A stretch of 59,277 nucleotides of DNA from Mollicutes bacterium (lineage in GTDB: Bacteria; Bacillota_I; Bacilli_A; RF39; UBA660): NCBI GenBank assembly GCA_012521575.1, contig JAAYMD010000022.1:1-59277 (forward strand). Direction: 5' to 3'. This document shows positions 1 to 59,277 of this stretch, piece by piece. Position numbers and translations under genes: made by a program. How positions within the stretch are numbered: position 1 is the stretch's first letter; each line of letters opens with the position of its first letter. Under the pieces are notes generated by a model, which ran no database searches, was not told the DNA's origin, and was given only the letters and a program-made list of their open reading frames with translations.

Positions 1-71
1 AACCGCTATTTTTAACATGAAATTAATATTAAACAAAAAAAGATTTATATATACTTGTTTCAATCCAAACT

Positions 72-104
72 AAAAGAAGCATAAGTTTTATGCTCCTTTT
101 TTTT
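72..104. terminator. Rho-independent terminator hairpin, usable in both directions
   Basis: AGCATAA-gtt-TTATGCT stem preceded by an A-run and followed by CC+T8. It lies 3' of the minus-strand ORF that ends at 150. Confidence 0.55.
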
Positions 105-149
105 ATTATAAAATTGTATTTTCCTCATTATTTGACAAAAATAAAAAAT

Positions 150-785
150 TTATTTTTGAATCGATGTTAATTTGAAAAAATCATACAAAATTGGTGCAAT
201 ATTTGACCAGTTATTTTCTAATGCTTCATATATTCTATTTAATATTTTACTTTTATCTGTTTCTGTTTCGTTAAAACATTCATAATAAAGGTATCGAAGT
301 TTTTCAAGGTCATCAATTTGAATAATTTCCTTTTTAATGTATTCATCCATTTCAAGCTCTCGCCTTGTTTTAAATGGATCTTGTTCTTCTTTTTCTATAA
401 TTTTATATTTAATTGTTTTATCAGTTATGCGTTCACAAACATCTATAACTTCGTTTTCCTCATCAATGAGCATGCTTGATTTTAAAATACTCACACCCTC
501 ATCATCAAATACAACACCAATATTTGTTGTTCCATCACAAAATAAACACGCATATGTATATATACCTTTTAAATTTTTTGTAAAAACTTCCGTTTTGTTT
601 TTAAGTTGTTCTTTTAATTCTTGACTTATTTTTATCTTATTATTTTTAATTTTTATTAAATCTTGACTTGATATTTTCATAAGCGGAATTTTTCGAATGT
701 GAATAATTTTATCATTTATATTCCAATCATAAAATTCGTATACACGATCATGAAAATTAAGAATCACATCATAAATATAGTTCAT
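150..785 (-). CDS. Hypothetical cytoplasmic protein (211 aa), family not recognised
   Basis: Long ORF with no competing frame. The antisense ORF 337-624 is low-complexity. Its start overlaps the stop of the upstream small membrane ORF by 17 nt, suggesting translational coupling. Confidence 0.6.
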   Translation of the reverse strand: MNYIYDVILNFHDRVYEFYDWNINDKIIHIRKIPLMKISSQDLIKIKNNKIKISQELKEQLKNKTEVFTKNLKGIYTYACLFCDGTTNIGVVFDDEGVSILKSSMLIDEENEVIDVCERITDKTIKYKIIEKEEQDPFKTRRELEMDEYIKKEIIQIDDLEKLRYLYYECFNETETDKSKILNRIYEALENNWSNIAPILYDFFKLTSIQK

Positions 786-993
786 CTTTATTTCCTCCTG
801 GAATGTATATTGTAAGTACTATTATAATCAAACCAATAACTGCATAAAGACACTCAATTCTTCTAATAATAAAGTTAACATATTCTTTAAAATTATACCC
901 AATTGTCATTAAATTCATGTAACTAATAATATAAACACCACCAATTACTGTTAATCCAAAACCAACTAAAAACAGAAAAATTCTTATGAACAT
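769..993 (-). CDS. Small membrane protein (74 aa, two predicted hydrophobic helices)
   Basis: Two hydrophobic stretches (FLFLVGFGLTVIGGVYIISY and LYAVIGLIIIVLTIYI). Overlaps the downstream ORF. Confidence 0.5.
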   Translation of the reverse strand: MFIRIFLFLVGFGLTVIGGVYIISYMNLMTIGYNFKEYVNFIIRRIECLYAVIGLIIIVLTIYIPGGNKDELYL

Positions 994-1114
994 ATATCCA
1001 CCTATTAAATTATAAACATAAGTTTTAATTTAATGACAGTTTTAATGTTTTTTATAAATTATTTTAAATGCGCTAAATATGATGACAATTAATGTATAAT
1101 GTTTTCATAATTGT

Positions 1115-1144
1115 TTGACTCTAAAAGTTTAAATGTGATATGAT
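1115..1144 (+). promoter_or_regulatory. Candidate sigma-A promoter for the UPF0316 gene
   Basis: TTGACT (1115-1120), 18-nt spacer containing TGa, then TATGAT (1139-1144). Confidence 0.35.
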
Positions 1145-1237
1145 TTATATTATAAGGTTTATTAAATATTTATATTTTACAAATATTATTAAATAAATAG
1201 CAAATATTAATAGTAAAGATTTACAGGAGGTATTAAA

Positions 1238-1756
1238 ATGTTATTACTTGCTCTTAAAATATTTTTTGTTAGAATTTTAGATGTTTCGTTAGGAACAATT
1301 AGAATGATTTTAATAGTTAAAGACAGAAAAATTATTGCTAGTATTGTAGGTTTTATTGAAATTGCTATCTGGTTTGCAGTTGTTAAAGAAGCTATTAATA
1401 CTGATTCATCAAGTATGATAATTGTTGCGTCCTATGCCGGTGGTTTTGCTGTGGGAACATTAGTAGGAGCATATTTATCTGAAAAATTTATTAAAGGAAG
1501 TTTAAATGTTCAAGTTATCTCAAATAAAAATAAGAGATTGGCTAAATTTTTAAGAAAAAATGGCTTTGCTGTATCTGTTGTAAATGTTCAGGGAATAGAT
1601 GATAAAAACCCAAAAGAAATGTTAATTATAGAAGTAGATAAAAAAGAATTTAAAAATCTTCAAGAATTAATTAAAAAAGGTGATAGCAAAGCATTTATTA
1701 TTGTCAATGAAACTAAATATGTTCAAAATGGATATTTTAGAAATGTTATAAAATAA
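1238..1756 (+). CDS. UPF0316 family membrane protein (DUF5698/DUF2179, B. subtilis YebE-like)
   Basis: The N-terminus LLALKIFFVRILDVSLGTIRMILIVKDRK and the C-terminal soluble domain align by eye with YebE. AGGAGG RBS 7 nt upstream. Confidence 0.75.
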   Translation: MLLLALKIFFVRILDVSLGTIRMILIVKDRKIIASIVGFIEIAIWFAVVKEAINTDSSSMIIVASYAGGFAVGTLVGAYLSEKFIKGSLNVQVISNKNKRLAKFLRKNGFAVSVVNVQGIDDKNPKEMLIIEVDKKEFKNLQELIKKGDSKAFIIVNETKYVQNGYFRNVIK

Positions 1757-1792
1757 GTTAAGCAACACCATTAATTTTGCTTAACTTTTTTA
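1757..1792 (+). terminator. Rho-independent terminator
   Basis: GTTAAGCAA (1757-1765) pairs with TTGCTTAAC (1777-1785), followed by T6. Confidence 0.7.
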
Positions 1793-1900
1793 TTGTTAAT
1801 TTATTTATTAACAATATATTCATGTAATAGGTAATCGTTCACACCCTTTTTCGTATGATGAATATTCTATTATTGAGAATATAAGGAAAGGGTGAATTTT

Positions 1901-2335
1901 ATGTGTGATAAAAAACAACCTTGCAACTGTATTGCTGAAATACTTTCTGTCATATTGCTTTTACAAAAAAATAGTTCTAAAGATAAAAAATGTTTAGATA
2001 CTTGTGACAAAGGTTTTTTAGGAAACGATGTAGTGTGTCCAAAATATAATACAAGACCTGTAATGTTATATACTGCTTTTGGAAACGGAAAGCCTTGGGA
2101 AATGCCAGTATCTAAATCTGATGATTCTTGTGATGATTCAACAACAGAATGTTCTTCAGTATTTAGAATTGAAAAACTTGATGATTGCTGCGCCACTTTT
2201 AGAGTATTAAAGCCTTGTCCAAGAAGTTCAGAAGAACACTCTAAAACTTGGAAAGCAACTGATTCTTTTTTTACAATGGATTTAAGCTGCGTATGTGCAA
2301 TAAAATGTTTAAAAGACACAGTTGTAGATTTATAA
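1901..2335 (+). CDS. CotY/CotZ/ExsY-family spore coat (crust/exosporium) protein
   Basis: Cys-rich. VFRIEKLDDCCATFRVLKP and MDLSCVCAIKCL match the conserved FFRVEK..CCATL..L and VDL.CFCAI.CL blocks of B. subtilis CotY/CotZ. The ATG at 1901 follows an AAGGAAAGGGTG RBS, so the GTG at 1892 used by the ORF track is probably part of the RBS. Confidence 0.8.
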   Translation: MCDKKQPCNCIAEILSVILLLQKNSSKDKKCLDTCDKGFLGNDVVCPKYNTRPVMLYTAFGNGKPWEMPVSKSDDSCDDSTTECSSVFRIEKLDDCCATFRVLKPCPRSSEEHSKTWKATDSFFTMDLSCVCAIKCLKDTVVDL

Positions 2336-2338
2336 ATT

Positions 2339-2363
2339 AAAACAGGTTTTATACCTGTTTTTA
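2339..2363. terminator. Bidirectional terminator between convergent genes
   Basis: AACAGGT (2341-2347) pairs with ACCTGTT (2353-2359), with flanking A and T runs. Confidence 0.65.
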
Positions 2364-2681
2364 ATCAGCAAAGTCAATATCTAACACATCATTGATTGGA
2401 ATTAAATCATTTTCCATGGTTATCAGGTGGGTATTATTTTTTCCTATTATTTGTTTGGTTACAACTCCATCTTTTAATTTAATTTTGACATTAGCTTTAT
2501 ACACATATCTTGGAGAATTAAAAATTTCTTGAATTTTTTCTTCAACTGACATTTGATTTTTTTCAATAATCGATTCATTAAATTCTTCTTTTTTTTCTTT
2601 AAAACCATAACTAACTGTTTCATTATTATTAAGTACTTTATCAATTTTATTCGCAAACACTTTAGGTAATTCTTTTTTCAT
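2361..2681 (-). CDS. Hypothetical protein (106 aa)
   Basis: ORF with an AGGAGG RBS. Lys/Glu-rich N-terminal half and a beta-rich C-terminal half (KIKLKDGVVTKQIIGKNNTHLITMENDLIPI). Convergent with the CotY/Z-like gene. Confidence 0.5.
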   Translation of the reverse strand: MKKELPKVFANKIDKVLNNNETVSYGFKEKKEEFNESIIEKNQMSVEEKIQEIFNSPRYVYKANVKIKLKDGVVTKQIIGKNNTHLITMENDLIPINDVLDIDFAD

Positions 2682-2730
2682 ATAAAAATACCTCCTAAAT
2701 ATTTTTATGTTAACTATTTAGAAGATATTA

Positions 2731-3570
2731 CTAATAACTAAATTTTATTATAAAACTTCTTGAAGCAAAATAACCAATAATTAACAAACTAAAACCAATA
2801 GTAACATCAGTTAATGTATAAGATGATTCAAAAGCTTTTTCAAACATTAAAACAATTGAAGATATTGCAAAAGCAATTATTGCCCAATAAGTTTTAATTT
2901 TATAATTACTTAATAAATAATCCATTAACTTGATAAAAAACCAACTACCTATTAAAAGTCCAAGGCCAAAGGGAACAATAACTTTAATATTTACTATAAA
3001 AATATTTAAATTGCTTAAATTACTAAACATTTCAATTAAAACATGATATAAACCAAGCGCCATTAAAACAGCAGTTCCACTAATACCTGGAATTATCATC
3101 GTTGCCGCTTCAATTATACCAATAACAAACATGATTAAAGGATTTCCTTCAATATTTATTTGATGAGTTTGTTCTGATAAAATTAATGATAAGGATAGAA
3201 TAAAAAATATAATAAATATAAAAATGTTATTTATATTCGATGTTCCTTCTATTTCTTTTAAAACTGAAGGAATACCTCCTAAAATTAAACCAATAAACAT
3301 ACAAATGATTATGAATGCATAATGAATTAGTAGTAACTGGATTAGTTTGCTTATTAGTACAACCGCAACTAAAATACCACTTCCAACCAATAATAAAAAT
3401 TTTGTATTATCTTTTATATCATCAAAATAATGAGTAATCGATCTTATTCCTTTTTCATAAAGACCTAAGATCATCATAATCATTGAACCACTAAGACCAG
3501 GAATAATTTTACCAATTCCAATAATTACTCCTTTAACAAATAAAATTATATTTTCCATATATATCTCCAA
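2731..3570 (-). CDS. DUF368 family membrane protein (family linked to undecaprenyl-phosphate translocation)
   Basis: Duplicated IPG(L/I)SG(S/T) motifs (IPGLSGSMIMMILGLYE and IPGISGTAVLMALGLYH) in a polytopic protein. The true start may be the MENI Met at 3558. Confidence 0.7.
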   Translation of the reverse strand: MEIYMENIILFVKGVIIGIGKIIPGLSGSMIMMILGLYEKGIRSITHYFDDIKDNTKFLLLVGSGILVAVVLISKLIQLLLIHYAFIIICMFIGLILGGIPSVLKEIEGTSNINNIFIFIIFFILSLSLILSEQTHQINIEGNPLIMFVIGIIEAATMIIPGISGTAVLMALGLYHVLIEMFSNLSNLNIFIVNIKVIVPFGLGLLIGSWFFIKLMDYLLSNYKIKTYWAIIAFAISSIVLMFEKAFESSYTLTDVTIGFSLLIIGYFASRSFIIKFSY

Positions 3571-3602
3571 TAAATAGTATGCCTATTTATTTTTTTTATT
3601 CC

Positions 3603-4616
3603 TCAATCAAAATAATCAATCATCATATTTTTACGAACACGATTCATTACTTCTTTAGCTTTAATCCTTGCTTTTTCTGTTCCTGTTTTCAAAATTTCAT
3701 CCACTATTTCTGAATGTTCTTCATAATATTTTCTTTTTTCTTGAATTGGTTTTAAAAAGTTCATCATACTTTCAATTAATTCTTTTTTACAATCAACACA
3801 ACCACGGCTTCCTGCCCGACATTCCTTGTTTACAGTTTTTAAATTTTCTTTATTTACTAAATTATGATAGTAATAAACCATACAATTATCAGGATTACCA
3901 GGATCATTTTTTCGGATTTTATTAGTATCAGTAATTGCACCCATAATTTTTTTGGAAACTATTTCTCTATTATCACTTAAAAAGATAGCATTATTTAAAC
4001 TTTTTCCCATTTTTTCATTACCATCTAAACCTTTAATTCGGGGTGTTTCACTTAAATAAGCTTGTGGTTCTTTTAGCGTTTGTCCATAAATTGAATTAAA
4101 TTTTCTAACTATTTCTCTACATTGCTCAATCAATGGAAGTTGATCTTCACCAACTGGTACAAGTTCACCTTCTAAGGCAGTAATATCAGCCGCTTGACTA
4201 ACTGGATATCCTAGAAAACCATAAGTAACACTTTCGCCTTCTTTTCCAAATAAATTCTTTTTTTGTTTTATTTCTACTTTAACAGTTGGATTTCGATAAA
4301 GACGAGCGATTGTTACCATGTTTGAATAAAAAACAGTTAGTTCAGCTATTTCGGGAATCATCGACTGAACAAAAATAGTTGACTTTTTCGGATCAATTCC
4401 TGAGGATAATAAATCAATAGCAACTTCACGTACACTTTCTCTTACTTTTTCTGGATTATGAAAATTATCCGTTAATGCTTGAACGTCAGCAAGTTCAATG
4501 TAAGTGTTATATTTGTCCTGCAATTTGGTCCAATTGATAATGGCTCCAAAATAATGTCCCAAATGAAGTTTTCCTGTTGGACGAATACCAGTTAATATGT
4601 TTTTTTTCTTTTCCAT
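3603..4616 (-). CDS. trpS: Tryptophan--tRNA ligase
   Basis: Class I HIGH-type motif (TGKLHLGHYFG) and KMSKS-type motif (KMGKS). The 337-aa length is typical of TrpRS. Confidence 0.9.
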   Translation of the reverse strand: MEKKKNILTGIRPTGKLHLGHYFGAIINWTKLQDKYNTYIELADVQALTDNFHNPEKVRESVREVAIDLLSSGIDPKKSTIFVQSMIPEIAELTVFYSNMVTIARLYRNPTVKVEIKQKKNLFGKEGESVTYGFLGYPVSQAADITALEGELVPVGEDQLPLIEQCREIVRKFNSIYGQTLKEPQAYLSETPRIKGLDGNEKMGKSLNNAIFLSDNREIVSKKIMGAITDTNKIRKNDPGNPDNCMVYYYHNLVNKENLKTVNKECRAGSRGCVDCKKELIESMMNFLKPIQEKRKYYEEHSEIVDEILKTGTEKARIKAKEVMNRVRKNMMIDYFD

Positions 4617-4627
4617 AAATATTCCTC

Positions 4628-5911
4628 CTATTTTCTACTAATTATGAATAAATACATAGCTGCTAAAACATCTTTTTCAAAAATAAGTGCTAGCTTACAC
4701 AATTCTTTTTTTATTTTTGGTTTTTCCTGCATTAACAATATTTTATTATACAAGTATTTAATAAAATAAACTCTATCTGCTAATTTAATTGTCTCTTTAT
4801 TTTTAATCTTTTTTTCAATTAATTTCACATTAAAGTCTTCATAAATTAAAAATTTTTCAATTAATAACTTATTATATTTATCAATACGATAAATTAAATA
4901 ATCCTCTAATTTAAAAAGTTCACCTAAGTATTCAACTATTTCATTTATAACATTTTGACTCTTTATTAATTTTTCATTTAAAATTACAGAAAATCTTCTT
5001 TTAGCCAATACTTCCTTTACTAATCTTTGATTTTTTTTATCAAGATCAGTCATATCTAAAATAGTATTTCTAAGCTTTTTAAAATATTTATTAAAATTCT
5101 TTTGCAAATGATTTTTTCTAAAAGTATATTTCTTACCATCAAGTTTATTAAATGTTTTCATCGCATCATTATATCCCAGTTTCATGCTGCGGCGAGCAAA
5201 TTTGCTGTCAAAAAATAAAAATGAGTCTAATTTATTGCGAGGCGAAATGTAAGTTATAGGAATGTTTTTTTCTTTAACTTTTTTTGATAAACCAAAAGAA
5301 TCTAAATCTACAGCAATTATTTCAGTAGCACCCATCTTAATGGCTTGATTTATAGGTATTTTATCATAATATGCTCCGTCAATAAAAAGATCACTATCAA
5401 TTTGTTTCATTTTAAAGGCCGGAAAACAAGTTGCTGATGCAATTAGATAATCTTTTAATTTTTCGCGTGAAATTTCCTTTTTAGTTAATAACACTGGTTT
5501 AAAACTAGACAAATTAACAGTAACCAAACCATAATCAATGGGTGAATTGTAAAATTTTTTATAATTAATATATTTATCCATTGTTGTTTCTAATCTGCTT
5601 ATATCCATACCACCGTGCAATAAGGCATTCGACATATATTTTTTAAAAATAGCAACTTTTCCTTTAAAAGTAGTTAAATCACCTTCCATAGGTTCATTAA
5701 AAATTAAATTAAAGTTTATGTTATACCACATATTTCTTGCTTTAAAATATTCCTTTTGTACCATCAATGCACCATTTAGTGCTCCAACAGATGTTCCTGT
5801 TACAATATGATAATCCATTTTTAGTTTTCGAAGAGCGCGCCACACTCCTATTTGATAGGCTCCTTTTGCTCCTCCACCTGATAACACAATTGCCCGTTTC
5901 ATTTTTTTCAC
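4628..5911 (-). CDS. Patatin-like phospholipase family protein
   Basis: GGGAKGAYQIG oxyanion motif, GTSVGALNG serine lipase motif and a DGAYYD catalytic Asp motif. Confidence 0.85.
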   Translation of the reverse strand: MKKMKRAIVLSGGGAKGAYQIGVWRALRKLKMDYHIVTGTSVGALNGALMVQKEYFKARNMWYNINFNLIFNEPMEGDLTTFKGKVAIFKKYMSNALLHGGMDISRLETTMDKYINYKKFYNSPIDYGLVTVNLSSFKPVLLTKKEISREKLKDYLIASATCFPAFKMKQIDSDLFIDGAYYDKIPINQAIKMGATEIIAVDLDSFGLSKKVKEKNIPITYISPRNKLDSFLFFDSKFARRSMKLGYNDAMKTFNKLDGKKYTFRKNHLQKNFNKYFKKLRNTILDMTDLDKKNQRLVKEVLAKRRFSVILNEKLIKSQNVINEIVEYLGELFKLEDYLIYRIDKYNKLLIEKFLIYEDFNVKLIEKKIKNKETIKLADRVYFIKYLYNKILLMQEKPKIKKELCKLALIFEKDVLAAMYLFIISRK

Positions 5912-5974
5912 CTGCTTTTATTTATATATATAAAAATATTGTAATTTAATTATACCACGAGATTTAAAATTATT

Positions 5975-6005
5975 ACAAAAAAGCATAATGAAAAGATCAT
6001 TATGC
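5975..6005 (-). terminator. Rho-independent terminator downstream of rbfA
   Basis: GCATAATGA (5983-5991) pairs with TCATTATGC (5997-6005). On the minus strand the stem is followed by T7. Confidence 0.65.
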
Positions 6006-6203
6006 AAAAAAATATGTTTTTTGAATGTGTATATGTACTTTTTTAAAATTTGGTTGACTTTCTAGGATAATCATATTACTTCAAATTTAATTTGAGGTAA
6101 AAATATTTAACAAAGGATTTACTTTAATAGTAGTCTAGCTATTATATTATGATTTCCTAAACAGCCAACCTATAATTATTTTACCACAAATTTTTACAAT
6201 TTG

Positions 6204-6551
6204 TTATTTTTTTTCATCTTTATGAAGTTCATTAATGATTTTTTCAATTTTCATACCATACTCAATTGATTCATCATAAACAAAAGTCAATTCTGGTAAA
6301 TGTCTAATTTCTATATAATCAGCAAGTTTTGTTCTGATAAAACCACGAGCATTGTTTAAAGATTTTAAAATTTCTTCACGTTTATCATCTTCCAATACAG
6401 TAACATAAACTTTTGCATAACTTAGATCAGATGATAGTTTAACATCGGTTACTGTTACAAATTGAATGTTTTTATCTTTTATTTCTGTTGCTAATATATA
6501 ACTTATTTGCTTTAGTAAACTATTGGATAATCGATTAAGTTTCATATTCAT
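6204..6551 (-). CDS. rbfA: Ribosome-binding factor A
   Basis: 115 aa, lies immediately after infB, RbfA-like sequence (VTVTDVKLSSDLSYAKVYV). AGGTGG RBS. Confidence 0.9.
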   Translation of the reverse strand: MNMKLNRLSNSLLKQISYILATEIKDKNIQFVTVTDVKLSSDLSYAKVYVTVLEDDKREEILKSLNNARGFIRTKLADYIEIRHLPELTFVYDESIEYGMKIEKIINELHKDEKK

Positions 6552-6562
6552 ATTATCGCCAC

Positions 6563-8647
6563 CTATTTTTTAAATTTCACAATTTCAAAAGCTTCAATAA
6601 TATCTCCTACTTTAATATCATTGTAATTTTCAATAGTAATACCACATTCAAAACCTTTTTTCACTTCTTTTACTGGATCTTTTAATCGTTGAAGACTTCC
6701 TATTTTCCCAGTATAAATAACGATTCCATCACGAATAACACGAACTTGTGCATTAGATTTAATTACACCATCTACAACATATGAACCAGCAATTACTCCT
6801 ACTTTTGAGAATGTAAATAGTTGACGAACTTCTGCGCTTCCAAGCACTTGTTCTTCAGAATCTGGTTCAAGCAAACCTTTCATAGCAGCTTCAACATCTT
6901 CAACAACTTTATATATAACATCATACAATCTAATTTCGACTTCATTTTCTTTAGCAATATTTCTAATTTCACTGTTTGGTCGAACATTAAATCCAATTAA
7001 AATAGCATCGGCAGCTTTTGCTAATAAAATGTCACTTTCAGTAATTGTCCCAACACCTGTTCGAATAACTTTAACACGGACATCTTCAACTTCAATTTTT
7101 TCTAATGTTGTCTTTAATGCTTCAGCGCTTCCGTTGGTATCAGCTTTAACTATGATGTTGATGTTTTTTACTCCTTGTTGGATTTTAGAAAATAAATCAT
7201 CTAATTTCATGACTTCTTTTGTTATATTACTATTTTCTTCTGCTTTTCTTTTTCTTTCTTCGGCAATTTTTCGTGCTTCTTTTTCTGTTTCAAAAGCCAT
7301 GAATTTATCGCCTGCTTCTGGAACTTCATTTAAACCAGTAATAAAGACTGGTTTTGATGGTGATGCTTCCGCAAGATCATGTCCATTTTCATCTTTCATA
7401 GTTCTTATACGTCCATAACAAGTTCCGCAGACCACAGGATCACCAATTCTTAATGTTCCATTTTGTACAATTAAAGTTACTAAAGGTCCAACAAATTTAT
7501 CTAAACTAGCTTCGATAACGGTTCCACTAGCATAACGTTTTGGATTTGCTCTATAGTTTTGAAGTTCAGCAATTAATAAAATGTTTTCTAATAGATCTTC
7601 AATTCCTTCACCAGTTAATGCTGAAATTTTTGTATAAAGAGTATCTCCGCCCCAAATATCAGGCATTAATCCATGTTCTGATAATTCAGTCATTACTTTT
7701 TCTGGATTAGCATCTGGTTTATCAATTTTATTAATTGCAACGATAATAGGTACATTTGCTGCTTTAGCATGATCGATTGCTTCTACAGTTTGAGGCATAA
7801 CACCATCATCAGCCGCAACAATTATGATAACAATATCGGTAACACTAGCACCTCTAGCACGCATTCCTGTAAAAACTTCATGCCCTGGGGTATCAATAAA
7901 TGTAATTAACTGATCTTTATATTTAGTTTGATACGCTCCTATAGCTTGCGTTATTCCACCAGCTTCGCTTTCAGCGATGTTAGCTTTTCTAATAGTATCA
8001 AGTAAAGTGGTTTTTCCATGGTCAACATGTCCCATTATAGTTACTATTGGTGGTCGTGGAACAAGGTCTTTATCATCATCTACAATTTCAAATTCTTCAA
8101 AGTTCGAAATATCAACCGCTTCTTCTCTTTTTAATTCTTTATTGTAGTCAATAGCAACAATTTCAGCACTTTCATAACTTATATTATTATTAATTGTTGC
8201 TACTATTCCTAAAGAAAATAATTTTTTAATGACTTCTGTAGGATTTATATCAAGTGCTTCAGCAAACTCCTTTACAGTCATATTTTCTCTGTAAATAACT
8301 ATATTATCATTATTTTTCGTAACATTCGAGGTTAATTTTTCTTTCTTTTTATACATTTTTTTCTTTTGTTTAGCAAATTCAGCCTTTGAATGATTGGTGT
8401 TTGTTTTTTTCTTATTTCCCTTTAAAAACTCTTTGGAATCATCCATTTTTATTTTTGTAGAGTTTACTAATTCTTCTAAATCTTCATCTTCAACTTCTAA
8501 ATTAATAAAATTATCAAGTTCTACAATATCATCTTCTGATAGCATATCTTCTTTACTAAAAGCATTAATACCTATTTCCCTACAATAATTCAAAATTTCC
8601 TCTACAGTCTTTTGCATTTCTAATGCATATTCTTCAACACTCATCAT
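6563..8647 (-). CDS. infB: Translation initiation factor IF-2
   Basis: GTPase motifs [17 protein letters not shown] and NKID. Start set at ATG 8647 (MMSVEE) because the GTG used by the ORF track lies inside the AGAGGTGA RBS. Confidence 0.95.
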
Positions 8648-8668
8648 TGGCGTCACCTCTTTCTAATT

Positions 8669-8938
8669 TTAATTTTGCTCTTCTACTATCTGTCTTAATT
8701 CATCATAAATTGAATCAGGTATTTCTACCTCTAAATGCTTTTCTAAAATTTTACTTTTTTGTGCTTTATTTATAACTTCTATATCTTTTTTCAAATATGC
8801 TCCTCGACCATTTTGTTTACCTGTTAAATCAACAATAACCTCACGTTCTGGTGTTCGAACAACACGAATTAATTCTTTTTTTTGTAGTTGTTCTTTAGTA
8901 ATAACACATCTTCGCATAGGTATTTTTCTTTTTTTCAT
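8669..8938 (-). CDS. ylxR: YlxR/RnpM family RNA-binding protein (DUF448)
   Basis: KRKIPMRRCVITKE...GRGAYL motif and position between nusA and infB. Start at 8938 follows an AGGGTGA RBS. Confidence 0.85.
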   Translation of the reverse strand: MKKRKIPMRRCVITKEQLQKKELIRVVRTPEREVIVDLTGKQNGRGAYLKKDIEVINKAQKSKILEKHLEVEIPDSIYDELRQIVEEQN

Positions 8939-8950
8939 GATCATCACCCT

Positions 8951-10084
8951 TTACTCAGGTATTTCTATTCCTTCTTCTTTAGCTTGTTCATAAGTTTTGA
9001 TGTCAATGCGATAATGAGTTAATTTTGCCGCTAAACGAGCATTTGCTCCTTTTTTACCAATAGCAAGTGGTAAATTTTTATTATCTACGATAACAATCGC
9101 TTCTTTTTTGGTTGGATCAGGAATAATTACTTTTAAATTTTTAGCTGGACTTAAAGCGTTTTCGATGAATTTGGCTGGATCTTTATCATACAAAATAACA
9201 TCTATTTTTTCACCATTTAATTCTTCACTAATACGATTGATTCGCGTACTTCTTTCTCCTATGCAAGATCCAACCGCGTCAATATTTGGATTTTCTGTAA
9301 AAACCGCAACTTTACTACGGTTTCCTGCTTCGCGTGCTACAGAATGAATTAGGATAATTCCTTCCTGAATTTCAGATATTTCTAATTCAAATAAACGTTT
9401 TACAAATCCATAATGATTACGGGATAAAAAGATATTCGTTCCCTTTGTTGTAGTTTCTACCTTAGTTACATAAACTTTAAGATTTGAGCCCATCTTTATT
9501 TCTTCGCCAGGGATAATTTCTGTTTTTGGTAAAATTCCCTGAACACGACCAAAATCGATAAAGTAATTACTAGTATCTTCCATAGCAACTATACCAACAA
9601 GCATCTCATCTTGTTTATCTCCATATTCTTCACTAATAACAGCTCTTTCTGCTTCTCTAATTTTTTGAATAACAACTTGTTTAGCGGTTGATGCTGCAAC
9701 ACGACCAAAATCTTTTGGTGTTACTTCTTCTTCAATAGTTTCACCTAGTTGAATATTAGGATCTATTTTTCGTGCTTGCTCTAACGTTAAGTGAATTCTT
9801 TCGTCAAAAGGAAATTTAACTTTTTCTTTAATTTCTTCTCCATCAAATGTTTCATCAACAACAATTTCAATTTCACTTTCTGGATCAACAACAGTTTTAA
9901 ATGAGAAAACTTTTATTTCACCAGTTTGACGATTAATATCAACTCTAACATTTGATAAAGATTTATAATTTTTCTTATAAGCAGAAGTTAAAGCAAGTTC
10001 AAGCGCATCATAAATAACATCTTCAGGAATTCCCTTTTCTTTGACTAATAAATCAACAGCATTTTTTAAAGATTTGATATCCAT
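8951..10084 (-). CDS. nusA: Transcription termination/antitermination factor NusA
   Basis: N-terminal domain, S1 and KH domains recognisable (GIVAMEDTSNYFIDFG, AVGSCIGERSTRI, LAIGKKGANARLAAKLT). The ATG at 10084 follows a GAGGAAGGGAG RBS. Confidence 0.95.
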   Translation of the reverse strand: MDIKSLKNAVDLLVKEKGIPEDVIYDALELALTSAYKKNYKSLSNVRVDINRQTGEIKVFSFKTVVDPESEIEIVVDETFDGEEIKEKVKFPFDERIHLTLEQARKIDPNIQLGETIEEEVTPKDFGRVAASTAKQVVIQKIREAERAVISEEYGDKQDEMLVGIVAMEDTSNYFIDFGRVQGILPKTEIIPGEEIKMGSNLKVYVTKVETTTKGTNIFLSRNHYGFVKRLFELEISEIQEGIILIHSVAREAGNRSKVAVFTENPNIDAVGSCIGERSTRINRISEELNGEKIDVILYDKDPAKFIENALSPAKNLKVIIPDPTKKEAIVIVDNKNLPLAIGKKGANARLAAKLTHYRIDIKTYEQAKEEGIEIPE

Positions 10085-10086
10085 TT

Positions 10087-10341
10087 TTACTCCCTTCCTC
10101 TCTCTTTTGAGCAAACATCTAAAATATAACTATGCTCAATTGGATCGTTTTTATCTAAAATTGGATTAATTAAATCTGTAACAAAGACACAATCATCTAA
10201 ATCGATAATTCCATCTTTATTAATCACTATTCTTAAAAAATAATTATTATCCTCTTTTTCAAATTTTACTTCTTCTAGTTGATAATTATTAGCAACAATA
10301 ACATCTTCAATTAAATTTTTAACTTTCTTTTCAATTTCCAT
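10087..10341 (-). CDS. rimP: Ribosome maturation factor RimP, N-terminal domain only (about 84 aa)
   Basis: Aligns with the first half of B. subtilis YlxS/RimP (YFLRIVINKDGIIDLDDCVFVTDLINPILD....YILDVCS). It stops where LEVSSPG.ERPL normally continues, and nusA starts 3 nt later. Confidence 0.7.
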   Translation of the reverse strand: MEIEKKVKNLIEDVIVANNYQLEEVKFEKEDNNYFLRIVINKDGIIDLDDCVFVTDLINPILDKNDPIEHSYILDVCSKERGRE

Positions 10342-10361
10342 AAACATCCCCCATTTACATT

Positions 10362-10385
10362 AAAAAGTGGGCTAAACCCACTTTT
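10362..10385 (-). promoter_or_regulatory. Leader hairpin with U-tract (candidate attenuator/terminator) in the rimP-nusA-infB 5' UTR
   Basis: On the minus strand, AAAAGTGGG-tttag-CCCACTTTTT sits between a consensus extended -10 and the rimP RBS. No upstream minus-strand gene exists that it could terminate. Confidence 0.5.
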
Positions 10386-10401
10386 CTTTCTCTATATGTA
10401 C

Positions 10402-10410
10402 ATTATACCA
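10402..10410 (-). promoter_or_regulatory. Extended -10 promoter element (TGgTATAAT) for the rimP operon
   Basis: The minus strand reads TGGTATAAT. The -35 region is poor (TACAAA). Confidence 0.5.
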
Positions 10411-10512
10411 CAAATATTCTTTTTTTTGTATAAATTTTACAAGTTTATTGTTTATATTATAATTAAGTATATTATTTTTTCTATTTTTTGATATAATTAT
10501 GTTGGAGATGAT

Positions 10513-11223
10513 ATGATGAAAGAATTTTTGAATATGAAAAAGAGTAAAAAAAATTTAATTGGAATCATTGTTTTTTTCCTGTATTCAATAGTAAGTTTGA
10601 CAAAAGGGTTCCCTCTTCAGCTTTTTGATATTACCAAGTTAAATGAAAATATAATTTTACTTTACTCATTAATTGTATCTATTTTATTAGTAATTATTAT
10701 AAGTTTAATTTATAAAAGCAAATTAATAAATAATTACAAAGAACTTAAAAAAAAGCATCAAACGTATTTTTCTAAATACTTAAAATATTGGTTGATTTCA
10801 TTATTTTTTATGGGGTTGTCTAATTTAATTATATTAAGTTTTGTTCAAGATGGACTTCCTACTAATGAAGAAATGATTAGAGATATCTTTAATAGTAGCC
10901 CTATTCTGGTATTTTTATCTGCCGTTATTGTGGCCCCTATTATTGAAGAATTGGTTTTCCGTCAAAGTTTTAGAGATATGTTCAATGATGATGCTGTATT
11001 TATTTTTATGAGCGCTTTAACTTTTGCTTCTTTTCATGTTGTTGGCACTGTTACTAGTCCAATTGATTTGATATATATTATCCCTTATGCATTTCCTGCT
11101 ATTGCATTTGCACTAATGCTTAAAGAAACAAATAATATTTTTGTACCAATGGGATTTCATTTTTTGCATAATGGCCTTCTAATGGCCGTTCAATTTGCAA
11201 TTTTAATTTTTGGTCCATATTAA
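10513..11223 (+). CDS. CPBP family intramembrane glutamic endopeptidase (CAAX protease/Abi family)
   Basis: Conserved EELVFRQ, FASFH and HFLHN motifs in a polytopic membrane protein. Confidence 0.85.
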   Translation: MMKEFLNMKKSKKNLIGIIVFFLYSIVSLTKGFPLQLFDITKLNENIILLYSLIVSILLVIIISLIYKSKLINNYKELKKKHQTYFSKYLKYWLISLFFMGLSNLIILSFVQDGLPTNEEMIRDIFNSSPILVFLSAVIVAPIIEELVFRQSFRDMFNDDAVFIFMSALTFASFHVVGTVTSPIDLIYIIPYAFPAIAFALMLKETNNIFVPMGFHFLHNGLLMAVQFAILIFGPY

Positions 11224-11242
11224 TTGAATTAAGGAGGGGGCT

Positions 11243-12103
11243 ATGAAGAAAAAGTTGATAAAATTTTTGATATTTGTCTTTTTTGTTGTTGTTTTGATAT
11301 ATGGATACGCCTATTTTATTGGCACTAAAGGATTAATTGTTAAGGAAATAAAAATTACAAATAAAAATATTCCTAATTATTTTCATGGTTTAAAAATTGC
11401 TCATATAAGTGATGTTCACTATGGAAGAATTATTAATGATAAAAATATTGAAACAATTGTAAAAAAAATAAATTTATTAAAACCAGATATTGTAGTTATT
11501 ACAGGTGACTTGCTTGACCGCGATCGAGAATTATCAGAAGAAAATAAAAAAACTTTAATTGAAAATCTTAACAAAATTGAAGTTACAATCGGAAAATATG
11601 CCATAGCTGGAAATCATGATTATGTGTATGGAATAAACCAATGGGAAAAAATTATTGAAGAAAGTAATTTTATTAATTTGAATGATACTTATGACTTAGT
11701 TTATAATAATGGAACTACTCCAATATTAATAAATGGGATGAGTTCAAATTTGCAAAACAAAACAACAATCAACGAAAAGTTAAAAGAAGTTCAAAAAATA
11801 TTAAAGGAAGAAAAAAATAAACCTATTTATAATATTATGATAATGCATGAACCTGATTACATTGAAAAGTTCGAATATGAACAATTTGATCTAATCTTAG
11901 CAGGTCATTCCCATAACGGTCAGATAAAGATACCTTTAATTGGAGCGATAGTAACACCAGTTGGGGCAAAAAAATATTATGATGAATATTATAATCTTGG
12001 AAAAACAGATTTATATATATCAAGTGGATTAGGTACATCGGGATATGATATTAGATTATTCAATAAACCATCATTTAATTTTTACAGAATCACTAACAAA
12101 TAA
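11243..12103 (+). CDS. Membrane-anchored metallophosphoesterase (YkuE/YaeI-like)
   Basis: Calcineurin-like motifs HISDVHYG, GDLLD, GNHD and GHSHNG after an N-terminal TM helix. Confidence 0.85.
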   Translation: MKKKLIKFLIFVFFVVVLIYGYAYFIGTKGLIVKEIKITNKNIPNYFHGLKIAHISDVHYGRIINDKNIETIVKKINLLKPDIVVITGDLLDRDRELSEENKKTLIENLNKIEVTIGKYAIAGNHDYVYGINQWEKIIEESNFINLNDTYDLVYNNGTTPILINGMSSNLQNKTTINEKLKEVQKILKEEKNKPIYNIMIMHEPDYIEKFEYEQFDLILAGHSHNGQIKIPLIGAIVTPVGAKKYYDEYYNLGKTDLYISSGLGTSGYDIRLFNKPSFNFYRITNK

Positions 12104-12116
12104 ATATAATAGAAAA

Positions 12117-12156
12117 TTAAAAAGAGTATGATCTTCATAGTTCATACTCTTATTTA
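12117..12156. terminator. Bidirectional terminator between convergent genes
   Basis: AAGAGTATGA (12122-12131) pairs with TCATACTCTT (12142-12151), with A/T-rich flanks. Confidence 0.6.
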
Positions 12157-12524
12157 TTGTTTTTTGTCATATAGAAACCATGGATATTACAATAAGTATA
12201 TACTGTAAAATTATCACTTTGTACAGTAAAATTTGCAATCGGCTCATCGCCTGGTTTTAAATTAACTTTTTGAATAAAGTTGTCTTCAATAAGCGCGATC
12301 CATTCAATGTAGTGTTCATCTATCATTGGATGGATTGTCTTTCCAATTTGCACTTTCACCTTATTTCCCTCTTTTTGAACGAATGGTATGTGTTTTTCGT
12401 ATGTGTTTTCTTCTGTGTTGATTTCAATTTCTTCCATTTCTTGTCCACAACATACCAAGGTTCCTCCACCATCATTTATCAATTCAACAATATTTCCACA
12501 AATTTCGCATTTAAATATTCTCAT
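12150..12524 (-). CDS. dfx: Desulfoferrodoxin (2Fe superoxide reductase)
   Basis: N-terminal desulforedoxin motif CEICGN...CCG and C-terminal SOR centre residues (HPM..EHYIEWI....CNIHG). 124 aa. Confidence 0.85.
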   Translation of the reverse strand: MRIFKCEICGNIVELINDGGGTLVCCGQEMEEIEINTEENTYEKHIPFVQKEGNKVKVQIGKTIHPMIDEHYIEWIALIEDNFIQKVNLKPGDEPIANFTVQSDNFTVYTYCNIHGFYMTKNNK

Positions 12525-12571
12525 ACTTTACCTCCTATCTTAAAAAGATTATACCAAAATAATTTATAAAA

Positions 12572-15190
12572 TTAAACACCTTTATTTTTATTATGTTTTT
12601 TTAGCCAAATCTTTCTAATCCAATCAACGGGAACAACAGTGAAAGCAAGTAGTAAAACAAAAATGAATTCAGGTAAAGTTAGTCCTACTACTCTAAAGAT
12701 CGTTCCACCATAATAGACTATATAAATTTGGATTATTGTTATTAGACACATAATTATAATAAAACCTCGATTTTTTAAAATGTGAGCCATAATATTTAAA
12801 CGATGAGTTCGAGCATTAAATGAATTAAAAATTCCAATAAAAATAAATAAAACAAAAAAGGCGGACATTAACATTAATTCATTATTATCTTCAACAAAAA
12901 TTGATTTAATGATAGGCAGTTTTAAAAATAAAAGACATAAAATAAATGAATATATACCTGTAAAAAGAATTTGTCCTAGCATATAGCTATTGATAATATT
13001 TTCATCACGTTTTTTTGGTTTTTCTTTCATGTATTCAAGAAGTGCTGGTTCTCCAGCAAATGCTAAAGCTGCTAAAGTGTCCATTATCATATTTACCCAT
13101 AACATTTGAATAACTGTTATCGGATTTTCAATTCCAATAAAGGGGCCAACAATTGAAATTCCAACAGCACATATATTAATTGTTAATTGTAAAATAATGA
13201 ATTTTCTAATACTTTTAAAAATAGTTCGTCCGTACAAAATGGCTTTGGCAATTGATTTAAAATTATCATCTAATATTACAATATCCGACGCTTCTTTTGC
13301 CACTTCAGTTCCACTTCCCATAGCTATGCCTACATCTGCTTTTTTGATCGCAGGAGCATCATTAACTCCGTCTCCTGTCATACCAACTACTAAGTCTAAG
13401 TCTTGTGCAATACGAACAAGTCTACTTTTATCACTTGGCAGTGCTCTGGCAATTACAGCAATTTTTGGTAGTTTTTCTTTTAATTCATTATCAGACATCT
13501 TTTTTAATTCTTCACTTGTTATTACTATTGAATCTTGCTTTAACAAACCGACCTCTTTTGCAACAGCAATAGCAGTATCTTTCGCATCCCCAGTTACCAT
13601 TACAACTTTAATTCCAGCATTCATTACCTGATTTACAGATTCTTTTACTTCTTTTCTTACCTCATCTCTAATTCCAATCAATCCCACTAATGTAAGACCT
13701 CGCATTTCATTTTTTGTATTAGGTTCATTATTAATAGTAGCAACCGCGATAAAACGAATTCCTTGTGATGCTTGTTCTTTCATTTTTTCTATAATTTTGG
13801 ATTTGTTAATCAAAGTCTTTTTACTACCATTTCGATCATAATAAAAATGGCTTTTTTTTAGTATTATTTCTGGCATTCCTTTAACTAAAGTTGTGTTAAG
13901 TGTCCCGGAAACACTAACCATTGAATATTTTAATTTACTATCAAAAGGTATTTGTTTTTCTTTTTTTAATGATATATCGATATGGTAGGGATAGGCATAT
14001 TCAAGTAAAGCACGATCAGTTGCATTACTTCCAAATGCTAGTTTTTTTTCATTATCGTAAGTAGAAGCATTATTATATATTAACGAGATATTTAACAATT
14101 CAATTAATTTGTTTTTTTGTTTTGGAAATTCTTTACCATTTTCATTATTATTACCATCTATAAAATTTACTACTTCTAATTTTCCTTTTGTTAATGTACC
14201 AGTTTTATCTGTAAACAATATATTTAAACTTCCAAAAGTTTCAATACCTAATAATTTTCTCACTAAAATATTATCTTTTAACATTTTTTTCATATTTTTT
14301 GATAAAACAAGAGTTATCATCATTGGTAGCCCCTCAGGAACAGCTACAACAATTACTGTTACAGCCAAAGTTACTGCATGAAGAATATAACCAAACATTA
14401 AATGAAAATTAGTAATTGTATCTTTTATTTTAGTTAAATCAAAAAAATTTTTGATAACCACTACATCGATTAAAAATGAAATTGCTACTAAAAAAGCCCC
14501 AATATAACCTAACTTGCTAATGGTATGTGCAAGCTTTCGAAGGCGATACTTTAGCGGTCCTTCTCTTTTTTCTTCCTGTAATTCAAGCCCTATACTACCA
14601 TATATTGTTTTATCACCTATATTTTGCACAAGCATTATTGCCTCATTAGCACACACTACACTTCCTCTGTAAACTTTATTATTATTTATATCTTTTGTAA
14701 TTTCTTTAGATTCCCCACTTAAAGCTGATTCATCTACTTCAATAGAACCTTTTATAATAATCCCATCAGCGGGAATTTTATCCCCAGCTTGTAATAAAAT
14801 TACATCATTTTTAACTACTTCACTAATAGGTATTAGTGTTAAAATCCCATTACGGTAAACACGACAATTTATTTTCGAAGCTTCTTCTTGAAGTCTTTTA
14901 AAAGATTCTTCACTACCATATTCTGATAATGTAGAAATTAAAGATGCAACAAATATGGCAATGGCAATTCCAACTGTTTCATACCAATCAAAATTTTTTA
15001 ATAAAAACAATGTTTTTATTGCAAGTGCGATTAATAATATTTTTGTCATTGGTTCGCCTAGACTTTCAATAAACAATTTAATAAATGAATTTTGTTTTTT
15101 GTTACTTATGTCGTTGCTACCATATTTCAATCGTGATTTAACAACTTCCTCATCCATAAGTCCAAGTTTTTTTGTGTCCAAACTCATCAC
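12572..15190 (-). CDS. P-type cation-transporting ATPase, P2 (Ca2+-ATPase-like, YloB/PMCA type)
   Basis: TGES-like SGES, PEGLP, DKTGTLT and TGDGVNDAPAIKKADVGIAMG motifs. About 10 TM segments, 872 aa. The exact start is ambiguous (GTG/ATG/TTG all lie next to the AGGTGA RBS). Confidence 0.85.
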   Translation of the reverse strand: MMSLDTKKLGLMDEEVVKSRLKYGSNDISNKKQNSFIKLFIESLGEPMTKILLIALAIKTLFLLKNFDWYETVGIAIAIFVASLISTLSEYGSEESFKRLQEEASKINCRVYRNGILTLIPISEVVKNDVILLQAGDKIPADGIIIKGSIEVDESALSGESKEITKDINNNKVYRGSVVCANEAIMLVQNIGDKTIYGSIGLELQEEKREGPLKYRLRKLAHTISKLGYIGAFLVAISFLIDVVVIKNFFDLTKIKDTITNFHLMFGYILHAVTLAVTVIVVAVPEGLPMMITLVLSKNMKKMLKDNILVRKLLGIETFGSLNILFTDKTGTLTKGKLEVVNFIDGNNNENGKEFPKQKNKLIELLNISLIYNNASTYDNEKKLAFGSNATDRALLEYAYPYHIDISLKKEKQIPFDSKLKYSMVSVSGTLNTTLVKGMPEIILKKSHFYYDRNGSKKTLINKSKIIEKMKEQASQGIRFIAVATINNEPNTKNEMRGLTLVGLIGIRDEVRKEVKESVNQVMNAGIKVVMVTGDAKDTAIAVAKEVGLLKQDSIVITSEELKKMSDNELKEKLPKIAVIARALPSDKSRLVRIAQDLDLVVGMTGDGVNDAPAIKKADVGIAMGSGTEVAKEASDIVILDDNFKSIAKAILYGRTIFKSIRKFIILQLTINICAVGISIVGPFIGIENPITVIQMLWVNMIMDTLAALAFAGEPALLEYMKEKPKKRDENIINSYMLGQILFTGIYSFILCLLFLKLPIIKSIFVEDNNELMLMSAFFVLFIFIGIFNSFNARTHRLNIMAHILKNRGFIIIMCLITIIQIYIVYYGGTIFRVVGLTLPEFIFVLLLAFTVVPVDWIRKIWLKKHNKNKGV

Positions 15191-15510
15191 CTATAAAATA
15201 ATATTAAGGTGATTATATATATACCACATTAATAATTCGACAAAAAATATAATTTATAGTATTTAATGAGAATATGATTTTTCATCATCTTTTTTCACAA
15301 AAAATATGATAAATGTTTTTATGTTATTATACACCAGCTTGTAAAACTGATTAGGTTAATTATTTGTGTTTTATTTCTAACATTTCACTTATAAATAAAA
15401 TATTTCCTAATGCTTCTATACTTATTGACAACTTGCATCTTATTCAACTTACTTTTAGGGATTCAAACAAAATCAAAATTATAATTTAAAAAAGTTATTA
15501 TTGCCAAAAT

Positions 15511-15537
15511 TAAAAGAAGCATAAAATTTTATGCTTC
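15511..15537 (-). terminator. Rho-independent terminator downstream of the SDR gene
   Basis: Perfect palindrome GAAGCATAAAATTTTATGCTTC (15516-15537), followed on the minus strand by TTTTA. Confidence 0.6.
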
Positions 15538-15596
15538 TAACTTAAGAATTTAATATAGGTTTTTATCTTCCAATATTTAGCAAAAACATAATAGAA

Positions 15597-16349
15597 TTAT
15601 TCGCTTTTTCCCTTTTGAATATTATAATTAATTTTCAACAATAATTTTCTTGGCAATAATCGTGTCATAAATACACCTATTTTATTGATTATCCCAGGAA
15701 TAATGATAAGTTTTCTTTTAAACATTTTATCAATGGCATATTTAGCCACTACATCGCTTTCCATTGCTTTAACTGAAAATTTAACTCCTGCTGTCTTATT
15801 AAAATTTGTGTTAACCGGTCCAGGACATAAAACACCTATGTAAACATTACTTCCCTCTCGTCTTAATTCCTCATAAATTGCCTCTGTTAATTGTAGTACA
15901 TATCCTTTAGTAGCATAATAAGACGCCATAAGTGGTCCGGATAAAAAAGCTGCTGATGATGAAACATTTAAAATATAGCCACTATTTCTTTTCTTAAAAT
16001 CAGCTAAAAATAATTTAGTTAATGTATGTACAGCTTTTATATTTAAATCAATCATATCTAATTCTTTATCTAATTTAGTATCATTAAAATTACCAAAAAC
16101 ACCAAATCCAGCATTATTGATTAATATATCAATATTTTCTTTCTTAACTTTATTATAAAGCCTCATACAATTAAATGTACTTGAAATGTCCATAGCTATT
16201 ATTTTTACATTACCATCTAACTCTTTTTTTATCTTTTCTAAATTTTGCTTATCTCTAGCAACTAAAACTAAATCATGTCCTTGCTTGTTCAAAATTCTTG
16301 CCATGTCTGCACCTATTCCTGAGCTGGCACCTGTTATTAATACCTTCAT
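15597..16349 (-). CDS. SDR family oxidoreductase
   Basis: TGASSGIG cofactor motif, NNAG, and catalytic S...YxxxK (YYATK). Confidence 0.85.
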   Translation of the reverse strand: MKVLITGASSGIGADMARILNKQGHDLVLVARDKQNLEKIKKELDGNVKIIAMDISSTFNCMRLYNKVKKENIDILINNAGFGVFGNFNDTKLDKELDMIDLNIKAVHTLTKLFLADFKKRNSGYILNVSSSAAFLSGPLMASYYATKGYVLQLTEAIYEELRREGSNVYIGVLCPGPVNTNFNKTAGVKFSVKAMESDVVAKYAIDKMFKRKLIIIPGIINKIGVFMTRLLPRKLLLKINYNIQKGKSE

Positions 16350-16450
16350 ATTATCACCATCCGTTATTTATAATTATATATGATGTTATCAATTTATTCA
16401 ACTTTCGCTTGTTAATAATTTTGACAAAAAAAGAGAGACAAATATTGCCC

Positions 16451-16798
16451 CTATTCTTCTTCAACTAATTTTATAATAACCATTAAGGCATCGTCACCAC
16501 GGCGTTCGTCTATTTTTAAAATTCTAGTATATCCGCCATTTCTCTTTGCATATCTAGGTACCAAAACGTCAAATACTTTTTTAGTTGCTTCTTTATCATT
16601 ATGAAGAAATGATAAAACTTTTCTTCTTGATACTAAAGTACCTTTTTTTCCATAAGTAATCATTTTATCTAAAAACTTACGAACTTCTTTTGCTCGACTT
16701 TCTGTCGTTTGAATTTGTTCGTTCATTATCAAGTCTCTAGTCAAATTAGCAAGCATACTTCTTCTATGTTTATTATCGCGTCCTAATTTTCTGTACAT
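16451..16798 (-). CDS. rplQ: 50S ribosomal protein L17
   Basis: [20 protein letters not shown]-terminus. Last gene of the alpha operon. Confidence 0.95.
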
Positions 16799-16815
16799 AT
16801 TATTCCTCCTACCTA

Positions 16816-17766
16816 TTAATCTTCATCACGGAATTTAAGGCCTAGTTCTTTTAATTTATCTGATACCTCTTTTAGAGATTTTTTACCTAAATTGCGAATT
16901 TTCATCATTTCTAATTCAGTTTTTTCGACCAAATCTCCTAGTGTGTTAATATTTGCTCTTTTTAAGCAATTATAAGCACGAACTGAGAAGTCCAGCTCTT
17001 CAATAGTTGTTTCCAATTTCTTTTGGTTGCTATCTTCTTTTTTAGCAGTCATTACACCTGTTAAATCAGTTATTTCACTTAAATCAGTTAAAATTTTCAA
17101 GTGTTCAATCAAAATTTTAGAAGCTAGTGCAACTGCATCTTCCGGTTTCATTCCACCATTTGTATGCACATGTAATGTTAACTTATCATAACTATCATCT
17201 TGCCCTACTCGGGCATTTTCAACTTCATAACTTACACGCTCTATTGGTGAATAAAGAGCATCAATTGGAATATACCCAATTTTTTCATTATCAAGATGAA
17301 TTTTGTTTTCGTTTGCTGGAACATAACCACGACCATTAGTTATAAGCATTTCCATGTTTAATTTACCGCCCTTTGAAACAGTAGCTATTACTTGATCTTT
17401 ATTAATGATTTCAATATCGGAATCAACTTCAATATCTGCTGCAGTTACAGTTTTTTCTTCTGATACTGATAATTTTACAATTTTTGGTTCTTTCGAATGG
17501 TTTTTAATAACAACATTTTTTAAGTTTAAAATAATAGTAGTAACATCTTCAACGATTCCTTCAATAGTTTGAAATTCATGCATTACTCCATCGATTTTAA
17601 CAGCTGTAATAGCACTGCCTGGTAAACTTGATAGCATAACCCTTCTAAGAGCATTACCAATAGTCGTTCCAAAACCTCTTTCTAAAGGCTCTAATTCAAT
17701 TTTTCCATAATTATTACTTTTTATATATTCGGTAATTTTATACGTTGGTTTTTCAAAATTTAACAA
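16816..17766 (-). CDS. rpoA: DNA-directed RNA polymerase subunit alpha
   Basis: [15 protein letters not shown] motif, C-terminal domain [14 protein letters not shown], and position between rpsK and rplQ. Confidence 0.95.
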
Positions 17767-17787
17767 TTTAACACACTCCTTTTCTTT

Positions 17788-18171
17788 TTATCCTCGTGGT
17801 CGTTTTGGTGGACGACATCCATTGTGTGGTATTGGTGTTACATCTGTTATTGAAGCAATTTCTAAGCCTGCTGTTTGTAATGAACGAATCGCTGTTTCAC
17901 GCCCTGGTCCTAGACCTTTGACGAATACTTCAACTTTTTTCATCCCAGCTTCAACTGCTGCGCGACCTGCAGCTTCTGCTGACATACCAGCTGCATATGG
18001 TGTTGATTTTTTTGTTCCTTTAAAACCTAACGTTCCAGCAGATGCCCAACTAATTGCATTTCCTTCTTTATCACTAATTGTTACAATAGTATTGTTAAAG
18101 GTTGAATGTATATAAGCATTTCCTTCAGGTACATTCTTTTTTACCCTTCTTTTTCTTGCTTTATAAGCCAT
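17788..18171 (-). CDS. rpsK: 30S ribosomal protein S11
   Basis: [21 protein letters not shown] motif and conserved gene order. Confidence 0.95.
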
Positions 18172-18197
18172 TAATTAACCTCCTTTTTAATTAAAAA

Positions 18198-18563
18198 TTA
18201 TTTTTTCTTATTAGCTATTACTTTTCCTCTACCTTTGCGAGTTCTAGCATTGCGGTTGGTTCTTTGACCTCTTACTGGTAATCCACGGCGATGACGATCT
18301 CCTTTATAACATTTTATTTCAATCATGTTTTTTATATTTTGGTTCACTATACGTCGAAGATCACCTTCAATAGGATATTTTCCAAGTTCATCACGGATAA
18401 GCGTAAGTTCTTCAGAAGTTAATTCTGATACTCTTTTATTTGGATCAATATTTAAATCTTTTAAAATCTTTTTTGATAAACTTCTGCCAATCCCATAGAT
18501 ATATGTCAAAGAAATTTCCACTCGTTTGTTATCTGGTATGTCCACACCTCTAATACGCGCCAT
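18198..18563 (-). CDS. rpsM: 30S ribosomal protein S13
   Basis: [11 protein letters not shown]-terminus and conserved gene order. Confidence 0.95.
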
Positions 18564-18574
18564 AATATACCTCC

Positions 18575-18688
18575 TTATCCTTGTCTTTGTTTATGTTTTG
18601 GATTTGTACAAATCACATAGATTTTTCCCTTGCGTTTAATTACTTTGCATTTATCACACATTTTTTTAACTGATGGTTTTACTTTCAT
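18575..18688 (-). CDS. rpmJ: 50S ribosomal protein L36 (37 aa, below the ORF-track cutoff)
   Basis: Hand translation of the minus strand gives [37 protein letters not shown]. Preceded by a GGAGGGAC RBS, between infA and rpsM. Confidence 0.9.
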
Positions 18689-18699
18689 ATTAGTCCCTC

Positions 18700-18921
18700 C
18701 TAGTTTTTTCTATAGGTTATACGCCCACGTGTTAAATCATATGGTGAAAGCTCTACAGTAACCTTATCTCCTGCTGAAATGCGAATGTGATTCATTCGGA
18801 TTTTACCAGAAACGTGGGCGATTACTGTATGCTTGTTTTCAAGTTCTACTCGAAACATTCCGCTAGGTAATATTTCTATTACTTTCCCTTCAACCTCTAT
18901 TGTACCTTCTTTAGCCATCAC
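18700..18921 (-). CDS. infA: Translation initiation factor IF-1
   Basis: [16 protein letters not shown]...FRVELEN and a 73-aa S1-like fold sequence. Confidence 0.95.
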
Positions 18922-18922
18922 A

Positions 18923-19678
18923 TCACCTCTTTGTTAAAATTTTAACTCCTTCTTTGGTTACTAAAACAGTATGTTCAAAATGTGCAGATGGGGAATTATC
19001 TTTTGAAACAATGGTCCATCCATCTTCTTTTATATAAATTTCATGTGTTCTAAGATTTATCATTGGTTCTACGGCAATAACCATTCCTTCTTTTAAAAGG
19101 GGGCCTGTTCCTGGTTTACCATAATTTGGAACATCTGGTAATTCATGAAGTTCCTTACCTATTCCGTGCCCTACAAGTTCTCTTACTACTCCATAATTGA
19201 ATTTTTTAACATAACTTGATATAGCATGACCAATATCACCAATACGCACTCCTGATTTAATTACTTTCAAACCTTCATATAAAGCTTTTTCTGTATGTTT
19301 TAGTAACCTTTCTTTCTCAGGACTAATTTTTCCTACTGCATAAGTCCAAGCGGAGTCACCGTGATAACCTTTATAACAAACCCCAATATCAATTGATATG
19401 ATATCCCCTTTTTTTAACTTACGACTACTGGGGATTCCGTGAACAACTTCTTCATTAATTGATGTACATATTGATGCTGGGAAACCTTGATAATTTTTAA
19501 ATGATGGAATAGCTCCTGCTTCCCGAATAAATTTTTCAGCAATTTCATCAAGTTCTTTAGTTGTGATACCTGGTCTTATGAATTGTTCTAGATGTTTATG
19601 TGTATCACTTACAATTTTACATGCTTTTTCTATTAATTCTATTTCATATGGCGATTTAATATTAATTATAATCACCAC
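18923..19678 (-). CDS. map: Type I methionine aminopeptidase
   Basis: Metal ligand blocks DIGV..GYHGD, HGIG and EPM. Position after adk. Confidence 0.9.
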
Positions 19679-20330
19679 CTATATCTAAAATCTTAGTAAT
19701 TTGTTTAAAAGTATAATTTTTATCAATACTACTGTCAATTTCATAAAGTTTATTTTGGTTTTGATAATAACTGATTACTGGCATTGTTTCAATTAGATAA
19801 AGTTGATATCTGTTTTCAAAAACATCATTATTATCATCTTTTCTTCTAACTAAAATACCATTACATTTATCACAAATACCACTAGCTTTTGGTTTTGTTT
19901 CTTTTAACAATTCGTTATAAACTGCTTGACAATTACTACATATTAAGCGACCTACAATTCTTTTACGGGCTGTTTCCTTATCAATTTTTAGATGGAAAAC
20001 ATAATTTAATTCCATGTTATTTTCTTTTAAAAACTTGTCGTATAATTTTGCTTGTTTTAATGTTCGCGGAAATCCATCTAAAATAAATCCTTTTTCACAA
20101 TCTTTTTGCTTAATTCTATTGATCAATAAGTTCATAATTATGTCATCATCAATTAAATTACCTTTTTTCATATCTTCTTTAATATTAAGTCCAACAGCAG
20201 TTTTTCTTTCAACTTCATTTCTTAATATAGCACCAATAGAAATATGGGGTATATTGTATTTTTCTTTAAGGAGCTGAGCTTGTGTACCTTTACCTGCCGC
20301 TGGGGGAGAAAGAAGAATTATACTTTTCAC
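19662..20330 (-). CDS. adk: Adenylate kinase (Zn-lid type)
   Basis: P-loop PPAAGKGTQ, and a lid with CSNC...CDKC. Confidence 0.9.
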   Translation of the reverse strand: MKSIILLSPPAAGKGTQAQLLKEKYNIPHISIGAILRNEVERKTAVGLNIKEDMKKGNLIDDDIIMNLLINRIKQKDCEKGFILDGFPRTLKQAKLYDKFLKENNMELNYVFHLKIDKETARKRIVGRLICSNCQAVYNELLKETKPKASGICDKCNGILVRRKDDNNDVFENRYQLYLIETMPVISYYQNQNKLYEIDSSIDKNYTFKQITKILDIGGDYN

Positions 20331-21595
20331 CTTCTACGACCTCTTTTACGTGTACTAGTGTACATACGGCTTGATAATTGGCTATCTAAACTCTTATATG
20401 TTTCTAGCGCTACACCTACAACAATTAGAATTCCGGTTCCTCCAATTGAAATATTAGCTGGTAACTTCGAAACCATACTAAACACTATTGGAAGACCAGC
20501 AATGAAGGCTAGAGACAATGAACCAACAAAAGTTAATCTATAAATAATTGTTTTTATATAGTTTTCTGTTTCTTCTCCTGGTCTAATTCCAGGGATATAA
20601 CCTCCATTTTTTTGTAGATTTTCGGTCATTTCTTTCGGTTTCAATTGAACAAATGTATAAAAATATGTAAATAATATAATAAGTATAAAATACATTATAA
20701 ATCCTGTTACTGTATCAAGAGCAACATAATTAGTTATAAATTCTTCATATTTTGAATTATTAATCATTCCTACAAACATAGCAGGGATTGATAATAATGA
20801 AGATGCAAAAATTACTGGTATAACTCCTGCTGAATTTAATTTAAATGGTATATAATTTTGTTTTCCTAAATAGCTAGTTGATTTATTAGCATATTGAATA
20901 GGTATTCTTTTTTCCGCAGATTGTTCAAAAATAATACCTATCACGATTAATAAATAAATTATTACAAATAGTACAAAGAATAATATTCCTAATGAAGAAT
21001 AATCTTCTGTAAATATCTCCCAAGTTTGCATGAACATGGTTGGAACACTTGCAATGATACCAGCCATGATAATTAGTGAAATTCCATTTCCTATACCTTT
21101 AGCAGTAATTTGATCTCCCATCCAAAGTAAAAACGATGTACCTGCAGTTAAAACAGTCGCAAATTGCATGTAATCTAATACCGTTCCATTTTTTATAAAA
21201 GCAAAGGACATTATATATCCTTGAATAAAAGCTAAGATGATCCCTAATACCCGTGTGATTTTATTAATTTTTACACGACCAGTATGTCCTTCTTTAGCTA
21301 ATTCTGCAAGATAGGGTATAATATCCATTTGTGCAAGTTGAATAACGATTGAGGCAGTAATATATGGCATTACACCTAAACCGAAAATCGAAAATCTTTC
21401 TAGGGCTCCTCCACCCATAACATTAATTAATTCAAGAAAACCTAAGTTATGTGTTCCAAGTTCATATTTGTTAATTCCTGGGACAATTATAGTTGTTCCA
21501 AGTTTAAATATGAAAAGGGCAAATAAGGTAAAAAGTATTTTTTTTCGAATATCTTTATTTTTGGAATTAAATATTTGCTTCAAATTAGCAAACAT
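20327..21595 (-). CDS. secY: Preprotein translocase subunit SecY
   Basis: 422-aa polytopic protein with GGALERFSIFGLGVMPYITASI. Position after rplO. Confidence 0.95.
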   Translation of the reverse strand: MFANLKQIFNSKNKDIRKKILFTLFALFIFKLGTTIIVPGINKYELGTHNLGFLELINVMGGGALERFSIFGLGVMPYITASIVIQLAQMDIIPYLAELAKEGHTGRVKINKITRVLGIILAFIQGYIMSFAFIKNGTVLDYMQFATVLTAGTSFLLWMGDQITAKGIGNGISLIIMAGIIASVPTMFMQTWEIFTEDYSSLGILFFVLFVIIYLLIVIGIIFEQSAEKRIPIQYANKSTSYLGKQNYIPFKLNSAGVIPVIFASSLLSIPAMFVGMINNSKYEEFITNYVALDTVTGFIMYFILIILFTYFYTFVQLKPKEMTENLQKNGGYIPGIRPGEETENYIKTIIYRLTFVGSLSLAFIAGLPIVFSMVSKLPANISIGGTGILIVVGVALETYKSLDSQLSSRMYTSTRKRGRRR

Positions 21596-21596
21596 T

Positions 21597-22040
21597 TTAG
21601 ATCACCTCAGCTTTTCCACCTAGTTTTTCTATTTTTGCTTGCGCTGTACTAGAAAACTTATTGGCTTTAACATGTAGTTTCTTATCTAAATTACCTTTTC
21701 CTAATACTTTGATTCCATCTAATTGTTTTTTAACTATACCCATTTCTTTTAATAGTTCTGGTGTTACAACAGTTCCATCTTCAAATTTATTTAAATCATC
21801 TAAATTGATTACTGCATAAACTTTTTTAAATGGTGCATTTGAAAAACCTCTCTTTGGAATTCTTCGGAATAATGGTGTTTGACCACCTTCAAACCATATT
21901 TTTACGCCACCACCACTTCTAGCTTTTTGTCCTTTATGTCCTCTACCACTTGTTTTTCCTAAACCACTTCCTGGTCCTCGTCCTACACGCTTTGAATTTT
22001 TGGTCGCACCAGAATTTGGATAAAGATTATGTAACTTCAT
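21597..22040 (-). CDS. rplO: 50S ribosomal protein L15
   Basis: MKLHNL.P..GA....KRVGRG.GSG.GKT.GRGHKG. Confidence 0.95.
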
Positions 22041-22546
22041 TAGATTATCTCCTCCACTTTTTTACCTCGAAGTTTAGCAACTTCTTCAACAGTTTTTTGA
22101 CTTTTTAAAGCTTCAAGGGTAGCGTACGCAACATTAATTTTAGTTTTTGAACCCAAAGATTTAGAAATTACATCCTTAACACCAGCTAGTTCTAAGACTG
22201 AACGTACTGCTCCTCCAGCTTTTACACCAGTACCTTTATATGCTGGTTTTAGTAAAACTTTACTTGCACCACGTACACCAATTGCTTCATGAGGTATAGT
22301 TCTTCCTTCAACAAGTGGAATTCTAACAACATTTTTAGTTGCTGCTTGAACAGCTTTTTTAATAGCGTCTGGTACTTCGTTAGCTTTTCCAGTTCCAAGA
22401 CCAACAAGACCATTACGATTACCGACTACCACTAAAGCTGAGAAACGAAAATGTCTTCCACCCTTAGTCACTTTTGTTACACGACTAATATTAATTACTT
22501 CTTCGTCGAATTGTTTTGGGCGTGGTTCTCTTCTTCTGCGTTCCAT
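22040..22546 (-). CDS. rpsE: 30S ribosomal protein S5
   Basis: [21 protein letters not shown] motif. Its stop overlaps the rplO start, which leaves no room for rpmD. Confidence 0.95.
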
Positions 22547-22558
22547 TAATTAACCTCC

Positions 22559-22921
22559 TTAGAATTTTAATCCATTTTGACGTGCTGCTTCTGCTAAGGC
22601 TTTAACACGTCCGTGATATTTATATCCACCTCTATCGAATTTAACTTCAATAATTTTGGCTTCTTTTGCTCTTTTTGCAAGCAATTCTCCTACTTTTTTA
22701 GCAGCTTCTACATTGCCACCGTTTTCAAGCTTTAATTCTTTGTCGACAGTTGATGCACTTACTAATGTATTTCCTGTTTCATCGTCTATAATTTGAGCAT
22801 AAATATTACTATTTGATCTAAAGATATTAAGTCTTGGTACAGTAGCAGTACCTTTTACTTTATCTTTATATCTTGCTTGTCTTTTTTTTCGTAATTCATT
22901 ACGAGATACCTTTTTAATCAT
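22559..22921 (-). CDS. rplR: 50S ribosomal protein L18
   Basis: [17 protein letters not shown] and a C-terminal [19 protein letters not shown]. Confidence 0.95.
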
Positions 22922-22948
22922 AGTAAATCTCTCCTTTACTTTTGGTTA

Positions 22949-23476
22949 TTAAGCAGCTTTTTTACCTGCCTTACGGATAACAACTTCGTCGCTATAACGA
23001 ATTCCTTTTCCTTTATATGGCTCAGGTTTTCTAACTTTACGAATATTTGCCGCAAATTCTCCTACCTTAAATTTATCAATACCTTTTACAATTAACTGAG
23101 TATTAGATGGTAGTTCAACAGTAATTCCCTCAGGTATTTCCATTTCTACAGGATGAGAAAATCCTACTGAAATAACTAATATATTTCCCTTTAAGCTAAA
23201 ACGATATCCAACTCCTATGGCTTCTAATTTTTTTTCAAAACCGTTAGTTACACCTTCAATCATATTTTTAATATGGGCATTAGTTGTTCCATGAATATTT
23301 TTTAAGTTTTCATCGGCATGCACTCTTAATTCATTGCCTGTTATTTCAACTTTCACATTCTCATCAATAGTAGTAGAAAGTTCACCTTTAGGACCTTTTA
23401 CTGTTACAACATTACCATCTACTGTTACAGTCACACTTTCAGGTAATGTTAATACTCTTTTTCCAATTCGACTCAT
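22949..23476 (-). CDS. rplF: 50S ribosomal protein L6
   Basis: MSRIGKRVLTLPESVTV N-terminus. Confidence 0.95.
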   Translation of the reverse strand: MSRIGKRVLTLPESVTVTVDGNVVTVKGPKGELSTTIDENVKVEITGNELRVHADENLKNIHGTTNAHIKNMIEGVTNGFEKKLEAIGVGYRFSLKGNILVISVGFSHPVEMEIPEGITVELPSNTQLIVKGIDKFKVGEFAANIRKVRKPEPYKGKGIRYSDEVVIRKAGKKAA

Positions 23477-23494
23477 AATAATCCTCCTTGTTTC

Positions 23495-23893
23495 TTACCA
23501 AACGTATGCGATTACTTCCCCACCAAGTGATTTTTCTCTTGCTTCTTTATCAGTCATTAATCCTCTTGATGTTGAAATAATTGCTATTCCTAAACCATTT
23601 AATACTTTTGGTACTTCATTAGTTTTAACATATACTCGTAAACCAGGTTTTGAAATCCTTTTTAAACCTGTAATTACTCGTTCTTTTTTTGGCCCATATT
23701 TTAAGGTTAAAACAATAATGTTTTGAACTCCGTTTTTCTTAATTTGATAATCTTTAATAAAACCTTCTTCTTTTAAAATTTTTGCAATTTCTATTTTAAT
23801 TTTTGAAGCGGGTACTTCTACTTCTTTATATCGCATTTGATTTGCATTACGAATCCTTGTAAACATATCAGCAATTGGATCGTTAACAACCAT
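23495..23893 (-). CDS. rpsH: 30S ribosomal protein S8
   Basis: [13 protein letters not shown] motif and C-terminal GGEVIAYVW. Confidence 0.95.
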
Positions 23894-23911
23894 AAATATC
23901 CTCCTTTCAAT

Positions 23912-24097
23912 TTACCAGCTTGATTTTTTAACGCCTGGTATTTGTCCTTTGTACGCTAGTTCTCTAAAACAGATACGGCATATTCCGTATTTTCTTAAAA
24001 CGGCACGTGGTCGTCCACATCTTTGACAACGAGAATACTCTCGTACTTTAAATTTTGCTTTTCGTCTAGCTTGAACAATTTTACTTTTTTTAGCCAT
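23912..24097 (-). CDS. rpsN: 30S ribosomal protein S14, type Z (zinc-binding, 61 aa)
   Basis: CxxC...CxxC (CQRCGRP....CRIC) and C-terminal KSSW. Confidence 0.95.
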
Positions 24098-24116
24098 GCT
24101 ACCCTCCTTTTTAGAG

Positions 24117-24656
24117 TTAATTCCTAAACGGCAGTCCTAGTCTTTTTAATAATTCATATGCTTCTTCGTTTGTTTTGGCTGTAGTAACAAATACAATATC
24201 CATTCCACGAACTTTGACAATATTGTCATATTCAATTTCTGAAAATATTAATTGTTCTGTTATACCTAAGGTATAATTTCCGCGGCCATCAAAAGATTTC
24301 GGTGAAACACCTTTAAAATCCCTTACACGTGGTAGGGCTATACTGATAAGTTTATCTAAAAAATTATACATTTTTTCGCCTCGTAATGTTACTTTACATC
24401 CTACTGGATGACCTTCTCTTATTTTAAATCCCGCAATTGCCTTTTTAGCACGTGTTATAACAGGTTTTTGACCTGTAATTAATTCAAGATCTCTAACTGC
24501 TCCTTCTATTATTTTAGCATTGTGTGCACCGTCACCAGCACCAATATTTATAACAATTTTTTCTAATTTAGGCACTTGCATAACTGATTTATAATTAAAT
24601 TTTTCCATTAAACTAGGTATAACCTCTTTTTTATATTTTTCTTTTAGGCGGCTCAC
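24117..24656 (-). CDS. rplE: 50S ribosomal protein L5
   Basis: [13 protein letters not shown]-terminus and the RGNYTLG block. Confidence 0.95.
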
Positions 24657-24673
24657 TTTTTTCCTCCTTCCAA

Positions 24674-24982
24674 CTAGTCAAGTTTTGTACTTGATTTTTT
24701 AGTTACTCTTACTTTTTTGTTGTTTTTATCATATGTATATCCTACTCTTGTTCTTTGATTTGTTTTAGGATCTAAAATCATAACATTAGAAGCATGAATA
24801 GGTGCTTCCATCTCAATAATACCACCAGGATTACGTCCATCTGATTTTTGATGCTTTTTGACGATATTTACATTTTCAACAATTACTTTATTTTCTTTAC
24901 GTAAAACTTTTAAAATTTTTCCTTCTTTTCCTTTATCTTTACCAGCTATAACAACAACTTTATCTCCAGTTTTAAATTTCAT
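24674..24982 (-). CDS. rplX: 50S ribosomal protein L24
   Basis: [21 protein letters not shown] motif. Confidence 0.95.
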
Positions 24983-24993
24983 ATTTTAACCTC

Positions 24994-25362
24994 CTATAAC
25001 ACTTCTTTAGCAAGTGATATAATTTTCATATAATTTTTGTCACGTAATTCACGTGCAACTGGTCCAAAAATACGAGTTCCAACTGGACTTTTATCATCTT
25101 TAATAATGACGCATGCATTATCATCAAATTTGATATAAGATCCATCTTCTCTTCTTAGACCAAATTTAGTTCTAACAATTACAGCCTTAACAACTTTTCC
25201 TTTTTTTACAGTACTATTTGGAATAGCCTTTTTAACAGTTCCAATAACAACATCGCCGATATTTCCGGTTTTAACAGTACTGCCTCCTAGCACACGAATA
25301 ACCGAAATTTCACGCGCACCAGAATTGTCAGCTACTTTTAAGCGGCTTTCTTGTTGAATCAT
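24994..25362 (-). CDS. rplN: 50S ribosomal protein L14
   Basis: [20 protein letters not shown]-terminus. Confidence 0.95.
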
Positions 25363-25387
25363 AATTATTCCTCCTTATCCGTTGCAA

Positions 25388-25648
25388 TTATATAATAACT
25401 GCTTTTTCAATTATTTCTACTAAACGATAACGTTTAGTTTTTGATAATGGTCTACATTCAACAATACGAACTACATCTCCAACCTTAGCTTCATTTTTTT
25501 CATCATGAGCAGAATATTTTTTAGAACGCTTTACACGCTTACCATATAATTTATCAACAATATAATTTTCAACTAAAACAGTAATTGTCTTATCATTTTT
25601 ATCACTTACTACTTTACCAATCAGTTCACGCTTTCTATTTTCTTTCAT
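25388..25648 (-). CDS. rpsQ: 30S ribosomal protein S17
   Basis: [17 protein letters not shown].....LYGKR motif. Confidence 0.95.
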
Positions 25649-25660
25649 AATGCCCTCCTT

Positions 25661-25858
25661 TTAATTATTTTCCAATTCACGTTCACGAAGTACGGTTTTC
25701 ATACGTGCAACAGTTTTTCTTAATTCTTTAATTCGAGAAGGCTTTTCTAAATTTCCAGTAGCTTGACTAAAGCGTAAATTAAATAATTCTTCTTTATATT
25801 CTTCTATTTTTTTGGTGATTTCTTCGTTAGAAAGTTTTCTAATTTCTTCAATTTTCAT
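25661..25858 (-). CDS. rpmC: 50S ribosomal protein L29
   Basis: [13 protein letters not shown]...LFNLRFQ-like motif. The ATG at 25858 overlaps the rplP TGA stop (ATGAAAATTGA). Confidence 0.9.
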
Positions 25859-26279
25859 TAGTATCACCACTTTCTTTTTTCACAAATTTACACTTAATAG
25901 GCAATTTGTGCATTGCTAAACGTAACGCTTCACGAGCTACTTCTTCACTAACACCATCTACTTCAAACATTATTTTTCCTTCTTTTACAACAGCTACCCA
26001 TTTTTCCGGTTGACCTTTACCTTTACCCATACGAGTTTCTAAAGGTTTTCTTGTTAATGATAAGTGTGGAAAAATATTGATCCAAACTTTTCCACCTCTT
26101 TTCATATATCTAGTCATAGCAACACGAGCAGCTTCAATTTGTTGTTGACTAATCCATCCACCTTCCATTGCTTTTAGTCCATACGAACCAAAGTGTAGTT
26201 CTAAATTTCCTTTTGCTTTACCTTCGTATTTAAGACGATGAGGCTTACGATATTTAGTTTTTCTTGGTATTACTGCCAT
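25848..26279 (-). CDS. rplP: 50S ribosomal protein L16
   Basis: [11 protein letters not shown] and RMGKGKG motifs. Terminates at TGA. Confidence 0.95.
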
Positions 26280-26934
26280 CTTTATTACCTCCCTTATTTT
26301 TCTTTTCAGGAAGGATTTCCCCTTTATAAATCCATACCTTTACACCGATTTTTCCAAATGTAGTATCTGCTTCTTTATGTGCATAATCAATATCGGCTCT
26401 AAGCGTGTGAAGCGGAATAGTTCCTTCTGTATATCCTTCTGTTCTTGCCATATCAGCTCCACCTAAACGTCCTGATACTGCAGTTTTAATACCTTTTGCT
26501 CCTGCTTTCATAGCATTTCTAATTGCTCGTTTTTGTGCAACACGGAAAGAAACGCGATTTTCTATTTGTTTTGCAATATCTTCAGCTACTATGTTTGCAT
26601 CAATGTTTGGATTTTTAACTTCCTTAATTGAAATAATAATTTCCTCATTAACTAATTTTGATAATTCTTTTTTTACTTTTTCAATCTCTTCGCCACCGTG
26701 TCCAATTACAACTCCTGGTTTGGCAGTATTAATAATTACTTCAACTTGTTTAGGTGTTCTTTCAATTAAGATACTTGAAACTGCTGCGTCTTTATATTTT
26801 TTTTCTAAATATTCTCTTATCTTAATATCATTAAGTAAATATTTAGAGAAATCCTTATTTTCGGCATACCATTTTGACTGCCAATCTTTATTATTTCCTA
26901 ATCTAAGTCCTATTGGACTAACTTTTTGACCCAT
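26254..26934 (-). CDS. rpsC: 30S ribosomal protein S3
   Basis: [14 protein letters not shown]-terminus and a KH domain. Confidence 0.95.
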
Positions 26935-26950
26935 CAGTTACCTCCTTTTT

Positions 26951-27286
26951 CTATTTTTCATCACTTACAACTATGGTGATGTGACTTGTTCTTTTTTTGA
27001 TTGGATCAACATACCCACGTGACCCAAATCGATATCTTTTCATCGTTGGACCTTCGTCAACAATTGCTTTTTTAATGATTAAATTTTCCTTTTTTAATTC
27101 AAGATTATTTTCAGCGTTAGCTATTGCTGATTGTAATACTTTACGGATAATTCTAGCAGCTTTTTTGTTTTTGTTTTTTAAAATTACGTCTGCATCTTCA
27201 ACATTTTTACCACGAATTAAATCTATAACTAAACGAGCTTTACGAGGCGCGATTCTAACAGTTTTTGCGATTGCTTTTACTTCCAT
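26951..27286 (-). CDS. rplV: 50S ribosomal protein L22
   Basis: [18 protein letters not shown] motif. Confidence 0.95.
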
Positions 27287-27308
27287 TTTAGTCCTCCTCT
27301 CTGGCTAA

Positions 27309-27587
27309 TTATCCTCTATCTTGCTTTTTAGCATCGCCATGACCACCGAATTTACGTGTTGGTGCGAATTCACCTAATTTGTGACCAACCATATCTTCAG
27401 TTACATATACAGGAATAAATTCTTTTCCGTTGTGTACAGCAAAAGTATGACCAATGAATTCTGGAAAAATTGTTGAACGACGTGACCATGTTTTTATTAC
27501 CTCTTTTTTACCAGAAGCATTTAATTTTTTCACTTTTTCCATTAAATGACTATCTACAAATGGTCCTTTTTTTAAACTTCTTGCCAT
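27309..27587 (-). CDS. rpsS: 30S ribosomal protein S19
   Basis: [13 protein letters not shown]-terminus. Confidence 0.95.
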
Positions 27588-27604
27588 TTAAACCATCCTT
27601 TCAA

Positions 27605-28436
27605 TTATTTTTTACGACGTCTAATAATTAATTTAGATGATGCTTTCTTCGGATTACGAGTTTTAAAACCTAATGCTGGTTTACCCCATGGAGTAACTGG
27701 TGCAGAACGTCCAATAGGAGATCTACCTTCACCACCACCATGTGGATGATCATTAGGATTCATAACAGAACCACGAACAACAGGTCTAAATCCTAAATGT
27801 CTCTTACGACCAGCTTTACCTAAATTAATTAATTCATGATCTTTATTTCCAACTTCTCCAATAGTTGCACGACATATTCCTAATACTTTACGAACTTCAT
27901 CGCTTTTTAAGCGCAACAGTGTGTATTTTCCTTCATGTCCAAGGATTTGCGCTGATGAACCAGCTGAACGAGCAAGTTGTGCTCCTTTTCCTGGTTTTAA
28001 TTCAATATTGTGCACCATTGTTCCTTCCGGAATATTTCTTAATTCTAATGTATTTCCTACTTTTATATCAGCATTTGCACCGCTTATTACTTTATCTCCT
28101 ACTTTTAATCCTTCTGGAGCAATAATATATCGTTTTTCACCATCTTTATAATTGATTAGCGCAATGTTTGCTGTTCTATTTGGATCGTATTCGATTGAAG
28201 CAACAATACCCTCGATACCATCTTTATTTCTTTTGAAATCTATAATACGATATTTTCTTTTTGCTCCACCACCGCGATGTCTTACTGTAATTCTACCTTT
28301 ATTATTACGACCTCCTGATTTTTTTAGTGGTACAACTAATGATTTTTCTGGTGCTTTTTTTAGTAAGATCTGAAAAATCTATTGATGTTTTTCCTCGATT
28401 ACCACTAGTTACAGGTTTATAAGTTTTTATCGCCAC
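27605..28436 (-). pseudogene. rplB: 50S ribosomal protein L2 gene, reading frame broken as assembled by one extra base in an A7 run (28355-28361)
   Basis: GTG at 28436 (RBS AAAGGAGG) encodes [27 protein letters not shown]. The L2 sequence [30 protein letters not shown]... then continues without stops in the +1 frame down to the 27605-28018 ORF. The span is 832 nt, which is 277 codons plus 1 nt. Confidence 0.9.
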
Positions 28437-28460
28437 ATTAATCCTCCTTTTAACTATTCA

Positions 28461-28745
28461 CTATTCAAAATCAATCGAATGTCCTTCACTTAATTTAACC
28501 ATTGCTTTTTTTACTTTATTTCTTCTTCCAAAATAACGTCCAAATCTCTTCTTTTTTGGTTCAACATTTATAATATTAACACTTTCTACTTTTACATTAA
28601 AAATCTTTTCAATCGCTTGTTTAATTTGCACTTTATTTGCTCTTATATCTACACTAAAAGTATAAGTATTATGATTACGTTTTAAATCTTCACTTTTTTC
28701 AGTAATAATTGGTGCTTTTATAATATCTCTATAATTACTTATCAT
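28461..28745 (-). CDS. rplW: 50S ribosomal protein L23
   Basis: [12 protein letters not shown] motif and conserved gene order. Confidence 0.95.
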
Positions 28746-29372
28746 TTAGACAAGCACCTCCTCTAGCATATTAACAGCTTCAACAGTAATTATCATTTTA
28801 TCGGCACTTACAATATCAACAGTATTAATTTCATCAACATGTAATAGTATCACATTTTCTAAATTTCTTGTTCCTAAAATCATATTTTCTGTTAATTCAT
28901 CAACTACTATTAAAACATTTTCATCAACAACTCCAAGTTGTTCTAAAGTTTTAATCATATCTTTAGTTTTGTGACTTTCAACATCAAATTTATCAACAAC
29001 GATTAAATTATTTTCAATTGTTTTGTAAGAAAGTGCTGATTTAAGCGCTAGTCGGCGCTCCTTACGATTCATTTTTTTACTATAATTTCTAGGTTTTGGT
29101 CCAAAAACTATTCCTCCACCTACCCAAATAGGTGATCTAATACTTCCATGACGTGCTCGTCCTGTTCCTTTTTGGCGCCATGGTTTACGTCCTCCACCAC
29201 TTACTTCAGCTCGTGTTTTTGTTGAATGTGTTCCTTGTCTTTGAGAACTTCTAGTTAAAATAATCGCATCATATAAAACAGCATCATTTGGTTTAATTGC
29301 CCAAACATTTTCATTCAAAGTAATATCTTTCACTTTTTCACCATTTATATTTAATACAGATAATTTACCCAT
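28746..29372 (-). CDS. rplD: 50S ribosomal protein L4
   Basis: GGGRKPWRQKGTGRAR motif. Confidence 0.95.
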   Translation of the reverse strand: MGKLSVLNINGEKVKDITLNENVWAIKPNDAVLYDAIILTRSSQRQGTHSTKTRAEVSGGGRKPWRQKGTGRARHGSIRSPIWVGGGIVFGPKPRNYSKKMNRKERRLALKSALSYKTIENNLIVVDKFDVESHKTKDMIKTLEQLGVVDENVLIVVDELTENMILGTRNLENVILLHVDEINTVDIVSADKMIITVEAVNMLEEVLV

Positions 29373-29385
29373 ATTTTATAACCTC

Positions 29386-30132
29386 CTAATTATTTTCGTT
29401 AGTTTCTACGTTTTCAACAACAGGTTCTTCTTGTGGTGAATTTTCTGATATTACTTCTTTTTCTTCTATATTTTGGACATTAAGTTCTTCTACTTCTTTC
29501 ACCTTACCTGGGTTTTTAACTGCTGTTTTTATAGTTACTAGCGACTTTTTAGCACCAGGCACATTTCCTTTTACTAATAACACATTATTTTCGATATCAA
29601 CCATAACAATCTCAAGATTTTGAATAGTTACAGTTTCTCCACCCATGCGACCTGGTAATGTCATTCCTTTAAAAACACGTGCAGGTCTCATTGAACCTAA
29701 TGAACCTGGTCTTCTGTGAAAACGAGAACCATGACTTTCAGGACCACGACCTTGATTATGACGTTTAATGACACCTTGGAACCCTTTTCCTTTACTTGTT
29801 CCAGTTACATCAACTAATTCTCCTTCTTGGAAAATATCTACTTTTATTTCTTGTCCTAAAGTATAATCACTTGAATCAACACCTCTAATTTCTCTAAAGA
29901 AGCGCTTAGGTGTTGTATTTGCTTTATTGGTATGACCAATTGATGGCTTATTAGCTAATTTTTCACGAATACTACCATACCCTAATTGAATAGCATTATA
30001 TCCATCTTTTTCGACAGTTTTAATTTGTGTTACTATGTTTGGTTCAACTTCAATAACAGTTACCGGAATTAATTTTCCTGATTTAGTAAACACTTGTGTC
30101 ATACCAACTTTACGACCTAAGATTCCTTTCAT
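29386..30132 (-). CDS. rplC: 50S ribosomal protein L3 (with an acidic C-terminal tail of about 40 aa)
   Basis: [16 protein letters not shown]-terminus and [14 protein letters not shown] block. Confidence 0.95.
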
Positions 30133-30163
30133 ATCCTTTCCTCCTATTTTCTAATTTTTTTAC

Positions 30164-30475
30164 CTATATTTTTATTTTGATGTCAACGCCACTAGGAATA
30201 TCTAAATGAGTTAGTGCATCAATAGTTTCCTTCGTTGGGTTGATAATATCAATTAATCTTTTATGAGTTCTTTTTTCAAATTGCTCTCGTGAGTCTTTGT
30301 ATTTGTGAACCGCTCTTAAAATGGTAATTTTTTCAATTTCCGTTGGTAACGGAATCGGTCCACTTACTTCCCCACCTGTTCTTTTTACAGTTTGGATTAT
30401 TTTTGCACATGCATTATCCAAACTTTTGTGTTCAAATGCTTTTAATTTGATTCGAACTCTATTTTTTGACATCAT
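30164..30475 (-). CDS. rpsJ: 30S ribosomal protein S10
   Basis: [13 protein letters not shown] and [23 protein letters not shown] motifs. Confidence 0.95.
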
Positions 30476-30606
30476 TCTTCCTCCTTTCGCCTACAATCTA
30501 GTGTAGACTAACTCCGCACGAATTACTTGATAACGCCTTATTCTTTTGTTTTTATAACAACTCACCCTGGCGTATCAACAACCTCGCACATCATCGCTCA
30601 CACACA
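30476..30606 (-). promoter_or_regulatory. Candidate structured 5' leader RNA of the S10 operon
   Basis: About 130 nt between a consensus promoter and the rpsJ RBS. About 41% G+C by hand count over 110 nt, against clearly lower G+C in the flanking spacer. Contains TTGATACGCC...GGCGTTATCAA and GTCTACA...TGTAGGC helices. Confidence 0.45.
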
Positions 30607-30612
30607 TACAAA

Positions 30613-30641
30613 ATTATACACATTTATTATATTCATTGCAA
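30613..30641 (-). promoter_or_regulatory. Sigma-A promoter of the S10 operon
   Basis: The minus strand reads TTGCAA, 17 nt, TATAAT. Confidence 0.65.
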
Positions 30642-30838
30642 GCTTTTTTTGTTAATTTTATAAAATTTTTTGTATATTTCTTTTTTTTGATACCATCTTT
30701 TTCAGGTTAATTGTAATTACTCTTTACTGTGTTTTTCTATTTTAGTATATATTATTTATAATAATCGGTAATATTGTTTATTTACTTATTGTAAGTATTT
30801 AACATTTTTATCACTATATACTAAATTAATAATTTACT

Positions 30839-30866
30839 AAAAAAAATAGATCGAAAAATTGACCTA
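30839..30866 (-). terminator. Rho-independent terminator after rpsR
   Basis: On the minus strand, TAGGTC-aatttttc-GATCTA (one G-U pair) followed by T8. Confidence 0.55.
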
Positions 30867-30867
30867 T

Positions 30868-31086
30868 TTATTTTACAAAAGGCAATAGAGCCATAATACG
30901 TGCTTTTTTAATTTCTTTAGAAATATATCTTTGATGTTTAGCACATGTTCCAGTTACTCTTCTTGGTAAAATTTTACCTTTATCGGCACTTATGAATTTT
31001 TTTAATTCTTCAACATCTTTATAATCTATTTTTCCATTTGTACAAAGTTGACACACTTTTTTCTTTTTTCTTCCGTATTCTGCCAT
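30868..31086 (-). CDS. rpsR: 30S ribosomal protein S18
   Basis: [29 protein letters not shown] motif. Confidence 0.95.
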
Positions 31087-31099
31087 ACAACCCTCCTTA

Positions 31100-31612
31100 T
31101 TAATCTATATCTTCATCATCATCACTATCAGCTAAGGTAACAATATCGCCCATATTACTATAAGCGTCATTCATATTGTCAAGATTGTAACCATAACTAC
31201 TTTCATCCATATAATCATATGGACTTGATCCGAAATTATTCGTAGCATCGATATTATTATTACCATTATTACTTGCCATTCTTGCTTGTGCTTGTGCTCG
31301 AGATTCTAAAAATTGAACATTATCCGCAACAACATCAAATGTATATCTGCGATTGCCGTCTTTATCATCATAAGTGCCTGTTTGAATTCGACCATCTACA
31401 GATATTAGACTACCCTTATCTAAATAATTACAAATATTTTCAGCTTGTCTTCGCCACGCGACTACTCCAATAAAATCTGTTTCCCTTTGTCCTTGAGAAT
31501 TACTAAAAGTTCTATTTACGGCAATAGTAAATCTCGTATAGGGTATTTGGCTATTCGTATAGCGAAGTTCTGGTTTTGCGGTTATTCTACCAACTAGAGT
31601 CACTCGATTCAT
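31100..31612 (-). CDS. ssb: Single-stranded DNA-binding protein
   Basis: OB-fold N-terminus [19 protein letters not shown], an Asn/Tyr-rich linker and an acidic tail. Sits between rpsF and rpsR. Confidence 0.9.
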
Positions 31613-31629
31613 ACTTTACCTCTTTTCAT

Positions 31630-31920
31630 TTATTTATCTTTTTTTAAAATTAGATGTCTAATTATATCGTTATTGATTAGTGCCAAACGATCAAATTCTT
31701 TGATTGCTTTATCATCGTTAGATTGAACATTGTAAACAAAGTAATAACCACTGTTATTTTTCTTAATTTCGTATGCTAATGTTCTTTTTCCCATTTCCTG
31801 AAAATCAGTTATTTCTGCTCCATTAGAAGTTAAAATTTCTTCGAAGTTTTTCACAACTTCCTTGATTTCATCTTCTCCTAGAGTTGGTCTAACGATTATC
31901 ATTATTTCATAATTTTTCAT
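31630..31920 (-). CDS. rpsF: 30S ribosomal protein S6
   Basis: MKNYEIMIIVRP N-terminus. AAGGAGGTG RBS. Confidence 0.95.
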   Translation of the reverse strand: MKNYEIMIIVRPTLGEDEIKEVVKNFEEILTSNGAEITDFQEMGKRTLAYEIKKNNSGYYFVYNVQSNDDKAIKEFDRLALINNDIIRHLILKKDK

Positions 31921-31987
31921 CATTCCACCTCCTTATGGTCTATTTGGCTTTAAACAAAGCAAGGAGTAAATAATTACTCGCGCTTAA

Positions 31988-32016
31988 ATTATAACAAACT
32001 TATTTCTACTTGTAAA
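31988..32016 (-). promoter_or_regulatory. Sigma-A promoter of rpsF-ssb-rpsR
   Basis: The minus strand reads TTTACA, 17 nt, TATAAT. The roughly 60-nt leader contains GAGTAA-ttat-TTACTC and GCTTT-gttt-AAAGC hairpins, so an S6:S18-type leader is possible. Confidence 0.55.
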
Positions 32017-32046
32017 CTATTATCTTTTATTTTTCTCTTCATTATA

Positions 32047-33144
32047 TTAAATATTAAAACGAAAATGACAAATATCTCCGTCTTGCATAATATAATCTTT
32101 TCCTTCTAGTCTTACTTTGCCTGCTTCTTTTACAGCTTTTTCACTACCTAATTCCTTTAAGTCATTATAGCTTATGACTTCAGCCCTAATAAAACCTTTT
32201 TCAAAATCACTATGAATGATTCCTGCGCACTCTGAAGCTTTCATTCCTTTCTTAAAAGTCCATGCTCTTACTTCTTGCTTTCCAATAGTAAAATAGGTAG
32301 CTAGCCCTAATAAATCATACGTTGCTTTAATTAGTTTATTCAATCCACTTTCTTCAAGTCCAAGTTCTTTTAAAAACTCTTCTTTTTCCTCTTCCGGAAG
32401 TTCATTTAATTCTGCTTCAATTGTGGCACATAAAGTTATAACTTTAGCACCTTCTTTATTGGCATATTCACGAATCAACGAAACATACTTATTTTCCTCA
32501 AACATATCTTTTTCACTAACATTTGCTATATAAATAATTGGTTTTGCCGTTAAAAGATTAAAATTTTTAATTAAAGTTTGCTCTTCTTCGTTTAAATTTA
32601 AATTACGAACAGGTACATCTTTTTCTAAACCTTCTTTAATTTTATTTAATATTTCAAATTCTTTTAATAATTCCTTATCCTTTGACATTGTTGCTTTTTT
32701 ACTGATTCGATTTAATCTATTTGTTATAACTTCTAAATCAGCTAACATCAATTCGATATTAATAATTTCTATATCTCTTATTGGATCTACATGTCCTTCA
32801 ACATGAATAACATTAGGATCTTCAAAGCAGCGCACCACTTCACAAATAGCATCAACTTCACGAATATTTGCTAAAAACTGGTTACCTAAACCTTCACCAA
32901 GAGAAGCACCTTTTACTAACCCAGCAATATCGATAAATTCAAAAGTAGTAGGTATCGTTTTTTCAGGATTAGAAATTTCAGTTAAAAATTTTAGTCTTTC
33001 ATCAGGAACAGTTACAATTCCTTGATTTGGCTCTATAGTTGCAAAAGGATAATTAGCTGCTAAAATATTTTGTTTTGTAATAGCATTAAATAAAGTTGAT
33101 TTACCAACGTTTGGAAAACCTATAATACCAGCTTTTAGACTCAT
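32047..33144 (-). CDS. ychF: Redox-regulated ribosome-binding ATPase YchF
   Basis: GIIGFPNVGKSTLFNA P-loop and C-terminal TGS-like KDYIMQDGDICHFRFN. Confidence 0.95.
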   Translation of the reverse strand: MSLKAGIIGFPNVGKSTLFNAITKQNILAANYPFATIEPNQGIVTVPDERLKFLTEISNPEKTIPTTFEFIDIAGLVKGASLGEGLGNQFLANIREVDAICEVVRCFEDPNVIHVEGHVDPIRDIEIINIELMLADLEVITNRLNRISKKATMSKDKELLKEFEILNKIKEGLEKDVPVRNLNLNEEEQTLIKNFNLLTAKPIIYIANVSEKDMFEENKYVSLIREYANKEGAKVITLCATIEAELNELPEEEKEEFLKELGLEESGLNKLIKATYDLLGLATYFTIGKQEVRAWTFKKGMKASECAGIIHSDFEKGFIRAEVISYNDLKELGSEKAVKEAGKVRLEGKDYIMQDGDICHFRFNI

Positions 33145-33234
33145 TATCTCACCTCGTAATTTTGTGTATATGGTATTATATCATGTTTGTTATTAATAAA
33201 CAATAAATTTAGAAACAGGAAGGCATTTTGGTTT

Positions 33235-34764
33235 CTAAAGTGCTGGATAACTATATGGTCCCAATGGTAAACCAATAATAAACCATCCTACCACAACAAG
33301 AATTAAGATTCCAGCAATTGCTAAAATACTTGGTATTAGTATCCGATACATTCCAAAAATTGTTATTTTTTCTTCTTCAACATAATTCTGTACATATCCA
33401 AGCATAATGATAAAATATAAGAATAACGGTGTTATTGCTTTTCCAACGCCATCGGCCATTTGAAAGATAAATTGTGTAAACTCAGGCGTAAGATTTGATC
33501 TCATAAATAATGGTACAATCAATGGAGAAATTAATAGCCATTTTGCTACTGCGGAAGGAATAAAAATTCCAATTATGACGGTTATAATAAAAAATGTTAA
33601 AATTAATAATACTCCCGAAAATTCTAAACTAGCCATAAAATTTATTAAATTAGCTGCTATTACTTCTCCTAGATTTGTCCAATTGATGATGGCTATTAAT
33701 TGTGAAATAAAAAATAACATTGCTAAAGTATAACCAAGCCCTTGTAAATTTGGCGCAAGATGATTACTAAAATTTTTATCTCTATTTATATTGTTTGAAA
33801 TTTTTCCATAAATTAAACTAGTAATCATCATAATAAGTAAAATTATATAGGATAAACCTTCCTTAAAAGAAGCGTTATCAGAAAATAAACTTACTATATA
33901 ATTTGGCGCATCATTATCTAATAATATACCAGAGTAAGGAAGTCCTGGAATTATTAAATATACAGTTAAAGCAATTAATAAAATAAATATTATCAAACTT
34001 ACAATAAAACCTCTATGATTATTTTTTTCTTGTTCAACCTCTACTACTTCAATATCCTCTTTTTTTATTTTTGGTAATTTGGGCGCTATTCTTTTTTCGA
34101 TTAAATATGTAATTATAATACTTAAAATTATAGTTGTGCTTATCATTATATATAAATTAGAAGCTAAGTGGAATTTATAATTTTTATCAATATCAATAAC
34201 CGCTGCTTGCTCAGTCATTGTTCCTAATAAGTAGCTATTATAATCAAATATAAATCCTGATCCATAACCTAATGTCAGACCCAAAAAAACAGTTACTATT
34301 CCAGTTACAGGATTTTTATCTATTTCTTTATAAATTAGCGCCACTAATGGCATTAATAATAGAAAACTATAATCACCTATAAAAGAAAATAAATAACTTA
34401 TTATTAAAACAATAAAAGTTAGTGCAAAATTTTTTAGTTTTGCAAAAGGTTTTGATATAGGCTTAATTATACCACTATAATTCATAAAACTTATACCAAT
34501 TAATGAAACAATTAAAAATCCAATTGGTTCTAGTATTTGATAATTAGTAATTGCATTTCCAAAGATAAAACGAATTCCATCTATTGAAATAATATTTTTT
34601 ATAGTTATTAATGATGTTTCTAGTTTATTGTTAACAATAGTAGTTTTTTGAGCTTCAAAACCTATTAAATTTAAAATAAAACTAATTATTATTATAAAAA
34701 CAGTTATAATTAAAATTGTTATAATAGGATTAAATTGTTTTTTTCTTTTTTTATTTTTCGTCAT
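33235..34764 (-). CDS. AbgT family transporter-like membrane protein
   Basis: 509-aa polytopic protein. The N-terminal region (IISIDGIRFIFGNAITNYQILEPIGFLIVSLIGISFMNYSG) resembles the conserved AbgT block. The assignment rests on memory only. Confidence 0.5.
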   Translation of the reverse strand: MTKNKKRKKQFNPIITILIITVFIIIISFILNLIGFEAQKTTIVNNKLETSLITIKNIISIDGIRFIFGNAITNYQILEPIGFLIVSLIGISFMNYSGIIKPISKPFAKLKNFALTFIVLIISYLFSFIGDYSFLLLMPLVALIYKEIDKNPVTGIVTVFLGLTLGYGSGFIFDYNSYLLGTMTEQAAVIDIDKNYKFHLASNLYIMISTTIILSIIITYLIEKRIAPKLPKIKKEDIEVVEVEQEKNNHRGFIVSLIIFILLIALTVYLIIPGLPYSGILLDNDAPNYIVSLFSDNASFKEGLSYIILLIMMITSLIYGKISNNINRDKNFSNHLAPNLQGLGYTLAMLFFISQLIAIINWTNLGEVIAANLINFMASLEFSGVLLILTFFIITVIIGIFIPSAVAKWLLISPLIVPLFMRSNLTPEFTQFIFQMADGVGKAITPLFLYFIIMLGYVQNYVEEEKITIFGMYRILIPSILAIAGILILVVVGWFIIGLPLGPYSYPAL

Positions 34765-34772
34765 ACATCCTC

Positions 34773-34958
34773 CTAGTATGTCAAAATTTTTTTCACTTTT
34801 TTATTAAACTCAACACGTGGCATCATTACACTTCGACCACAATTTGAACATTTAATTTTAATGTCTGCTCCTGTTCTAGTAATTACCCACTCATTTGTAC
34901 CACATGGATGTGGTTTTTTCATTGTTACAATACTACCTAGTCTATATTCTTTTTGCAT
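34773..34958 (-). CDS. DUF951 family protein (B. subtilis YyzM-like)
   Basis: 61 aa with the KKPHPCG.NEW...R.GADI...C..C motif. The conserved neighbourhood near ychF matches. Confidence 0.75.
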   Translation of the reverse strand: MQKEYRLGSIVTMKKPHPCGTNEWVITRTGADIKIKCSNCGRSVMMPRVEFNKKVKKILTY

Positions 34959-34960
34959 TT

Positions 34961-35734
34961 CTATCCCTCTTTTTTAGTTGATAATTCATCTTTGTGTTTA
35001 TCTAACGCTTTCCTAACTTCACTATAAATTGCATCTTGTACTTTTAATTTTGTTAAAAAATCAATTTCTGCTCGAATACGGTATCTAGTATATAAATTTG
35101 TAACTGAAGTGATTCCTACTACATTAATATCTCCTCTAATTTCTTCCATTTCTTGGGCAAGATTTTGACAAACGTCATTTAATAATTTTTTTGTTTTTTC
35201 TACATCATACGAAGTAGGAATTGGAATTTCTAAATTTAAAATTGGTGGCTCAATACTATGATTAATTGTTTGTTCAACATATCTATTAGGAATTGTTTTT
35301 ATCTCTCCATTATAAGAAAGAATTTTTGTTGATTTAAGTCCTAGACTAACAACTTTTCCGCTAAAACCATCAATAGTTACGTGATCACCTACTGCATATT
35401 GGTTTTCTAAAATAATGAAAATACCAGATATTGTATCTTTTAAAATATCTTGAAACGCTAAACCAACAACAACTCCAACAACTCCTAATGAAGCAATAAT
35501 AGCTTTAGTATCTACACCAAAAGCATCCAAAATAATTATACCGCATAATACTATCATAAAATATTTTAAAATGTTTGTAAAAATACTTATAAACGTACTT
35601 CTTTTTCGATCATCTATTTTCCTTAAATTTAAAACACGTTTGATTACTCTTTTTAATATAAAGTATAAAATTATAATTACTATAATGGTAATACCGGTAA
35701 CAATTACATCTTTATTTAAAATTTTTTCAATCAT
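34961..35734 (-). CDS. Mechanosensitive ion channel (MscS family)
   Basis: TM3/beta-domain signature GVVGVVVGLAFQDILKDTISGIFIILENQYAVGDHV. Confidence 0.8.
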   Translation of the reverse strand: MIEKILNKDVIVTGITIIVIIILYFILKRVIKRVLNLRKIDDRKRSTFISIFTNILKYFMIVLCGIIILDAFGVDTKAIIASLGVVGVVVGLAFQDILKDTISGIFIILENQYAVGDHVTIDGFSGKVVSLGLKSTKILSYNGEIKTIPNRYVEQTINHSIEPPILNLEIPIPTSYDVEKTKKLLNDVCQNLAQEMEEIRGDINVVGITSVTNLYTRYRIRAEIDFLTKLKVQDAIYSEVRKALDKHKDELSTKKEG

Positions 35735-35740
35735 ATACCA

Positions 35741-36628
35741 CTACTCCTTTATATTGAAAATTTCTAAAATTCTATTTAAATCTGCAACATTATTAAATTT
35801 TATGATAATTTTATTGTCTTTTATTTTTACTTTTGTGTCAAGCTTTTCACACAATAATTCTTCAACATATTTGTAATCTTCGTTTTTCTCAGATATATTT
35901 GTTTTACGTTTAATTTTTACTCTTTTTTCAAATTCTTTAGAATCTGTTTTTTCTTCTAATTCGCGAACTGGTATATTTTCCTCAACTATTTTTTGCGCTG
36001 TTTCAATGATTTGTTTTTCATCTTCTAATTTACTTAAAACTCGAGCATGTCCCATCGATATTTCTTTTTTTGTAATCATATCTTGAACTTCTTTAGGTAG
36101 TCTCAAAAGTCCTAGCATATTAGTAATATGACTTCTACTTTTTCCTACTTTTTTTGCTAATTGTTCATGAGTTAAATTTAATTTATCTATCATTGATTGG
36201 TATGCTATAGCTTCTTCAATGGCATTTAAATTTTCTCTTTGTAAATTTTCAAGAAGGGCGATTTCCATCATTTGTTCGTCAGTAAAATCTCGAATAATTG
36301 CAGGAATTGTTTCTAACCCCAATTTTTTGCTAGCACGAAATCTTCTTTCACCAGCAATAATTTCATATCCTTTAATACTCTTTTTAACGATGATTGGTTG
36401 AATTACTCCGTGCTCTTTAATTGAAGATGCAAGCTCATCAATAGAACCTTCGTCAAAAGTTTTTCTTGGTTGATACGGATTTGGACGAAGTTCACTTAAT
36501 TTTAAATTTACTATTTCCTCACTATTACTTGTTTCATATATTCTTTTTTCTATGCTGGCCAAATCTAAATTTTCGCTATTGAAAAGTTGTTCTAAACCCA
36601 TTCCTAATGCTCTTTTTTTATTTTCCAT
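35741..36628 (-). CDS. parB: Chromosome partitioning protein ParB/Spo0J (parS-specific type)
   Basis: PNPYQPR and IIAGERRFRA boxes. The HTH KSRSHITNMLGLL...SMGHARVL carries the Spo0J-type Arg/Gly-His signature. Downstream of soj. Confidence 0.9.
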   Translation of the reverse strand: MENKKRALGMGLEQLFNSENLDLASIEKRIYETSNSEEIVNLKLSELRPNPYQPRKTFDEGSIDELASSIKEHGVIQPIIVKKSIKGYEIIAGERRFRASKKLGLETIPAIIRDFTDEQMMEIALLENLQRENLNAIEEAIAYQSMIDKLNLTHEQLAKKVGKSRSHITNMLGLLRLPKEVQDMITKKEISMGHARVLSKLEDEKQIIETAQKIVEENIPVRELEEKTDSKEFEKRVKIKRKTNISEKNEDYKYVEELLCEKLDTKVKIKDNKIIIKFNNVADLNRILEIFNIKE

Positions 36629-37403
36629 TTCGTTCGATCACTTCCTTAGCTAAATTTAAATATGCTTCTGTTCCTCTACTATGAGGATCATATGCTAAAA
36701 TTGGTTTTCCGTGACTTGGTGCTTCAGATAAACGAACTAATCTTGGAATTATTGTATCATATACACGTTCTTTAAAATAACTTTTAATTTCTTCAACAAC
36801 TTCGAGTCCAAGTTTTGTTCTACTATCCAACATTGTTAATAAAACACCTTCAATATCTAAATTAGGATTTAGATTTTTTTGAGCTAACATTATAGTATTT
36901 AGTAATTGCATTATACCTTCTAAGGCAAAGAATTCACATTGAACAGGTATAATTACCGAATCACTTGCTGTTAGAGCATTAGTTGTCAAAATTCCTAATG
37001 ATGGCGGACAATCTATAATAATGTAATCAAATTTTTCTTTTATCTGGTCCAAATGTTTCTTTAATTGTCCAACTTTTGAAAACCCTGGTTCCAATCGACT
37101 CCTATCCATCAATTCAATATCAATTCCTGCTAAATTAATGGTTGCTGGAATAGCATATAAATTTTTAAATTTAGTTTTTATTATTACTTCACCTATAGTT
37201 GCTTTATCTATTAATAAATCATAAATACTTTTATTTATATCTGCTTTAGTAAGACCAATTCCTGTTGTCGTATTTCCTTGTGGGTCTAAATCAACCAATA
37301 AAACTTTTTTTCTTAAAATTCCAAGTGATGCAGCTAGATTGATACTTGACGTTGTTTTTCCAACTCCGCCTTTTTGATTAACAAGTGAAATTATCTTTCC
37401 CAT
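36618..37403 (-). CDS. parA: Chromosome partitioning ATPase ParA/Soj
   Basis: Deviant Walker A NQKGGVGKTT and the DCPPSLG motif. Confidence 0.9.
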   Translation of the reverse strand: MGKIISLVNQKGGVGKTTSSINLAASLGILRKKVLLVDLDPQGNTTTGIGLTKADINKSIYDLLIDKATIGEVIIKTKFKNLYAIPATINLAGIDIELMDRSRLEPGFSKVGQLKKHLDQIKEKFDYIIIDCPPSLGILTTNALTASDSVIIPVQCEFFALEGIMQLLNTIMLAQKNLNPNLDIEGVLLTMLDSRTKLGLEVVEEIKSYFKERVYDTIIPRLVRLSEAPSHGKPILAYDPHSRGTEAYLNLAKEVIERNGK

Positions 37404-37481
37404 ATTATCACCATCTTCTATAAAATCATTCCATATTCATTTTAACATAAACTACTAAATAAATCTAGAAAATGAATCCAT

Positions 37482-37512
37482 AAAAAAAGATATTTTAAGT
37501 AATATCTTTTTT
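37482..37512 (-). terminator. Rho-independent terminator after trxB
   Basis: AAAGATATT (37486-37494) pairs with AATATCTTT (37501-37509). On the minus strand it is followed by a T-run. Overlaps the trxB stop. Confidence 0.6.
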
Positions 37513-38403
37513 TGCTGTGGTTGCAGCTATTGTCCCTTCACCAACTGCTGTTGTAATTTGATAAATTTCTTTTTTTATAATATCTCCACAGGCATATATA
37601 TTTTTTATGTTAGTTCGCATTTTATCATCAACAACAACATAATTTTTGTCTAAATTAATATCTAAATTAGACAAAAATGATACATCTGGTTCATGTCCAA
37701 TGTAAATAAACATCCCATCAATTTTAATTTCTTTTTCTTCTTTATTGTTTGTTTTTATTTTTATAGCTTTTAATTTGTCTGATTCAGTAATTAGTGTAGT
37801 TACTACACTATTATAATTTATTTTAATATTTTTAATTTTTTTTAATTTTTCTTGAGCATTTAAATCAGCCGTTAATTGATCACGTCTGTGAATTAGAATA
37901 ACTTCTTTACAAATACCAGATAAATAAATAGATTCTTCAACTGCACTGTTGCCACCACCTATAACAGCAACTGTTTTATCTTTATAAAAGAAACCGTCAC
38001 ATAGCGCGCAATAACTTATACCTCGACCAATTAATTTTTCCTCATTTTCAAGTCCTAATCTTCTTGGTTTTCTTCCACTTGCAATTATTACCGCTTTACA
38101 TTTTATTTCCTCAACATCAGTTTTTATAATTTTATAATCACCATAATCCTGTATATCTAACACATTTCCATATCGATAGTCAACACCTAAATCAATAACT
38201 TGATTGTACATATTTAATGATAGCGTTGAACCATCAACAGAACGATATCCAGGATAGTTTTCAATATTTGATATTTTTGTCATTTGCCCACCTGGAGCAT
38301 CTTTTTCAATTAGTGCAACACTCAAATTAGCACGTTTTAAATATATAGCAGCAGTCATTCCAGCTGCACCACTTCCTATAATCACACAATCAAAATTTAA
38401 CAT
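37495..38403 (-). CDS. trxB: Thioredoxin-disulfide reductase
   Basis: GSGAAGMTAA FAD motif, redox CALCDG and GGGNSAVEE NADPH motif. The ATG at 38403 follows an AAGGAG RBS. Confidence 0.9.
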   Translation of the reverse strand: MLNFDCVIIGSGAAGMTAAIYLKRANLSVALIEKDAPGGQMTKISNIENYPGYRSVDGSTLSLNMYNQVIDLGVDYRYGNVLDIQDYGDYKIIKTDVEEIKCKAVIIASGRKPRRLGLENEEKLIGRGISYCALCDGFFYKDKTVAVIGGGNSAVEESIYLSGICKEVILIHRRDQLTADLNAQEKLKKIKNIKINYNSVVTTLITESDKLKAIKIKTNNKEEKEIKIDGMFIYIGHEPDVSFLSNLDINLDKNYVVVDDKMRTNIKNIYACGDIIKKEIYQITTAVGEGTIAATTAKKDIT

Positions 38404-39208
38404 CTTCCATATTCTCCTTATCATTATAAAGATTTGATAACTTAGACCCCCTGTTTTTTATTATAAATAATATTATTCCAGATATAATCATTGAAATTGA
38501 TAAAAGTTGAGCGGCTTTGTAATCACCAAACATTAAACTATCTGTTCTTAAACTTTCGATAAAATATCGTCCTATTCCATACCAAATTAAATAAAATGAT
38601 GTTATTTGACCAATTTTGATATATTTATATCTTCTAATAAATAATATAGCAATAAATCCTATAAAACACCACAGTGATTCATATAAAAAGGTAGGATGAT
38701 AGTAAGTGCCATTTATATACATGCCATCAATTACAAATTGTGGTATAAATATACTTTTTAGAAAAGTCACTGTTGTTTCTGCACCATATGCTTCTTGATT
38801 AAAAAAGTTTCCCCATCGACCTATTGCTTGCCCTATTAACATTCCAACTACTATTATATCTAATAGTCTAAATATATTAACCTTATGTTTTTTACTATAA
38901 AAAATTATAAATAACAATCCCATAATAATAGCGCCATGAATAGCTAAACCGCCTTCCCAAATTTTAAAAATTTCTATCGGATTAGCCCTATAATAATCAA
39001 AATTAAAAAACACATAATACAATCTTGCACCTATTATTGATAATGGAATTAAATAAAAGAATAAGTTTATCATAAAATCTTCCGAGATTTTCCATTTTTT
39101 TGCTTCATGTAGAGCAAAAGTTCCTCCAATAAGCAATCCTGATAAAATCATGATTGAGTACCAATAAATTTTAATTATTCCTAAATCTAAAAAAATAGCC
39201 TGCATCAA
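38390..39208 (-). CDS. lgt: Prolipoprotein diacylglyceryl transferase
   Basis: GGLAIHGA and GRWGNFFNQEAYG signature motifs. Confidence 0.95.
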   Translation of the reverse strand: MMQAIFLDLGIIKIYWYSIMILSGLLIGGTFALHEAKKWKISEDFMINLFFYLIPLSIIGARLYYVFFNFDYYRANPIEIFKIWEGGLAIHGAIIMGLLFIIFYSKKHKVNIFRLLDIIVVGMLIGQAIGRWGNFFNQEAYGAETTVTFLKSIFIPQFVIDGMYINGTYYHPTFLYESLWCFIGFIAILFIRRYKYIKIGQITSFYLIWYGIGRYFIESLRTDSLMFGDYKAAQLLSISMIISGIILFIIKNRGSKLSNLYNDKENMEDVKF

Positions 39209-39627
39209 TCATTCCTCCTTAATATTGGTTCAATAACTAATGCACTCATTAGTAAATTCATTACCGATATACATATTGCTACAAAAAAACCCATAAATAT
39301 ACCATTTATATCAAAATGATTACCAAGAATAAAGTCAACCATTTTTAATATAAATACATTGATAAAAGGATAAAAAAGGCCTAGTGTCAAACCAGTTATT
39401 GGTAGTGTTAACCAAATCAAAACCGGTTTAATTGATTTATTTAAAAAATAAATAATTATAGATGCCATTAATCCCCAAAAACCAAAATAACTATTATCAA
39501 TATATATAGTTTTTTTGAAAATTAATGATACTGCAATTAACACTATTGCGTACCCAACCATATGAATTAACCAGTCTAAAAATTTGTTAAGTCTTTTAGT
39601 TTGATTTTTAATTATTACAATTTTCAT
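39205..39627 (-). CDS. YvlD-like membrane protein (phage holin 4_2 superfamily fold)
   Basis: Four-TM small protein. Adjacency to lgt resembles the B. subtilis yvlD region. Start at 39627 follows a GGGAGA RBS. Confidence 0.5.
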   Translation of the reverse strand: MKIVIIKNQTKRLNKFLDWLIHMVGYAIVLIAVSLIFKKTIYIDNSYFGFWGLMASIIIYFLNKSIKPVLIWLTLPITGLTLGLFYPFINVFILKMVDFILGNHFDINGIFMGFFVAICISVMNLLMSALVIEPILRRND

Positions 39628-39742
39628 ATTTTCATCTCCCAACAAGCTTAAATTTTAGCTTCTTGACTTCTTATATTATATAATATTAATTTCTTTATTA
39701 CAATAATTTGCAACTATAAACTTATTTTGTGTAAGAAAAACA

Positions 39743-41701
39743 CTATTTTGTTTTACTTTTTAATTCAAATAATATATCCCTTAATTCCATTGCTTTTTCA
39801 AAATCTAAATTTTTAGCTGCCTCTTTCATTTCTTTTTCTATTTTATCAATTAAATCTAATTTTTCCTTTTCGCTTAATTTTGTAGATTCTTTCATTTCAA
39901 TTTCTTCAGTGTTACTTATTAATTCTCTAATTTCTTTTTTTATTGTTTTAGGAACAATATTATGTTTTTTATTATATTCTTCTTGAATGGCACGACGTCT
40001 ATTAGTTTCATCTATTGCTAGTTGCATTGCTTGACTAATAGTATCAGCATACATTATAACATGTCCATTCGCATTTCTTGCTGCACGTCCAATTGTTTGA
40101 ATTAAGCTTCTTGCACTACGAAGGAATCCTTGCTTATCTGCATCTAAAATAGCTATTAAACTAACTTCAGGTATATCAAGGCCTTCTCTTAATAAGTTTA
40201 TTCCAACTATTACATCATATTTACCTATTCTTAAATCTCTAATAATTTTTAATCTTTCTAAAGTTTCTATTTCGCTATGTAAATAAGCTACTTTAATATC
40301 CATTTTTTTTAAGTATGCTGTTAACTCTTCTGCCATTTTTATTGTTAAAGTTGTAATTAAAACTCTTTCATTTTGTGCTATTCTTTCTTGTATGTTATTT
40401 ATTAAATTATCTATTTGTCCTTTTGTTGGTCTGATTTCTATTGTTGGATCAAGTAAACCAGTTGGACGAATTATTTGTTCAATAATAGTATTGTTACTTT
40501 TTTTAATTTCATAGTCTCCTGGAGTTGCTGAAACATAAATCACATTTTTTAATTTTTGTTCAAATTCTTCAAATGTAAGTGGTCTGTTATCTAAAGCACT
40601 TGGTAATCTAAATCCATACTCAACTAATGTTTCTTTTCGAGATCGATCACCATTATACATTCCACCTATTTGTGGAATTGTAACGTGTGATTCATCAATT
40701 ATCATTAAAAAATCATCGCCAAAAAAATCAATTAATGTTGTAGGAGTTTCACCTTCTTTTTTAAGTGCTAAATGACGAGCATAATTTTCAACACCGTGGC
40801 AAAAACCAGTTTCTGCTAGCATTTCTAAATCATAATTTGTTCTTTCTTTTAACCGTTGATATTCCAATAATTTTCCTTCTTTTTCAAATTTTTTTAATTG
40901 CTCTTCTAATTCTTCTCGAATATTTTCAATTGCTTTTTTTAATTTTTCTTCACTTGTAACAAAGTGACTAGCTGGAAAAATGGTTATAGTTTTTTTTGAT
41001 GATATTAATTCACCTGTTAAAGTATCAAATTCGCTAATTTTTTCAATTTCATCACCAAAAAAATCAATTCTTATTGCTTTTCCGTGTTGACTAATTGGCA
41101 CTACTTCTAAAATATCGCCTCGAACTCTAAATGACCCTCTTTTTAAATCAATATTATTTCTTTCATATAACATATCAATTAATTTTTCAATAACTTCATT
41201 TCTATCTACAACATCTCCTACATTTAAAGTTAATACTTTTTTCTTATATTCTTCTATTTCACCAATACCATATATACATGATACAGATGCAACAACTATG
41301 ACATCATCATGATTTAAAAGTGCAGATGTGGCAGAATGTCTTAATTCATCAATTTCATCATTTATTGATGCATCTTTCTCAATATATGTATCAGTTCTAG
41401 GTACATAAGCTTCTGGTTGATAATAATCATAATATGATACAAAATATTCTACTCGATTATTTGGAAAAAATTCCTTTAATTCACTATAAAGTTGTCCTGC
41501 TAGAGTTTTGTTGTGTGCTAAAACAAGAGTTTTCTTATTAACAGCTGCTATCACATTAGCTATTGTAAATGTTTTTCCTGTACCAGTAGCACCCAATAAA
41601 ACTTGATGTTTTACATTATTTTTTATATTATTAACTAATTTTTCAATTGTTTGTGGTTGGTCACCAGCTGGTTTAAAATTTGATACTAATTCAAATTTCA
41701 T
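39743..41701 (-). CDS. uvrB: Excinuclease ABC subunit B
   Basis: [10 protein letters not shown] Walker A, DESH box and C-terminal UVR domain ([15 protein letters not shown]). Confidence 0.95.
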
Positions 41702-41812
41702 AATTATCCCACCATTTTTATATTTATTATCTTTTTTTTAATCTTGATAAAGATTTTATCATAAAATTTTCTTTTTTGAAATAACAAAAATTTTAACTCT
41801 TTAATATTTTTT

Positions 41813-41842
41813 ATTTTAAAAAAAACTGCCTTTTAAAGCAGT
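41813..41842 (-). terminator. Rho-independent terminator after the noc-like gene
   Basis: On the minus strand, a CTGCTTTAAAAGGCAG hairpin followed by T8. Overlaps the stop codon. Confidence 0.55.
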
Positions 41843-43290
41843 TATTTATTTTTAGTTATTGTAAGAATTACTTGATAGCTATCACCTAAATCTAATTCAT
41901 CAATTTCTAAAAAGTATCCATCTTCTTCTATTCTTTTTGTAAATTCTCTAATTTCTTTAATTATTTCGTTGAATGATTTTTCATTTTTTACATCCTCGTT
42001 ATTATTACTTAAATCAGATATTGTATGGTTAAATGTATATTCATTATTATTGTTTTCAATTATATTGGTTGGTTGTTCTATATCTTCAAAATCATTAAAA
42101 TTAAAATTATAATCAGGTTCATATTTAAAATTATTATCCTCATTATTATTATTTGCTTCAGAGTCAGGTTTATCAATTATTGTTTCATCATAGTTTATTT
42201 CTGGTAAAGTTAATTCTTCATCTAGAAGTAATTGTGAATTTGATAAATCAAATTCAAATCCTTCATTTTGTTCTTTATTTTGTTGACTTAACTTATCTTC
42301 GTTTTCATTTTCTTCTATAAAACTGAAAAATTTACCATGTTTTATTTTTACATCATTTTTATCTTCTTCAACTGGTTTGCTATCTACCATATTTTCATCA
42401 GCTTTAAGTAAACTATCAATATCCGCTAAAGGTTTTTCGACATTTATTTCTTCAGCAGTTTGCTCAATTTTATCAATATCTAAAAATCCAGGTTTTACAT
42501 TATTATCATTAAAAATATTAGTACTACTTGTAGTAACTGGTTCAACAACCTGATTACCATCTAATTCATCAAATATTTCAATATTTTCTATTATCGGAGA
42601 TGAAGGAATATTAAATTTATCTTTTTGTTGCTCATCCATAATATTTTCCTCTTTTCGATCAGTTTTTTTTGGGTTTTTAACACGTAGTAATTTATCAATT
42701 TCGTTATCTGTTTTTCTTACAGTTAATCTTTCGTTTATTATTCTTTTTAACATTTCTTTTTGATCATTTTTATCTTCTAATTTTAACAATGAACGGGCAT
42801 GTCTTTCTGATATTTCATTATTTAATAATGCCTCTTGTACTTCTTCATCTAAATTCAATAGTCTTAATTTGTTAGAAATTGTAGATTGACTAACATCTAA
42901 CCTGGCAGCTAGTGCATCTTGATTCAAATATCCCATTTCTAGTATTTTTTTATACGAAATAGCTTCTTCTATTGGTGATAAATCTTTTCTTTGAATATTT
43001 TCAATTAGCGCGACTTCAGCACTTTGCTTATCATCCATATTACTTATTATCGCAGGGATAGTTTGCTTTCCAGCAATTAAACTTGCCTTATATCTTCTTT
43101 CACCAGCAATAATTTCATATTTATCTCCAATTTCTCTAACAATAATTGGCTGTATCACACCATGCTCTTTAATTGAATCAGCTAATTCATTAAGTGCATT
43201 TTCATCAAATTTTATTCTTGGCTGAAAACGATTGGGTAATATATCATCAAGATTTAATTCAACAACTTTTTTATCACTTTCATCGTTCAT
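41842..43290 (-). CDS. noc: Noc-type ParB family protein with a long low-complexity insertion
   Basis: ParB N-domain (LPNRFQPR, IIAGERRYKAS). The HTH SQSTISNKLRLL...SERHARSL matches the B. subtilis Noc signature (GQSTIANKLRLL...TERHARAL). The C-terminus (FNEIIKEIREFTKRIEEDGYFLEIDELDLGDSYQVILTITK) resembles the Noc C-terminus. Lies next to rsmG, as in Bacillus. Confidence 0.8.
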   Translation of the reverse strand: MNDESDKKVVELNLDDILPNRFQPRIKFDENALNELADSIKEHGVIQPIIVREIGDKYEIIAGERRYKASLIAGKQTIPAIISNMDDKQSAEVALIENIQRKDLSPIEEAISYKKILEMGYLNQDALAARLDVSQSTISNKLRLLNLDEEVQEALLNNEISERHARSLLKLEDKNDQKEMLKRIINERLTVRKTDNEIDKLLRVKNPKKTDRKEENIMDEQQKDKFNIPSSPIIENIEIFDELDGNQVVEPVTTSSTNIFNDNNVKPGFLDIDKIEQTAEEINVEKPLADIDSLLKADENMVDSKPVEEDKNDVKIKHGKFFSFIEENENEDKLSQQNKEQNEGFEFDLSNSQLLLDEELTLPEINYDETIIDKPDSEANNNNEDNNFKYEPDYNFNFNDFEDIEQPTNIIENNNNEYTFNHTISDLSNNNEDVKNEKSFNEIIKEIREFTKRIEEDGYFLEIDELDLGDSYQVILTITKNK

Positions 43291-43358
43291 TTACAATCGT
43301 ACCTCCCCTATTTATCCCTTATAATTATATAATACTATATTTTAATAAATAAAACAAC

Positions 43359-43386
43359 TTTTTTTGGGAAATATTTCCCAAAAAAA
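43359..43386. repeat. 28-bp perfect palindrome TTTTTTTGGGAAATATTTCCCAAAAAAA in the rsmG-noc spacer
   Basis: Read directly from the sequence. The core is made of two NBS half-sites in everted order (GGGAAAT|ATTTCCC). Confidence 0.9.
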
Positions 43387-43403
43387 AAGAGAGAGAAATC
43401 ACT

Positions 43404-44108
43404 TTATAGGGGCTCTTTTTTTATTTTGGCATAATCTCGTGGATAAATATTCGGAATTTTTCCTTTTTTTTGCACTACAATTAATGCTCGTTGGCTATTT
43501 TCAATTGGTAATTTAAATTCAATAACTTCTTTAATTTTAGTGTTTAATTTTTTTATAGCTTTTTTTGATAAAAATATTTCCCGGGAAATATTTGCTTTCA
43601 TTGCAATAAAAAATTTTTCTTTTTTCACAATTGGTATACAATATTCTAGCAAAATATTAAGAGGGGCGACCGCCCTTGCTGTGACAACATCAAATCTATC
43701 TTTGTTTTTTCGACCAAATTCTTCGGCACGAGCATGAATTGTATAAATTTTCTTTAGTTTCAATTTATTTATAACTTCATTTAAAAAGATAATTCTTTTT
43801 TGTAACGAATCAACCAGTGTGACTTCTAGATTGGGAAATAAAATTTTTATTACAACTCCAGGAAATCCTGCTCCTGAACCTACATCACAAAAGTTCTGTT
43901 GTTTTTCTAAATCAATAGCACGCACCAAGGTTGCTGAATCATAAAAATGTTTTAAATATACATCTTCTTTTTTATTTATTGTAGTTAAATTCATTTTGTT
44001 ATTCCATTCTATTAGTAATTTATAATACATTTGAAATTGCTTAATTTGCTCATCTGTTAGTTTAATACCTATTTTTTTTATATTATCAATAAATTCTTTT
44101 TCATTCAT
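43404..44108 (-). CDS. rsmG: 16S rRNA (guanine527-N7)-methyltransferase RsmG (GidB)
   Basis: SAM motif DVGSGAGFPG and position after mnmG. Confidence 0.9.
   Translation of the reverse strand: MNEKEFIDNIKKIGIKLTDEQIKQFQMYYKLLIEWNNKMNLTTINKKEDVYLKHFYDSATLVRAIDLEKQQNFCDVGSGAGFPGVVIKILFPNLEVTLVDSLQKRIIFLNEVINKLKLKKIYTIHARAEEFGRKNKDRFDVVTARAVAPLNILLEYCIPIVKKEKFFIAMKANISREIFLSKKAIKKLNTKIKEVIEFKLPIENSQRALIVVQKKGKIPNIYPRDYAKIKKEPL
43576..43589. other. Noc-binding site (NBS) consensus inside the rsmG coding sequence
   Basis: ATTTCCCGGGAAAT is an exact match. The palindrome extends to 22 bp, AAATATTTCCCGGGAAATATTT (43572-43593). Confidence 0.75.
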
Positions 44109-44118
44109 TCTTTTTCAT

Positions 44119-45984
44119 TCATTTTTTTTCACCTTTTTTTAAATATACGGTAAGAATTGATATATCTGATGGATTAACCCCACTTATTCGCATAGCTTGA
44201 CCAATTGATGTTGGTCTTATTTTTTCTAATTTTTGAATTGCTTCACTAGCTAAATTAGGAATTTTTTTATAATCAATATTTTCTGGTATTCTTTTCATTT
44301 CCAACTTTAACATTTTTTCTGCTTCTTTTTCTGCTTTTTTTATATAACCTTCATATTTAACATTTATTTCAACTTGTTCAATTATTTCTTTATCAAACGG
44401 AATTTCTATAAATTTTTTAAAATGTGAAATATTGATTTCTGGACGTTTTAATAAATCATATAATGTTATTATACCTTTTAATGGTGCAGAATTTAACATT
44501 TTTAAATATTCATTTACTTCGTTAGTAGGGGTTAATTTATGATTTTTTAATATTTCTTCCAACTCATTTATTTTTTTTAATTTTTCTTGAAATTTTTTAT
44601 ATCTTTCTTCATCAATTAAACCTACTTCATAACCTTTTTGCCTTAATCTTATATCAGCATTATCATGTCTTAAAAGTAAGCGATACTCGGCTCTTGAAGT
44701 AAGTAAACGATACGGATCAGTTACTCCTTTTGTTACTAAATCATCTATTAAAACCCCAATATATGCTTCATTTCTTTTTAATATTAATGGTCCTTTTCCT
44801 TCTAATTTTAATGCAGCATTAATTCCCGCTATTAAACCTTGACCTGCTGCTTCTTCATAACCACTTGTTCCATTAATTTGGCCTGCAGTAAATAGGTTTT
44901 CGATAATTTTCGTTTCTAAATTTTGCTTTAATTGTGTCGGATTAATAGCGTCATATTCTATTGCATAAGCATATTTTAATATTTTAGCATTTTCTAATCC
45001 TTCAATACTGCGTACTATTTGTTCTTGAATATCGTGTGGTAAGCTTGTTGATAAACCTTGAATATAAATATCATCATAATATCTACTTTCTGGCTCTAAA
45101 AAGATTTGATGGTGGTCCTTATCACTAAATCTTACAACCTTATCTTCAATTGATGGACAATATCTTGGACCAACACTTATAACATCAGGAAGTCCACCAT
45201 ACATACTAGATTTATGAAGATTTTCATTTATAATTTGGTGTGTTTTTAAATTAGTATAAGTTAAATAACATGGTTCTTGATTTTCTATATCGTAATTATA
45301 ATAATCATCATGATTGAAACTCAAGTAAACAGTATCTCCAGTTTCGATTTTAGTTTTATTAAAATCAATAGAATCACGTGCGATTCTTGGAGGTGTTCCG
45401 GTTTTTAAACGAATAATTTCGAATCCTAATTTTTTTAAATTGTCACTTAAATGTTGACTTGGTTTTTCTCCATGAGGACCTTGTCTTGTTCTAGTGCTAC
45501 CGATTAAAATATCTGATTTCATGTATGTACCCGTTGTCAATATTACAATTTTACCTTTTATGATACTTTTATCTTTTAAAATAACACCTTTTACTACATT
45601 ATTTTCAATTATTAAATCTTCGACCATTGCTTCAATAAGATTTAAATTTTTTTGACCTTTTAAAACTTTCATCATTTCTTTTGGATAAATTACTTTATCA
45701 ATTTGTGCTCTTAGAGCTTGAACAGCAGGTCCTTTTTTGGAATTTAATTTTTTTATTTGTATTTTAGAACGATCTGCTAGTTTTCCCATTTCACCGCCTA
45801 AAGCATCTATTTCTCTAACAACAACTCCTTTTGCACTACCACCAATTGATGGATTGCAAGCCATGTCAGCAATATTATTTAAATTACTTGTTATAAGTAA
45901 TGTTTTATGATTTTTTCGAGCTGAAGCAAGCGCAGCTTCACAACCGGCATGACCTGCTCCAACAACTATTACATCATACTCCAT
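44119..45984 (-). CDS. mnmG: tRNA uridine 5-carboxymethylaminomethyl modification enzyme MnmG (GidA)
   Basis: YDVIVVGAGHAGCEAA FAD motif. The ATG at 45984 follows a GGAGGTG RBS. The longer ORF-track start would overlap mnmE. Confidence 0.95.
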   Translation of the reverse strand: MEYDVIVVGAGHAGCEAALASARKNHKTLLITSNLNNIADMACNPSIGGSAKGVVVREIDALGGEMGKLADRSKIQIKKLNSKKGPAVQALRAQIDKVIYPKEMMKVLKGQKNLNLIEAMVEDLIIENNVVKGVILKDKSIIKGKIVILTTGTYMKSDILIGSTRTRQGPHGEKPSQHLSDNLKKLGFEIIRLKTGTPPRIARDSIDFNKTKIETGDTVYLSFNHDDYYNYDIENQEPCYLTYTNLKTHQIINENLHKSSMYGGLPDVISVGPRYCPSIEDKVVRFSDKDHHQIFLEPESRYYDDIYIQGLSTSLPHDIQEQIVRSIEGLENAKILKYAYAIEYDAINPTQLKQNLETKIIENLFTAGQINGTSGYEEAAGQGLIAGINAALKLEGKGPLILKRNEAYIGVLIDDLVTKGVTDPYRLLTSRAEYRLLLRHDNADIRLRQKGYEVGLIDEERYKKFQEKLKKINELEEILKNHKLTPTNEVNEYLKMLNSAPLKGIITLYDLLKRPEINISHFKKFIEIPFDKEIIEQVEINVKYEGYIKKAEKEAEKMLKLEMKRIPENIDYKKIPNLASEAIQKLEKIRPTSIGQAMRISGVNPSDISILTVYLKKGEKK

Positions 45985-46016
45985 TTTTACACCTCCATTA
46001 ATCAAAAAGTTTTTAT

Positions 46017-47381
46017 TTATTTTCCTAAACAAAATTGCTTAAATAATTGATCTATTAATTCATCATCGTATGTTTCACCAATAATTTCACCTAACAATTG
46101 CCAAATTTTTTTAAGATCTATTTCTATCATATCTATAAATTCATTATTAGCTATAGCACCTTCAATGTCTTCAATAATTTTTAAAATAGTTTTCATTATT
46201 GAAATACTTCTTGCATTTGTTAAATATGTCAAATCTTTAGTTTTTATTTTTTCTAAATTATAAATTTCTTTTATTTTGTTTTTTAACTCATCAAATCCAA
46301 TATTTTTAACGGTACTCATATAAACAATATTTTTATTTTTTAAAATTTCTTCGTTTATTTCTTTTTCTAAATCAATTTTGTTGACTATAATTATGTGATT
46401 TTTATTCTTTAATTTTGATATTATTTCTAAATCTTCTTCTGTTATTTTTTCATTATTATTTAAAACATATAAAATTAGATCGGATTTATCTATTAGTTCT
46501 AAACTCCTTTTAACCCCAATACTTTCAACTACATCATCTGTCTTTCTTATTCCAGCTGTATCAATGATATTCAACAATAAACCATTTATATTAAGTGTAC
46601 CTTCTACAAAATCTCTAGTTGTCCCTGGTATATTGGTAACAATAGCTTTTTCCTCATCTAATAATTTATTTAAAATACTACTTTTTCCAACATTTGGTTT
46701 TCCAATTATAGCAGTATTTATTCCTTCTTTAATTATTTTTCCATTTTCACTTTCTTCAATTATTTTTATTATTTGCTTTTTTATATATTTAATTTTTTCT
46801 TCTAATTCTTGAATTGTAAGTTCTTCAATATCTTCATATTCAGGATAGTCGATATTAACAGCAATATTAGCTAAAACTTCAAGTATTTGCTGGCGCAAAT
46901 GATTGATTATATTTGATACTTTTCCAGCAACTTGATTTATTGCAAGAGCACGAGATTGTTCTGTTTTTGAATTTATTAAATCCATTACTCCTTCAGCTTC
47001 TAACAAATCAATTCGACCATTTAAAAATGCTCTTTTTGTAAATTCTCCTGGTTCTGCCAAACGACAACCATTATTTAATAATATCTCTAATATACGGTTA
47101 GTAGTAATAATCCCACCATGACAATTTATTTCAACAACGTCTTCACGAGTAAATGTTTTTGGTGTACGCATTACAGAAACTAAAACTTCATCTACTATTT
47201 CTTCTCCATCTTTAATGTGACCATAATGAATAGTATGAGAAGGTACTTTTTCTAAATCTTTTCCTAGAAAAACTTTATTTACAATTTTTATTGCCTCATT
47301 ACCACTAACACGAATAATAGAAATTGCTCCAACACCAAGTGCTGTTGAAATTGCTACAATAGTATCATCCATTTTTATCAC
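46017..47381 (-). CDS. mnmE: tRNA modification GTPase MnmE (TrmE)
   Basis: DTIVAISTA N-terminus, GKPNVGKSS G1 motif, DTAGIR, and a C-terminal CLGK. Start is either GTG 47381 or ATG 47372. Confidence 0.95.
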   Translation of the reverse strand: MIKMDDTIVAISTALGVGAISIIRVSGNEAIKIVNKVFLGKDLEKVPSHTIHYGHIKDGEEIVDEVLVSVMRTPKTFTREDVVEINCHGGIITTNRILEILLNNGCRLAEPGEFTKRAFLNGRIDLLEAEGVMDLINSKTEQSRALAINQVAGKVSNIINHLRQQILEVLANIAVNIDYPEYEDIEELTIQELEEKIKYIKKQIIKIIEESENGKIIKEGINTAIIGKPNVGKSSILNKLLDEEKAIVTNIPGTTRDFVEGTLNINGLLLNIIDTAGIRKTDDVVESIGVKRSLELIDKSDLILYVLNNNEKITEEDLEIISKLKNKNHIIIVNKIDLEKEINEEILKNKNIVYMSTVKNIGFDELKNKIKEIYNLEKIKTKDLTYLTNARSISIMKTILKIIEDIEGAIANNEFIDMIEIDLKKIWQLLGEIIGETYDDELIDQLFKQFCLGK

Positions 47382-47405
47382 ATCCGTTTTCCTTTTTACA
47401 GTTGT

Positions 47406-47434
47406 ATTCTACAGCAAATATATAATATAGTCAA
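47406..47434 (-). promoter_or_regulatory. Sigma-A promoter for mnmE-mnmG-rsmG
   Basis: The minus strand reads TTGACT, 17 nt, TAGAAT. Confidence 0.6.
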
Positions 47435-47437
47435 TAT

Positions 47438-47478
47438 AAAATAAAATCAATTATTTTGCTAGAACAAAATAATTGATT
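47438..47478 (-). terminator. Rho-independent terminator after jag
   Basis: Perfect 14-bp stem AATCAATTATTTTG (47445-47458) with CAAAATAATTGATT (47465-47478). A U-rich tail follows on the minus strand. Confidence 0.7.
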
Positions 47479-47496
47479 CTTCTTTACTATTTTCGT

Positions 47497-48108
47497 TTAT
47501 TCTTTAAATTTTATTATTACGTATCGATTTGGTTCTTCACCTTCACTTACTGTTTCTAAATTTTCAAATTTAGAAATAATAGTGTGAACTAATCTTCTTT
47601 CATATGAATTCATTGGATCTAATTTTGCATCTACTTTTGTTTTTAATACTTCTTTTGCAATTTTTATTATTTCATTTTCAAATTGTTTATTTTTTCTTGA
47701 TTTATAATTCGAAACATCAAGATTAATTTTAATATCAAAAGGAATCTTATTTTTTAAAGTTTGCTTTAATAATTGTTGTATGGATGTTAAAGTTTTACCA
47801 TCTTTTCCTATTATTATTGAATTATCAGAAGACAATAAATTTACATTTATAATATCATCTCTTATTTTTATTTCACAATTAATATCTATATTCATTAATT
47901 CAGATATTTTTGAAAAATAATTTTTAATAAATGAAACTACATCTTCTTTTTTTAAGATATTTAATTCATATTTTTTTAATTTAAATAATTTTCCTTCTTT
48001 CTTATTATAATAAACAAAAACTTCTTCATTTTTTACATTTAAACTTGTAAGTGCTTTTTCTAATAGTTCTTCTTCATTTTTTCCTTCAAAACTATAAATT
48101 TTTAGCAT
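47497..48108 (-). CDS. jag: Jag/KhpB (SpoIIIJ-associated, KH + R3H RNA-binding protein)
   Basis: Jag_N, a KH-like IIGKDGKTL motif and R3H (SYERRLVH). Position after yidC. Confidence 0.9.
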   Translation of the reverse strand: MLKIYSFEGKNEEELLEKALTSLNVKNEEVFVYYNKKEGKLFKLKKYELNILKKEDVVSFIKNYFSKISELMNIDINCEIKIRDDIINVNLLSSDNSIIIGKDGKTLTSIQQLLKQTLKNKIPFDIKINLDVSNYKSRKNKQFENEIIKIAKEVLKTKVDAKLDPMNSYERRLVHTIISKFENLETVSEGEEPNRYVIIKFKE

Positions 48109-49000
48109 CTTTATAACTTCCTTTCGAAATTAAATTCTGAACTATAGTAAAAGTACTATTGAATATCCAATATAAACCTATTCCTATTGGTAAATTAAAT
48201 GAAAATATAAAAAATATTACCATCATTATATTCATTGTTAATTTCATTTGTTTTTCTTGTTCTTCTGACATTGCTACAGTTCTATTAAGTTTGAATGAAA
48301 AATATGTTGTGAAAATTATTAGTGCCACTATTATTAAGTAATAAAATTGATTCATACTAAAGGCTTCTAATGGTGTTCTTCTTAATTCAAATAGTCCTAA
48401 AAAATTTTCTTCAAATAAAACAGGTAATCTATTTATAGCTTCAAAAAAGGCAAAAAACAGTGGAATTTGAATGAAAGCAAACAAGCAACCCGATAATGGT
48501 TTAATATTATATTTTTTATATATCAATAATTGCTCTTGACTTTTATTCATCAAAGATTCAGTATCTGTTTTATTTGCATATTTTTTGTTTAATCTTTCTA
48601 ATTCTGGTTGTGCTTTTTTCATATTTATTGATTGTGCTGCTGTTTTAGCAGTTATTGGGAGTACTAATAATCTAAGTAAAATAGTAACTACAATAATTGA
48701 TAAACCATAACTATTTAAAAAATTTCCAACTTTTATTAGTAAAAAAGCTAGAGGTTTTACAAAAATAGTATTCCATAACCCTTCATATCCACCATCGGTA
48801 ATTTTAAATTCAGAACATGATTTTAATTTATCAATATCTATATTATTAGATTGATAAACTTCTATTGTTTCTTGTTTTTCTGGTTTACATAAAATATTTT
48901 CCGCATACATTCTTCCTTCATGATTAAAATTTTTTGTGCAACCGGTTAACCCAATAAGAAGAACTAATACTAATATAATTTTTGTATATTTTTTTTTCAT
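48092..49000 (-). CDS. yidC: Membrane protein insertase YidC/SpoIIIJ (lipoprotein type)
   Basis: Lipobox LIGLTGC and the conserved 60-kDa insertase core (LLRLLVLPI....Q). Confidence 0.9.
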   Translation of the reverse strand: MKKKYTKIILVLVLLIGLTGCTKNFNHEGRMYAENILCKPEKQETIEVYQSNNIDIDKLKSCSEFKITDGGYEGLWNTIFVKPLAFLLIKVGNFLNSYGLSIIVVTILLRLLVLPITAKTAAQSINMKKAQPELERLNKKYANKTDTESLMNKSQEQLLIYKKYNIKPLSGCLFAFIQIPLFFAFFEAINRLPVLFEENFLGLFELRRTPLEAFSMNQFYYLIIVALIIFTTYFSFKLNRTVAMSEEQEKQMKLTMNIMMVIFFIFSFNLPIGIGLYWIFNSTFTIVQNLISKGSYKDAKNL

Positions 49001-49003
49001 TAA

Positions 49004-49366
49004 TTAACCTCCATTATTTAAAATATCTAACCTTTTTAGGGCATCATTTATATCCTTTTCAATTTCTTGAAATGTTCTATCCAAAATACTACTATTAACA
49101 ATTATAATACAATTAAAACCGTTTTTATATTTATTTTTTTGAATTATCGCTTTAATTTGCCTTTTAATTTTATTTCGCACCACGGCTTTTCCAATTTTTT
49201 TACCAACAGAAAATCCAAAATAATAATTATTATCCTCTATTCGCTCAACATAAAATTTCAAATACTTATATCTGAATGGTTTTATTGTATTTATTATCCT
49301 GTTAAATTCATAACTTTTTTTTAAAATATTTTTCTTTTTCATATTATTATTATATAAAGAAAACAC
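49004..49366 (-). CDS. rnpA: Ribonuclease P protein component
   Basis: KKSYEFNRI....GFSVGKKIGKAVVRNKIKRQIK (RNR motif). The start is ambiguous (GTG 49366 or ATG 49342). Confidence 0.9.
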   Translation of the reverse strand: MFSLYNNNMKKKNILKKSYEFNRIINTIKPFRYKYLKFYVERIEDNNYYFGFSVGKKIGKAVVRNKIKRQIKAIIQKNKYKNGFNCIIIVNSSILDRTFQEIEKDINDALKRLDILNNGG

Positions 49367-49385
49367 CGCCTTTTCTAAGTAGTGA

Positions 49386-49508
49386 TTAATGCGATAATAC
49401 TTTACGCCCTTTTTTGCGTCTCCTCTTAATTATATTTTTATTCATGCGAGCAAAAAAGCCGTGTTTCTTACTTCTTTTTCTTTTATTTGGTTGATAAGTT
49501 CTTTTCAT
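49386..49508 (-). CDS. rpmH: 50S ribosomal protein L34 (40 aa)
   Basis: [20 protein letters not shown] motif. The ATG at 49508 follows a GGAGGTG RBS. The 66-aa ORF-track version extends through its own promoter. Confidence 0.9.
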
Positions 49509-49545
49509 TTTTTTCACCTCCATGTTTTTCACATTTGCTTTTCTA

Positions 49546-49574
49546 ATTATATATATCTTTTTCCTGTTTGTCAA
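49546..49574 (-). promoter_or_regulatory. Consensus sigma-A promoter of rpmH-rnpA
   Basis: The minus strand reads TTGACA, 17 nt, TATAAT. Confidence 0.7.
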
Positions 49575-49586
49575 ACATATCAACAT

Positions 49587-49820
49587 AAATATGTGAATAA
49601 CTTTATTCTTTTTTTTGTTTATTTTATTATTCTATTATATTTTTTCCACACTTATGTGGAAAAAATATTTATTTTAATCTGTTAATTACATATTTTTATT
49701 CACAAAATTGTGGAAAAGTTTATTTTATAATATTTTTTATTGTGGAAAACTATATTTCGCTTGGTTTTTTATGATTTTTATTGTAAAATAATCTTAGTTG
49801 ATTAGTTTGGTGGTGGAAAA
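49587..49820. other. oriC part 1: DnaA-box cluster upstream of dnaA
   Basis: Six 9-mers within one mismatch of TTATCCACA. They are TGTGAATAA 49592-49600, TTTTCCACA 49642-49650, TGTGGAAAA 49655-49663, TTATTCACA 49696-49704, TGTGGAAAA 49709-49717 and TGTGGAAAA 49741-49749. Confidence 0.85.
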
Positions 49821-51173
49821 ATGGAGATTAATAATATTTGGAATACTTTTTTAAAAAAAGTTCAAAATAATCTTGCTCCAATGTTATACGAAGCTTGGTT
49901 TGCTGAAACAAAATTAATTTCATTAAATGATAATAAAGCTACAATATTAGTTCCTATGGATATTCATAAAAAACACTTAAAAGAAAATTATATTACTTTA
50001 ATTGAAACTATTTTTAATGAGATTACGGGATCAAATTTTATTTTTGAATTTTTAACAGAAGAAGATATCGAAAAAAGGAAAAATCAAGAAATTTTTATTA
50101 ATAATGATGAAGAAAAAAACTCTTTTAAATCAAATTTAAATCCAAAATACACATTTGAAAATTTTGTGGTTGGCGATAGTAATAAATTTGCTAAAATGAC
50201 AGCACTTGCGGTCGCAGAAAAACCTGGTATTATGTATAATCCTTTATTTATATATAGTAATAGTGGTTTAGGAAAAACTCATTTGATGCACGCAATAGGA
50301 AATTATATCGTTAAAAATAGTAATAAAAAAGTTTTATATGTTACAAGCGAGCAATTTGTTAATGATTTTATTGAATTATATAGAAAAAATAAAGATAACA
50401 ACAATTTTGAAGAAGTGGAAAAATTCAAACGAAAATATCGAGATGTTGATGTATTAATGATAGATGATATTCAATATCTTGAAATTGCTAACAAAACCCA
50501 ACAAGAATTTTTTAATACTTTTAATGAACTTCATACTAATAATAAACAAATCATTATATCTTCTGATAGATCACCTGATGATTTAAAACAATTAGAAGAA
50601 CGATTACGGACAAGATTTACTTGGGGTTTAATGGTTGATATTATGCCGCCAAACTATGAACTTAGATTATCTATCATTGATAAAAAAATCGAAGGACATT
50701 CTTTAAATACTGATTTTCCAAAAGAAGTAAAGGAATATATTGCAAGTCATTGTACCAATGATATTAGAAAATTGGAAGGAGCAATTACTAGAGTTGTTGC
50801 GTATGCGACAATGATGGGATGTACAGATATAACTTTAGATTTAGCTGCTGAAGCATTAAAAGATTATATAGGAAATTGTAATATTTCTAAAAATAATATC
50901 GAACATGTACAACAAATTGTTGCTAATAATTATAATATAACCGTTGAAGATCTGAAAGGAAGAAGGCGTGTTTCATCAATTGCAGTACCAAGACAAATAG
51001 CTATGTATATATGTCGTACTGTATATAATGAACCTTTAACAAAAATTGGTCTTCATTTTGGTGGAAAAGATCATACTACTGTTATTCATTCAGTAGAAAA
51101 AATAAAAAAAGAATTAAAAAATAATACAAATTTAGCAAAAGAAATAAATAGGATTATAAAAAAATTGAAGTAG
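49821..51173 (+). CDS. dnaA: Chromosomal replication initiator protein DnaA
   Basis: AAA+ motif SNSGLGKTHLMHA and the domain IV DNA-binding block (HTTVIHSVEKI). Confidence 0.97.
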   Translation: MEINNIWNTFLKKVQNNLAPMLYEAWFAETKLISLNDNKATILVPMDIHKKHLKENYITLIETIFNEITGSNFIFEFLTEEDIEKRKNQEIFINNDEEKNSFKSNLNPKYTFENFVVGDSNKFAKMTALAVAEKPGIMYNPLFIYSNSGLGKTHLMHAIGNYIVKNSNKKVLYVTSEQFVNDFIELYRKNKDNNNFEEVEKFKRKYRDVDVLMIDDIQYLEIANKTQQEFFNTFNELHTNNKQIIISSDRSPDDLKQLEERLRTRFTWGLMVDIMPPNYELRLSIIDKKIEGHSLNTDFPKEVKEYIASHCTNDIRKLEGAITRVVAYATMMGCTDITLDLAAEALKDYIGNCNISKNNIEHVQQIVANNYNITVEDLKGRRRVSSIAVPRQIAMYICRTVYNEPLTKIGLHFGGKDHTTVIHSVEKIKKELKNNTNLAKEINRIIKKLK

Positions 51174-51324
51174 GTGTGAATAAATAAAAAAAACAAAAAA
51201 GTTATACACATAAAAATAATATTAATTATCCTTTAAATATAAACTATAAATAAAGTTTTCCACATTTTCCACACCTATAATAATAATAAATTTTAAAAAA
51301 GAATAAAAAAAGGAGAGATAATTT
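51174..51324. other. oriC part 2: DnaA boxes plus AT-rich unwinding region between dnaA and dnaN
   Basis: Boxes TGTGAATAA 51175-51183 and TTATACACA 51202-51210, and tandem TTTTCCACA at 51256-51264 and 51265-51273. These are followed by CC, then TA(TAA)4 and an A/T-only stretch. Confidence 0.8.
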
Positions 51325-52446
51325 ATGAATTTTGAAATTGAACAAAAAATTTTTATGGAACATTTAAATAGCGTTATAAAAGGAATTTCTAACAAGAATT
51401 TAATACCAATATTAAATTGTATAAAAATGGATTTAACTGAAGAGGGACTTTATTTGTTAAGTACTAATAATGATATTGCTATAAAAAGTTTTATTTCAGC
51501 AGATAAAATAAAAAATATAAAATCAACAGGAACTATTGTTGTGTATGGAAAATATTTATATGAAATAATTAGAAAATTGCCTGATAAAATAATAAAAATA
51601 GAAGAAGTTTTTGAAGACAAGATTAATATATATACAGATAATTCTTCATTTTATTTAAATTGTAATAAAGTTGAAGATTTTCCAACTTTAAATTTAGAAG
51701 AAAGTAGCCAACCTATAAAATTAAGTATTAAATCTTTAAAAAATATAATAAATCAAACTATATTTGCAACTGCTATTAGTGAAGAAAGACCTGTATTAAC
51801 AGGAATTAATTTTTATATAAAAGATAATATATTAAAATGTGTTGCAACAGATTCTTATCGTTTAGCTTCAAAAGTTATTGAGCTTAATCAAAAAATAGAT
51901 AATGAAACTAATATTATAATACCTAGTAAAAATATTCAAGAATTAAATAAACTTCTTAGTGATGAAGAAGATTTTGTTGAATTACATGTTTTTAGCTCTT
52001 ATGTTATTTTTAAATTTTCTGATATTATTTTTATGTCTCGTTTAATTCAAGGAACTTATCCTAATGCAACAGCATTAATACCTACTGAATTTATGTTGAA
52101 AACAAAAGTTAAAAAAGTTGATTTTTATAATTCTATTGACCGAGCTTCTCTTCTTGCAAATGAATATGAAAAACATACTATAAAGTTAGAATTAAAAGGT
52201 CAAGAAATAACTATTTCTTCCAATATTCAAGAAATAGGTAAAGTTGAAGAAAAAATAATTATTGAAAAAGATAATGATATAGATATAGTAATTTCATTTT
52301 CTGCTAAATATATGTTAGAAGCATTAAAGGCGATGGATGATGAATTTATTGTGATTCATTTTAATGGGGATTTAAATCCAATAGTTATTACTAATCAAAA
52401 CGACAATAATCTTATTCAATTAATTTTACCAATAAGAACTTACTAG
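51325..52446 (+). CDS. dnaN: DNA polymerase III subunit beta (sliding clamp)
   Basis: 373 aa, directly after dnaA, with clamp-like conserved blocks (ATDSYRLA, LPIRTY-type C-terminus). Confidence 0.95.
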   Translation: MNFEIEQKIFMEHLNSVIKGISNKNLIPILNCIKMDLTEEGLYLLSTNNDIAIKSFISADKIKNIKSTGTIVVYGKYLYEIIRKLPDKIIKIEEVFEDKINIYTDNSSFYLNCNKVEDFPTLNLEESSQPIKLSIKSLKNIINQTIFATAISEERPVLTGINFYIKDNILKCVATDSYRLASKVIELNQKIDNETNIIIPSKNIQELNKLLSDEEDFVELHVFSSYVIFKFSDIIFMSRLIQGTYPNATALIPTEFMLKTKVKKVDFYNSIDRASLLANEYEKHTIKLELKGQEITISSNIQEIGKVEEKIIIEKDNDIDIVISFSAKYMLEALKAMDDEFIVIHFNGDLNPIVITNQNDNNLIQLILPIRTY

Positions 52447-52479
52447 TAACAAAAATTTGTTTTAAATATAAAAAATAAT

Positions 52480-52511
52480 GTCCGAAATGTAAAAAACTCG
52501 GACTTTTTTTT
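52480..52511 (+). terminator. Rho-independent terminator after dnaN
   Basis: GTCCGA (52480-52485) pairs with TCGGAC (52497-52502), followed by T9. Confidence 0.7.
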
Positions 52512-52645
52512 ATTGTAGTTACAAATTTAGACAAATAAGTAAGCATTTAAGACAAAAAAATGAAAAAAATGTGAAAAATATTGTATCATAAGTAGGAATT
52601 TAGCAATAAATGTAGAATGTTATTTATAGGAGGTGATTTTTTTAA

Positions 52646-53095
52646 ATGTATGAGATCAATTTAGCAACTATCGCAATATTAGCAATTGATGAAAATAGAA
52701 GTAAAGTAATTGAGGATGATGAAACTTTTATAGTTGAACGTCCAACTCCAAAAGTAATTGATGATAGTTGCAGATATTTTGGAAGCTCTTATATTGGAAG
52801 ATTTGAAGGAAGTAAAAATTTTTTAGGTAGAACTATTTATAAATCTCCTATTATTATTGAAGAAACTAATGAGATTATCTTTTTTCCAACTGGTTCAGCA
52901 CGATCATCAGATTGTTCATGGATTTGTTTAAAGAAAATAGAACGTTTTGAGAAAAAAGATAATCAAACATTAGTATATTTCAAAAATGGGAGTTCAATAA
53001 CTGTTCCTATTAGATATGCTTCTTTTCAAAATCAGGTATTAAGAGCTTCACGTCTAGAATCTGTTTTAAGACAGAGAAAAGCAAAAAAAGCGTAA
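52646..53095 (+). CDS. comK: ComK family protein (149 aa, shorter than B. subtilis ComK at the C-terminus)
   Basis: Hand alignment to B. subtilis ComK gives these pairs: YEINLATIAIL/YEVNGATIAVL, CRYFGSSYIGR/CRFFGSSYAGR, SPIIIEETNEIIFFPT/PPIMVDPSNQIFLFPT, and PIRYASFQNQVLRASRL/PISYNSFENQVYRTAWL. Confidence 0.85.
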   Translation: MYEINLATIAILAIDENRSKVIEDDETFIVERPTPKVIDDSCRYFGSSYIGRFEGSKNFLGRTIYKSPIIIEETNEIIFFPTGSARSSDCSWICLKKIERFEKKDNQTLVYFKNGSSITVPIRYASFQNQVLRASRLESVLRQRKAKKA

Positions 53096-53117
53096 TTTAC
53101 GCTTTTTTTGCTTTTTA
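53077..53117 (+). terminator. Rho-independent terminator after the comK-like gene
   Basis: 19-bp stem AAAAGCAAAAAAAGCGTAA with TTACGCTTTTTTTGCTTTT. Overlaps the stop codon. Confidence 0.7.
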
Positions 53118-53137
53118 AGCTTATTTTATGGTATAAT
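53108..53137 (+). promoter_or_regulatory. Sigma-A promoter (extended -10) for recF-gyrB-gyrA
   Basis: TTGCTT, an 18-nt spacer ending in TGg, then TATAAT (53132-53137). Confidence 0.6.
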
Positions 53138-53211
53138 TGTTGTGTATGTATAGGGGGTAAATTGAATATAAAAAACAATTTAAAATACCTTAAAAAAGGA
53201 AAAGAGGGAAA

Positions 53212-56251
<3,040 letters not shown>

Positions 56252-56266
56252 AAGGAGATGTATAGT

Positions 56267-58708
56267 ATGGATAAAAAGATACAAGTTGTAAATATATCCG
56301 ATGAAATGGAAAGCTCTTTTCTTGATTATTCAATGAGTGTCATAGTATCAAGAGCACTTCCAGATGTCCGAGATGGTCTAAAACCAGTTCATAGACGTAT
56401 ATTATACACAATGTATGAGGAAGGATTCTTACCGGATAAGAAGTATGTTAAAAGTGCAAATACAGTTGGTAATGTTCTTGCCCATTATCACCCACACGGA
56501 GATGCTGCTGTGTATGATACTATGGTAAGAATGGCACAACCATTTAATTATAGATATCCCTTAGTTGATGGTCATGGAAATTTTGGTTCTATAGATGGTT
56601 ATGCTGCGGCTGCACAACGTTATACAGAAGCAAGACTAGCAAAAATTTCAATGGAGTTGTTACGTGATATAAATAAGGACACTGTTGATTTTATGAAAAA
56701 CTATGATGGTGAGCGAATAGAACCAGTAGTTTTACCAAGTCGATTTCCTAATATTTTAGTAAACGGAACAATGGGAATTGCGGTAGGGATGGCTACTAAT
56801 ATTCCTCCCCACAATCTAGGTGAAGTAATAGATGGATGTATAGCTTATATAGATAATAATGATATTACAACGTCGGAATTAATGGAATTTATTAAAGGTC
56901 CTGATTTTCCAACTGGTGCTAGTATTTTAGGAAATAGTGGAATAAAAAAAGCATATGAAACAGGAAAAGGTAATATTACAATCCGCTCAAAATGTGAAAT
57001 TGTTGAACATAAAAATGGAAAACAAAGTATTGTTATCACAGAAATTCCATATCAAGTTAATAAATCAACATTAATTTCTAAAATTGCAGATTTAGTAAAA
57101 GATAAGGTTATAGATGGTATAACGGATTTACGTGATGAGACTGACTTAAATGGAATAAGAATTGTGATCGAACTTAGAAGAGATGTGATTGCAAATGTTA
57201 TTTTAAATAATTTATATAAATATACAAATTTACAAACTTCTTATAGTATTCATCTTTTAGCGCTAGTTGATGGTGAACCTAAACTTTTAGGATTAAAAGA
57301 TATAATTGAAAAATATGTAGAACACCAAAAAGTAGTAATTTATAGAAGAACAAAATTTGATTTAGAAAAAGCTGAAAATCGCGCTCATATTTTAGAAGGT
57401 CTTGTAATTGCGCTCGAAAATATTGATGATATAATAGAAATAATTAAAAAAGCTGCTGATGATAAAAGCGCTATTGAACAATTGATTAGTAAATATAATT
57501 TAACAATTGAACAAGCAGAAGCAATACTTGAAATGAAGTTAAGAAGATTAACAGGCCTTGAAAGAAGTAAAATAGAGGAAGAATTAAAAGAATTAACTTT
57601 ATTAATTGCAGATTTAAAAGAAATATTATCAAGTAATGAAAAAATTTCCAATATTATAAAGGAAGAATTATTAGAAATAAAAAGTAAATATAAAGACGAG
57701 AGAAGAACAAAAATTGATATTACAGCTATTGAACATATTGAAGATGAATCATTAATTCCGGTAGAAGATATAGTAGTAACTTTAACGAATAATGGTTATA
57801 TAAAAAGAATAACAAGTGAAACATATCGCACACAAAACCGTGGTGGTGTTGGAATTAAAGGAATGTCGATAAATGAAGAAGATATTGTAGATCAATTATT
57901 AATAGCAAAAACTCATGATTATATTATGTTTTTTACTAATAAAGGAAAAGTTTATCGAACAAAAGGTTACACAATACCTGAATATAGCAGACAATCTAAA
58001 GGATTACCAATTGTAAATCTATTACCATTAGAAAAAGATGAAAAAGTAAAAGTTTTATTAAAAATAAACGAAGAAGACAAAAATAATTATTTTGTATTTT
58101 GTACACAAAAAGGGTTGGTAAAACGAACAAAAATATCAGAATTTGAAAATATTAGAGTAACTGGAAAAATTGCCATAACATTAAAAGAAGATGATGAATT
58201 AATTTCTGTAAGAAAAACAAATGGTAATAATGATATTATGATAGCAACAGAAAATGGAAATATGATTAGATTTAATGAAAAAGAAGTAAGAGTAATGGGA
58301 AGAAATGCTAGTGGTGTTAAAGGAATTAATATAAACAACGACAAATGTGTAGGATGCGAAATCGCCACTAATAATCAATTAGTGTTAATTGTTACTGAAA
58401 AAGGTTATGGTAAAAAAACTGATATAAATGAATATAGAACAACACATCGTGGCACGAAAGGTGTTAAAGCACTAAATATTACTGAAAAAAATGGTAACAT
58501 TGTAGCATTCAAATTGGTGAATGGGGATGAAGATTTAATGATAATTACCGATTCAGGAACAATTATTAAATTATCTTTAAAACAAATTTCGACTACAGGT
58601 CGTATTGCTCAAGGAGTAAAACTAATAAATTTAAAAGATGACCAAAAAGTAAGTTCCATTGCTATAGACAATAATATAGATGACAATTTAGAAAACGATG
58701 ATAAATAA
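56267..58708 (+). CDS. gyrA: DNA gyrase subunit A
   Basis: [12 protein letters not shown], the QRDR-region [18 protein letters not shown] and the active-site [11 protein letters not shown]. The ATG at 56267 lies 9 nt after an AAGGAG RBS. Confidence 0.97.
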
Positions 58709-58724
58709 TTTATCATCGTTTTAA
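58692..58724 (+). terminator. Rho-independent terminator after gyrA
   Basis: AAAACGATGATAAA (58692-58705) pairs with TTTATCATCGTTTT (58709-58722). Spans the stop codon. Confidence 0.7.
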
Positions 58725-58740
58725 TGTTTCACGTGAAACA
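58725..58740. other. parS site 1 (TGTTTCACGTGAAACA)
   Basis: Exact match to the symmetric form of the Spo0J/ParB parS consensus TGTTNCACGTGAAACA. Confidence 0.85.
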
Positions 58741-58914
58741 ATACTTTTACATTTTATAATATATTTTTATTCAAAATATTTTTGTAAACAAAAAAAAGAG
58801 CACATTATTAAATATCATCGACGATTTGTTGAAATTAAAAAATTTTTTAATGATTAATAAATTTAAATTTTATATGAAGTATTAAATTGATCTAGTGTAA
58901 ATAATATATGAAAT

Positions 58915-58930
58915 TATTTCCCGGGAAATA
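58915..58930. other. Noc-binding site (NBS), perfect 16-bp palindrome TATTTCCCGGGAAATA
   Basis: Exact match to the B. subtilis NBS consensus core ATTTCCCGGGAAAT with symmetric flanks. Lies 1 bp from parS site 2. Confidence 0.8.
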
Positions 58931-58931
58931 A

Positions 58932-58947
58932 TGTTTCACGTGAAACA
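58932..58947. other. parS site 2 (TGTTTCACGTGAAACA)
   Basis: Exact 16-mer. With flanks it is the 18-bp palindrome ATGTTTCACGTGAAACAT. Confidence 0.85.
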
Positions 58948-59063
58948 TCATTTTATTATTATATTGATATGTTAAAAAAATAATAATTAATATATTAAAT
59001 AATTTGATACAGTTTTTTTTATTTTTTAGTAGTAAAACATATAAAATATTTTTCACTAACCAA

Positions 59064-59079
59064 TGTTTCACGTGAAACA
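59064..59079. other. parS site 3 (TGTTTCACGTGAAACA)
   Basis: Exact 16-mer, 18-bp palindrome with flanks. Confidence 0.85.
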
Positions 59080-59111
59080 TTAAATTGATCTAGTATAATA
59101 ATGTATAAAAA

Positions 59112-59127
59112 TTTTTTTCGAGAAATA
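59112..59127. other. Degenerate NBS-like element (TTTTTTTCGAGAAATA, 4 of 16 positions differ)
   Basis: Occupies the position homologous to the perfect NBS in repeat copy A. Probably not a functional Noc site. Confidence 0.4.
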
Positions 59128-59128
59128 A

Positions 59129-59144
59129 TGTTTCACGTGAAACA
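59129..59144. other. parS site 4 (TGTTTCACGTGAAACA)
   Basis: Exact 16-mer, 18-bp palindrome with flanks. Confidence 0.85.
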
Positions 59145-59174
59145 TTATAATAAATGTGAAAAAGTAAGTAATTC

Positions 59175-59203
59175 TTGCTTTTTTTTAAAAAATGTTATAT
59201 TAT
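59175..59203 (+). promoter_or_regulatory. Candidate sigma-A promoter of the SRP RNA gene
   Basis: TTGCTT (59175-59180), 17 nt, TATTAT (59198-59203). The predicted start near 59210 coincides with the first base of the terminal helix. Confidence 0.4.
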
Positions 59204-59209
59204 TAATTT

Positions 59210-59277
59210 GACACAACATATATAATCGAACCAGGTCAGGATCGGAAGATAGCAGCCTTAAGATTCCCTATATGTGT
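59210..59277 (+). ncRNA. ffs: Signal recognition particle RNA (4.5S/scRNA), running to or past the window edge
   Basis: CCAGGTCAGGATCGGAAGATAGCAGCC matches the universal domain IV motif CCAGGUCAGGUCCGGAAGGAAGCAGCC, including a GGAA tetraloop. The 5' ACACA..ATATA..AATC pairs with the 3' GATT..TATAT..GTGT. The 3' end is not visible. Confidence 0.75.

Follow-up and report, generated by a model that had tools for sequence, protein, structure and literature searches.

A Noc-type ParB paralog without the N-terminal membrane module, and with a motif-bearing acidic linker, has a probable origin-centred role in a family of uncultured Bacilli

The 482-aa ParB-family protein described here, encoded on a 59,277-nucleotide stretch of Mollicutes bacterium DNA (contig JAAYMD010000022.1; hereafter the window), is a remodelled Noc. 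As judged from alignments, profile matches and predicted structure, it retains the CTP-binding N-domain, an NBS-specific helix-turn-helix (HTH; specificity residues QKNR) and the Noc-type dimerisation domain, and its lineage, here called the long form, has lost the Noc-specific N-terminal module (i.e., alpha1, alpha2 and a loop). The lost helix, together with a motif-bearing linker and predicted binding sites next to the origin, indicates that the protein probably does a different, origin-centred job. The explanation that we regard as probable, if by no means certain, is that a CTP clamp of the Noc lineage was repurposed as an origin- or centromere-associated factor that docks through motifs in its linker.

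Noc is the textbook example of a ParB paralog that took on a different DNA specificity together with a membrane helix gated by CTP, and that performs nucleoid occlusion; it is a DNA clamp that ties the chromosome to the membrane and blocks division across the chromosome. Canonical Noc has many binding sites (NBS), scattered across the half to two-thirds of the chromosome nearest the origin, with an origin bias and a site-free terminus; in S. aureus, 41 loci are bound within +/-700 kb, and Noc also restrains replication initiation (PMC5540599). The membrane helix (alpha1), alpha2 and the following loop have been defined as the Noc-specific N-terminal module (PMC8429893).

The gene (Table 1) runs from an ATG at 43290-43288 to a stop codon at 41842-41844 on the minus strand, and a GGAGG lies 5' of the ATG at 43306-43302. 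As an earlier note on this DNA had stated, an in-frame TAA (43293-43291) directly abuts the ATG, so that translation cannot begin further upstream to give a longer N-terminus. Independent metagenomes (anaerobic digester, compost, landfill and biogas) also contain the ORF on their contigs, with 5-9 substitutions and 0 indels, and an assembly or frameshift artefact can therefore be dismissed as the origin of the gene. Since an intrinsic terminator follows it directly, the gene represents a single-gene unit. The stem of the rsmG terminator hairpin upstream consists of everted NBS half-sites, and relatives have a true NBS directly beside the hairpin.

Table 1. Features of the long-form gene, its product and the surrounding origin region (window coordinates)
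Feature	Coordinates	Strand	Evidence
Long-form Noc-type ParB paralog gene, 482 aa	41842..43290	-	ORF listing, sequence; Pfam and NCBIfam matches; intact in independent metagenomes
ParB N-terminal (CTP-binding) domain, residues 8-100; box II GERRYK (vs GERRxR); ENIQR present	42991..43269	-	PF02195, E 6.5e-34; pLDDT about 90
HTH DNA-binding domain (HTH_ParB), residues 102-201	42688..42987	-	PF17762, E 6.5e-31; Foldseek TM 0.90-0.92 to Noc DBD-NBS structure 6Y93
Acidic, Asn-rich, mostly disordered linker, residues 206-436	41983..42675	-	pLDDT <50 except M2; composition; no Pfam match
M1 (KFNIPSSPIIEN; consensus F-N-I-P-[ST]-x-P-I-I), residues 225-236	42583..42618	-	83/120 homologs
M2 (KPGFLDIDKIEQTAEEINVEKPLADIDSLLK), acidic amphipathic helix and conserved LL, residues 266-296	42403..42495	-	117/120 homologs
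M3 (HGKFFSFIE; consensus G-[KR]-F-F-[NS]-hydrophobic-hydrophobic), candidate internal membrane/partner anchor, residues 318-326	42313..42339	-	117/120 homologs
M4 (EPDYNFNFNDFEDI), aromatic-acidic, residues 391-404	42079..42120	-	25/120 homologs
Noc-type C-terminal (dimerisation) domain, one helix and two strands, residues 437-482	41845..41982	-	pLDDT about 91; present in 120/120 homologs
Intrinsic terminator directly 3' of the gene	41824..41843	-	Terminator scan
rsmG intrinsic terminator hairpin, stem of everted NBS half-sites (GGGAAAT|ATTTCCC)	43358..43387	-	Terminator scan and RNA fold, -13.4 kcal/mol, z -2.8
Perfect 16-bp NBS TATTTCCCGGGAAATA inside rsmG (codes for ISREI), located 286 bp 5' of the long-form start codon	43575..43590		NBS at the same position in relatives
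Perfect NBS (16 bp) in the spacer that follows gyrA; a parS 16-mer lies 1 bp away	58915..58930		Genome site search
parS array, TGTTTCACGTGAAACA at 58725, 58932, 59064 and 59129; continues in contig C15	58725..59144		Genome site search
soj (36618-37403) and spo0J (35741-36628), canonical ParA/ParB pair	35741..37403	-	Tree placement; parS-type residues; N-terminal peptide

The Noc-type assignment made in the earlier note was borne out by profile, structure and tree comparisons. The NCBIfam model nucleoid_noc (TIGR04285) scored 275.8 bits as compared to 187.5 bits for the generic parB_part model, and the core scored 211 bits against solved Noc structures and 178 bits against solved Spo0J structures. 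The best fold matches found by Foldseek were the Noc structures 7NG0 and 7NFU, and KorB structures were also among the matches. In the IQ-TREE phylogeny, the Noc clade, including the protein, was split from all Spo0J/ParB sequences with support of 100/100, and the long forms made up a subclade inside the Noc clade (support 96/88); the comparison against Noc and Spo0J clades that the earlier note had proposed thus places the protein inside Noc and not outside it. The TIGR04285 score nevertheless falls below the curated cut-off (315 bits) both for the native protein and after removal of the linker (293.1 bits), as compared to 354.5 bits for Turicibacter Noc. Once residues 215-430 were deleted, the model aligned end to end (1-255 of 255), which agrees with the claims that some 230 residues are inserted between the DNA-binding and C-terminal domains and that the C-terminal end is Noc-like.

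The PF02195 match likewise confirmed the ParB N-domain with its GERR box. Two residues past GERR, Lys68 replaces the box II arginine, and this replacement is invariant across the clade (alignment A1). Specificity for NBS has been assigned to Q173, K179, K184 and R201, and a single Lys at position 179 or 184 suffices (PMC7383237). The corresponding residues here are Q135, K141, N146 and R163; with Q, K and R at 173, 179 and 201, the HTH fits this rule and would be expected to recognize NBS. The parS-specific residues R173 and G201 are absent, being replaced by Q135 and R163. Both motifs by which the earlier note had told the two paralogs apart were found as described, i.e., SQST..NK..SERHAR in the long form and SRSH..NM..MGHAR in the neighbouring Spo0J, which has SRSH and MGHAR at its specificity sites. 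Among long-form homologs, the catalytic and specificity residues are invariant in the alignment. The ParA-interacting N-terminal peptide (LG[KR]GL..L) was not found in the long-form protein and is present in the Spo0J of the window, which retains ALGMGLEQLF (in RALGMGLEQLF) along with parS-type residues.

In related genomes and the protein database, canonical Nocs begin with MKSPFSRFFGG.. or MFN[IF]FSRDD.., followed by 15-35 residues to strand beta1. The 482-aa protein begins with MNDESDKK, only 7 residues (MNDESDK) preceding beta1 (VVELNLDDILPNRFQPR), which follows directly. All 120 closest homologs likewise begin 4-8 residues ahead of beta1, and the alpha1/alpha2/loop module is absent in every one of them; the absence of an N-terminal amphipathic membrane helix, as claimed for this protein, therefore holds for its closest homologs as well.

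The linker (about residues 206-436) contains 26% D+E and 16% N, has a net charge of -39 and is predicted by AlphaFold2 to be disordered for most of its length. Among homologs its length ranges from 95 to 410 aa and its sequence outside the motifs is highly variable; M1, M2 and M3 occur in a fixed order. The earlier description of a low-complexity insertion thus stands for the acidic, Asn-rich bulk and fails as regards featureless low complexity, since strongly conserved short motifs lie inside. M2 (consensus PGF[ML]DIDKIE..A.DI) has nine positions conserved in at least 90% of the homologs (P267, G268, F269, D271, I275, A279, I282, L294 and L295) and the highest hydrophobic moment of the linker (0.64); AlphaFold2 predicts helices at 272-278 and 291-294 (pLDDT 70-76). 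M3 follows at a constrained spacing (44-91 residues, median 55), and its F321 and F322 are invariant among homologs. M3 is a patch rich in Phe that contains a single basic residue with acidic residues after it, lies in strongly acidic surroundings and is predicted to be disordered rather than helical, with a modest mean hydrophobic moment (0.33). Aromatic-acidic motifs were about 3-fold enriched as compared to shuffled linkers, and M4 has expanded into tandem repeats in some homologs (P0263, P0245).

Searches beyond the family yielded no relatives of the linker. Pfam returned no known domain in the linker or the C-terminal domain at E values up to 10, and a profile search of PDB sequences gave no matches for these two regions. 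A phmmer search of 1.84 billion representatives with the M1-M3 module gave 37 matches, none of which placed the module in another architecture: apart from one spurious repeat protein, every match was a family member or a C-terminal fragment of one. Within the same genome, no convincing copies of M1-M4 were found elsewhere. The possibility that the linker is the remnant of a fused second Noc copy was rejected, as hhalign of the M2-M3 profile against the canonical Noc profile gave a probability of 0.13%.

The genome holds exactly four perfect 16-bp predicted NBS and none with 1-2 mismatches, as compared to about 0.002 sites expected (14-bp core, 27.7% GC); these counts refer to the B. subtilis/S. 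aureus consensus with up to 2 mismatches, a threshold that weaker dispersed sites (3 or more mismatches) would escape. All four are located within about 17 kb of oriC, which they flank at about -6 and +9 to +17 kb; two are in the window and the others are at positions 2048 and 7006 of contig C15, the continuation of the window. The majority lie in coding sequences (rsmG, dnaX, rsmI) or in the parS spacer rather than at promoters. The NBS within rsmG is written in rare codons (TCC, 3.7% of Ser codons, and CGG, 2.1% of Arg codons). A terminator separates this site from the promoter of the long-form gene.

The long-form architecture was found in at least 596 species genomes, all from one family of genome-reduced uncultured Bacilli that spans at least 150 genera; the survey of relatives suggested in the earlier note thus showed the insertion to be clade-wide and not strain-specific. 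All 25 family genomes searched for it encode the protein without an internal stop. NBS were detected in 136 of 151 genera, clustered and with a median of 2 per genome (134 genomes with 1-7, outliers with 11 and 23); the remaining 15 genera had none at up to 1 mismatch, and a reversed-pattern control matched in one genome. Where the NBS of a family genome lie on one contig, they span no more than 23 kb and are no more than 25 kb from the gene; all are also within about 25 kb of oriC, and the NBS regions occupy at most 3% of the chromosome. A closed 1.2-Mb family genome has 3 NBS in total, 14-24 kb from the gene. The gyrA-dnaX spacer often contains NBS interleaved with parS, and alternating NBS-parS arrays were seen in 7 of 8 relatives inspected, with 7 NBS and 5 parS in units of about 115 bp in one of the genomes (G017). 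Of 80 related loci, 23 have an NBS upstream of the gene, at a distance of 75-306 bp from its start codon. Outside the family, including genomes with proven canonical Noc, NBS with mostly 1 mismatch are scattered over megabases or many contigs; in one genome outside the family (G232), the sites are also clustered. Our literature search found no paper on nucleoid occlusion in this lineage.

These data are consistent with the following scheme. The predicted clamp would load at NBS, close with CTP and slide over the origin region; loading and sliding would therefore give a nucleoprotein complex confined to the origin, beside the partition complex of Spo0J and parS or intermixed with it. M2 (acidic amphipathic helix) and M3 (Phe patch) may be displayed by the flexible acidic linker as docking sites, through which the origin or centromere could be coupled to the membrane or a partner protein. 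The output would likely be origin anchoring or organisation, or a control of division or replication confined to the origin, and not chromosome-wide nucleoid occlusion. Because the predicted binding sites cluster near the origin, the earlier suggestion of a different way of tethering or of another role gains strength. A more specific form of the scheme, which we put forward tentatively, is a composite centromere in which two ParB-family CTP clamps load at interleaved sites of one array by oriC, Spo0J at parS and the long form at NBS. The long form would serve as an adaptor whose M2 and M3 tether the partition complex either to the membrane or to a partner in division or segregation. The search for such a partner found no second MinD/ParA in the genome; a TadZ-like gene, part of a Tad pilus locus, encodes the sole other deviant-Walker ATPase.

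With Noc of B. subtilis, G. thermoleovorans and S. aureus the long form shares the clade, the Q/K/R specificity residues, the 16-bp NBS palindrome and the C-terminal domain (identity to G. thermoleovorans Noc is 54% over the N-domain plus DNA-binding domain), as well as the gene position directly after rsmG and next to oriC. It differs from Noc in lacking alpha1, alpha2 and the loop, in box II (GERRYK), in an Asn instead of Lys at position 184, in its score below the TIGR04285 cut-off and in its linker, which is 95-410 aa long, acidic, disordered and motif-bearing, whereas that of Noc is short and basic. Moreover, its sites number 1-7, cluster close to the origin and are interleaved with parS, as compared to roughly 40-70 sites over half to two-thirds of the chromosome for Noc. 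The ParB/Spo0J-parS complex resembles it in superfamily, in the predicted CTP-clamp mechanism, in having few palindromic loading sites by oriC and in having a site beside or within its own gene neighbourhood. Unlike ParB/Spo0J, the long form has NBS-type rather than parS-type residues and no LG[KR]GL peptide, and a real Soj/Spo0J pair is present separately. RicO and RocS bridge the origin to the membrane via an amphipathic helix. To these and RacA, the origin anchors of Firmicutes, the likeness lies in the proposed function only, i.e., origin-proximal motifs and bridging of the origin to the membrane or pole; their fold is a MerR-like HTH with a coiled coil, whereas the long form combines a ParB N-domain with a ParB HTH and its membrane binding is putative. 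KorB of RK2, which acts with KorA on plasmid promoters, and other ParB-family clamp regulators share the clamp of ParB N-domain and HTH, and the upstream loading site could permit regulation by sliding; identity to KorB is about 30% and the operator is different.

It could be argued that the protein is still a classical nucleoid-occlusion factor whose membrane anchor moved into the linker as M3, and that few origin-proximal sites with 8-10 kb of spreading keep the Z ring off unsegregated origins in a small cell whose chromosome is 1 Mb, as a minimal form of nucleoid occlusion. M3 is near-invariant and resembles the Turicibacter-type MFN[IF]FSRDD and Bacillus-type FSRFFG helices, the genome encodes FtsZ, MreB and a peptidoglycan wall, and MinD was not found, so that a cue for the division site would be needed; an origin bias and an absence from the terminus are also true of canonical NBS. 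However, when position-specific scoring matrices from canonical Noc N-termini were run over the homologs, their best match fell on M3 in 23 of 107 (Turicibacter-type) and 50 of 107 (Bacillus-type), and the scores did not exceed those of shuffled controls. The likeness of M3 to Noc membrane helices thus amounts to a resemblance that could not be shown to be statistically significant, and the idea of M3 as a relocated canonical helix is retained in this sense only. The hhalign comparison found no relation either, M3 sits in an acidic context and is no longer adjacent to the N-domain, the CTP-gated regulator of the canonical helix, and sites on at most 3% of the chromosome, interleaved with parS, form a centromere-like rather than an occlusion-like layout. 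Overall, we consider classical nucleoid occlusion with a relocated anchor unlikely.

A sliding-clamp regulator resembling KorB or S. aureus Noc, which would act in autoregulation or in control of DnaA-dependent replication initiation, appears decidedly improbable to us. The upstream NBS in the window and in the 23 related loci, the bracketing of oriC by the sites, the presence of KorB among the fold matches and the precedent of replication restraint by S. aureus Noc (PMC5540599) point in this direction, but most sites lie away from promoters, the rsmG-embedded NBS is cut off from the gene's promoter by the terminator, and the long motif-bearing linker would be left without a role. Variable linker length and non-motif sequence, tandem repeats in some homologs and a score below the NCBIfam cut-off might also be taken to indicate a decaying or neutral paralog with a linker that is functionless low-complexity drift. 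This reading has a negligible chance of being correct and is effectively refuted by the conservation data: the gene is stop-free in the 25 family genomes, present in at least 596 species genomes and intact in independent metagenomes, its catalytic and specificity residues are invariant, M2 and M3 are kept at constrained spacing, and perfect NBS palindromes are maintained in coding sequences through rare codons.

The family represents a natural experiment on which features of Noc are separable. The peptides M2 and M3 and the DNA arrays can be tested in vitro without culture, and for annotators the data imply that the label "Noc-like" does not entail chromosome-wide nucleoid occlusion. The interleaved arrays suggest that one centromere can serve two CTP clamps, and a composite centromere, if true, would mean that the Noc lineage evolved from, or back to, a centromere-bound function.

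Among NCBIfam models, the window protein was best matched by nucleoid_noc TIGR04285 (275.8 bits over model positions 1-211 of 255, below the curated cut-off of 315 bits), with the generic parB_part at 187.5 bits; against solved structures, its core scored higher with G. thermoleovorans Noc (211 bits) than with T. thermophilus Spo0J (178 bits). AlphaFold2 modeled the N-domain, HTH and C-terminal domain with pLDDT ~90; Noc structures 7NG0 and 7NFU were the top Foldseek matches of this model, and its DNA-binding domain superposed on 6Y93, a complex of Noc with its binding site (NBS; TM 0.90-0.92). In an IQ-TREE phylogeny (LG+C20, 205-aa core; 27 long forms, canonical Nocs, short Nocs and Spo0J/ParB from related genomes), a long branch separated the Noc clade from all Spo0J/ParB proteins (support 100/100); the window protein fell inside the Noc clade, where the long forms, i.e., proteins with an acidic linker, constituted a subclade (96/88) with helix-bearing canonical Noc as sister. 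Once residues 215-430 were deleted, the alignment to the Noc model ran end to end (1-255; 293 bits), which identifies the C-terminal domain as Noc-type and the additional sequence as a linker insertion. Positions 173/179/184/201, which are QKKR in Noc and where a single Lys at 179 or 184 suffices for NBS specificity (Jalal et al., PMC7383237), correspond to Q135, K141, N146 and R163. These data show that the window protein belongs to the Noc lineage and has an NBS-type DNA-binding domain, and they bear out the earlier note's description of a Noc-type ParB paralog with an insertion between DNA-binding core and C-terminal domain.

Box II of the window protein reads GERRYK. The Lys two residues after GERR is invariant across the whole long-form clade; canonical Noc and the window Spo0J (which carries the ALGMGLEQLF N-terminal peptide and SRSH/MGHAR motifs) have Arg, a classical spreading residue in ParB, at this position.

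The long-form gene is a single transcription unit flanked by two intrinsic terminators, in a 936-kb genome (27.7% GC, 95 contigs, estimated completeness 97.8%). The in-frame TAA ahead of its start codon was confirmed, so a longer N-terminus is impossible, as had been claimed. As the whole gene was also recovered, free of indels and with 5-9 substitutions, on contigs from independent metagenomes (digester, compost, landfill, biogas), the long linker is real. Near-identical copies from the window's species came from anaerobic digester, landfill, compost and biogas-fermenter metagenomes, and many relatives from gut and rumen samples. The insertion is not strain-specific: one long form (340-622 aa) and one ~296-aa Spo0J were present in 25/25 genomes checked of the window's family. 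The 120 best database homologs (344-660 aa) are labelled as MAG Bacilli or Mollicutes, and at least 596 species-representative genomes, with labels that include Bacilli, Tenericutes, Ca. Fimihabitans and Acholeplasma sp. CAG:878, encode a relative.

Features of the window, its genome and related genomes (C15 and C30, other contigs of the window's genome; G, related genomes; M, linker motifs)
Feature	Position	Strand	Remarks
soj and second ParB gene	35741-37403		295-aa Spo0J
Long-form Noc-type ParB gene	41842..43290	minus	482 aa
Box II	43084-43101		residues 64-69
Start ATG	43290	minus
In-frame TAA	43293-43291	minus
GGAGG	43306-43302	minus
oriC	~49.4-49.8 kb		GC skew and dnaA position
NBS	43576		inside rsmG, 286 bp upstream of long-form start codon
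NBS	58916		spacer following gyrA; parS 1 bp away
NBS	C15:2048		inside dnaX
NBS	C15:7006		inside rsmI
Tad/Flp-type pilus locus	C30:2790-7835		TadZ/CpaE-like and CpaF-like ATPases, TadB/C-like membrane proteins, small pilin-like ORFs
ParB_N	residues 8-100		Pfam
HTH_ParB	residues 102-201		Pfam
M1	residues 225-236		F-N-I-P-[ST]-x-P-I-I; 83/120 homologs
M2	residues 266-296		N-P-G-F-[ML]-D-I-D-K-I-E-x-x-A-x-D-I...E-K-P-x-A-D...L-L; 117/120
M3	residues 318-326		G-[KR]-F-F-[NS]-hydrophobic-hydrophobic; 117/120
M4	residues 391-404		aromatic-acidic, EPDYNFNF-like; 25/120
Short Noc-clade protein without membrane helix	G034:C1:1853913-1854665		other family
Same	G037:C83:2955-3704		other family
Same	G025:C29:22397-23125		other family
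G017 spacer			7 NBS, 5 parS; units ~115 bp, fixed 49-bp offset
G011 spacer			three 66-bp NBS+parS units
G018 spacer			3 NBS, 6 parS; fourth NBS in dnaX
G022 spacer			3 NBS, 5 parS
G019 spacer			4 NBS, 7 parS
G021 spacer			NBS abuts parS, like window

Noc-specific features comprise a 10-aa amphipathic helix alpha1, helix alpha2 and an 8-aa loop (Jalal et al. 2021, PMC8429893). Canonical N-termini were recovered as MKSPFSRFFGGGEK.. (Bacillaceae) and MFN[IF]FSRDDS.. (Turicibacter), followed by another 15-35 residues before beta1. In contrast, the start lies 4-8 residues ahead of beta1 in the window protein's 120 closest homologs without exception; the long-form clade has lost the membrane module, and the helix is absent as proposed. 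This loss is not confined to long forms, as some 247-255-aa Noc-clade proteins of other families also lack the module; it may thus be recurrent in genome-reduced Bacilli. The short copy of G025 is highly diverged (NRYKTR for NRFQPR, EGHAK for ERHAR).

Linkers of the homologs range from 95 to 410 aa (median 274), with a net charge per residue of -0.16, 0.5% Arg and neither Trp nor Cys. The insertion had been described as low-complexity D/E/N-rich sequence; it is indeed acidic and disordered, but it is not featureless, as an alignment of 45 diverse members (motifs counted over 120) revealed short conserved motifs in fixed order. Nine M2 positions are at least 90% conserved, the FF pair of M3 is invariant, and the M2-to-M3 distance is constrained (44-91 residues, median 55). 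AlphaFold2 predicted disorder throughout except for short helices at M2 (pLDDT 70-76). The helical hydrophobic moment of the linker peaks at M2 (0.64), where the polar face is acidic; this suits a docking or autoinhibitory helix for protein contacts better than anionic-membrane binding. In a search of 1.84 billion representatives, the M1-M3 module was confined to this architecture, and it had no match in Pfam or PDB. In some homologs, M4 has expanded as tandem repeats; the distal linkers of homologs P0263 (~20 tandem copies of PMEPVMPSFETPVEQQ) and P0245 (repeats of YESVPTYEVPEVPVYETPV) are expanded by M4-like proline/aromatic/acidic units.

The NBS core ATTTCCCGGGAAAT occurs exactly four times genome-wide (calculated chance expectation ~0.002), each time as a perfect 16-mer TATTTCCCGGGAAATA, and no further sites with 1-2 mismatches were found in this genome. 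The site in rsmG encodes ISREI via rare TCC and CGG codons. As C15 begins with the same parS/ffs repeat as the window end, it continues the window, and the four NBS thus span roughly -6 to +17 kb of oriC. The assembly break falls within a repeated centromere array (window 58700-59277 and C15:1-600) of ~65-210-bp units, each with a perfect parS (the Spo0J partition site); several carry a decayed NBS, TTTTTTCGAGAAAT, with 4 mismatches and the same 1-bp offset from parS, a pattern suggestive of duplicated NBS+parS units. On both contigs, the array is followed by the first part of the SRP RNA gene (ffs). The rsmG terminator hairpin (43358-43387) is made of everted NBS half-sites (GGGAAAT|ATTTCCC); in related loci L004, L056 and L017, this hairpin is overlapped or directly adjoined by an intact NBS, so that three half-sites follow one another. 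In the window, the hairpin may represent a promoter-proximal NBS in remnant or variant form.

Across the family (one genome per genus), NBS with at most 1 mismatch were present in 136/151 genera (median 2; 1-7 sites in 134 genomes, outliers 11 and 23), while a reversed-pattern control matched one genome. NBS on one contig span at most 23 kb in every case and lie within 25 kb of the long-form gene where both share a contig; a closed 1.2-Mb genome has only three, 14-24 kb from this gene. In 23/80 related loci, an NBS precedes the start codon by 75-306 bp. Interleaved NBS and parS occupy the gyrA-tadA/ffs/dnaX spacer in 7/8 relatives inspected. The NBS set is thus centromere-like and interleaved with parS. 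At locus L108 (G041:C1:1111794-1112350), the gyrA-tadA spacer of a relative with a closed 1.2-Mb genome forms an unusually dense centromere, in which 16 perfect parS are arranged as 34-bp tandem units. The NBS variants of this relative are located instead in neighboring coding sequences (mfd/pth region, holB, dnaX, gyrA/gyrB junction).

This layout differs from that of canonical Noc. Turicibacter (Noc score 354 bits) has five 1-mismatch NBS over 2.4 Mb, and S. aureus Noc occupies 41 loci within +/-700 kb with 8-10 kb spreading each (PMC5540599). In other families of the class, NBS are mostly 1-mismatch variants, distributed over many contigs or separated by megabases; the exception, and single example of clustering outside the window's family, is G232, with 5 NBS (three perfect) in 39 kb (C11:111464-150345).

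The window's genome encodes FtsZ, MreB, SMC, Mur ligases, MraY and penicillin-binding proteins, and the organism therefore has a cell wall. As Soj and a TadZ-like protein of the Tad pilus locus were the only deviant-Walker ATPases found, no MinD was detected among them; the TadZ/CpaE-like ATPase is the only ParA/MinD-type Walker protein found besides Soj. Classical nucleoid occlusion, with M3 as a relocated anchor, would fit the resemblance of M3 to Noc membrane helices (Phe-rich patch, one basic residue, then acidic residues); however, PSSMs from canonical helices scored M3 no higher than shuffled controls and hhalign found no relation, and we consider this reading unlikely. A mainly regulatory clamp seems less probable still, and neutral decay very improbable.

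We rate the long-form architecture and site layout, for which a literature search found no published description, as a variant within the known Noc lineage. On balance, we favor a protein that would load at origin NBS as a CTP clamp and form an origin-restricted complex, either adjacent to Spo0J-parS or intermingled with it, with M2 and M3 probably engaging a partner or the membrane. For such an origin role, the origin anchors RicO, RacA and RocS, as well as S. aureus Noc in its control of replication (PMC5540599), would be functional analogues.

Follow-up and report, generated by a model that had tools for sequence, protein, structure and literature searches.

A compact parS array between gyrA and ffs as the likely chromosomal centromere of an uncultured Mollicutes bacterium

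Why the number of parS sites varies if one site suffices, and what drives the clustering of these sites, were named as open questions in a 2020 review of ParABS systems (PMC7333895). Both questions are raised by a single intergenic spacer in the stretch of DNA analyzed here (the window; 59,277 nucleotides), which comes from an uncultured Mollicutes bacterium, a strain found in biogas-fermenter metagenomes. An earlier note on this DNA had reported four perfect parS palindromes in the spacer downstream of gyrA, three of them extending to 18 bp, with only half-sites elsewhere and no site within spo0J (parB), and had read the spacer as a discrete, dense loading locus for ParB. Whether the spacer is a chromosomal centromere, one ParB locus among several, or something that only resembles one is considered here.

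An exact-match search found the 16-mer TGTTTCACGTGAAACA four times in the 59 kb, at the reported positions 58725, 58932, 59064, and 59129. All four copies are the fully symmetric form of the parS consensus TGTTNCACGTGAAACA, and the 16-mer is identical to the parS duplex that was crystallized with ParB (PMC7383237). At a G+C content of 0.278, approximately 1.6e-5 copies are expected by chance per 59 kb, and no copy appeared in 100 dinucleotide-preserving shuffles. Copies 2, 3, and 4 reach the 18-bp palindrome ATGTTTCACGTGAAACAT, as had been claimed, while copy 1, the next base of which is A, does not. A search with 0 to 2 mismatches, which the earlier note had proposed for the whole genome, was run over the 59-kb window and returned the four array sites alone, with no site in parB; the half-sites mentioned in that note are real and lie at 17893 and 24302. 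The four matches with 3 mismatches (9326, 20711, 25045, and 40946) are at the chance level, since 1.55 ± 1.5 are expected. The density is thus 4 sites in 420 bp versus 0 in the other 58.8 kb. The spacings from parS to parS are 207, 132, and 65 bp, with no obvious helical phasing.

The spacer (58709-59199; 490 bp) is bounded by gyrA and ffs, and its features are as follows (L056 is a contig of the same strain from an independently assembled metagenome; NBS, the site bound by Noc):

58692-58722, + strand: gyrA terminator-like hairpin, with a 14-bp stem across the stop codon and then UUUU (inverted-repeat search)
58725-58740, unstranded: parS#1, TGTTTCACGTGAAACA (exact match; in L056 too)
58866-58881, unstranded: possible decayed fifth parS, AATTTTATATGAAGTA, 9/16 matches, at the start of unit A (unit A/B alignment)
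58866-58947, + strand: duplicated unit A, consisting of decayed parS, TTAAATTGATCTAGTGTAA..., perfect NBS, and parS#2 (88% column identity to unit B)
58915-58930, unstranded: perfect NBS, TATTTCCCGGGAAATA (exact match; in L056 too)
58932-58947, unstranded: parS#2 (exact match; in L056 too)
59064-59079, unstranded: parS#3, which opens unit B (exact match; in L056 too)
59064-59144, + strand: duplicated unit B, consisting of parS#3, TTAAATTGATCTAGTATAA..., decayed NBS, and parS#4 (unit alignment)
59113-59128, unstranded: decayed NBS, TTTTTTTCGAGAAATA, 12/16 matches
59129-59144, unstranded: parS#4 (exact match), inside a 24-bp perfect palindrome at 59125-59148 (inverted-repeat search)
59175-59203, + strand: ffs promoter-like sequence, TTGCTT ... 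TGTTATATTAT, read by eye

The gyrA hairpin, with a predicted fold of -18.9 kcal/mol (z = -5.8), ends 2 nt before parS#1. It is AT rich and came from the repeat search and folding; a terminator scan found no GC-rich terminator in the spacer. The ffs promoter-like sequence begins 30 bp past parS#4 and is kept in two relatives (L001 and L002, described below). At a permissive threshold, ffs was the sole Rfam match in the spacer, and Tandem Repeats Finder detected no tandem period across it. Small ORFs (21 to 62 amino acids) in the spacer were rejected as genes; several of them, on either strand, begin with MFHVKH, which is ATGTTTCACGTGAAACAT read as codons.

Apart from the duplication that links parS#2 and parS#4, the 40-nt flanks of the four parS sites show only background identity (0.25 to 0.50), which indicates that conservation is confined to the 16-mer and does not extend over a longer repeat. 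The duplicated unit is approximately 82 bp long and has the arrangement parS, TTAAATTGATCTAGTRTAA..., NBS, parS, and its two copies share 88% column identity. Unit A has a perfect NBS and an apparently decayed first parS; unit B combines two perfect parS sites with a decayed NBS. The presence of intact and decayed sites in opposite positions in the two units indicates that the array turns over via local duplication and differential decay. Unit A belongs to repeat families D1 and D3 of the repeat search. The call of a decayed parS at 58866-58881 is weak, as 9/16 matches on an AT-rich background are only suggestive.

The genomic context of the array is that of a chromosomal partition system close to the origin, with the following features:

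56258-58708, + strand: gyrA (NCBIfam NF004043, 1204 bits)
59200-59277, + strand: ffs, encoding the small bacterial SRP RNA and truncated where the window ends (Rfam RF00169, 49.9 bits)
49592-49749, unstranded: DnaA-box cluster upstream of dnaA, 6 boxes with up to 1 mismatch
51175-51273, unstranded: DnaA-box cluster between dnaA and dnaN, 4 boxes
35741-36628, - strand: ParB/Spo0J, the presumed parS reader, with ParB_N and HTH_ParB domains (PF02195 and PF17762)
36618-37403, - strand: Soj/ParA ATPase with the deviant Walker A motif KGGVGKT

The GC-skew minimum falls at dnaA, between the flanking DnaA-box clusters, which together place the array 7.5 kb from oriC. The soj gene overlaps the start of parB, and the array is some 22 kb to the right of both; these distances agree with those given in the earlier note. 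The ParB protein carries a GERRFRA box (CTP binding), an ENLQRE box, and an N-terminal KRALGMGL, and among solved structures it is closest to B. subtilis Spo0J (6SDK; E = 7e-63). The choice between parS and NBS is set by residues 173, 179, 184, and 201, which are RTAG in ParB and QKKR in Noc (PMC7383237). The corresponding residues here are R-M-R-G, and the equivalents of R173 and G201 place the protein in the parS-specific "RXXG" class of that study.

These findings lead us to read the spacer as a compact chromosomal centromere, at whose four high-affinity parS sites the Spo0J-type ParB (gene at 35741-36628) would load; we give this reading a probability of roughly 85%. By analogy with ParB of B. 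subtilis and Caulobacter, a ParB dimer would bind each 16-bp palindrome via its HTH domain. Contact with parS would then cause the protein to bind CTP and close its N-terminal gate (the GERRxRA box is present), and the closed clamp would slide off parS onto flanking DNA, leaving the site free for the next dimer. Four sites within 420 bp may multiply the loading rate at one point and give rise to a single dense partition complex. One parS in C. glutamicum supports ParB to approximately 16 kb on either side (PMC7083940), and by analogy the complex is expected to reach over oriC. The complex would stimulate Soj/ParA and presumably load SMC, leading to origin segregation; no smc gene is present in the window.

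The earlier note had also suggested comparing the gyrA-downstream spacer among related genomes. A GyrA-anchored scan of species-representative genomes gave eight relatives, all uncultured metagenome-assembled genomes (MAGs) labeled "Bacilli," "Tenericutes," or "Erysipelotrichaceae." The parS-bearing set comprises seven genomes with GyrA proteins 55 to 82% identical to that of the window (eight fetched loci, with L061 being a longer copy of the L002 contig). The loci, from gyrA onward, are as follows:

L001, GyrA 81-82%: 2 copies of TGTTCCACGTGAAACA, 37 bp apart head to tail, then ffs and tadA
L002 (= L061; genome JBBAFH01), GyrA 81-82%: 4 copies of TGTTCCACGTGAAACA in 35-bp tandem units, then ffs and tadA
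L010, GyrA 81-82%: 4 copies of TGTTCCACGTGAAACA in 37-bp tandem units, then ffs and tadA
L003 (genome CALVHX01), GyrA 68%: NBS, ffs, 8 parS in 930 bp including a duplicated unit of approximately 294 bp, then tadA
L007, GyrA 67%: NBS and an NBS-like site, ffs, 4 strict and 2 degenerate parS in 750 bp, then tadA
L004 and L005, GyrA 55-56%: a single TGTTCCACGTGGAACA between the gyrA stop codon and serS
L006 (Erysipelotrichaceae), GyrA 59%: no parS within 14 kb

A further metagenome scan with GyrA added only L061; the remaining matches were at most 51% identical, except for L079, a 146-residue N-terminal fragment with 59% identity. Downstream of gyrA, parS recurs in seven relatives, with 1 to 8 copies each. 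The site variants follow TGTT[T/C]CACGTG[A/G]AACA, with T or C at position 5 and A or G at the mirror position 12, which are known free positions. The tandem arrays amount to 3.5 copies of a 35-bp unit in L002 and 3.7 copies of a 37-bp unit in L010, and the four sites of L002 occupy only 0.12 kb. The relatives share the 16-mer only; the flanks cannot be aligned, and the spacing, the copy number, and the side of ffs all vary. The array precedes ffs in the window, L001, L002, and L010 and follows it in L003 and L007. This shift across ffs and the absence of sites near gyrA in L006 indicate that the array position is conserved only regionally. That the 16-mer alone is kept, and not its flanks, spacing, copy number, or side of ffs, indicates at the level of sequence comparison that purifying selection acts on it as a ParB site at a regional centromere. 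The clade offers a natural series for the birth and death of centromere sites: at a syntenic locus, the counts are 1, 2, 4, 4, 4, ~6, and 8, and both duplicated units and copies in decay can be seen.

The alternative that fares best concerns exclusivity and not mechanism. The sites may be real parS, but their cluster would be one of several loci dispersed, as in B. subtilis, through the chromosomal region near the origin, and it would be neither the only centromere nor the dominant one. The stretch scanned is 59 kb of the genome, and extra dispersed sites are found in both B. subtilis and P. aeruginosa (PMC4368675 and PMC7333895). Against this, no site with up to 2 mismatches occurs in the 50 kb left of the array, where parB itself lies, and four sites fall within 420 bp against none in 58.8 kb. 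In addition, a search with up to 2 mismatches over the 12 to 22 kb around gyrA in every relative returned spacer-array sites alone. Additional parS loci elsewhere on this chromosome are therefore a possibility to be taken seriously, but one that we consider unlikely.

A second alternative is that the palindromes are operators, with ParB as a repressor or with an unrelated regulator, for ffs and/or tadA, and that they form no segregation centromere. The promoter-like sequence of ffs lies only ~30 bp downstream of parS#4, the last parS in L003 and L007 lies approximately 16 to 17 bp ahead of the tadA start codon, and a promoter scan puts a weak -35 element within parS#1 and parS#3. However, the scan found 10 promoter-like sites in the spacer versus 7.1 ± 2.3 in shuffled sequences, which is no excess. 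The positions of the sites relative to ffs and tadA are not conserved, as the array changes sides of ffs among lineages, the copy number ranges from 1 to 8, and the single site of L004 precedes another gene, serS. Moreover, parS with this 16-mer sequence occurs throughout bacteria, and the window encodes its cognate ParB. Conservation of the 16-mer alone, and only in the spacer arrays within the 12 to 22 kb scanned in each relative, argues strongly against a fixed promoter operator as well as a generic repeat, and a purely regulatory role is quite improbable.

That the palindromes are a generic interspersed repeat (REP or MITE like), or a plasmid or phage partition-site remnant resembling parS, is highly improbable: metagenome contigs do end at the array, as expected if a repeat interrupts assembly, but there are no further copies in 59 kb, the copies lack shared flanks, the relatives keep the 16-mer alone and, within the 12 to 22 kb scanned, at the gyrA locus alone, and searches of the spacer against plasmids and phages gave only short AT-rich chance matches, which is taken to exclude a mobile element.

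Misassembly of a palindromic repeat could in principle have produced the copy number or arrangement. The window ends 133 bp past parS#4, which is present in the window assembly only. Contigs retrieved through GyrB look-ups end within or just past the array (L057 and L058 terminate inside parS#1), and L056 diverges after parS#3, with a 38-bp extended palindrome. These contig ends and the divergence of L056 could reflect assembly breaks at repeats, polymorphism among strains, or both. Against an artifact, L056 reproduces 481 bp with parS#1 to parS#3 and the NBS at 99.6% identity, and L001 and L002 have the same order of array, ffs promoter, and ffs. With differences at 12% of the alignment columns, units A and B do not stem from one read path that was collapsed or duplicated, and multicopy arrays are present in five other genomes. 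An assembly origin of the array is accordingly given as little weight as a generic repeat.

Among known systems, the preferred centromere reading has a close parallel in Spo0J-parS of B. subtilis, which shares the 16-bp consensus, a Spo0J-type ParB with Soj, proximity to the origin and, presumably, CTP-clamp loading and SMC recruitment. B. subtilis has 10 parS sites with the consensus TGTTNCACGTGAAACA, 8 of which are in the origin-proximal ~20% of the chromosome (PMC7614844). Unlike these sites, which occur singly over hundreds of kilobases, those of the window are packed in 420 bp of one spacer, and none lies within parB. The contrast with B. subtilis drawn in the earlier note is thus real, but clustered origin-proximal parS sites were already known in other phyla. 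C. glutamicum has 10 parS in 35 kb, 9 of them intergenic (PMC7083940), P. aeruginosa has 4 parS less than 16 kb from oriC (PMC4368675), and S. coelicolor and Listeria have 20 to 23 (PMC7333895). Like these systems, the window has redundant, near-identical, mostly intergenic parS near oriC, suggesting one ParB nucleation zone. Origin-proximal parS clusters are established in Corynebacterium, Pseudomonas, and Streptomyces, and the window array is a further example. Its sites are packed one to two orders of magnitude more densely (4 in 0.42 kb in the window and 4 in 0.12 kb in L002), and, unlike in those systems, copy number and arrangement shift between close species, with true head-to-tail tandem units in the sister lineages. 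What is distinctive here is the compactness (4 sites in 0.42 kb), together with an NBS inside the array and a rapid turnover of sites from one related species to the next.

The tandem arrays of the sisters recall sopC of the F plasmid, in which a 43-bp direct repeat occurs 12 times and every copy holds a 16-bp inverted repeat to which SopB binds (PMC3177203). L002 (35 bp) and L010 (37 bp) are similar in having short head-to-tail units with one 16-bp ParB-family site each. Unlike sopC, they lie on the chromosome and carry the chromosomal parS consensus for a chromosomal ParB. The array in the window itself lacks a regular tandem organization. The current ParABS model is unchanged by these findings. 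For annotation, they point to a probable centromere in an uncultured lineage and offer a likely reason for the assembly breaks after gyrA.

The earlier note overlooked the perfect NBS inside the array, which is separated from parS#2 by 1 bp (17 bp center to center). The NBS consensus TATTTCCCGGGAAATA, taken from PMC7383237, shares its core with the duplex in the Noc-NBS crystal structure of that study. Two further features of the window belong to this second system:

43575-43590, unstranded: second perfect NBS, TATTTCCCGGGAAATA, inside rsmG, just upstream of the Noc-like gene (exact match)
41842-43290, - strand: long-form Noc-like ParB paralogue of 482 amino acids, the presumed NBS reader, after rsmG in the canonical noc position

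Exact copies of TATTTCCCGGGAAATA are also present in L003, L007, and L010; near the origin in L003 and L007, there are 4 NBS in 14 kb, and an NBS inside dnaX is kept in all five closer relatives. The distance from NBS to ffs is ~87 bp for the decayed site of the window, 82 bp for the intact site of L003, and 73 bp for the NBS-like site of L007, and this similar position suggests that an NBS upstream of ffs is probably ancestral. No description of an NBS abutting a parS was found among the ParB and Noc papers compared here.

The Noc-like protein resembles Noc of Bacillus and Staphylococcus in its post-rsmG gene, the perfect NBS, and its equivalents of Q173, K179, and R201. Its closest solved relative is Geobacillus Noc (E = 3e-61), and its residues at 173, 179, 184, and 201 are Q-K-N-R, of which 3 of 4 are Noc type, including both specificity-switching residues, with N and not K at 184. 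The protein belongs to a family, 411 to 660 amino acids in length, that is encoded by MAGs of Bacilli and Mollicutes. All 87 aligned members have Q173 and R201; K (71 members) or T (16) occupies position 179, and 79 members have N at position 184. Unlike Noc, the protein has an acidic linker of approximately 230 amino acids (range given, 200 to 400) and lacks the N-terminal amphipathic membrane helix, as it begins with MNDESDKKVVELNL; in 87/87 family members, only 14 to 19 residues precede PNRFQPR. In B. subtilis, membrane binding by Noc depends on this N-terminal helix (PMC4331003 and PMC8429893), and the helix (residues 1 to 15, with F5, F8, and F9) is required for nucleoid occlusion and was conserved in all Noc homologues examined in PMC4331003. 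The protein also scores 275.8 bits against the curated Noc model TIGR04285, below the NCBIfam cutoff of 315. Because of the missing helix and the score below the cutoff, it is termed Noc-like and not Noc. Within the linker, G-K-F-F is invariant and PGF[LM]DIDKIE is conserved across the 87 members. The likeness of GKFF[NS][FML] to R7-F8-F9, residues essential in the Noc helix, invites the speculation that a membrane motif may have been relocated into the linker.

This Noc-like CTP-clamp paralogue probably loads at the NBS beside ParB. A joint reading, which is tentative and on the whole improbable, would couple the NBS to a fast-evolving parS array of 1 to 8 copies, with sopC-like 35- to 37-bp tandems in the sisters and with site birth and death by duplication. 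ParB and the Noc-like protein, the latter without the membrane helix and perhaps with the relocated GKFF motif, would load 17 bp apart and might compete or cooperate in organizing or tethering the origin region, unlike classical, terminus-excluded nucleoid occlusion. The abutting NBS and parS, together with the helix-less Noc-like protein, provide a natural substrate for asking whether two paralogous CTP clamps interfere or cooperate. After rsmG, GGGAAATATTTCCC at 43366-43379 was considered as everted NBS half-sites and rejected, since it forms the stem in a terminator-like palindrome of the form T9-stem-A7.

In the closest sister species (L002, L010 and L001), the parS sites are true head-to-tail tandem repeats, with repeat units of 35 or 37 bp and C/A-rich spacers:

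L002, 8497-8620, tandem parS array of four copies
L010, 6171-6308, tandem parS array of four copies
L001, 8480-8532, tandem parS array of two copies

These arrays are like the sopC centromere of the F plasmid but, unlike it, are chromosomal. In L003, the locus of a less closely related genome, a unit of approximately 294 bp with two parS sites is duplicated in tandem (9009-9596), and the duplication supplies four of the eight parS sites of the array. The more distant loci L004 and L005 (GyrA, 55%) carry a single perfect TGTTCCACGTGGAACA directly 3' of the gyrA stop codon (8485-8500 and 8486-8501, respectively), and in L004, where the contents of the gap were read, it occupies the whole of the short gyrA-serS gap. 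The position of parS directly after gyrA is therefore older than its expansion into arrays.

Three metagenome contigs of the same strain as the window also bear on the array. Contigs L057 and L058 terminate inside parS#1, the first copy in the window's gyrA-ffs spacer. L056 (14749-14936) departs from the window sequence after parS#3, which lies there in a 38-bp extended palindrome, and terminates in another 'AACCAATGTTTCAC'. The contig ends and the divergence of L056 may reflect strain-level array polymorphism or a repeat-induced assembly break.

The perfect 16-bp consensus of the Noc-binding site (NBS), TATTTCCCGGGAAATA, occurs twice in the window, against a chance expectation of approximately 1.6e-5, and a Noc-like ParB paralogue is encoded near one copy:

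58915-58930, NBS adjoining parS#2 with a gap of 1 bp
43575-43590, NBS within rsmG, a short distance upstream of the Noc-like gene
41842-43290, minus strand, Noc-like ParB paralogue, long form, 482 aa

The perfect palindrome T9-GGGAAATATTTCCC-A7 between rsmG and the Noc-like gene (43359-43386) is probably not a Noc site; it is a terminator-like hairpin made of NBS-like half-sites in everted order. All five closer relatives have an NBS inside dnaX, exact or with one mismatch (L001, 10098; L002, 10172; L010, 7898; L003, 11298 and 11373; L007, 11355). L003 and L007 have a further NBS at the recF-gyrB junction (~4.0 kb), and the origin-proximal NBS density of these two loci reaches four per 14 kb.

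The specificity residues of the Noc-like paralogue are of the NBS type (Q-K-N-R), and its family comprises proteins of 411 to 660 aa from uncultured Bacilli and Mollicutes metagenome-assembled genomes. The window's protein lacks an N-terminal amphipathic membrane helix. Its acidic linker of approximately 230 aa carries an invariant G-K-F-F and a PGF[LM]DIDKIE motif. The GKFF is similar to the essential RFF in the membrane helix of Bacillus subtilis Noc and could therefore represent a membrane-targeting sequence that has been relocated.

Two other genes were observed in the window:

52646-53095, plus strand, comK homologue (PF06338, E = 9e-41) of the origin region, flanked by dnaN and recF
39205-39645, minus strand, Phage_holin_4_2-family membrane protein, between uvrB and lgt

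The host of this origin-region comK homologue belongs to an uncultured Bacilli lineage with a small genome and a G+C content of 28%.

Follow-up and report, generated by a model that had tools for sequence, protein, structure and literature searches.

Does an abutting pair of binding sites for two paralogous proteins form a regulatory device of its own, or is it one spacing among many within a larger array? ParB (Spo0J) and Noc are textbook paralogs whose DNA specificities have moved apart, as have their functions (segregation for ParB; for Noc, control of division, which it blocks over the nucleoid by tethering DNA to the membrane), and work on model organisms deals with the two kinds of site separately. 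ParB-parS and Noc-NBS (Noc-binding site) recognition is reported to be orthogonal (PMC7383237), and Noc of Bacillus subtilis loads at NBS only and not on parS DNA (PMC8429893). In the Mollicutes bacterium DNA analyzed here (the window, 59,277 nucleotides in full), a first-pass annotation had reported the two palindromes side by side with a single base pair between them. The reading that we prefer, with a probability of roughly 0.6, is that this composite belongs, as a single unit, to an array near the origin that is predicted to load two orthogonal CTP-dependent clamps and in which the co-location of the two site types would be selected and the 1-bp spacing incidental.

The composite within the gyrA-ffs spacer

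The 33 bp at 58915-58947 read TATTTCCCGGGAAATA-A-TGTTTCACGTGAAACA, that is, a perfect NBS, one A, and a perfect parS, exactly as first described. The sites, repeat units, and neighboring landmarks of the window are as follows.

43575-43590, unstranded: NBS no. 2, perfect, inside rsmG and ~285 bp upstream of the noc paralog
49592-51273, unstranded: bipartite oriC; DnaA-box clusters at 49592-49749 and 51175-51273 flank dnaA
56258-58708, + strand: gyrA, the conserved left neighbor of the array
58725-58740, unstranded: parS no. 1, perfect, 17 bp 3' of the gyrA stop codon and adjoining the hairpin at 58692-58722
58858-58956, + strand: repeat unit A, consisting of a possible parS relic at 58866-58881 (9/16), 33 bp, NBS, 1 bp, and parS
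58915-58930, unstranded: NBS TATTTCCCGGGAAATA, a 16/16 match to the NBS of PMC7383237 and PMC8429893
58931, unstranded: the 1-bp spacer A, which places the NBS and parS centers 17 bp apart
58932-58947, unstranded: parS no. 2, TGTTTCACGTGAAACA, perfect
59056-59154, + strand: repeat unit B, consisting of parS, 33 bp, decayed NBS, 1 bp, and parS
59064-59079, unstranded: parS no. 3, perfect
59113-59128, unstranded: decayed NBS TTTTTTTCGAGAAATA with 4 mismatches; direct-repeat family D1, 85% identity
59129-59144, unstranded: parS no. 4, perfect
59200-59277, + strand: SRP RNA gene (ffs; RF00169, 49.9 bits), the right neighbor of the array, cut by the window end

Perfect NBS 16-mers occur twice in the window (at 43575 and 58915), compared to an expectation of 0.40 even when up to three mismatches are allowed, and apart from these two no NBS with two or fewer mismatches was found in the window. 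Perfect parS 16-mers occur four times, compared to 0.36 expected with up to three mismatches, and none of 100 shuffles reached four parS matches at that tolerance. The hexamer CCCGGG is present in the 59-kb window (27% G+C) only within the two NBS sites. These perfect matches, set against expectation and shuffles, and the restriction of CCCGGG to NBS indicate that the NBS-parS pair is real and far beyond chance. All four parS sites, which span 420 bp, and one of the perfect NBS sites share one 490-bp spacer, that between gyrA and ffs. The first-pass annotation had missed the other three parS sites, the decayed second composite, and the confinement of CCCGGG to NBS.

Units A and B are 87% identical over 100 columns of a pairwise alignment. 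Tandem Repeats Finder, run on the window, reported no unit for the array, as the two copies lie 198 bp apart. The left parS of unit A persists as a weak relic only (9/16 matches), and unit B contains a decayed composite, TTTTTTTCGAGAAATA-A-parS (59113-59144), with the same 1-bp spacing as the intact pair and its A at 59128. Since this same single A precedes parS no. 4, the 1-bp spacing is older than the local duplication. With its four parS sites and a second, decayed NBS-A-parS copy, the gyrA-ffs spacer can be described as a small centromere-like array built by duplication. The sequences indicate that an ancestral unit of parS, ~33 bp, NBS, 1 bp, and parS was duplicated and that each copy then lost a different element.

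The array is located 7.5 to 9.5 kb to the right of oriC, as judged from the DnaA-box clusters and the GC skew. Of the DnaA-box-like sites, six are upstream of dnaA and four fall in the dnaA-dnaN interval, and the sign of the GC skew switches near 49.5 kb. The gene order to the right of oriC is dnaA, dnaN, a 149-amino-acid open reading frame (ORF), recF, gyrB, and gyrA. The GyrA of the window has 816 amino acids, and gene callers start it 3 codons later.

A perfect 15-bp inverted repeat, AAAACGATGATAAAT/ATTTATCATCGTTTT, extends across the gyrA stop codon at 58692-58722, leaving 2 bp to parS no. 1. This hairpin probably serves as the terminator of gyrA but is too A+T rich to be called by the terminator scan, which returned none for 58600-59277. 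A promoter or operator reading of the composite was considered and rejected, as a sigma-70 scan of the same interval gave 10 sites compared to 7.1 +/- 2.3 expected.

Distribution of NBS and parS sites in related genomes

With one genome taken per species, we looked for ATTTCCCGGGAAAT and GTTTCACGTGAAAC cores (perfect 14-bp cores) lying 0 to 30 bases apart, and relatives were read as 8- to 22-kb pieces. At least 119 stretches from at least 117 assemblies had an NBS and a parS within 30 bp of each other. The matches listed are all from uncultured metagenome-assembled genomes (MAGs) labeled 'Bacilli', 'Erysipelotrichaceae', 'Tenericutes', or similarly; the genomes are small, and their habitats are guts, rumens, and digesters. 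As the relatives are MAGs, their repeat arrays may be collapsed or broken; L078 is a circular long-read assembly. The taxonomy of the named relatives extends only to 'Bacilli incertae sedis', with one genus name homonymous in Bacteroidales, and the clade may correspond to GTDB orders such as RF39 or RFN20. gyrA lies within the same 8-kb block in 98 of the at least 119 stretches listed. Wherever the GyrA C terminus was visible among the matches listed, the sites were downstream of gyrA (96 of 96), with the first site at a median distance of 100 bp. Most of the loci listed have several sites of both kinds.

As an unselected control, 80 metagenome loci were drawn by similarity to the C-terminal third of GyrA alone. 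At a GyrA match of 56% or more, parS- or NBS-type sites (14-bp core, at most one mismatch) followed gyrA in 31 of 33 loci. The two exceptions were L160, with no more than 6 bp of contig left after gyrA, and L125, in which the first sites are reached ~1.4 kb downstream. At a GyrA match of 52% or less, a site cluster followed gyrA in none of 47 loci, one of which had a single one-mismatch NBS-like site 1.4 kb downstream. This control (31/33 versus clusters in 0/47) marks an array 3' of gyrA as a clade trait. When L204 and L205 were added and variant sites were counted, 6 to 8 of the 34 clade loci had interleaved sites and ~20 had parS only; an NBS-type site (perfect or with one mismatch) was located ~1.8 to 2.0 kb downstream in 8 of the 34. 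None of the 33 unselected clade loci had an NBS in the ~4 kb of gyrB-gyrA coding sequence leading up to the gyrA end, whereas 12 to 14 of them had one within 2.1 kb on the downstream side. NBS enrichment in or beside the array is common, not universal. Since ~20 of the 34 loci are parS only and the nearest species are without interleaving, interleaving itself is not universal and may be gained or lost freely.

Among the matches listed, neighboring sites formed 508 NBS-parS, 168 parS-parS, and 44 NBS-NBS pairs, so that mixed neighbors made up 508 of 720 compared to ~49% expected under random order. The cleanest dual-site array is that of L078, a circular 1.31-Mb long-read genome, in which 13.2 tandem units of 83 bp with 95% identity lie between tadA and dnaX (4442-5534), each consisting of an NBS, 20 bp, and a parS. 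Such strict alternation over 13 units implies that whole NBS-plus-parS units were amplified. The L146 array comprises six or more 112-bp units, and the tandem-array periods across relatives range from 56 to 112 bp.

Several relatives have variants of the two palindromes. The asymmetric parS variant TGTTCCACGTGAAACA occurs three to seven times per array in L120 to L123, L205, and L131 to L139, and symmetric variants are present in L147 (TGTTCCACGTGGAACA) and L148 (TGTTACACGTGTAACA). These variants suggest species-specific drift of the ParB site. TATTTCTCAGGAAATA was found in two relatives (L126 at ~5013; L189 at ~5081 and ~5119), 9 bp from parS, and a hybrid, TATTTCACGTGAAATA, at ~5068 in L140 has the NBS base at position 1 and the parS base at position 6. 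By their sequences, the TATTTCTCAGGAAATA and TATTTCACGTGAAATA sites appear to be natural intermediates of the kind studied in PMC7383237. A separate 'NBS-only' class, to which some relatives had been assigned, was overturned by the presence of a variant parS (TGTTACACGTGTAACA or TGTTCCACGTGGAACA) or a hybrid site.

These distributions bear on the possibility that the two site types share a locus without interacting, with the spacers of the gyrA-ffs-tadA-dnaX region being a tolerated site, close to the origin of these compact genomes, for any ParB-family array in which NBS and parS would accumulate independently. Tandem duplication would help such accumulation, and only two positions per half-site distinguish NBS from parS, with hybrid and variant sites such as the one in L140 actually in existence. 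NBS and parS follow each other in either order with respect to gyrA and the origin, without polarity (50 versus 44 loci), the unit lengths given above vary widely, and many relatives have parS-only arrays. Arrays are also plastic within a species, as L200 and L201 diverge from the window after parS no. 3. Isolated sites in the related loci number 50 for NBS and 15 for parS; the isolated NBS sites come from 1.4 Mb of origin-proximal DNA only, and the 59-kb window has 1 outside the array. However, independent accumulation fits poorly with the one-to-one alternation in L078, with the excess of mixed neighbors over random order, with preferred NBS-parS distances that are 10 bp apart, and with the occurrence of NBS downstream rather than upstream of the gyrA end. 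We therefore consider this explanation doubtful. The co-clustering of NBS and parS looks selected, as the preferred reading of a dual-site array would have it.

Conservation and distribution of the spacing

An identical NBS-A-parS composite is present in L200 and L201, two contigs from anaerobic-digester metagenomes whose GyrA is reported as 100% identical to that of the window. Both match the window through parS no. 3, diverge ~370 bp after the gyrA stop codon, and have a different AT-rich segment of ~190 bp where the window has repeat unit B. Both contigs end within the spacer, L200 partway into further parS-like sequence. Either the array after gyrA is strain variable or it is an assembly break point.

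In the nearest other species (L204 and L205, with GyrA 84% and 83% identical, and L120 to L123), gyrA is followed by three to five parS or near-parS sites, and no NBS was found among the array sites of these loci. An NBS is located 1.8 to 2.0 kb further on, in or near dnaX, and is perfect in L204 (7227), L205 (14309), and L120 (6908) and has one mismatch in L122 (6678); the L121 and L123 contigs stop short of this position. Perfect or near-perfect NBS sites in or next to dnaX are also present in L140, L141, L145, and L147. The first-pass annotation had taken absence from related genomes to indicate a chance arrangement. The outcome of this check was split and went against the exact 1-bp composite, which is conserved in the near-identical L200 and L201 but absent from L204, L205, and L120 to L123. 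Outside this species, no NBS-parS center distance of 17 bp was found among the matches listed, for which perfect 14-bp cores were required. The only other near-abutting pair among them is parS-TT-NBS at 7678-7711 of L045, an unrelated 'Tenericutes' MAG, with a 2-bp spacer and centers 18 bp apart, the minimum distance in that set.

NBS-parS distances were measured center to center, and each was counted once per locus. Among the matches listed, the centers of neighboring sites are usually 22 to 49 bp apart, with peaks at 25 to 27 and 35 to 37 bp and a smaller group at 45 to 49 bp; 3 of 285 distances do not exceed 21 bp, and 17 bp is not among them. The working lower limit appears to be ~22 bp, which places the 17 bp of the window in the tail of the distribution. 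From the scarcity of short distances, we infer that the ~22-bp limit is a steric limit for two nucleating dimers. The distances listed also show a 10.5-bp periodicity (R = 0.25, nominal P of ~2e-8, with P values inflated since related species are not independent), with a phase of 4.5 bp, corresponding to half-integer turns. This helical-phase signal comes mainly from loci selected for distances of 44 bp or less, is weak outside that range (P of ~0.02), and was not apparent in the small unselected set, which has as few as 9 pairs.

A dedicated competitive switch would predict something more specific, namely, that the 1-bp spacing was selected for exclusion between Noc and ParB or for ordered loading, with loading set by the Noc/ParB ratio. 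The window spacing is indeed the tightest seen among the matches listed, and the depletion of short distances elsewhere is consistent with steric interference. The single A was already in place before the local duplication, but the NBS has since decayed in one of the window's two copies. The spacing is identical in the conspecific contigs, an agreement of little weight since these contigs are nearly identical overall, and the nearest species, whose arrays are without NBS, do not share it. A 2-bp version exists in one other species (L045); however, two tight pairs in the ~120 arrays listed are about what random placement in a crowded array would give. The three other parS sites within the same 420 bp would, moreover, load ParB unhindered. 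A switch is thus quite unlikely, and the idea that the 1-bp spacing is in itself a meaningful feature did not hold up, given the parS-only arrays of the nearest species and the lack of another 17-bp case among the matches listed. As one unit of a dual-site array, which is the reading we prefer, the abutment is probably incidental.

ParB and the long Noc paralog

The window encodes the following proteins of the ParAB and Noc families.

35741-36628, - strand: ParB of the Spo0J type, 295 amino acids, with ParB_N, HTH_ParB, and ParB_C domains and an N-terminal LGMGLEQLF motif
36618-37403, - strand: ParA/Soj ATPase, 261 amino acids, adjacent to the ParB gene on its upstream side
41842-43290, - strand: long Noc paralog, 482 amino acids, with ParB_N (6.5e-34) and HTH_ParB (6.5e-31) domains (Pfam) and a ParB/Noc-like C-terminal domain

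That a Noc-type and a Spo0J-type protein are both encoded, as proposed at first pass, is confirmed by their domains and specificity residues. ParB has the specificity sequence GKSR...GHAR, giving R173 and G201, whereas the Noc paralog, when aligned to Noc structures, has SQS..NK..LLN..ERHAR, giving Q173, K179, N184, and R201. For NBS specificity, Q173 and R201 are reported to be sufficient when position 179 or 184 is a lysine (PMC7383237). The paralog satisfies this rule with K179, and N184 stands in place of the usual K184; the QKNR combination is common to 82 of its 120 closest homologs. Its best solved relatives are Geobacillus Noc (211 bits) and B. subtilis Noc (177 bits), and its PDB matches are led by Noc (7NG0 and 7NFU, 211 bits), with Spo0J behind at 178 bits. 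The GERRYKA and ENIQR motifs are present, and CTP-clamp motifs are kept in both ParB and the Noc paralog, which agrees with the earlier assignment of both to families of CTP-dependent clamps.

The N terminus of the paralog is short. Only 18 residues precede PNRFQPR, the ORF being the longest possible, and residue 8 aligns with residue 27 of Geobacillus Noc. In B. subtilis, an N-terminal amphipathic helix (the first 10 amino acids) targets Noc to the membrane (PMC8429893). As the paralog starts ~20 residues later than Noc, it is without this helix. Its 120 closest homologs are 344 to 660 amino acids long, and 119 of them have 14 to 19 residues before PNRFQPR, with no recognizable motif in the remaining one. 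Against the NCBIfam Noc model TIGR04285, the paralog scores 275.8 bits, below the cutoff of 315, and covers model positions 1 to 211 of 255.

Between the DNA-binding and C-terminal domains lies a linker of ~230 residues (206-439) that is mostly predicted to be disordered. The AlphaFold model is confident at 9-205 and 440-479, and the pLDDT of the linker is below 50 except around two conserved motifs. The linker motifs shared across the 120 homologs are FNIP (226-229), PGF[ML]D[IV]DKIExxAxDI..EKPxA[DN]x[DN]xLL (267-295), and GKFF[NS]F (319-324). We take GKFFxF to resemble loosely the canonical Noc N-terminal helix FSRFFG, a lead only; by this analogy, it could be a motif for membrane or partner binding that has changed its position.

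The noc paralog is directly downstream of rsmG (43404-44108), an order that is kept in L206 and L207. NBS no. 2 codes for I-S-R-E-I within rsmG, 171 bp before the rsmG stop codon. The same rsmG position holds a perfect NBS in L206 (9700-9715; paralog 55% identical) and a 2-mismatch NBS in L207 (9712-9727; paralog 48% identical). The spo0J gene of B. subtilis contains a parS, and by analogy the NBS inside rsmG could be a 'home' loading or autoregulatory site.

It is very improbable that the NBS-like palindrome is not a Noc site here but the target of another factor or a relic without a present binder, as this would fit the subthreshold Noc score, the N for K at 184, and the missing helix but not the 16/16 match, the placement of both CCCGGG hexamers of this A+T-rich window inside NBS, the second perfect NBS conserved in position upstream of the paralog's gene, or the Q173, K179, and R201 residues that suffice for specificity (PMC7383237) within the widespread QKNR combination. 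N184 and the loss of the membrane helix that defines Noc function also count against our main reading of the array.

Proposed role of the array

We infer binding, clamp behavior, joint occupation of the DNA, and steric exclusion at a 17-bp distance from the sequences, synteny, distributions, and protein features described above. As a dual-site array, the locus would work as follows. ParB would nucleate at the four parS sites and the long Noc paralog at the NBS, and from there both clamps would slide along the same few kilobases next to the origin. ParB and Noc complexes would thus share the stretch. Noc of Staphylococcus aureus occupies 8 to 10 kb around its sites (PMC5540599); with spreading of this kind here, the ParB and Noc domains would overlap at a site separation of 1 bp or 1.8 kb alike. 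Local duplication of the parS, ~33-bp, NBS, 1-bp, parS unit would have enlarged the array, followed by uneven decay. Across the clade, the co-location of both site types in one array is what appears to be selected, and neighboring centers would tend towards half-integer helical turns. At the abutting pair, most likely only one open (nucleating) dimer could be accommodated at a time, a limit of little consequence since three other parS sites would load ParB.

It is also possible, and we advance it tentatively, that in this large clade the long Noc, having lost its membrane helix and acquired the disordered linker, now serves as a second centromere-binding clamp and that a mixed ParB-Noc partition complex built on the interleaved arrays, with alternating dimers that tend to lie on opposite faces of the helix, segregates or anchors the origin. 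If this were true, the abutting pair of the window would be the most compact form of a dual-specificity centromere.

The recurrent natural interleaving at a conserved locus suggests that both clamp systems act on the same DNA in this clade. Since the membrane helix is missing, the Noc form of the clade cannot use the known membrane mechanism. The arrays raise the questions of how two sliding clamps share a track, whether they act as roadblocks or co-assemble, and what role a Noc without its helix has. They also offer natural spacing variants (1, 2, 6 to 11, and 19 to 21 bp) with which the minimal footprint of nucleating ParB-family dimers could be approached.

Comparison with known systems

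The first-pass annotation had noted no earlier account of an NBS-parS juxtaposition, and full-text literature searches likewise turned up no report in which the two site types interleave or abut, or in which a long Noc form without the helix is described. Much else is shared with B. subtilis. The two palindromes match the B. subtilis ones at all 16 positions, the specificity logic of its two paralogous CTP-clamp proteins, Spo0J and Noc (R..G versus Q..K..R), is the same as here, and noc is directly downstream of rsmG (gidB), with origin-proximal sites, in both. In contrast to B. subtilis, noc and soj-parB are separated here by uvrB, lgt, and trxB. [quoted passage not shown] The Noc paralog differs from B. 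subtilis Noc in being without the N-terminal membrane helix and in having the ~230-residue linker.

In Caulobacter, Corynebacterium, Myxococcus, and Streptomyces, clusters of parS near oriC load ParB into one partition complex. These clusters have a single specificity and usually extend over kilobases, whereas the array described here has four parS sites in 420 bp interleaved with sites for a second paralog. Plasmid centromeres can also be arrays, such as sopC of F, with 12 units of 43 bp, and parS of P1, with its box A and box B motifs. They resemble the present arrays in their head-to-tail units with a site for a partition protein, and P1 parS in particular mixes two motif types in a fixed arrangement. 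However, in F and P1 one partition protein reads all motifs, on a plasmid, whereas here two predicted paralogous clamps would do so on a chromosome.

The closest engineered counterpart is mParSpot, in which arrays of 8 parS and 8 NBS serve as orthogonal loading systems in human cells (PMC11109969). Those arrays are artificial and placed at separate loci, with no natural interleaved array described (PMC11109969), whereas the arrays reported here are natural and interleaved. The motifs, the protein families, origin-proximal parS clusters, and plasmid centromere arrays are already known, and what appears to be new is the interleaving of NBS and parS at the level of the array.
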